A stretch of 32,000 bases of DNA. Source: Massilicoli timonensis. Lineage in GTDB: Bacteria; Bacillota_I; Bacilli_A; Erysipelotrichales; Erysipelotrichaceae. Below are positions 1-32,000 of the stretch, in pieces. A model generated the notes under the pieces. That model saw only the letters and a list, made by a program, of their open reading frames with translations, was not told the DNA's origin and did not search any database. How positions within the stretch are numbered: position 1 is the first letter of the stretch; the number at the start of each line of letters is the position of its first letter. The translations under genes and the position numbers were made by a program. The DNA lies in contig NZ_LT963434.1 of assembly GCF_900199515.1 (NCBI RefSeq), positions 543,272 through 575,271 on the forward strand. Reading direction: 5' to 3'.

Positions 1-467
1 TCATCTGTCTTTAAGATATGGCTTGGATCGACCCCGCATTCCTTCGTCCATACATCATAAGCAACCTGATCGTCCGTATAAACGGAAATATACAGTTTTT
101 CCTTAGGGATCGCCATCCACTGTTCATCGGTCAGAAACTCCCATGCGAAATGGATCGCTTCCGGCTTAAAATAATCGCCGATGGAAAAATTACCGAGCAT
201 TTCAAAAAACGTATGATGCCGTGCCGTCTTGCCGACATTTTCAATATCGTTGGTACGGATCGATTTCTGCGCATTGGTGATGCGGTTACATTTTGGCTTC
301 TCGCTGCCGTCAAAATATTTTTTTAATGCCGCAACCCCGGAATTGATCCAAAGCAGTGTAGGATCATTGTGCGGTACTAAGCTCGCTCCCGGTTCCACCA
401 TGTGTCCTTTGGAAGCAAAGTAATCCAAAAACATTTTTCTGATCTGATTTCCTGTTAGCTGTTTCAT
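1..467 (-). CDS. alaS: Alanine--tRNA ligase, N-terminal part (gene runs off the left edge of the window)
   Basis: Minus-strand translation from ATG at 467-465 gives [54 protein letters not shown]...[21 protein letters not shown], the class II AlaRS catalytic core. GGAGG RBS (rc of 474-478) lies 6 nt upstream. A T-box leader is directly upstream. The plus-strand ORF 18..326 is the antisense shadow of this gene. Confidence 0.9.
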
Positions 468-484
468 CTGTTTCCTCCTGTTTT

Positions 485-712
485 ACAATAAAAAAGATCC
501 GCTCCTCTAGGAACGAATCATCGCGGTACCATCCTAGTTCATATCAGTTTATCTGATATGCCCTCACTTGTCTATAACGCCAGACGTTTGCGCAAAGCTC
601 AAAAAGCAGCTTCCCATCATCGCTCCCAAGAAGTTTTCACCAGCCACTTCCTCTCTGCATGAGCAGTCCGATCACGGTACTTATCCTTTCTCATCGCTTT
701 GTTTGATAACGT
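485..712 (-). promoter_or_regulatory. T-box leader (tRNA-sensing transcription attenuator) of alaS
   Basis: The minus strand reads AGGATGGTACCGCG (rc of about 520-535), close to the conserved T-box core AGGGUGGUACCGCG. It is followed by a U-tract (rc of 490-495) just before the alaS RBS. Upstream are a GCGATGAG K-turn-like start and an AGAGAGG box. A candidate GCU (Ala) specifier sits in GAAGCUG (rc of 608-610). I did not fold the structure fully. Confidence 0.8.
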
Positions 713-716
713 AGAA

Positions 717-745
717 AGCATATCATCTAAGCCGTGAATTGTCAA
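717..745 (-). promoter_or_regulatory. Putative sigma-A promoter for the alaS leader
   Basis: Minus strand: TTGACA (rc 740-745), 17-nt spacer, TATGCT (rc 717-722). Confidence 0.45.
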
Positions 746-771
746 TCAAAAGCAATGAAAAATGCACCTTC
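745..771. repeat. 27-bp direct repeat, copy A (atcaaaagcaatgaaaaatgcaccttc)
   Basis: Matches 1473-1499 at 26 of 27 positions. The two copies bracket the GNAT gene and its promoter region. Confidence 0.8.
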
Positions 772-829
772 TTAGCTAATTGATTTTTTCATACTATTTT
801 GTTCTGCACCACCTACATACTAGGCTTAG

Positions 830-1390
830 TTATTCTGCTTTTTTCAATTCCTTCCATTCACTTTCTAAAATCGACATTAAAATATCATCTGCATACTTCT
901 CTCCATCTAAAACGGCATCTCTTAAAACACCTTCTCGCTGAAACCCTGCTTTTAAGTATACTTTTTCAGCTCTGGCATTAAATGAATATACATCTAATTC
1001 TAAACGATGTAGTTTTAACACTTCAAAAGCAAAATCGCGTGTAATTTCCGTTGCCCATGTACCAATACCTTTTCCCCTTTCCGTTTGACGATAAAGACCA
1101 ATACGAAAATTAGCACACTTCAAATCCCAATCAATTTCATTGATTACGCTTTCTCCTATGATTTCTCCATTAGGTGCTATAATCAAAAAGAAATACCGAT
1201 CATCTTCCTCAAGCGATTTCATGAAAAAGGATATGACTTCTTCCTTTGAAAACGCTTCTTTGCAGCCAGTCAGTCGTGCCACTTCCTTGTCTAAAGGACA
1301 ATAATTCTGTTCGTAATAATCAATCGCATCTTCTGCTTTAGCTAGACGAATTACAAATCCGTCTTTCTTACCGATAACGTCTATATTCAT
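830..1390 (-). CDS. GNAT-family N-acetyltransferase (RimJ/RimL-like)
   Basis: Trimmed from ORF 830..1534 to the ATG at 1390, which has the RBS GGAAAGGAAAA upstream. The product MNIDVIGKKDGFVIRLAKAEDAIDYY...RGKGIGTWATEITRDFAFEVLKLHRLELDVYSFNARAEKVYLKAGFQREG carries the acetyl-CoA-binding R/Q-x-x-G-x-G/A motif and the typical GNAT C-terminus. Confidence 0.85.
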   Translation of the reverse strand: MNIDVIGKKDGFVIRLAKAEDAIDYYEQNYCPLDKEVARLTGCKEAFSKEEVISFFMKSLEEDDRYFFLIIAPNGEIIGESVINEIDWDLKCANFRIGLYRQTERGKGIGTWATEITRDFAFEVLKLHRLELDVYSFNARAEKVYLKAGFQREGVLRDAVLDGEKYADDILMSILESEWKELKKAE

Positions 1391-1472
1391 ATATTTTTTC
1401 CTTTCCGACTTTTCATTCTTCCTTATTGTAGCAATCAAAAGGAATAAGCACAAGTGTGTTTCTGCAAGGATC

Positions 1473-1499
1473 ATCAAAAGCGATGAAAAATGCACCTTC
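1473..1499. repeat. 27-bp direct repeat, copy B (atcaaaagcgatgaaaaatgcaccttc)
   Basis: Matches 745-771 with one mismatch. A further 10-mer caatcaaaag at 1432-1441 equals 743-752. Confidence 0.8.
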
Positions 1500-1504
1500 C
1501 GCAT

Positions 1505-1545
1505 AAAAAGAAAAGAAGCGCAAGAGTTACCCAAACGCTTCTTTA
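1505..1545 (-). terminator. Rho-independent terminator after nifJ
   Basis: Stem gaagcg (1515-1520) pairs with cgcttc (1536-1541). The minus-strand transcript has a U-rich run after the stem (rc of aaaaagaaaa at 1505-1514). Confidence 0.6.
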
Positions 1546-1551
1546 TCCTAT

Positions 1552-4500
1552 TTACTGATTCTGTGCTAAATGTACCAGACGTTTATGACGTTTCTGTGCA
1601 TCCTGTTTTGTCTTTTCAAACAATTCGTATGCTTTTTCACCTTTCAGCTTCGGTAACTGTGCGTACCGTGTTTCGCTCATGATGAAGTCATTGAACTTGT
1701 CATAATCCGGTTCTTTAGAATCGATCGTCAAAGGCTGTTCTTTTCTTGGATCGAAACGGTACAGATCTACATATCCGCATTCTACCGCTTTGGCCTGTGT
1801 TCTTTGATGGTTTGCCAAGCCGCCCTTGATACCGTGTTCTGCACAAGGCGAGTAAGCGATGATCAAAGATGGTCCATCATAGCTTTCCGCTTCTTTTAAT
1901 GCCTTTAAGGTCTGCGCCTTGTTGGCACCCATGGAGATCTGTGCGACATAGACATGTCCATAAGCCATTGCGATCTGTCCCAGATCTTTCTTCGCTGTCG
2001 CTTTACCGCCAGCCGCAAACTTCGCGATCGAAGATGCCTGAGAGGATTTAGAGGACTGACCGCCGGTGTTAGAGTACACTTCGGTATCCAATACCAATAC
2101 ATTGACATTCAGGTTGTTGGCGATCACATGATCCAAACCGCCGTATCCGATGTCATAAGCCCAGCCATCGCCGCCGACGATCCAGATGGATTTCGATACC
2201 AGATCTTCATCCACTAATGCCTTTACCGCTTCAATATCAGATTTTGCGGCCAGCTCTTTGATGGTCGGTGCTACGGCGCGCTGTGCATCACGGTCGTTGT
2301 GCGCCGCAATATATGCTTCAAACGCTTCTTTCAATGCCGGTTCCACATTGTCCATGTTGTTTTCCATCGTTTCCAAGATACGTCCTTCTTTATAGGTCTG
2401 TGCCAAAGCCATACCATAACCGAATTCCGCATTGTCTTCAAACAGCGAGTTCGCCCATGCCACACCTTCGCCGTTTTTGTCATTGACAAACGGTGTAGAA
2501 GGAGTTGAAGAACAGTAGATCATCGAACATCCTGTCGCATTGGCAACCAACATATCGCGTCCGAATAACTGTGATACCAGTTTGTAGTACGGTGTTTCAC
2601 CACATCCCGGACATGCCCCGGATACTTCAAAGTAAGGCATTGCGAACTGAGAACCTTTTACCGTATCTACCGGGAAGTAGTCGGTCTTGTATTCCGTATG
2701 CTTGAACAGGTAGTCTGCTAACGGCTCCTGATCCAGTTTTTCATTGATATCTACCATTTCCAGCGCTTTATTGCCGGCTTTGCCCGGACATTCCACAACG
2801 CAGAGGCCGCATCCGACACAGTTTGCCGGAGATACCTGGATCCGATATTTCATGTTTTCAACGCCTTTGCCCATTGCCGGCAGCGACTTGAATTCCATCG
2901 GCGCATTTGCCACTTCTTCATCCGTTAATAAGAATGGACGAATCGTTGCATGCGGACATACGAAGGAACAGATGCCGCACTGGATACAGTTTTCCGGATG
3001 CCATGTCGGTACCTGTACCGCAATGGTACGTTTTTCTTCAAATGCGACATTGTTGCGGATACTGCCGTCCAGCAGATTGTATTTCGTGAAAGCGCTGACT
3101 GGCATGTCATAGCCTTCCAAACCGTTGATTACCGCAACATGATTATCAAAATATTCATCGCCGGTCAATTTGCGGCTTGCATCATAAGGAAGATCTGCCC
3201 AAGACGGATCTACGCTTACTTCCACCATGCCGTCTTTTCCGGCATCGATCGCTTTGTAGTTCAGCTGCACGATCGCATCGCCTTTTTTGCTGTAAGATTT
3301 TTTCGCAAACTGCTTCATCAGATCAAGCGACTGTTCTAACGGCATGATCTGTTCGTTCAATGCGAAGAAAGCAGACTGTAAGATCGTGTTCGTACGGCGT
3401 CCCATACCGATTTCCGCAGCGATCTGCGTCGCATTGATGATGTAGAATTTTGCGTGTTTTTTCGCCAACTGCGCTTTCATGCGGTTTGGCATATGTTCTA
3501 CGATCTCGTCTTTGGAGAAAGTCGTATTCAACAGGAACGTACCGCCGTCCTTCAGATTTCTTACCATGTCATATTTGAACATGTAAGCATCTAATGAACA
3601 GGAGATGAAGTCCGCATTGTTGATATAGTAAGTAGAATGGATCGGTGAATGTCCGAAACGCAGATGTGAACGCGTAACGCCGCCGGCTTTCTTAGAGTCA
3701 TATGCAAAGTAAGCCTGTGCATACTGATCCGTATTATCACCGATGATCTTGATCGTCGATTTATTGGCAGAAACCGTACCGTCAGATCCAAGACCCCAGA
3801 ACAGACAAGAAGTATAGTCTCCGGTTACGTTAAACGTTTCATCATACGGCAATGATAAATGCGTTACATCGTCATTGATACCGATGGTAAAGCCATTGAT
3901 CAGTTCTGCTTCTTTCAGATGATCGAATACCGCTTTGATGTGGTAAGGCTGTGTATCTTTTGAACCTAAACCATAACGCCCGCCGATGATGCGCAGATCT
4001 TTGCGATCTTTTAATGCCGCCAGTACATCCAAGTACAGCGGTTCGCCGGTTGCGCCGGTTTCTTTGGTGCGGTCCAGTACAGCGATGTGTTTTACGCTGG
4101 ATGGCAGTACGTCCAACAGATATTTCACTGAGAACGGACGATACAGATGCACTTTGATCATACCGACTTTTTCGCCGTTTGCCATTAACGCGTCGATCGT
4201 TTCTTTCGCAGCTTCGGTTACCGAACCCATCGCGATGATGATGCGTTCTGCATCTTCTGCACCATAATAAGTGAACGGTGCATAATGACGACCGGTGATT
4301 TCGGAAATCTGTTTCATGTAATCCGCAACGATATCCGGCACTTTCGCAAAGTGTTCATTGCGGGCTTCTACCCCCTGGAAGAAGATATCATCGTTTTCCG
4401 CACCGCCGCGGGTTACCGGATTGGTATGCGGGTTCAATGCGCGTTTGCGATAAGCCGCAAGCGCTTCTTTATCCACCATGTCTTTGAATACATCGGTATC

Positions 4501-5058
4501 CATCACTTCGATTTTCTGGATCTCGTGAGAAGTACGGAATCCATCAAAGAAATGCATGAACGGAACGCTTGCCTTGATTGCGGACAAATGGGCAACGCCT
4601 GCCAAGTCCATCGCTTCCTGTACGGAATGAGAACAAAGCATGCAGATACCGGTCTGACGGCAAGCATAGATATCTTCGTGATCGCCGAAGATATTTAAGG
4701 CGCGGCTCGCCAGTGCACGAGCGGATACATGCAGTACGCCCGGCAACAATTCCCCTACCATTTTATAGATGTTTGGAATCATCAGCAGCAGACCCTGAGA
4801 CGCGGTAAACGTAGTCGACAACGTGCCTGCCTGCAAAGCGCCATGTACCGCACCGGCAGCACCGCCTTCAGATTGTAATTCCGCAACCTTGACAATGCTT
4901 CCGAAGATGTTTTTACGGCCCTGAGAAGCCCAAACATCTACCACTTCCGCCATCGGTGAGGACGGAGTGATCGGATAGATCGCGCTTAGTTCGGTAAACG
5001 CATAGGCACAATGTGCTGTTGCGGTATTACCGTCCATTGACATAAACTGTTTTGTCAT
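1552..5058 (-). CDS. nifJ: Pyruvate:ferredoxin (flavodoxin) oxidoreductase, single-chain PFOR
   Basis: Trimmed from ORF 1552..5106 to the ATG at 5058, which follows the RBS AAGGAGGAATTAAG. The product has two 4Fe-4S ferredoxin motifs (CIQCGICSFVCPH, CVGCGLCVVECP) and a TPP motif (GGDGWAYDIGYGGLDH). Its length of about 1168 aa is typical of NifJ/PFOR. Confidence 0.95.
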   Translation of the reverse strand: MTKQFMSMDGNTATAHCAYAFTELSAIYPITPSSPMAEVVDVWASQGRKNIFGSIVKVAELQSEGGAAGAVHGALQAGTLSTTFTASQGLLLMIPNIYKMVGELLPGVLHVSARALASRALNIFGDHEDIYACRQTGICMLCSHSVQEAMDLAGVAHLSAIKASVPFMHFFDGFRTSHEIQKIEVMDTDVFKDMVDKEALAAYRKRALNPHTNPVTRGGAENDDIFFQGVEARNEHFAKVPDIVADYMKQISEITGRHYAPFTYYGAEDAERIIIAMGSVTEAAKETIDALMANGEKVGMIKVHLYRPFSVKYLLDVLPSSVKHIAVLDRTKETGATGEPLYLDVLAALKDRKDLRIIGGRYGLGSKDTQPYHIKAVFDHLKEAELINGFTIGINDDVTHLSLPYDETFNVTGDYTSCLFWGLGSDGTVSANKSTIKIIGDNTDQYAQAYFAYDSKKAGGVTRSHLRFGHSPIHSTYYINNADFISCSLDAYMFKYDMVRNLKDGGTFLLNTTFSKDEIVEHMPNRMKAQLAKKHAKFYIINATQIAAEIGMGRRTNTILQSAFFALNEQIMPLEQSLDLMKQFAKKSYSKKGDAIVQLNYKAIDAGKDGMVEVSVDPSWADLPYDASRKLTGDEYFDNHVAVINGLEGYDMPVSAFTKYNLLDGSIRNNVAFEEKRTIAVQVPTWHPENCIQCGICSFVCPHATIRPFLLTDEEVANAPMEFKSLPAMGKGVENMKYRIQVSPANCVGCGLCVVECPGKAGNKALEMVDINEKLDQEPLADYLFKHTEYKTDYFPVDTVKGSQFAMPYFEVSGACPGCGETPYYKLVSQLFGRDMLVANATGCSMIYCSSTPSTPFVNDKNGEGVAWANSLFEDNAEFGYGMALAQTYKEGRILETMENNMDNVEPALKEAFEAYIAAHNDRDAQRAVAPTIKELAAKSDIEAVKALVDEDLVSKSIWIVGGDGWAYDIGYGGLDHVIANNLNVNVLVLDTEVYSNTGGQSSKSSQASSIAKFAAGGKATAKKDLGQIAMAYGHVYVAQISMGANKAQTLKALKEAESYDGPSLIIAYSPCAEHGIKGGLANHQRTQAKAVECGYVDLYRFDPRKEQPLTIDSKEPDYDKFNDFIMSETRYAQLPKLKGEKAYELFEKTKQDAQKRHKRLVHLAQNQ

Positions 5059-5089
5059 CTTAATTCCTCCTTGAATAATGTCCTTATTT

Positions 5090-5118
5090 ATTATAAAACT
5101 TTTCACTTCGTTTGTAAA
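5090..5118 (-). promoter_or_regulatory. Putative sigma-A promoter of nifJ
   Basis: Minus strand: TTTACA (rc 5113-5118), 17-nt spacer, TATAAT (rc 5090-5095). This is about 30 nt upstream of the ATG. Confidence 0.6.
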
Positions 5119-5300
5119 AGGAAAATCCGATGATTTTACGAGTTTTTGTCTGAAATCTCATCAAGCCTCTGAAAACTTGTGAATTTTTGCACGATTTTCT
5201 ATGTCCTTTGCCAGCGTCATCCTATTAGAAGTGCACCTATATGGTAAATCAAGCACCGTGCTCTTACTTCCTCATACAGTATCAGCAGGCATGCAAACCG

Positions 5301-5334
5301 ATCAAAAGCAAAGCACAGTCTTTTAGACCGTGCC
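5301..5334 (-). terminator. Rho-independent terminator after the giant repeat-protein gene
   Basis: Stem gcacagtc (5313-5320) pairs with gaccgtgc (5326-5333), with one G-U pair. On the minus strand it is followed by UUUGCUUUUG. It lies 30 nt downstream of the stop at 5365. Confidence 0.5.
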
Positions 5335-5364
5335 TGCTTTCTGCTTGTCGATGTTGTTTATCGC

Positions 5365-8300
5365 TTATTCCAATACCATTTTTACGGTCGTGGCATTGAC
5401 GCTGCTTTCCCGGTTGATGATGCCGACCAGGTAGCGGCTGTCAGAGACGATGGTAAATTCACATACCGGAAGTGGATTGCCGCCGTTTAAGGAATAGCGT
5501 ACGATCGGATAACGTCCGCTGATCTCCTCTACTTTATAATCGCCCTGCGGCAGATCCTGTAGCGTATAGTCCCAGTTATTGGAAGCATCTAAGATCACAT
5601 CCGTTTCATAGGCGCCGCTGATCCGCACCGTAAAAACTTCCTCAGGCTGCGGCTTTACATAATCGTCGCCGCGGCGGATAAACTTCAGCAGCTGGATCGA
5701 ACTTTGCGAACTGCCGCGTTCGTTTAAGATCCGCACCGTGTGCGCGCTGTTATTGATGACAAAGCGGGCATTGTCGCCGGCGGCGCCGCTGTCCACCACA
5801 TAGCGTACCGTGTCAGACGCAGATCCGCTTTCCACCACATCATAGATGCCGGCCGGCAAATGATCGATCGTTTCCGTGAACAGATTGTCAGCGTTGAGCG
5901 TATAGATCTGATAAAAGTTTTCCGATGACAACGTCACTTCAAAGCTGTCAGTGGCACTTGGCCGAGTATAAGTGCCGTCTGCCGCTTTCACATACTTGCT
6001 GATCAGCAGACTGCCGCCGCCGCTTTGCTCATTGTTGATGATCTGGACATTGTGATTATCCCCTTGAATGGTTACGTTCGCATAGCCGACCTCACTTTGT
6101 CCATCGACGATATAGGTCGTATCATAACCGCCGCTTACTTCATTTATGACATACTGCCCATCTGGCAGCGTCAGATCCAAGGCAAAATAATTATTCGCAT
6201 TCAGATCATAGAACTCATTAAAGCCGGACGCGCTGATATGCACACGGAAGCTTTGCTCATCAGAAGGCGTGCGAATATCGCCGGCAGCGCTTCTGATCGT
6301 CTTGCTGATATGCAGATTGGTGCTTCGCTGCGTGTTGATGATCTGCACATCATGGACTTGCGCGTCGATCGTTACATTGGCATAGCTCACTTCACTTTGT
6401 CCATCGATCACATACGTAGTCTCATAGCGATCATCGTTTTCACGAATATGATACGTTCCCGGCTCTAACTGCAGCTGTAAACGCCACTGATTCGCTTCAT
6501 TTAAGACAAAGTATTCATTGTAGCCCGCCTTGGAAATGTGGATCTCAAAGCTTTGATCGCTTTGCGGTGAAACGAGCACGCCTTGCGGCGAACGCATCAC
6601 TTTTTCCAGCCGCAAATTGCCAAATGCCGGCATGGCGTTGATCACAAGTACCGTATGGGCATCGCCGTTTACCTGCACATTGGCAAAATCCACCTCATAC
6701 CCGCCGTCAATGATAAAGCTGGCTTCTTCTCCCTGTTCGCTGATCACATACGTGCGCGGCTCCAGATTGTTCAAAACCATCCGGAAACGATTGCTTTGAT
6801 CAAGCGTTACCGTTTCCTGAAAGCGCGGCGCGCTGATCAGAAAGTCATATGATGCAGACATCGGCGGATCTTGTAAAACACCGTTTTCATCACGCACCTT
6901 TTTGCTTAAAGCGATACTGCCGGTGGCAGTGCGCCTTTCGGTATTGATGATCTGCAAGTAGTGCACATCATCCTGGATCTGCACATTGCCAAAGCTCGTC
7001 TCTCCCTGACCATCTAAAATATAAGTGGTGTCATAAGCGCCGCCGATCTCATTTACCACATATAAACCATTATCCAGCGACAGCTCCAAGATCCAGTTAT
7101 TGGCTTCATTCAGTTCATAAAATTCACTAAATCCGGAACGGGTGATATGAACGGTAAAACGCTGATCCGTTTGCGGCCGCGCTAACGTACCATCCAGACG
7201 GCGCATGACCTTATCGATGCGTAGCTGTCCGCCGCTGCGGGATTCATTGATCGCAATGACCTGATGCTTGTCACTTTGTACGCTGATCTGGGCGATGCTG
7301 CCCACATCTTCCCCATCGATCAGATACGTAACGCGTCCCCCTTGCGCTTCCCGTATCGTGTAAACACCGGCCGGCAGATCTTCCAATACGCTTTGGAACG
7401 CATTGCTTCGATCCAAGATCACTTCTTCCCGATACTGATCGCCCTCTACCATAAACACGAAACGATCGCGGCGCGTCGGTTCAATGAGCGTATTCCCCGC
7501 TCCACGCAAGCGCTTGGTCAAGGTGATGCTGCCGCTTTGGGCGATCGGCGTATTGATGATCTGCACCTGATGATGACCATCCCCCAAACGCACATGACCG
7601 TTTTCCTGATACACGCCGTCTACCAGATACGTGGTCAAATAACGATCACTGCCCGTTTCACTGATCAAATAATCACCGCTGCGCAGATCATGCAGCGTTT
7701 CGCTCCAATGATTGCTGGAGGAAAGGATCAGCGTCTTGCGCATCTCACCGCTGACCTCTACCTGAAATACCTCCTGCTCCTGTGGCTTGATCAAACAGCC
7801 GCATGCTTCATCTTTGATGAATTTGCTGATCTGCAGCGAACTGCCTTTCATCTTGCTGTAAATGATCTCTACCGAAATATCCTCATCACGCATGCAGATG
7901 AACGCATAAGAGCGAAGCTTGCCCCCGTCGATACGATAGTTCCGTTTTTCATACTGCTCTAGTGACTGCGCACTTACTTCATAACGGCCTTTCTCTAAAG
8001 CGACGCTTTGGGCAAAGCCTTCCATCGCTTTTAAGGTTATCGTCTTAGAAGTGCCGATGCCTTCGATCTGTACCTCGATCTTTGAAACATCCAAGGCACT
8101 CTCATTGCCTTCTTCATCTATTGCAAAGGCCCGCAAATGCAAATTGCCTACCTCTTTCGGCCGTTCATTTAATGCCACCAAAGAAGAATTGCCTTTTAAG
8201 TGGAATGCTCCCTTGGCTAACTGCTGTCCGTTGAGATAATACGTTACCTGCATCGGATCAGCATTTTCTTCTTTGATCTGATATTCCCCTTTCGGTAAAC

Positions 8301-11300
8301 GCAGCTTTGCCTCAAACTGGTTTTTCGCATCCAGCGTTACCTGCTCTTCACGCATGCCGCTTATGACAAAATGGAAGGTTTCCTTTTCATCAGGACAGCC
8401 GGCACCATCGATCCGCTTGCATAGGGTGAGCGTATATTCCGGCGCTGCTTCCGCTAACGGCGTGTTGATGAGCATGATATCCAGATCATGATCGCTTAAT
8501 GCAAAGGTACCCATTTCCTGCTCTTTGCCATTGATGATGAATGAAGCGTCATAGCAGTCATCCATCCCTTCTTTGATCTCATAGCAGCCCTGCTCCAGAT
8601 CATCAAATACCGCACACCAGCCGCTGCCGGCATCCATGGTCGCATACTGCTTCATGCCGTTTTCCGCGATCAGACAGATTTCAAAGCATTCATCCTGCAT
8701 CGGGCGCCGCAGCATGCCGTTATGACGGATCCATTTTTCTACACACAGCGTGTGACGCAGACAGCAGTGCGCAATGATCTGGATCGAAAGCGGTCGATTT
8801 CCCACCTCAAAGCGGCCGGAACTGCTCTCTTTGCCATTGATGCACAGCGTAATATCCAAATCGTTCTCCTCCGCGATCTCATAGACCCCGCTACGCAGAA
8901 GCATGCACTGTTCAAAATCATTGTCGGCGCTGAGCGTAAAGCAGCACTCTTCCTCCTGTGAGCGCAGATAGAAGGTACTTGGATCACACAGCGGCAAGGC
9001 GCAGCCGTTTTCATCGACCAACCGCTGTTCAAAGCATACGCGGGTCTTGGTTTCCAAATAATTGACGATATCGACTTTCACATCTTCCTGTCCTACTGTA
9101 AAAGTATGATCGCTTGGCGCATTGTTTACATACATGTCGAAATCACAGCCGTCTTCTTCTACATAGTAAGTGCCCTGCTGCATATCGTGCAAGACATAAC
9201 AATATCCGTTATCCGCATGCAAAGTGATCGCCGCATCAAAGCATTTGTTGTAGATGCGCAGATGATAGCTTTCCTCTTTCGGGGTGAAACGACGTTCGCC
9301 ATCACTCACGAATTTACGCAGCGTTACCCGCTGTGCGCAGCACGGCATCTGATTTTCCAGTACGACATGCACATCACTGTCTTTGACGACCACATTCGCA
9401 TAAGGCCGACATACGCCCTCTACCACATAGCGAACCAAACAGCCATTATCGCTCAGCTGGGTAATGCGATAGGTTCCTTGCGGCAGGTCCGTCAAACACA
9501 TGCACCAGTTGTTGTCTTCATTCAATTCGATTTCTTCCTCATATGCACAGGATTGTAAGCATACGCGCAGCGCTTCTCCCATTTCACAGGTATTGCCATC
9601 GCCATCCACAAACAGCGCTTCGATCTGCAATGCAGCCCGCGGCGTTTCTTCGTTGATGATCGCCACCTCATGATCATTGCCGCACACCATGACGCTCGCG
9701 CATTCTCCTTTCGGAAGCGCTTTGCCATTTACCACATATTGCGCTTCTTCATGCAGCTCACTGATGCGGTAGCAGCCTTCCTCCAAACGATCCAAAAGGG
9801 CACAGAAGCCATTGCCCGCATGCAGACAGAGTGAATACATCTGATGATCGCTTTCCACGATGACCTCATAACGCTGGGTGGTATCCGGTCTTACCAGATC
9901 GCCGCATGCCGTATTGATCCATTTTGATACGCTCAAGCTGCCATAACGCTGCCCTTTGTTTCGATTATAGACCGCGATCTCTTTACAGTCACCGCCCTCT
10001 AAACAAACCCTGCCATGATTTTGCATACAGCCGTGATCGACACTGAAGCAGACCTCATCGCAGCTGCCGTGTTCCTTCAATTCATAACAGCCCGGGCACA
10101 AATGGTCAATGACCGCATACCAGTTGTTTTCACAGTTTAATGTGATCATATTGCGATAATCAAATCCTCGCAGGGAAAAATAGAATACATCGGCTTCATC
10201 TGGACGATGCCAGCACCCGTCCTCTTTCATCACATACTTGCTGATGATCAGTTTTCCGCTCGCTTTCCGTTCGTTGATGATCTCTACAAGCGTGCGGCAT
10301 TCCGGATCGATTTCCACACATGCTTCACTTTGCATGCGACCGCGGTTGATCCGATAATTCACTTCATATTCACAATCACACTGTTCCTCGATCGTATAAG
10401 TGCCTGCACATAAACAGCCGATATCCACGCTCCAGCTGTTAGATGCGTTCAGATAATAAACATCGTCTTTCCCACATCCGCACACACGCACCGCAAATGC
10501 TTCATCGCAGGCCGGATCCACCTCCAGCCCATATTCGTCCCTGATAAATTTGCGGATCTTCAAATTCCCCTGCATATCGGCAGGCGTATGATCACAGCGG
10601 ATCAGCTCGATCAGATGCTCGCCGCCCTCTAAGCGCAATAACGCATAGTTTTCCTTGACCCGATCACAGTCCACCTGATAACATAAACCATCATCATCGC
10701 TTTGGATGCTGTAAACACCGTTTGGCAGATCATCCAGTTCCAGCAGATAATGATTTTCTCTGCACAGCGTAAACCACTCATCAAAGCAGTGATCGCTGCT
10801 TACGATATGCACCCGTGTTTCGCTTTCCTCACAATCCGAAGCAAAGCGCACCGTCAAGATCGAACAATGCGTCATCACTTCATTGATTACCAGCGTATGA
10901 TCCCCTTCTAATAAAAAGCGGCAGTCGCTGACTTCACCATCTAAATAATGACACACTTCTCCCTCATATACATTTTCATCACACAATTCATATACGCCCT
11001 GCATGAGACCCTTGCATTCCGCACGCCAGTCATTCCGGCAGTCTAACGTCATGCAAATATCCCGGGTCGGTGTATGCAGCGTATAAGTAAACACTTCGTC
11101 TTCCTCATGCGAAATCGTATCGCCGATCGGATTTTGACGCATCAGTACAAGGGAAAGCGATGCATAGCGCAGCTGTTCCATCACGATCAGCACTTCATGC
11201 ACTTCCTTGCATACGGTGAATTTCGCAAAGTTCTCCTGCGCTTCCACCCCATCCACAAAATAACTGATCGCATACTGCTCCTGATTCATCAATGGATCAC

Positions 11301-11571
11301 CGCACGCATCCGCAATCGAGATGCTGACCAGCTCCGGATCCACATCATAGATCACACTTTCCCCGCTGCCGTTTTCCGCCACTTGGATCGCATAGTGCTG
11401 CGTTCTTCCTGAAACTGTCCCCATGACGGCCTGGTACATGCCGCCCATCGCCTGTCCGTTTTCATCTTTCACTTCCAAAGTAACGTGAATTTGACTTTTA
11501 TCCTTCAATTCGACATGGTTGAGCAGTGCAAACCGGGCAAACTGTCGTGTATAAATACCCCATGTTTTCAT
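5365..11571 (-). CDS. Giant (2,068 aa) tandem-repeat protein of about 20 consecutive ~100-aa beta-sandwich modules (CnaB/SpaA prealbumin-like adhesin-stalk type). No signal peptide, LPXTG or other anchor is recognisable.
   Basis: A single uninterrupted ORF with a strong RBS (GAAGGAGGAAACGG-ATG). The recurring module pattern is [SN]-L-x-[IL]-x-K ... F-x-V-x-[IV] ... N-x-[WF] ... L-x-x-G-x-Y-x-[IV]-x-E ... Y-x-[VI]-[DN]-G ... H-x-V-x-I-I-N. The N-terminus MKTWGIYTRQFARFALLNHVELKD has no hydrophobic h-region. The C-terminus ...INRESSVNATTVKMVLE has no sorting signal. Confidence 0.9.
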   Translation of the reverse strand: MKTWGIYTRQFARFALLNHVELKDKSQIHVTLEVKDENGQAMGGMYQAVMGTVSGRTQHYAIQVAENGSGESVIYDVDPELVSISIADACGDPLMNQEQYAISYFVDGVEAQENFAKFTVCKEVHEVLIVMEQLRYASLSLVLMRQNPIGDTISHEEDEVFTYTLHTPTRDICMTLDCRNDWRAECKGLMQGVYELCDENVYEGEVCHYLDGEVSDCRFLLEGDHTLVINEVMTHCSILTVRFASDCEESETRVHIVSSDHCFDEWFTLCRENHYLLELDDLPNGVYSIQSDDDGLCYQVDCDRVKENYALLRLEGGEHLIELIRCDHTPADMQGNLKIRKFIRDEYGLEVDPACDEAFAVRVCGCGKDDVYYLNASNSWSVDIGCLCAGTYTIEEQCDCEYEVNYRINRGRMQSEACVEIDPECRTLVEIINERKASGKLIISKYVMKEDGCWHRPDEADVFYFSLRGFDYRNMITLNCENNWYAVIDHLCPGCYELKEHGSCDEVCFSVDHGCMQNHGRVCLEGGDCKEIAVYNRNKGQRYGSLSVSKWINTACGDLVRPDTTQRYEVIVESDHQMYSLCLHAGNGFCALLDRLEEGCYRISELHEEAQYVVNGKALPKGECASVMVCGNDHEVAIINEETPRAALQIEALFVDGDGNTCEMGEALRVCLQSCAYEEEIELNEDNNWCMCLTDLPQGTYRITQLSDNGCLVRYVVEGVCRPYANVVVKDSDVHVVLENQMPCCAQRVTLRKFVSDGERRFTPKEESYHLRIYNKCFDAAITLHADNGYCYVLHDMQQGTYYVEEDGCDFDMYVNNAPSDHTFTVGQEDVKVDIVNYLETKTRVCFEQRLVDENGCALPLCDPSTFYLRSQEEECCFTLSADNDFEQCMLLRSGVYEIAEENDLDITLCINGKESSSGRFEVGNRPLSIQIIAHCCLRHTLCVEKWIRHNGMLRRPMQDECFEICLIAENGMKQYATMDAGSGWCAVFDDLEQGCYEIKEGMDDCYDASFIINGKEQEMGTFALSDHDLDIMLINTPLAEAAPEYTLTLCKRIDGAGCPDEKETFHFVISGMREEQVTLDAKNQFEAKLRLPKGEYQIKEENADPMQVTYYLNGQQLAKGAFHLKGNSSLVALNERPKEVGNLHLRAFAIDEEGNESALDVSKIEVQIEGIGTSKTITLKAMEGFAQSVALEKGRYEVSAQSLEQYEKRNYRIDGGKLRSYAFICMRDEDISVEIIYSKMKGSSLQISKFIKDEACGCLIKPQEQEVFQVEVSGEMRKTLILSSSNHWSETLHDLRSGDYLISETGSDRYLTTYLVDGVYQENGHVRLGDGHHQVQIINTPIAQSGSITLTKRLRGAGNTLIEPTRRDRFVFMVEGDQYREEVILDRSNAFQSVLEDLPAGVYTIREAQGGRVTYLIDGEDVGSIAQISVQSDKHQVIAINESRSGGQLRIDKVMRRLDGTLARPQTDQRFTVHITRSGFSEFYELNEANNWILELSLDNGLYVVNEIGGAYDTTYILDGQGETSFGNVQIQDDVHYLQIINTERRTATGSIALSKKVRDENGVLQDPPMSASYDFLISAPRFQETVTLDQSNRFRMVLNNLEPRTYVISEQGEEASFIIDGGYEVDFANVQVNGDAHTVLVINAMPAFGNLRLEKVMRSPQGVLVSPQSDQSFEIHISKAGYNEYFVLNEANQWRLQLQLEPGTYHIRENDDRYETTYVIDGQSEVSYANVTIDAQVHDVQIINTQRSTNLHISKTIRSAAGDIRTPSDEQSFRVHISASGFNEFYDLNANNYFALDLTLPDGQYVINEVSGGYDTTYIVDGQSEVGYANVTIQGDNHNVQIINNEQSGGGSLLISKYVKAADGTYTRPSATDSFEVTLSSENFYQIYTLNADNLFTETIDHLPAGIYDVVESGSASDTVRYVVDSGAAGDNARFVINNSAHTVRILNERGSSQSSIQLLKFIRRGDDYVKPQPEEVFTVRISGAYETDVILDASNNWDYTLQDLPQGDYKVEEISGRYPIVRYSLNGGNPLPVCEFTIVSDSRYLVGIINRESSVNATTVKMVLE

Positions 11572-11805
11572 CCGTTTCCTCCTTCTTCATTGAAAACACA
11601 TACTGATTACACTGCATTATATGAACGAATGCCCAAAATTGTGCCCATATCCCGGAAATTAGCCTAAGATTTATCGAAATGCACTAAAATGACATGCACT
11701 GTTTGGCTACAACGCATTTATCTGTACTGCTCATCTTGCCGATATCTATAAAAATAATCCTTTTTTATCAGAAGGCTTTATGCCCTTGCGGCCTTTGCTT
11801 GATCA

Positions 11806-11836
11806 AACAAAAAAAACAGCCTGACGACTGTTTTGA
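11806..11836 (-). terminator. Weak rho-independent terminator after the 281-aa membrane-protein gene
   Basis: The minus strand reads AAAACAG-ucgucagg-CUGUUUU followed by UUUUG (rc of 11806-11834). The stem is AU-rich, so confidence is modest. Confidence 0.4.
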
Positions 11837-11848
11837 TCATAAAACACT

Positions 11849-12694
11849 TTATTTTTTCTTTCGCTTCTGTAGCGACGGCGCTTCTTCGATCAAAAAGAAA
11901 TTGTCTTTCGCATCTTCATACAGCAGCGCATAAAATGTATAAATATAAGCATACAGATAACTATTGACGACCAGCTGCACCGCCTGCACACCCAATAGCG
12001 CATATCCGATCATCAAGGTCTTTTCATATTGCAAAGCATGATACATCACACTGCCGCTTGCCATGATCGCGTTCAGCTCTTCGCTGCTCGGATTTAAGAT
12101 CTCAAGAAACTGGGCAGTCAGTAAATTGGTTACGACCATCAATGTCAGATAGACCAGAATATAAACACCTGCCGCCTGCAACATCTCTTTGGCAAAAGAG
12201 CGGACAAAGCGGATACTGGAAAGACAGATCTTAAAAATACCGCGATAGCCGTCGCTGATCGCAAAGGCCGCGATCGCTTCGACCATCATGACCAAAAGCG
12301 ATACGAAAAATACGCCTACCGCATACAGCGATGGAATCCATTGCAGCGCCAAAGCCACCACAAACAGCAGCGCCACATTGCCAAGTCCCAAGATGATCGC
12401 GACCAAAAACATCGCCAGTATCTGTGCGCCGTTTAAGCGCAGTGCGCGAAAGCGAAGCGTCTTTGTTCTCGTTAATTGCAAAAATAACATATATACATAT
12501 AAATTAGCGGCGATCAATACAACCGTAATAAGAAAAGAAACGATCTTAAAGTTGTCATTTCCACTGTAAAAAGAGGAAAGCATCGAATTTAACATCGAAA
12601 TAAAATTCAGTGTCAAGATCACCGCAAACAATTTCATACGCGAGCTTTGTAACAGCTCCATCGCTTTCTTTTTATAACTATCGTAACGACTCAT
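11849..12694 (-). CDS. Polytopic integral membrane protein of unknown function (DUF975-like by recollection)
   Basis: Trimmed from ORF 11849..12721 to the ATG at 12694, which follows the RBS GAAGGAG at 7-nt spacing. There are about six hydrophobic segments. The N-terminus MSRYDSYKKKAMELLQSSRMKLFAVIL resembles the DUF975 family start. Confidence 0.7.
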   Translation of the reverse strand: MSRYDSYKKKAMELLQSSRMKLFAVILTLNFISMLNSMLSSFYSGNDNFKIVSFLITVVLIAANLYVYMLFLQLTRTKTLRFRALRLNGAQILAMFLVAIILGLGNVALLFVVALALQWIPSLYAVGVFFVSLLVMMVEAIAAFAISDGYRGIFKICLSSIRFVRSFAKEMLQAAGVYILVYLTLMVVTNLLTAQFLEILNPSSEELNAIMASGSVMYHALQYEKTLMIGYALLGVQAVQLVVNSYLYAYIYTFYALLYEDAKDNFFLIEEAPSLQKRKKK

Positions 12695-12781
12695 ATAATC
12701 TCCTTCTATCATTTCTAACATGCGTTATCATCATATCCTAAATCAAGCAAAAAAGCAACTTCTCTCTTTACTAGCATAAAC

Positions 12782-12806
12782 AAAAAAAGAAGCCGTATGA
12801 CTTCTT
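12782..12806 (-). terminator. Rho-independent terminator after the 153-aa membrane-protein gene
   Basis: Stem aagaag (12787-12792) pairs with cttctt (12801-12806). The minus-strand transcript continues UUUUUGUUU. Confidence 0.55.
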
Positions 12807-12820
12807 CTCTGCCTATTTGT

Positions 12821-13282
12821 TCATGCGTGAACTTTTGATTTACGCACTTCCGCCTTACCGGCTTTCTGATGGAAATACTTTTTCATCTTCATTGGAGAAA
12901 GCGAGCGAAAGACGATCTTTTCACCGTTTTTGAGCGATACATGCACACGGTCGGTATCAAAGCGCCCGCGTTCATATGTCCAAGAAGCGATCTCATCCCA
13001 GAATACGATATAACACTCCTGTGGATCACGCTCATTGTAAAAGACGACAAAATCTTCATAAAATTCCGTCATTACCTGATTTTTATTGACCAGCAGATAA
13101 TACAGAAAGATCCCGATCAACAATATGCCAAACAGCAAATTCGAGCGATAGGCTATATAAATGCCGAGCAATAAAAAGAAAATAATAAATCCATAGGGCT
13201 TTGACTGAATATCTCCCAATTTATAATCACGTTCAGGAAGATTTCTCACTTTCAGCTTCTTACTTTTCAATTCCACAAGCAT
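12821..13282 (-). CDS. Small membrane protein with a two-TM hairpin plus a C-terminal soluble domain (bacterial PH / YdbS-like architecture)
   Basis: ORF-track protein with the hydrophobic pair GFIIFFLLLGIYIAY and LLFGILLIGIFLYYLLV, followed by an ~85-aa soluble domain. The RBS GAGGTGG abuts the ATG, so the GTG two codons downstream is an alternative start. Confidence 0.65.
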   Translation of the reverse strand: MLVELKSKKLKVRNLPERDYKLGDIQSKPYGFIIFFLLLGIYIAYRSNLLFGILLIGIFLYYLLVNKNQVMTEFYEDFVVFYNERDPQECYIVFWDEIASWTYERGRFDTDRVHVSLKNGEKIVFRSLSPMKMKKYFHQKAGKAEVRKSKVHA

Positions 13283-13303
13283 CCACCTCTATCAACGTCA
13301 TCT

Positions 13304-13332
13304 ATTATATTCTATTGTAATTACAAGCGCAA
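13304..13332 (-). promoter_or_regulatory. Putative sigma-A promoter of the 153-aa membrane-protein gene
   Basis: Minus strand: TTGCGC (rc 13327-13332), 17-nt spacer, TATAAT (rc 13304-13309). The -35 hexamer abuts the left copy of the IS target duplication. Confidence 0.4.
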
Positions 13333-13359
13333 TTTTATGCAAGACAATCACATAATTTC
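13332..13359. repeat. 28-bp target-site duplication, left copy (attttatgcaagacaatcacataatttc)
   Basis: Identical to 14885-14912. The two copies immediately flank the IS. Confidence 0.85.
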
Positions 13360-13382
13360 TATGAATCGAAAATGATAATGTC
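13360..13382. repeat. IS left terminal inverted repeat
   Basis: tatgaatcgaaaatgataatgtc aligns with the rc of the right end gtcaagcgaaaatgaaaatgtc, about 17 of 20 core positions identical. Confidence 0.7.
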
Positions 13383-13451
13383 TTAATGAAACGAAATTGA
13401 ATTTGTCCCAAAAGTGATATATGATAAACCTTTCGTGAAAGAGAGGTTAAT

Positions 13452-14852
13452 ATGAGAGAGGTTGTATTAAGAATGAAAGAACAATATAAATATGAAATTA
13501 TTAAAAAATTAGTTGATACCAACGGAAACAAGAAAAACGCTGCTTTGAAATTGCATTGCACGATCCGTACCGTGAATCGTTTGATTCTGTTATATCAGAA
13601 TGAAGGAAAAGAAGGTTTTATCCATAAGAATAGAAACAGGAAACCTTCTACCACTATTCCTGAAGATACAAGACGTAAAGTGATCGATCTGTATCGTACT
13701 AAATATCATGATGCCAATTTTACTCATTTTTCTGAACTCCTTTTGAAGAATGAGAATATTTCTGTTAGTGATTCTACCATTAAGAAATGGTTATTTGATG
13801 AAGGGATCCTTTCTCCTAAAGCAAGAAAGAAAACGATCAAAAAAATGAAATCTATCTTGAGCGAGCATAAGAAACGATCAAATTCTAAAAAAGAACTGGT
13901 TAAGATCGAGGAAAAACTTGAACGCTTAGATAGATCTGATGCTCATCCTCGCCGTCCTCGTTGTGCTTACTTTGGTGAATTGATTCAGATGGATGCCTCT
14001 CCTCACCTTTGGTTTGGTGATACCATCTCCCATCTTCATTTAGCGATCGATGATGCCACCGGTATGATCGTGGGTGCTTATTTTGATCGTCAGGAAACAT
14101 TAAATGCTTATTATCAAATTACCTACCAGATACTCACTGCTTATGGCATCCCCGCTAAGTTCTTCACAGATCGTCGTACTGTTTTTGAATACAAAAGAAA
14201 AAACGCATCTTCTGATGAAGAAGACACGTTTACACAGTTCTCTTATGCCTGTCATCAATTAGGGATCGAATTAGAATGTTCAAGCGTTCCGCAAGCAAAA
14301 GGGCGTGTAGAACGCTTGAACCAAACCCTGCAATCTCGTTTACCTATTGAACTTAGACTTGCAGGTATTTCCACCATAGAGGAAGCCAACGAGTTCTTAA
14401 ACTCCTACATAAAAGAATTCAATGACATGTTCTCTCTACCCTTAAATAATACTAAAACAGTATTTGAAAAGCAACCGGAGAACACAAAAATCAATCAAAT
14501 CTTAGCTGTATTGAGTACACGTAAAATAGACAACGGTCACTGTATACGCTATAAGAACAAGTATTACATACCTGTTACAAAAAATGGAATCAGGACATAC
14601 TTGAAAAAAGGTACTACAGCCATGGTCATCGAATCCTTTGAAGGAAGTTTATATGTCAATATTCTTGATCAGCTTTTCGTTATGGTAGAAATTCCTGAAC
14701 ATGAAGAACTGTCTAAAACTTTTGATGTACAATATGAGAAACCTAAACAAAGAAAGTACTATATACCGCCTATGTCACATCCTTGGAAACATGCTTCTTA
14801 TCTCAATTATGTGGCAAAACAAAAGCACCGAATGAATGGTGCTAATGTTTGA
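13452..14852 (+). CDS. DDE (rve integrase-core) transposase with an N-terminal HTH
   Basis: The N-terminal MKEQYKYEIIKKLVDTNGNKKNAALKLHCTIRTVNRL is HTH-like. Candidate DDE residues are in IQMDASPH, FFTDRRTVF and KGRVERLNQTLQ. RBS is GAGAGG. The family call (ISNCY/IS1202 group) is from memory of similar annotated proteins, not from a search. Confidence 0.9.
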   Translation: MREVVLRMKEQYKYEIIKKLVDTNGNKKNAALKLHCTIRTVNRLILLYQNEGKEGFIHKNRNRKPSTTIPEDTRRKVIDLYRTKYHDANFTHFSELLLKNENISVSDSTIKKWLFDEGILSPKARKKTIKKMKSILSEHKKRSNSKKELVKIEEKLERLDRSDAHPRRPRCAYFGELIQMDASPHLWFGDTISHLHLAIDDATGMIVGAYFDRQETLNAYYQITYQILTAYGIPAKFFTDRRTVFEYKRKNASSDEEDTFTQFSYACHQLGIELECSSVPQAKGRVERLNQTLQSRLPIELRLAGISTIEEANEFLNSYIKEFNDMFSLPLNNTKTVFEKQPENTKINQILAVLSTRKIDNGHCIRYKNKYYIPVTKNGIRTYLKKGTTAMVIESFEGSLYVNILDQLFVMVEIPEHEELSKTFDVQYEKPKQRKYYIPPMSHPWKHASYLNYVAKQKHRMNGANV

Positions 14853-14862
14853 CTTTTTTTGG

Positions 14863-14884
14863 GACATTTTCATTTTCGCTTGAC
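14863..14884. repeat. IS right terminal inverted repeat
   Basis: The rc reads gtcaagcgaaaatgaaaatgtc and pairs with 13360-13382. Confidence 0.7.
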
Positions 14885-14912
14885 ATTTTATGCAAGACAA
14901 TCACATAATTTC
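14885..14912. repeat. 28-bp target-site duplication, right copy
   Basis: Identical to 13332-13359. Confidence 0.85.
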
Positions 14913-15049
14913 ACTTCGTTTTTTGCACTTTTTTGTCAAATATCCACAAAATCCGGATAGAAAAGGATAGAAATAAAAGACAAGAAGCGATCCATGTAAG
15001 AAACAAGAACGCGAAAAGAGCCATAATATTTAGTTTGCTTGCGGCATGT

Positions 15050-15082
15050 AAAAAATAAAGCGGATGATCGAGATCCGCTTTT
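15050..15082 (-). terminator. Rho-independent terminator after the GH25 gene
   Basis: Stem aaagcggat (15057-15065) pairs with atccgcttt (15073-15081). The minus-strand transcript ends UUUAUUUUUU. Confidence 0.65.
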
Positions 15083-15120
15083 CTTATGGCAAGTCGATCA
15101 AGTGAAAGCGGCTGCATCGA

Positions 15121-16185
15121 TCATGCTCGCTTTAGATAAGCCATGCTGATCCTGCCGGTTACTTTGCCGTTTATACCGATGACCGCCGTCTGCGAAGCAT
15201 TGGACAGTTCCATGATCGTATAGATGTTTTGATAGACAAAGCCTGCGATCGGCACCTGATTGACCCAGGTGGCGCCAACGCCCTGCTTGACCATGACCTG
15301 ATCGCCTATCTGAAACAGCTGCTCAATGATCGAAGCATCATTCAGCCAGCCTGAACCGTCATTGATCAGATAAGGATTTCTTCTTCCTGCCAATATCTTT
15401 GTGATCGTACCGCTGTGAATCAGCGCTTTCAGCGGCGTTGTCGAAGTAGAAGAAGCAAACAGCACATCAAAATAAACCCGTTCCCCGATTCGATGCGCAA
15501 GTGAAGGCGTGCCTCCTGCCGTCGTTTCCTCATACACATGGTCTTTGTTCCATGTCTGCAGCCAGCCATGATCGCTGCTCGCATCAAGTCCTTCTGACGG
15601 GATTCCCTCAATGCCTTTTAACACCCCTTGTTTTGCTCTTGAAGTAAATTGGTGCAGCAGCACATGATCGAAAGGATCATAGAGCAGTTTGCCGTTCCAT
15701 TCATCATAGCCGGAATTGGTGCCGTAATCAGCCAGCCACAGCGTCCATGCCGCAAATCCGGGATTCGTCAATTTATTGCGGAACCAATCGGTATTCGCAT
15801 AGATCCCGACCGGGATCCCAACCGCCTCGATCTCATCACAGAATGCCTTGGCGATCGCATACAGCTGTTCATTGCTCAGATTCCCCTGCTGCGGCGTATA
15901 TTCTAAATCATAATACAAGACGCGGATACGATAGCCTTTGATCGCGGATAAAGCTAACTTCGCCTCCTTTTTGGCTTCTTCCTCGTTTCGGGCATAAGCA
16001 AAGTGATATGCCCCCAATGGGATGCCTAAATCATTTGCCTGTTTGGCATTATGCGCCCACTGTGCATCGATCTGCCCTGCGCTCCAGCCATAAGAACAAC
16101 GTGCGATCACCCCATCGATTCGACTCATTGCCAAAGCAAGATCGGTTTCTCCCTGATAAACAGAGATATCAATAATCGGTTTCAT
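15121..16185 (-). CDS. GH25-family muramidase (lysozyme) with a C-terminal SH3-like wall-binding region and no signal peptide
   Basis: Trimmed from ORF 15121..16278 to the ATG at 16185 (RBS AGAAAGGAG). The N-terminus MKPIIDISVYQG matches the GH25 D-x-S-x-x-Q start, and VLYYDLEY matches the D-x-E catalytic block. The C-terminal ~130 aa look like tandem SH3b-type repeats. Confidence 0.85.
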   Translation of the reverse strand: MKPIIDISVYQGETDLALAMSRIDGVIARCSYGWSAGQIDAQWAHNAKQANDLGIPLGAYHFAYARNEEEAKKEAKLALSAIKGYRIRVLYYDLEYTPQQGNLSNEQLYAIAKAFCDEIEAVGIPVGIYANTDWFRNKLTNPGFAAWTLWLADYGTNSGYDEWNGKLLYDPFDHVLLHQFTSRAKQGVLKGIEGIPSEGLDASSDHGWLQTWNKDHVYEETTAGGTPSLAHRIGERVYFDVLFASSTSTTPLKALIHSGTITKILAGRRNPYLINDGSGWLNDASIIEQLFQIGDQVMVKQGVGATWVNQVPIAGFVYQNIYTIMELSNASQTAVIGINGKVTGRISMAYLKRA

Positions 16186-16274
16186 AATCGACTCCTTTCT
16201 ATAGCGCTTCGCTATACTTATGGATATGTAAGCAAACAGTGTGCGGTATGGACAAAAAGGAAAACAGATCCATC

Positions 16275-17672
16275 TCAATGATCGATCTGTTTCGCTAAGA
16301 TCGGCAAATGTACGGTAATTCTCGTACCGATGCCTAATTTAGAGTGCATATGCAAGGTTCCTTCATAATAATGAACGATGTGCTTGACGATCGCCAAGCC
16401 TAGACCGCTGCCGCCGACTTTTTTATCTCTGCCTTCATCTACCCGATAAAAGCGTTCAAAGACCCGTGCCTGATTTTCCTCACTGATACCGATCCCGCTG
16501 TCTTCGACGATCAGCTTGATGCCCGTTTCTTCTTTTGTGAGTTCGATTTCCACCTGTCCGTTTGCGCGGTTGTATTTCAGTGCATTGGTAATCAAATTAT
16601 TTGCCAATTCCTGCATATAGCGCTTCGCCGCAACGACTTCAACATGCGCCAGATCCGTATGCACCTGAATCTGATCTTTTAAGGCAAGCGGCATCTGCGC
16701 ATCGACGATATCTTGGATCAGCGCGCCCAGATCAAAGGTCGTTGCCTGGGCATCCATATGTTTTCCTTCCAAACGGGAGATCATCAAAATATCGTTGATC
16801 AGCTCGATCATGTGATCAGATTCAATCATGATGCGTGCAATACACTGCGCATACTGTTCTTCCTTTACCATACCGCTGTTTAGCAGCTCCGCATAGCCGC
16901 GGATGGAGGTCAATGGGGTTTTCAATTCATGGGAAGCATTGGAAAAAAACTCAGTGCGAATCAGTTTTTCCTGTTCCAAACGGGAAATCGTCGTTTCCAG
17001 TTCCTGTTTCATCTGTGTCAATGCGCTGGTAATGGCACGCAGTTCTTCAAAATCATAGTTTTTGAAATGAAGCGCAGCGCCGCGCTTACTGATCTTTGCG
17101 ATTTCCGCCGCGATTTCCTCAAGCGGTTTGACGCTGTTGTCACTGAAACGCTTGGCCATCCACAATGAGATCAGCAAAGAAACGCCAAGCGTCATAAGCA
17201 GCAACGGCACCAGCATATAACCATAAGCAGCCAAGCCATGATAAGGCGTCGAGATCCGATAGATCTGATGTACGGATTCATTATAATACGCTGCATAAAG
17301 CATATTTTCCTTTAAGGTATCGGAAAAGCGAATGTCATAGCCAAAGCCATCCCGAAGCGCTTCCTTCACTTCATCTCGCTGCAGATGATTTTCCATCATT
17401 TCCGCATCTTCTACACCGCTGTCAAGCAGCACCTTCCCCTGTTCGTCAATGATCGTCAGCCGTTCATCTTCATCATCTAAGAAGTTTTTGAAGATTGCGT
17501 CGTTTTCCAAAAGATCGCCTTGCGCATAATCGAGCGTTTTCAGCGTAGTCATCAGGTTTTCTTTTTCTTTTTCCAATAAGATCGACGACATGACCAAATA
17601 AAGCATGACGCTGCCGATCGTCAAGGCAAAACAGATAATGATGGTAAAATTGCGGAAGATCCGCTTTTTCAC
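16275..17672 (-). CDS. Sensor histidine kinase (two TM segments with a ~130-aa extracytoplasmic domain; HisKA plus HATPase_c)
   Basis: H-box FFSNASHELKTPLTSIRGY, N-box LITNALKYN, G1 DSGIGI and G2 GGSGLGLAIVK. The start overlaps the response-regulator stop by 4 nt. Confidence 0.9.
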   Translation of the reverse strand: MKKRIFRNFTIIICFALTIGSVMLYLVMSSILLEKEKENLMTTLKTLDYAQGDLLENDAIFKNFLDDEDERLTIIDEQGKVLLDSGVEDAEMMENHLQRDEVKEALRDGFGYDIRFSDTLKENMLYAAYYNESVHQIYRISTPYHGLAAYGYMLVPLLLMTLGVSLLISLWMAKRFSDNSVKPLEEIAAEIAKISKRGAALHFKNYDFEELRAITSALTQMKQELETTISRLEQEKLIRTEFFSNASHELKTPLTSIRGYAELLNSGMVKEEQYAQCIARIMIESDHMIELINDILMISRLEGKHMDAQATTFDLGALIQDIVDAQMPLALKDQIQVHTDLAHVEVVAAKRYMQELANNLITNALKYNRANGQVEIELTKEETGIKLIVEDSGIGISEENQARVFERFYRVDEGRDKKVGGSGLGLAIVKHIVHYYEGTLHMHSKLGIGTRITVHLPILAKQIDH

Positions 17673-18346
17673 GCAGCTTCCTCCTCATGAAAACGATAGC
17701 CGACCCCTCGGGAAGAGCGGATATGACTGCCATAATCCTTTAGCTTTTTACGCAGGGAATTGATATGCACGTCCAGCGTACGGGATTCTCCGATAAACTC
17801 ATAGCCCCAGATCTGATTCAGCAATTCCTCGCGCGGTACGACCCGCCGGCGATTGCTGATCAAAAACCAAAGCAGTTCAAACTCTTTATAAGTCAATTCG
17901 ATCAGCTGCTGATCTAAATAGACGCTGCGGGTCTCCTGTTCCACTTTCAAACGAGCGTTTTCATACACGTTTTGCCGCTTCATCCGCTTCAACAAATTGC
18001 GAATGCGCGCCATCAGCTCCATGACGCCGAAAGGCTTGGTCATGTAATCATCGGCACCGCCGTCTAATCCGATGATCTTATCGATTTCTCGATCCTTCGC
18101 GCTGAGCAGCAAGATCGCCGTATCATTTCCCTGTTCTTTCGATCGTACCTGCTTCATCAGATCGATCCCGTTCATGCCCGGCAACATGATATCTAATACC
18201 AGTAAATCAAAATACCGGTAATGCGGTACTTCCTTCAAAAACTGTTCAGCGCTTTCAAATGCCGCAACCTCATACTGTGAACTCAAAGCGATCTCAATCA
18301 AAGAGCGAATGCTTTCATCATCTTCTATTACCGCAATTCTCGCCAT
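17669..18346 (-). CDS. OmpR/PhoB-family response regulator
   Basis: Start chosen at the ATG at 18346 (MARIAVIEDDESIRSL), since the track's upstream start at 18355 is a GTG. The receiver Asp is in LLVLDIMLPGMNG. The winged-helix C-terminus is LTYKEFELLWFL...RTLDVHINSLRKKL. Confidence 0.9.
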   Translation of the reverse strand: MARIAVIEDDESIRSLIEIALSSQYEVAAFESAEQFLKEVPHYRYFDLLVLDIMLPGMNGIDLMKQVRSKEQGNDTAILLLSAKDREIDKIIGLDGGADDYMTKPFGVMELMARIRNLLKRMKRQNVYENARLKVEQETRSVYLDQQLIELTYKEFELLWFLISNRRRVVPREELLNQIWGYEFIGESRTLDVHINSLRKKLKDYGSHIRSSRGVGYRFHEEEAA

Positions 18347-18442
18347 AGCCTTCACCTACTAGGATGAAACAAGCTTCCTTGTCCCATCATTTCCTTTCTT
18401 TTATCTGTTTGTTTTAGTATATCATATTTCACGAAACATGCA

Positions 18443-20086
18443 CTATTGAACCGGCTCCAGTTCATGCAGGACGTATTTTGCGATATTGGTCGCATGATCG
18501 CTGATCCGCTCATAATTCTCAATCACATCCAAGAATACGACGCCGGATTCTAAATTACATTTTTTCTCGGTCAAACGCCGCATATGTTTTTCCCGCAGCG
18601 ATACTTCCAAAGCATCGACCTGCTCCTCACACTGCAGTGCCTGTTCGCTCGATAATTCCTTTTGATATTTACGGGCATCCAGTGCATAGAACAGCGTCTG
18701 CGCACTGCATTCTCCGATTTCTTTCAGATCTTCATAGGCGCCGATGGAGAAATCATCGCCGTTTCGGTAAAGATCATCGCACATACCGGCAACATCTTCA
18801 CAATGATCACTGATGCGCTCCAGATCGCTGATCGTATATAATAAGTTTTTTACTTGACGCTGCTGGTCTAATGTCAATGCCGTCATATCAAAGGTAATCA
18901 GATATTCGACCAGCTTCTTTTCAAATACATTGACCTTAGCTTCGTTTTTATGGATCTGTTCCCGCACATCTTTGTTTTTGTCCTGTACCATCTGAATGGA
19001 TAAGCGGATATTTTCATAAGCCAATTTGCCCATGCGCTCGATTTCTTTCTTCACCGATTCCAAGGCGAAAGCAGGCGCTTCGGAAATACGCTCGTCTAAA
19101 TGCACCAGCAGTCGTTCCGTATCGTCATGATCCTTTACCAGCCTCTCAGAGAGTTTTACCAATACGCCGGCAAACGGGAATAAGAGGATCGTATTCAGCA
19201 CATTGAACACGGTATGGAAAACCGCCAGATGCACGCTGTTTACTTCCATATGCGCCCAGTTTGGATAAACTAAGAATATCACATAGCCGATGGTTCCGAA
19301 AATGATCGCACCGATGACGTTAAACAGCAAGTGGATCACCGCTGCTCGTTTGGCATTGGCATTGGTGCCGGCACTGGAGATCATCGCTGTTACACAGGTT
19401 CCGATGTTTTGTCCTAAAGCGATAAACACCGCCGAGCCCCAGTTTACCAGTCCGTTCATCGCCAGCGTCTGCAAAATGCCCATGGAAGCAGAAGAACTCT
19501 GAATGATGCCGGTTACGACCAATCCTACCAATATCCCAAGCAGCGGATTACTGCCGATGATCGTAAATGCCTGTGAAAAGATCGGCGCATCGGCATAAGG
19601 CGCCACCGAAGCGGACATACTGGAAAGACCGGTAAACAGGATACCGAAACCAATCAAGATCGACCCGGCATTGTGTTTGCCGTCTTTTTTCGTAAACAAG
19701 ATCAAAAAGGCACCCACACCGAGCAGCAGCGGTGCAAACGTATCCGGCTTCAACAAATCGCCCCACTCGCTCATTGATACCAGCCATGCGGTCATCGTCG
19801 TACCGATATTGGCACCCATGATCACACCGACCGCCTGCACCAGATTCAAGATGCCGGCATTGACAAAACCGACTACCATGACCGTAGTGGCAGACGAGCT
19901 TTGAATGATCGCCGTTACCAGCGCACCGATCAAAACGCCCATTAAACGATGATTGGTCAAATAGCCCATCATCTTTTTCGTCTTCGCACCGGCAGACTTC
20001 TGCAATCCTTCCGCCATGACATGCATGCCGTATAAGAACATACCGAGCCCGCCGATAAATACGAGAATCGACTTCACTAATTCCAT
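18443..20086 (-). CDS. Na+/phosphate cotransporter family protein (NptA/YjbB-like) with C-terminal PhoU-like repeats
   Basis: Start at the ATG at 20086, with AGGAGG 9 nt upstream. The N-terminus MELVKSILVFIGGLGMFLYGMHVMAEGLQK and two IIQSSSA(T/S) motifs are the Na/Pi-cotransporter II signature. The C-terminus has ISDLERISDHCEDVA and NYERISDHATNIAK, which are PhoU-type motifs. Confidence 0.9.
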   Translation of the reverse strand: MELVKSILVFIGGLGMFLYGMHVMAEGLQKSAGAKTKKMMGYLTNHRLMGVLIGALVTAIIQSSSATTVMVVGFVNAGILNLVQAVGVIMGANIGTTMTAWLVSMSEWGDLLKPDTFAPLLLGVGAFLILFTKKDGKHNAGSILIGFGILFTGLSSMSASVAPYADAPIFSQAFTIIGSNPLLGILVGLVVTGIIQSSSASMGILQTLAMNGLVNWGSAVFIALGQNIGTCVTAMISSAGTNANAKRAAVIHLLFNVIGAIIFGTIGYVIFLVYPNWAHMEVNSVHLAVFHTVFNVLNTILLFPFAGVLVKLSERLVKDHDDTERLLVHLDERISEAPAFALESVKKEIERMGKLAYENIRLSIQMVQDKNKDVREQIHKNEAKVNVFEKKLVEYLITFDMTALTLDQQRQVKNLLYTISDLERISDHCEDVAGMCDDLYRNGDDFSIGAYEDLKEIGECSAQTLFYALDARKYQKELSSEQALQCEEQVDALEVSLREKHMRRLTEKKCNLESGVVFLDVIENYERISDHATNIAKYVLHELEPVQ

Positions 20087-20177
20087 CTGTTCCATCCTCC
20101 TGATTTTACGTACAACTAACACAGATTTTATCTAAATGATACATTTTCTTAGATACAACCCTATTCTGCCATAGCAA

Positions 20178-20216
20178 TGTTAATGAAAAATCATAGAAAT
20201 GTTAAATTTATGTAAA
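20178..20216 (-). promoter_or_regulatory. Candidate Pho-box: three TT(A/T)ACA hexamers in 11-bp phase upstream of the Na/Pi transporter gene
   Basis: The minus strand reads TTTACA (rc 20211-20216), 5 nt, TTAACA (rc 20200-20205), 16 nt, TTAACA (rc 20178-20183). Hexamer starts are 11 and 22 nt apart. The fourth in-phase slot (20189-20194) does not match. Confidence 0.4.
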
Positions 20217-20290
20217 ATGATGCCTGCTGCATGCGCTTTATCACTGATGTGCAAAACGATCACAAAGCGAATCGCACACCCATATAAACA

Positions 20291-20313
20291 AAAAAGCGGA
20301 TCATCCGCTTTTT
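20291..20313 (-). terminator. Rho-independent terminator after the ABC transporter gene
   Basis: aaaaagcgga-tca-tccgcttttt is a perfect hairpin flanked by A and T runs, so it could act in both directions. It lies 34 nt downstream of the stop at 20347. Confidence 0.7.
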
Positions 20314-20346
20314 CATATCCTTAGTGCACCGGTGTTGCTCGCTTGC

Positions 20347-22923
20347 TTATTCCGTACGCAGCGCCTTGACCGGATCCTGCTTCGCCGCGAAGCGTGCCGG
20401 GAATAAACCGGCGATCAAAGTCAGAGCCATGCTGATGCAGATCAAGATGATCGCAGCCTCTATCGGCAGGGAAGCAATGTTTTCAATGCTCAGTGCATCT
20501 GCGACCACCGCATTGATCACCATAGACAACAATACGGTCACTAATACGCCAAAAGCACCGGCACAGAATCCAACGATCAGCGTTTCCGCATTGAATACTC
20601 TTGAAATATCGCGCTTCGACGCCCCGATGCTGCGCAGTACGCCGATTTCCTTCGTACGCTCCAGCACCGAAATATAAGTGATGATGCCGATCATGATCGA
20701 AGAAACGATGAGCGAGATCGCGACAAACGCCACTAAGATATAACTGATCGAATTGATGATATCGGTGACTGACGACATCATCGTCTTGACGATATCCGTA
20801 TATTGAATGACCAGATTTTCTTTGCCCTGCGCCAACACCTCGTCATTATAGTCACTGATCATCTGCGCGATCTGCTCCTTTGCTTCAAAATCCTTTGGAT
20901 AGATCGAGATCTGGAACGGTTCTTCCACATCCGCAACGCCCAGTTTCTCTAAATTGCTTTCATAGGTCGCATCGATTTCTTCTTTATACTGTGCCATCAG
21001 CTGCGCCAGCTCTGCTTCACTGAGCGATGCCAGATACAGTTTCTCTTCTGCGCTCAATGCGCTCATTTCCAGCTTGCTGCTTTCGCCATCGCTGAATTTC
21101 ATACCGGTAAACACGTTGATTTCCGGATCGCTTTGCTGGGCCTTCACGATCTCACTTTCATTCACCCGTTCGATCAAATGGGTCATCAGATCACCGCGAT
21201 AACCAATACATTGACTCGGCGTGATCGAAGCCATATCCGTCGCCTTGACAACGCCGACCACCGTAATGTTTTCTCCTGCCGCTACGATTTCCTTTAAGCG
21301 ATCTTCATCCTCGCTTTGATCGATCCAGCGATTCCCTTGCTTTTCATAGTAATCCGTATTCACGACCAATTTGAAGCGAAGCGCCAGCAATTCCTCATAA
21401 GCGAAGCTTTCTTCCTCCTCATGATTGCCGATTTCTTCTCCGTTGAGCAGCTTTTTCATGACGCCTTTGACTTCATCGCTGTCCTTTAAGCCGATCGAAT
21501 AAAGGGCATAATCGCTGATCTCACCGTTTTGATCGGCAATGACGACCACTTCATTATATGCCTGCGGCATCCGCCCCGCCAATACTTCATACTCCGCATC
21601 CAGCACCTTTTCATTATTTAATAGCTGCACCCATGCGTCCGTTCCCATCATCATATTGGTATTTGCCAAGCCATCTACCGCCATATTAAATCCGATTTCA
21701 TCCATGATCTGACTTGGATTGACCTGCACGACGTCCTCGCTTGTATCCGCAAGGTAGACATGTAGCGGTGTGCTGTATGTATATACGACATCATTGGCAT
21801 ATTGCGACAGCTCCTTTTGATGTTTTTCCAAATAAGTCTTAAATGATTTGAGATCATTGCTGTTCATTTCCGAAACCATGCTGTCCAAGATCTCATTCAT
21901 GATAAAGCTGGTATAGATCTTACCATCCTGATGCTTTACTTCTTTGTTTGCCTGCGTCATCATGGTGCTCATCATCGCACCCATATCCATCGCAGTCGAT
22001 TCAATTTGAATCGGGTAGCTGGAAAGTGTTTCTTCTTCCACGCTGGTAATGTAATTCTGGGTCCCATTGGAAATCGCCAAGATCAGCGCGATCCCGATGA
22101 TGCCGATGCTGCCCGCAAAAGAAACCATAAAGGTACGCGCCTTTTTGGTCATTAAATTATTCAGACTGAGCGATAACGCCGTTCGAAACGACAAAGACGG
22201 CTTTTTCCCTTTGCGTGTGATCTTTTCCACCATTTTGCCATCTGTTTGATAGGGATCGCTGTCATGCACGATTTGTCCATCTGATAAAGAGATGATACGC
22301 GTCGAATACTGATTGGCAAGATCCGGATTATGTGTAACCATGATCACCAGACGATCCTTTGCCACTTCCTTTAGAATTTCCATGATCTGCACGCTGGTCT
22401 TAGAATCTAATGCGCCGGTCGGCTCATCGGCAAGCAGGATATCCGGATTGTTCACCAACGCTCTGGCAATCGCCACTCTCTGCATTTGCCCGCCGGACAT
22501 CTGATTCGGTCTTTTATGCAGCTGATCCTCTAGGCCGACCTGCTTCAAGGCATCTGCCGCACGCTTTCTTCTCTCTTCCTTTGAAACCCCGGATAAAGTC
22601 AATGCCAGTTCCACGTTGGATAAGACGCTTTGATGCGGGATCAGATTATAGCTTTGAAAGACAAAACCGATCGTATGATTGCGATACGTATCCCAATCAC
22701 TGTCCTTGAAATGCTTGGTCGAAGTATGATTGACCAGCAGATCGCCGCTGGTGTAATGATCCAAGCCGCCGATGATATTCAGCAGCGTCGTTTTCCCACA
22801 GCCGCTCGGCCCTAAAATTGATACAAATTCACTTTCTCGAAACTGAATATCGATGCCGTTCAGCGCATGCACACAGTTTTCTCCGCTTAAATAATCCTTC
22901 TTGATCTGCTTTAATTCTAACAT
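20347..22923 (-). CDS. Fused ABC transporter: N-terminal ATPase plus MacB/FtsX-type permease with a large extracytoplasmic domain
   Basis: Walker A GPSGCGKTT, signature MSGGQMQRVAIARAL and Walker B ILLADEPTGALD. These are followed by a TM segment, a ~400-aa extracytoplasmic region and a C-terminal FtsX-like 3-TM bundle (...GVLRSIGASKRDISRVF...). Confidence 0.9.
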   Translation of the reverse strand: MLELKQIKKDYLSGENCVHALNGIDIQFRESEFVSILGPSGCGKTTLLNIIGGLDHYTSGDLLVNHTSTKHFKDSDWDTYRNHTIGFVFQSYNLIPHQSVLSNVELALTLSGVSKEERRKRAADALKQVGLEDQLHKRPNQMSGGQMQRVAIARALVNNPDILLADEPTGALDSKTSVQIMEILKEVAKDRLVIMVTHNPDLANQYSTRIISLSDGQIVHDSDPYQTDGKMVEKITRKGKKPSLSFRTALSLSLNNLMTKKARTFMVSFAGSIGIIGIALILAISNGTQNYITSVEEETLSSYPIQIESTAMDMGAMMSTMMTQANKEVKHQDGKIYTSFIMNEILDSMVSEMNSNDLKSFKTYLEKHQKELSQYANDVVYTYSTPLHVYLADTSEDVVQVNPSQIMDEIGFNMAVDGLANTNMMMGTDAWVQLLNNEKVLDAEYEVLAGRMPQAYNEVVVIADQNGEISDYALYSIGLKDSDEVKGVMKKLLNGEEIGNHEEEESFAYEELLALRFKLVVNTDYYEKQGNRWIDQSEDEDRLKEIVAAGENITVVGVVKATDMASITPSQCIGYRGDLMTHLIERVNESEIVKAQQSDPEINVFTGMKFSDGESSKLEMSALSAEEKLYLASLSEAELAQLMAQYKEEIDATYESNLEKLGVADVEEPFQISIYPKDFEAKEQIAQMISDYNDEVLAQGKENLVIQYTDIVKTMMSSVTDIINSISYILVAFVAISLIVSSIMIGIITYISVLERTKEIGVLRSIGASKRDISRVFNAETLIVGFCAGAFGVLVTVLLSMVINAVVADALSIENIASLPIEAAIILICISMALTLIAGLFPARFAAKQDPVKALRTE

Positions 22924-22947
22924 ATGAAGTTCCTTTCCCGCACCGTT

Positions 22948-23580
22948 TTAACAAAGTGCGCCCTCTGTTTCCTTTCCTTTCTTTCTATTTGACACGATGG
23001 CGGTCAGCATCGCGCAGATCCCCTGTTCCATCACGCCCAGTTCCATGCTCGGCAAATGATCGCTTTGACTTGGCAGATAAGGTACATGTACGAATCCGTT
23101 TCGATAATGCAGATGGTGTTTTCGCTTCAAATAAGCACAGCCATACATGACATGGTTGCAGACATAAGTGCCGGCAGTATTGGAAACGATGGCAGGCACA
23201 CCTGCTTCCCGACAGAGATGCACCATTGCTTTGATCGGCAGATCGCTGAAATAGGCAGGTTCGCCATCTGCCATGATCATTTCATCGATTGGCTGAATGC
23301 CCGCATTATCCGCAATCGGATAATCATCTAGGTTGATCGCCACCCGCTCCACGCTCAGCGCGTCTCTTCCTCCTGCCTGTCCTAAACATAAAACGACGTC
23401 ATAGGAAACTGCCAACACCTGCTTCTCGATCAGCGTTAATGCCTGCGCGCCGGCTACCGGCAGCAGCAATGTATCGATCTGCGCATTTTGTATCGTCTTC
23501 GGCATCCGCTCCAATAATAATTGTGAAGGGTTGATCACATCCTTCCCAAACGCCTCAAAACCGGTTATCAGTAAACGCAT
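22948..23580 (-). CDS. pcp: Pyroglutamyl-peptidase I
   Basis: MRLLITGFEAFG...NPS start, GQAGGR motif, VSNTAGTYVCNHVMY with the catalytic Cys, and FVHVPYLP with the catalytic His. Confidence 0.9.
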   Translation of the reverse strand: MRLLITGFEAFGKDVINPSQLLLERMPKTIQNAQIDTLLLPVAGAQALTLIEKQVLAVSYDVVLCLGQAGGRDALSVERVAINLDDYPIADNAGIQPIDEMIMADGEPAYFSDLPIKAMVHLCREAGVPAIVSNTAGTYVCNHVMYGCAYLKRKHHLHYRNGFVHVPYLPSQSDHLPSMELGVMEQGICAMLTAIVSNRKKGKETEGALC

Positions 23581-23605
23581 CTTGATCCCTCATTTCCATG
23601 AGAGA

Positions 23606-23634
23606 AGTATATCACTAACCTGCCTTGATTACAA
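23606..23634 (-). promoter_or_regulatory. Putative promoter of pcp (and possibly the downstream ABC gene)
   Basis: Minus strand: TTGTAA (rc 23629-23634), 17 nt, TG-a-TATACT extended -10 (rc 23606-23614). Confidence 0.5.
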
Positions 23635-23788
23635 ATACCGCATCAATGATTCTCCATAATTCGCTGTTTCACGACACTTGATCGATGAAGCGATCATTTT
23701 TAATAAATTGGCACTTGAATCCATTGCATTTATGGATTATGATTATTCCGTAAATGAGAAGTATTATTTTTACCTCATCTCTCGTTAT

Positions 23789-23817
23789 TTGCGAGCAATA
23801 TAGCGACAGATTAAAAT
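23789..23817 (+). promoter_or_regulatory. Putative promoter of the O-acylation cluster
   Basis: TTGCGA (23789-23794), 17 nt, TAAAAT (23812-23817). This is about 80 nt upstream of the SGNH gene. Confidence 0.45.
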
Positions 23818-23896
23818 ATTGTATTTACAACTGCTTTCCGCCTTTGTTAAGCGTCTGCTTTGCCCATGGCGGGATGTAAAAGAAAGGATTTGATTT

Positions 23897-32000: not shown

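Follow-up and report, generated by a model that had tools for sequence, protein, structure and literature searches.

A giant protein of 2,068 aa, encoded in the stretch of 32,000 nucleotides of a gut Erysipelotrichaceae bacterium analyzed here (the window), consists of 20 tandem domains of the type that forms the stalks of Gram-positive pilins and adhesins, but lacks the export signal, the ligand-binding tip and the wall anchor of these surface proteins. It belongs to a family for which at least 26 relatives were found, and all of those with a taxonomic placement come from Erysipelotrichaceae or Erysipelotrichales. We tentatively interpret the protein as a rod that would be produced in the mother cell and displayed on the spore surface.

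The original prediction of an uninterrupted 6.2-kb open reading frame, with a strong ribosome-binding site and an in-frame stop just upstream, is confirmed by the list of open reading frames with its translation and by direct reading of the sequence (Table 1). Because the upstream TGA lies six codons before the ATG, an N-terminal extension of the frame is impossible. The gene has its own promoter-like site and its own terminator-like hairpin, and since another such hairpin parts it from the preceding membrane-protein gene, it constitutes a separate transcription unit.

Table 1. Features of the giant gene, its product and the conserved upstream neighbours
Feature	Position in window	Strand	Remarks
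Giant protein CDS, stop codon included	5365..11571	minus	ATG start, 2,068 aa; single ORF
RBS GAAGGAGG	11578..11585	minus	6 nt 5' of ATG; strong; sequence read directly
In-frame TGA	11587..11589	minus	six codons (18 nt) 5' of ATG; sequence read directly
Promoter-like AC-N17-CATATAAT, sigma-K/sigma-E type	11616..11642	minus	-35 AC 11642-11641; -10 CATATAAT 11623-11616
Intrinsic-terminator-like hairpin	5311..5335	minus	directly past the stop codon of the giant gene
Terminator-like hairpin	11813..11834	minus	between the upstream membrane-protein gene and the giant gene
N-terminal peptide, aa 1-23	11503..11571	minus	not a signal peptide; short helix aa 4-14 predicted, low confidence
Module 1, aa 26-133	11173..11496	minus	divergent CnaB-like beta-sandwich; AlphaFold of aa 1-236, pLDDT 86.6
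Modules 2-20, aa 137-2059	5395..11163	minus	back-to-back ~100-aa sandwiches, predicted CnaB/DUF5979 type
C-terminal tail, aa 2060-2068, ends SVNATTVKMVLE	5368..5394	minus	hydrophobic, strand-like
Cysteine-rich part, aa ~90-1260	7792..11304	minus	~70 of 72 Cys
Cysteine-free part, aa ~1261-2035	5467..7791	minus	0 Cys
290-aa polytopic membrane protein	11849..12721	minus	5-6 TM; conserved neighbour; no Pfam or NCBIfam family
153-aa PH-like protein	12821..13282	minus	basic N-terminus, TM hairpin aa 32-65, 88-aa C-terminal domain
Conserved motif GTGGAATT(G/A)TGTGAT..TTG	13332..13359	minus	upstream of the PH-like gene

The protein comprises a 23-residue N-terminal peptide, contiguous β-sandwich modules of ~100 aa and a 9-residue tail. 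A jackhmmer self-profile covered aa 94-2059 with 19 complete modules plus a partial one, spaced by 0-6 residues, and the AlphaFold model of aa 1-236 completes a further β-sandwich of the same kind at aa 26-133, which brings the total to 20, in line with the predicted number of back-to-back modules. The companion claim that there is nothing else in the protein was nearly right, except that it left out the conserved N-terminal peptide of ~20 residues, with an amphipathic spacing of hydrophobic residues in most homologues, and the C-terminal tail, a hydrophobic, strand-like ending of the hKhVhE type that is kept across the family. Module 1 was considered as a distinct tip domain, and this was rejected given that AlphaFold and Foldseek identify it as a CnaB-like β-sandwich, with matches to PitA, the ancillary pilin 4oq1 and Spy0128 (E 5e-9 to 1e-7).

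A single module was modelled by AlphaFold with a pLDDT of 97, and the best PDB matches of this model detected by Foldseek come from Gram-positive pilins and adhesins with isopeptide bonds, along with the Cna B repeat; no different characterized fold emerged. The module profile matches the Cna B repeats 1d2p (E=5e-4), and in a profile search of 1.84 billion representatives, the first proteins outside the family are DUF5979/FctA/Cna_B adhesins. These models and profile matches support grouping the modules with stalk domains of the isopeptide-bonded CnaB/DUF5979 type, as the original assignment to a CnaB/SpaA-type fold had it; the likeness is remote because, in contrast to the stalk adhesins, Pfam itself calls no Cna_B- or DUF5979-type domain in the window protein, none of whose single modules reaches significance. 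The Lys-Glu-Asn triad is present in 166 of the 208 family modules, with K-E-D in 5, and the full Lys7/Glu61/Asn96 set is found in 13 of the 18 modules scored in the window protein. Lys and Glu are lost together (36 of the 37 Lys-less modules also lack Glu), and the commonest triad-less pattern is A/V/T/G/I-Q-N (21 modules). In the single-module model, Lys belongs to the first strand and Asn to the last one, which is the CnaB-type geometry; CnaB-type isopeptide bonds form spontaneously in the E. coli cytoplasm. Most modules are probably locked by such a Lys-Asn bond.

The module fold is the same as in sortase-anchored stalk adhesins and pilins (CnaB/SpaA/DUF5979/FctA), compared here through the S. 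aureus Cna B repeats 1d2o/1d2p, S. pyogenes Spy0128 and T-antigens, S. oralis PitA/PitB, the Mobiluncus mulieris adhesin 5u6f, and two DUF5979 proteins with a VWA tip that were detected in this analysis, P0070 and P0087. The two groups share the signature motifs L.I.K ... L..N.W ... L..G.Y.V.E ... V.IIN, the Lys of the first strand, the Glu and the Asn of the last strand, and the tandem, rod-like arrangement, and the module profile joins them directly. Outside the family, the module relatives that come closest are classical adhesins with a signal peptide, a VWA tip and an xPxTG motif, whereas the giant protein lacks a signal peptide, a tip for ligand binding, an LPXTG/xPxTG motif and a TM tail; no sortase gene accompanies it, and its promoter does not appear to be of the sigma-70 type.

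The absence of a signal peptide and of a wall anchor noted originally holds up on closer scrutiny. Across the whole giant protein, the Kyte-Doolittle mean over 19 residues peaks at 1.25, and within the first 45 residues the maximum over 15 residues is 0.32, compared to 2.2-3.1 in signal-peptide-bearing relatives; a sequence scan detected neither an LPXTG-like motif nor a C-terminal TM segment, and the upstream stop leaves no room for a hidden signal. There is no sortase gene in the window and the flanks examined, no ligand-binding tip or effector domain in the protein, and no WXG/LXG-type helical domain in its AlphaFold models. Sec signals, TM segments and sortase motifs are likewise missing from the window protein, P0002-P0010, P0053-P0066, P0072, P0076, P0079 and P0084; all 26 family clusters examined lack both signal peptide and anchor, and a search for relatives above 60% identity with a signal peptide and an LPXTG motif yielded none. 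Because the protein combines the lack of an export signal, anchor and tip domain with a high cysteine content, we propose that it is built inside the cell.

Cysteine accounts for 2.4-4.7% of the residues in family members (3.5% in the giant protein) versus 0-0.55% in the signal-bearing module relatives, P0088 being the exception at 1.7%. In all 26 members, the cysteines are polarized such that the N-terminal ~60% is filled and the C-terminal third is devoid of them, and single positions are poorly conserved (17%). Such a gradient combined with poor positional conservation fits intermolecular cross-linking of one half of the molecule and exposure of the other. Firmicutes reportedly keep cysteine out of exported proteins, and the coat and exosporium layers typically hold cysteine-rich proteins, such as CdeC.

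The -10 element of the promoter-like site ends 44 nt 5' of the ATG, and in a scan of both strands this site was the sole match to AC-N16-17-CATATA[AC]T in the window. CATATA(A/C/T)T is found 19-52 nt 5' of the ATG in all 19 distinct homologous upstream regions, those of the divergent P0079 and P0072 loci included, and in 9 of the 19, the window among them, the -35 AC is located 16-17 nt upstream of the -10. In sequence terms, a -10 of this kind with AC at 16-17 nt is the sigma-K pattern: C. difficile sigma-K promoters have a -35 AC and a -10 CATATAAT (PMC3789822), and a-ena, which encodes a spore fibre, is preceded at a distance of ~46 bp by a putative SigK site of the AC...CATATAAT type (PMC13111695). 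The promoter scan reported no sigma-70 -35/-10 pair in this region, and the gene may be read by a sigma-K or sigma-E type factor. The -10 also includes a perfect sigma-A -10 (TATAAT), and an activator-dependent sigma-A promoter would look identical; in the 'MNKHLL' clade, a conserved TTCGCTTT replaces the -35 AC and a LysR gene adjoins the giant gene. The motif scan found no other genes that share the extended promoter motif.

Two genes for membrane proteins are conserved upstream of the giant gene. A homologue or paralogue of the 290-aa protein is encoded directly upstream in 17 loci and also adjoins the distant member P0079; there are two paralogue types (hhalign probability of 98.5% to each other), and the family was seen in this clade only. 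The PH-like gene lies upstream in all 17 loci with enough flank; the C-terminal domain of its product only weakly resembles a bacterial PH domain (Pfam bPH_7, E=0.014) and is predicted to be cytoplasmic because of the positive-inside rule. Both neighbours are under a sigma-A-like promoter different from that of the giant gene: the conserved motif that precedes the PH-like gene resembles a sigma-A -35 combined with an operator, unlike the giant gene promoter. Because PFOR downstream of the giant gene is likewise syntenic in many loci, common descent alone may account for part of the neighbour linkage. In the MNKHLL clade, an FHA / PP2C / kinase / 71-aa / ~1,040-aa / FHA-FtsK_SpoIIIE cluster, which by domain content can be read as type VIIb-like, starts ~1.9 kb downstream; no T7SS-like locus is present in the window or in the MSK clades. 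The window also contains a signal-less GH25 endolysin-like gene (15121-16188) that adjoins an IS insertion and is not conserved at this site, which is occupied by an MscS gene in L007 and other loci.

Of the three fates originally weighed, namely a cytoplasmic protein, assembly in the mother cell and exit by a non-classical route, the cysteine data and the promoter motif favor, without proving, the second, and our best, albeit tentative, explanation is a mother-cell-made spore-surface rod. Under this scenario, the sigma-K/sigma-E-type promoter would drive transcription of the gene in the mother cell at a late stage of sporulation, and a single chain of 20 CnaB/DUF5979-type domains, ~80-100 nm long, would be made and folded in the cytoplasm, most of its modules locking themselves via an autocatalytic Lys-Asn isopeptide bond. 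The rod would then be deposited on the developing spore, with the cysteine-rich N-terminal ~60% set into the matrix of the coat or exosporium and cross-linked there by disulfides, and the cysteine-free C-terminal third forming an outward-facing hair that withstands proteases and heat. No signal peptide, sortase or wall anchor would be needed because mother-cell lysis would expose the rod to the outside. The two conserved membrane proteins might, for example, take part in docking on that side of the outer forespore membrane which faces the mother cell.

C. difficile CdeC/CdeM and Bacillus CotY/ExsY are cysteine-rich, signal-less, mother-cell-expressed and disulfide-assembled proteins that resemble the giant protein in high cysteine content and lack of a signal peptide but are small (about 150-400 aa), adopt unrelated folds and have neither CnaB-type modules nor isopeptide triads. 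A precedent by analogy is provided by the known endospore appendages, which are signal-less, mother-cell-made and covalently cross-linked, through disulfides in Enas and isopeptide bonds in A-ENA (PMC13111695 for A-ENA). Those of the B. cereus group (S-/L-ENA, with DUF3992 subunits, and the A-ENA 'sporesilk') are extremely robust fibres; the site upstream of a-ena lies at a distance comparable to that of the giant gene, and the cysteines of Enas give intermolecular linkage, as proposed here. However, ENAs are polymers of small jellyroll or alpha-hairpin subunits and are spore-borne, whereas the giant protein is one 2,068-aa CnaB-type chain whose spore association is only proposed and whose isopeptide bonds, unlike those of A-ENA, would be intramolecular; the two are related neither in sequence nor in fold, and Pfam gave no DUF3992 match.

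Among the alternatives, it is hardly credible that the gene is an LPXTG adhesin that has decayed or been truncated, that its start is misannotated or that a repetitive gene was misassembled, even though one homologue is named 'Cna B-type domain-containing protein' by NCBI and the relatives of the modules belong to ordinary adhesins. The architecture is retained in homologues of 28-61% identity, and 26 clusters, some of them at 28% identity or lower, have the same ends; the window protein shares 99% identity with cluster P0001, which comprises 160 member sequences, and 14 of its 15 listed members have the full length of 2,068 aa; the gene shows no DNA-level tandem repeats; and the conserved triad, the strong RBS and the stop 18 nt upstream of the ATG add to the case. 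A rather unlikely option is a fibre on or outside the vegetative cell, exported by an undescribed Sec-independent route via the two upstream membrane proteins, which would also hold it at the membrane, or via the type VIIb locus adjacent in one clade. The constant presence of the 2-TM PH-like protein, the polytopic family that accompanies the giant gene even at the P0079 locus and is seen nowhere else, the MNKHLL cluster, and isopeptide locking, which best suits a protein facing gut proteases, all speak for such export. Yet the conserved cluster includes no ATPase or known translocon, the membrane genes have a different promoter and a terminator before the giant gene, the soluble PH-like domain is predicted to face the cytoplasm, and the linkage, shared with PFOR, may be partly ancestral; moreover, the T7SS-like locus is absent from the window and the MSK clades, the giant protein has no WXG/LXG-type domain, and its 72 cysteines clash with the exclusion of cysteine from exported Firmicute proteins and with the exported module relatives.

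Should the protein instead stay in the cytoplasm as a structural rod, tethered to the inner membrane face by the PH-like domain or the polytopic partner and serving as a spacer, ruler or scaffold, the lack of an export signal in any member, the high cysteine content, the predicted side of the PH-like domain and the reported non-spore-forming nature of the probable host would all be accommodated, and the conserved amphipathic helix and C-terminal strand could dock onto partners. We consider this unlikely, given that it leaves the strictly cysteine-free C-terminal third without a reason throughout the family and offers no clear reason for ~14 isopeptide locks, known to resist proteolysis and mechanical stress outside the cell; in addition, the promoter has no sigma-A -35 and the fold has no known cytoplasmic precedent. 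Quite improbable is accumulation in the cytoplasm followed by release through lysis of some cells, an autolysis public good that would yield an extracellular matrix or adhesive fibre. The large clostridial toxins TcdA/TcdB, to which this route can be likened, also exceed 2,000 aa, lack a signal peptide and rely on non-classical release, but differ in being enzymatic toxins whose locus encodes a holin-like partner, whereas the giant protein has neither an effector domain nor a holin. The robust, cross-linked, signal-less fold and the nearby GH25 gene are compatible with lysis; that this gene is not conserved at its site and lies beside an IS insertion is not what this route would lead one to expect, and the conserved membrane partners and promoter motif would be left unexplained.

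Returning to the spore-surface rod, Longicatena caecimuris, one host species of the family (locus L012), is regarded as spore-forming and was recovered from faeces treated with ethanol (PMC8340488). Massilicoli timonensis, the probable host of the window protein, is described as non-spore-forming, in a brief culturomics note only (PMC6796691), which counts against the spore reading, as do the lack of sporulation genes in the window and the flanks examined, the TATAAT in the -10, the TTCGCTTT and LysR gene of the MNKHLL clade, the sigma-A-like promoter of the neighbours and the unshared motif. In the literature searched, no protein of CnaB-type fold has been reported in spores; if the spore reading is true, the surface fibre would represent a new use of the CnaB-type pilus-stalk fold.

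The giant gene is a single uninterrupted reading frame with a strong ribosome-binding site (RBS), as originally noted, and the in-frame stop noticed just upstream of it is a TGA six codons (18 nt) 5' of the ATG, so that no signal peptide can be hidden in an N-terminal extension; an overlooked upstream extension of the frame is thereby ruled out. The two terminator-like hairpins that flank the gene define it as a separate transcription unit. The 99%-identity cluster of the giant protein comprises 160 member sequences, drawn from many metagenome assemblies, and 14 of the 15 listed members have the full length of 2,068 aa, which indicates that the open reading frame (ORF) is real and intact. Neither could an assembly or repeat artefact be its source, given that no DNA-level tandem repeats were found in the gene. 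A phage origin was tested and rejected: the giant protein and both of its membrane neighbours lack a PHROG match, and the gene sits in chromosomal surroundings. Rfam yielded no RNA elements near the gene, NCBIfam had nothing for the protein or its neighbours, and the only NCBI labels on the homologues are "hypothetical protein" and "Cna B-type domain-containing protein".

Features of the window around the giant gene and at its flanks
Feature	Position	Strand	Remarks
T-box leader	506-703	-	Rfam RF00230, 102 bits; 3' of the GNAT gene
GNAT gene	830-1534	-	
Terminator-like hairpin	5335-5311	-	directly 3' of the stop of the giant gene
Giant gene	5365-11571	-	2,068 codons, ATG start
RBS GAAGGAGG		-	6-nt spacer to the ATG of the giant gene; read from the sequence
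Promoter-like site AC-N17-CATATAAT	11642-11616	-	only recognisable element between the upstream terminator and the RBS
Terminator-like hairpin	11834-11813	-	closes the gene upstream of the giant gene
Polytopic membrane protein gene	11849-12721	-	290 aa
PH-like protein gene	12821-13282	-	153 aa
Direct duplication GAAATTATGTGATTGTCTTGCATAAAAT	13332-13359, 14885-14912	- (both)	exact, 28 bp
ISNCY-family transposase gene	13452-14852	+	between the two copies of the duplication
GH25 muramidase gene	15121-16188	-	probable start MKPIIDIS
GDSL-like hydrolase, DUF4358, MBOAT O-acyltransferase and DHHW/AlgX-like protein cluster	23897-29307		
IS110-family transposase	26692-27924		interrupts the preceding cluster

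The protein had been described as a row of modules and nothing else. A jackhmmer self-profile delineated 19 full modules of ~100 aa plus a partial one; they span aa 94-2059 and are joined by linkers of 0-6 residues. An AlphaFold model of aa 1-236, computed from an alignment of 16 family N-termini (pLDDT 86.6), contains β-sandwiches at aa 26-133 and 136-232, both of which match pilin domains (PitA, 4oq1 and Spy0128; Foldseek E 5e-9 to 1e-7), preceded by a low-confidence peptide (aa 1-23) with a short helix at aa 4-14. Combined, these data resolve the chain into a 23-aa N-terminal peptide, 20 modules and a 9-aa tail, so that the earlier description is nearly right. According to the self-profile, AlphaFold and Foldseek, the modules fill the whole chain and there is no separate tip domain. 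The C-terminal tail is hydrophobic and strand-like in nearly all family members (VKMVLE, LKIVIE, LRIVIE, VRVVIE, VLQYKI and similar). A head-to-tail donor-strand polymer, in which this tail would complete the N-terminal domain of the next chain, is unsupported because module 1 is predicted to be complete (pLDDT >90).

Structure prediction and comparison agree with the original assignment of the modules to the CnaB/SpaA-type β-sandwiches and place the fold with those of pilins and adhesins. The AlphaFold model of the module at aa 1651-1752, obtained from an alignment of 123 modules, has eight strands and a pLDDT of 97; its top Foldseek matches are pilins, adhesins and Cna B1 (E 2e-4 to 1e-2, TMq 0.5-0.7). 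The best matches in the PDB, namely GAS T-antigens, the Mobiluncus adhesin 5u6f (TMq 0.70), PitA/PitB, Cpa, the B. anthracis TIE protein and Cna B1, are all isopeptide-bonded pilins or adhesins of Gram-positive bacteria. At the sequence level, the giant protein has no Pfam match to Cna_B, SpaA or DUF5979 at E<=1, single modules of the window protein reach E-values of 0.085-0.14 at best, below the gathering threshold, and the homologue P0007 passes the whole-protein cut-offs of SpaA and Cna_B only through summed weak matches. The family's own module profile matches the Cna B repeats (1d2p) with E=5e-4, so that the homology is remote but real, and the module can be considered a remote member of the well-known CnaB superfamily. 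A Pfam match to AMPK1_CBM (27.9 bits vs a cut-off of 26.8) was dismissed as a summed cross-match of sandwich motifs without any individually significant stretch; the classical adhesin P0070 gives the same weak match.

In CnaB-type domains, an intramolecular isopeptide bond forms autocatalytically between a lysine of the first strand and an asparagine of the last strand, with an acidic residue as the catalyst. Across 208 modules from ten family proteins, the consensus reads G.L.I.K..R...G.L..P.....F............L...N.W...L..L..G.Y.I.E......V.Y..NG..E...A.V........V.IIN, with K7 conserved in 83%, E61 in 84%, N96 in 90%, N44 in 98% and Y57 in 97% of the modules. The triad is K-E-N in 166 of these modules and K-E-D in another 5; where the lysine is absent, the glutamate is nearly always absent too (the sole exception is Q-E-A), the commonest pattern being A/V/T/G/I-Q-N, in 21 modules. 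The lysine, glutamate and asparagine of the module behave as a unit. In the model of the module at aa 1651-1752, they are predicted to lie in the first strand, at the end of strand 55-61 and in the last strand, respectively, and the full triad is present in 13 of the 18 window modules scored. The modules of the giant protein accordingly contain what sequence and model identify as a CnaB-type triad, with the bond itself being predicted.

A word-indexed search detected ten clusters of 2,068-2,540 aa that share 28-61% identity, and an exhaustive search of 1.84 billion representatives with the module profile produced 2,136 matches. At the top of this list are ~16 high-scoring full-length relatives (P0053-P0066), followed by four far more divergent family members (P0072, P0076, P0079 and P0084). 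The next proteins down the list (P0070, P0073, P0083, P0085, P0087, P0089-P0093 and P0097) are classical surface proteins, with a signal peptide wherever the N-terminus is complete, VWA-type tips in several cases, stalks of DUF5979, FctA, Cna_B or SpaA domains and, in most of them, xPxTG followed by a transmembrane (TM) segment and a basic tail.

The contrast with these classical relatives bears out the earlier observation that the giant protein lacks export and anchoring signals. The hydropathy of its first 45 aa is 0.32, compared to 2.2-3.1 in the classical relatives, and the Kyte-Doolittle mean over 19 residues peaks at 1.25, too low for a membrane anchor or a signal peptide anywhere in the chain. 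An LPXTG-like motif or TM segment is missing from the C-terminus of the giant protein and of all 26 family members, whereas the classical relatives with a complete C-terminus have an LPXTG-like motif, a TM segment and a basic tail; the exceptions are P0088, which has no C-terminal anchor, and P0089, in which the TM segment and basic tail are present without a recognised motif. The lack is a property of the entire family, no member of which has a signal peptide, a sortase motif or a TM segment at its C-terminus. No sortase domain was detected among the neighbouring ORFs scanned, and no ligand-binding tip or A-domain (VWA, thioester, CnaA and the like) in the giant protein. Features of type VII substrates are missing as well: there is no WXG100/LXG-type helical domain in the giant protein, which is all-β in the models, and no type VII secretion locus in the window; a T7SSb-like locus adjoins the giant gene in one clade only.

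The cysteines of the giant protein are distributed unevenly along the chain, with about 70 of the 72 falling within aa ~90-1260 and the stretch from ~1261 to 2035 having none, and this polarity, with a cysteine-rich N-terminal and a cysteine-free C-terminal part, is retained in 26 of 26 family members. The cysteine content of the signal-less family is 2.4-4.7% vs 0-0.55% in the classical group (with one outlier at 1.7%). Because the individual positions are conserved below average (17% vs ~28% overall), the cysteines look like a regional property rather than fixed structural disulfides. Daniels et al. are said to have found cysteine to be excluded from exported proteins in Firmicutes; such exclusion makes it very unlikely that members of the giant-protein family pass through Sec as unfolded chains. 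Taken together, the sequences and models show a protein that appears to be synthesised and to fold in the cytoplasm, forming a rod of predicted self-locking domains.

A scan of one genome per GTDB species located the giant gene in 14 species, all of them Erysipelotrichaceae or Erysipelotrichales, including Longicatena caecimuris DSM 29481, "Clostridiaceae bacterium OM02-2AC" and Bacterium c-19. Massilicoli timonensis, itself a member of the Erysipelotrichaceae, was not returned, although the search pattern occurs in the window protein; the giant protein's own cluster, P0001, has no NCBI source, and the 90% cluster of its 153-aa PH-like neighbour, P0201, includes the M. timonensis RefSeq protein WP_146003313.1. 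Given this combination of a missing NCBI source and a missing species, the giant gene may be broken, missing or unannotated in the type-strain draft genome, or the window may derive from a related species. The G+C content of the window is ~45%, and that of the published M. timonensis genome is 53% (PMC6796691). A brief species description (PMC6796691) gives M. timonensis as non-spore-forming; L. caecimuris, a carrier of the giant gene, was obtained from ethanol-treated faeces and is classed as a spore-former, and in the same study 74% of Erysipelotrichaceae genomes were predicted to belong to spore-formers (PMC8340488).

The promoter-like site of the giant gene fits the published sigma-K consensus of C. 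difficile, which consists of a -35 AC and a -10 CATATAAT; the sigma-E promoters of that species share the -10 and have a -35 ATA (Saujet et al., PMC3789822), and the spore-fibre gene a-ena has a similar putative SigK site 46 bp upstream (PMC13111695). The pattern AC-N16-17-CATATA[AC]T has a single match on both strands of the 32-kb window, that of the giant gene, with ~0.3 expected per window, and no sigma-70 -35/-10 pair is reported between the upstream terminator and the gene. Transcription from the site is predicted to begin near position 11609. A CATATA(A/C/T)T box is found 19-52 nt 5' of the ATG in 19 of 19 distinct homologous upstream regions, including those of the very divergent P0072 and P0079, and is preceded by AC at 16-17 nt in nine of them, comprising all members of the MKT and MSK clades. 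The MNKHLL clade has a conserved TTCGCTTT in place of the -35 AC, and an inserted LysR-type gene separates the giant gene from that of the membrane protein (L001 8945-9841; also in L013, L015, L016, L018, L019 and L021); regulation of the giant gene may have changed in this clade. The match to a mother-cell sigma promoter is suggestive and, because the same box contains the sigma-A -10 TATAAT, not decisive. When metagenome contigs were scanned with the extended motif CTCATATAMTAGAATGT, only the giant gene's own promoters and chance matches were recovered. Sigma-H, considered on account of a conserved TAGAATGT 3' of the -10, was rejected, there being no AGGA -35 by eye and TAGAATGT not being kept in the window or in L007. 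The leaders of L003, L005, L008 and L014 contain, between the -10 box and the RBS, an inverted repeat TATAAG ... CTTATA just 3' of TAGAATGT, which is absent from the window and could form an mRNA-stabilising 5' stem-loop.

In every locus with enough flanking sequence, the giant gene is preceded on the same strand by genes for a PH-like protein and for one or two polytopic membrane proteins. The PH-like protein (~150 aa) has a basic N-terminus followed by a TM hairpin; its C-terminal domain, of ~88 aa, matches bPH_7 only weakly (E=0.014). The polytopic proteins (~240-300 aa) belong to no known family and are found only in this clade; their two paralogue types match each other with an hhalign probability of 98.5%, and a member adjoins the distant P0079 gene too. 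Word-based searches with the PH-like neighbour and the polytopic family retrieved close relatives only, without functional names. The promoter of the membrane-neighbour genes differs from that of the giant gene: it is sigma-A-like and contains a conserved GTGGAATTGTGTGAT motif. The two membrane proteins are probable partners of the giant protein.

In the window, an ISNCY element lies between two copies of GAAATTATGTGATTGTCTTGCATAAAAT; as this sequence is a conserved promoter- or operator-like motif 5' of the PH-like gene in all loci, the element inserted into that regulatory region. The GH25 muramidase, which has C-terminal SH3-like repeats and no signal peptide and matches phage endolysin families, occupies the place of a divergently transcribed MscS gene in related loci and is not conserved with the giant gene. 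In L003 (9742-9873) and L005 (7941-8072), a conserved 43-aa ORF (MNEVSIPIVITLQLDDTYVTLRIHFLRKDDQPYLLIQVEPLWN), absent from the window, separates the second membrane-protein gene from the giant gene. A cluster found in the MNKHLL clade ~1.9 kb 3' of the giant gene (L001 18838-26969; part also in L002), also absent from the window, encodes an FHA/YscD-like protein, a PP2C phosphatase, a Ser/Thr kinase, a 71-aa protein, a 1,037-aa Big-domain protein and an FHA-FtsK/SpoIIIE ATPase and looks like a type VIIb secretion locus; other loci of the clade (L013, L015, L016, L018 and L019) have a large ORF at a similar downstream distance. Elsewhere in the window, the T-box presumably controls a gene starting below position 506, and the cluster interrupted by the IS110-family transposase looks like a cell-envelope O-acylation system.

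That the giant protein is a degenerate adhesin or an artefact can be all but ruled out. The membrane neighbours raise the prospect of an uncharacterized route of export or anchoring through these partners; since synteny in many loci extends to MscS upstream and PFOR downstream, some of the linkage may be due to inheritance alone, and we regard such a route as unlikely. Slightly less probable is a cytoplasmic rod tethered to the membrane, a reading beside which the predicted cytoplasmic location of the C-terminal domain of the PH-like protein can be set. Release by lysis appears improbable.

The reading that we tentatively prefer is that the giant protein is a mother-cell product located on the spore, where its cysteine-rich N-terminal part would be cross-linked into coat or exosporium and the C-terminal part, free of cysteine, would be exposed. 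This spore-surface reading jointly accounts for the lack of export and anchor signals, the high and polar cysteine content, the predicted isopeptide locks and the putative type of promoter, and has a precedent in the endospore appendages (Enas and A-ENA), which are signal-less and covalently cross-linked. Somewhat more speculatively, the family might represent a new class of spore fibres in anaerobic gut Erysipelotrichaceae, each a single chain of 2,000-2,500 aa with ~20 isopeptide-locked CnaB domains, made in the mother cell without Sec or sortase, with the cysteine-rich N-terminal half embedded in coat or exosporium and the C-terminal third, which lacks cysteine, displayed. In evolutionary terms, a module of pilus stalks would have been recruited to spores, the signal peptide, tip and anchor being lost in the process.

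Textbooks present CnaB-type isopeptide domains as building blocks of surface proteins that are exported by Sec and handled by sortases; these domains also gave rise to the SpyTag/SpyCatcher technology. In the literature searched, we found no description of the architecture and cellular context of the giant protein; new in this literature are the lack of signal, tip and anchor, the high and polar cysteine content, the gene's own non-sigma-70 promoter and the clade-specific membrane partners. The family keeps the module and the triad, has lost all export and anchor features and has gained dozens of cysteines, suggesting that the CnaB fold also serves structures assembled from within the cell. 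The cultured strains L. caecimuris DSM 29481 and M. timonensis DSM 103513 offer a direct experimental handle on the family. Should the protein be cytoplasmic, or exported by its two uncharacterized membrane partners, it would represent a new cell-biological role or a new export route. Erysipelotrichaceae are abundant gut commensals whose transmission depends on spores, and if the giant protein forms a fibre on these spores, it would be the first candidate structural protein of the spore surface in this family and would add, beside the Ena and A-ENA types, a third ultra-stable fibre chemistry that combines intramolecular isopeptide locks with disulfide anchoring.
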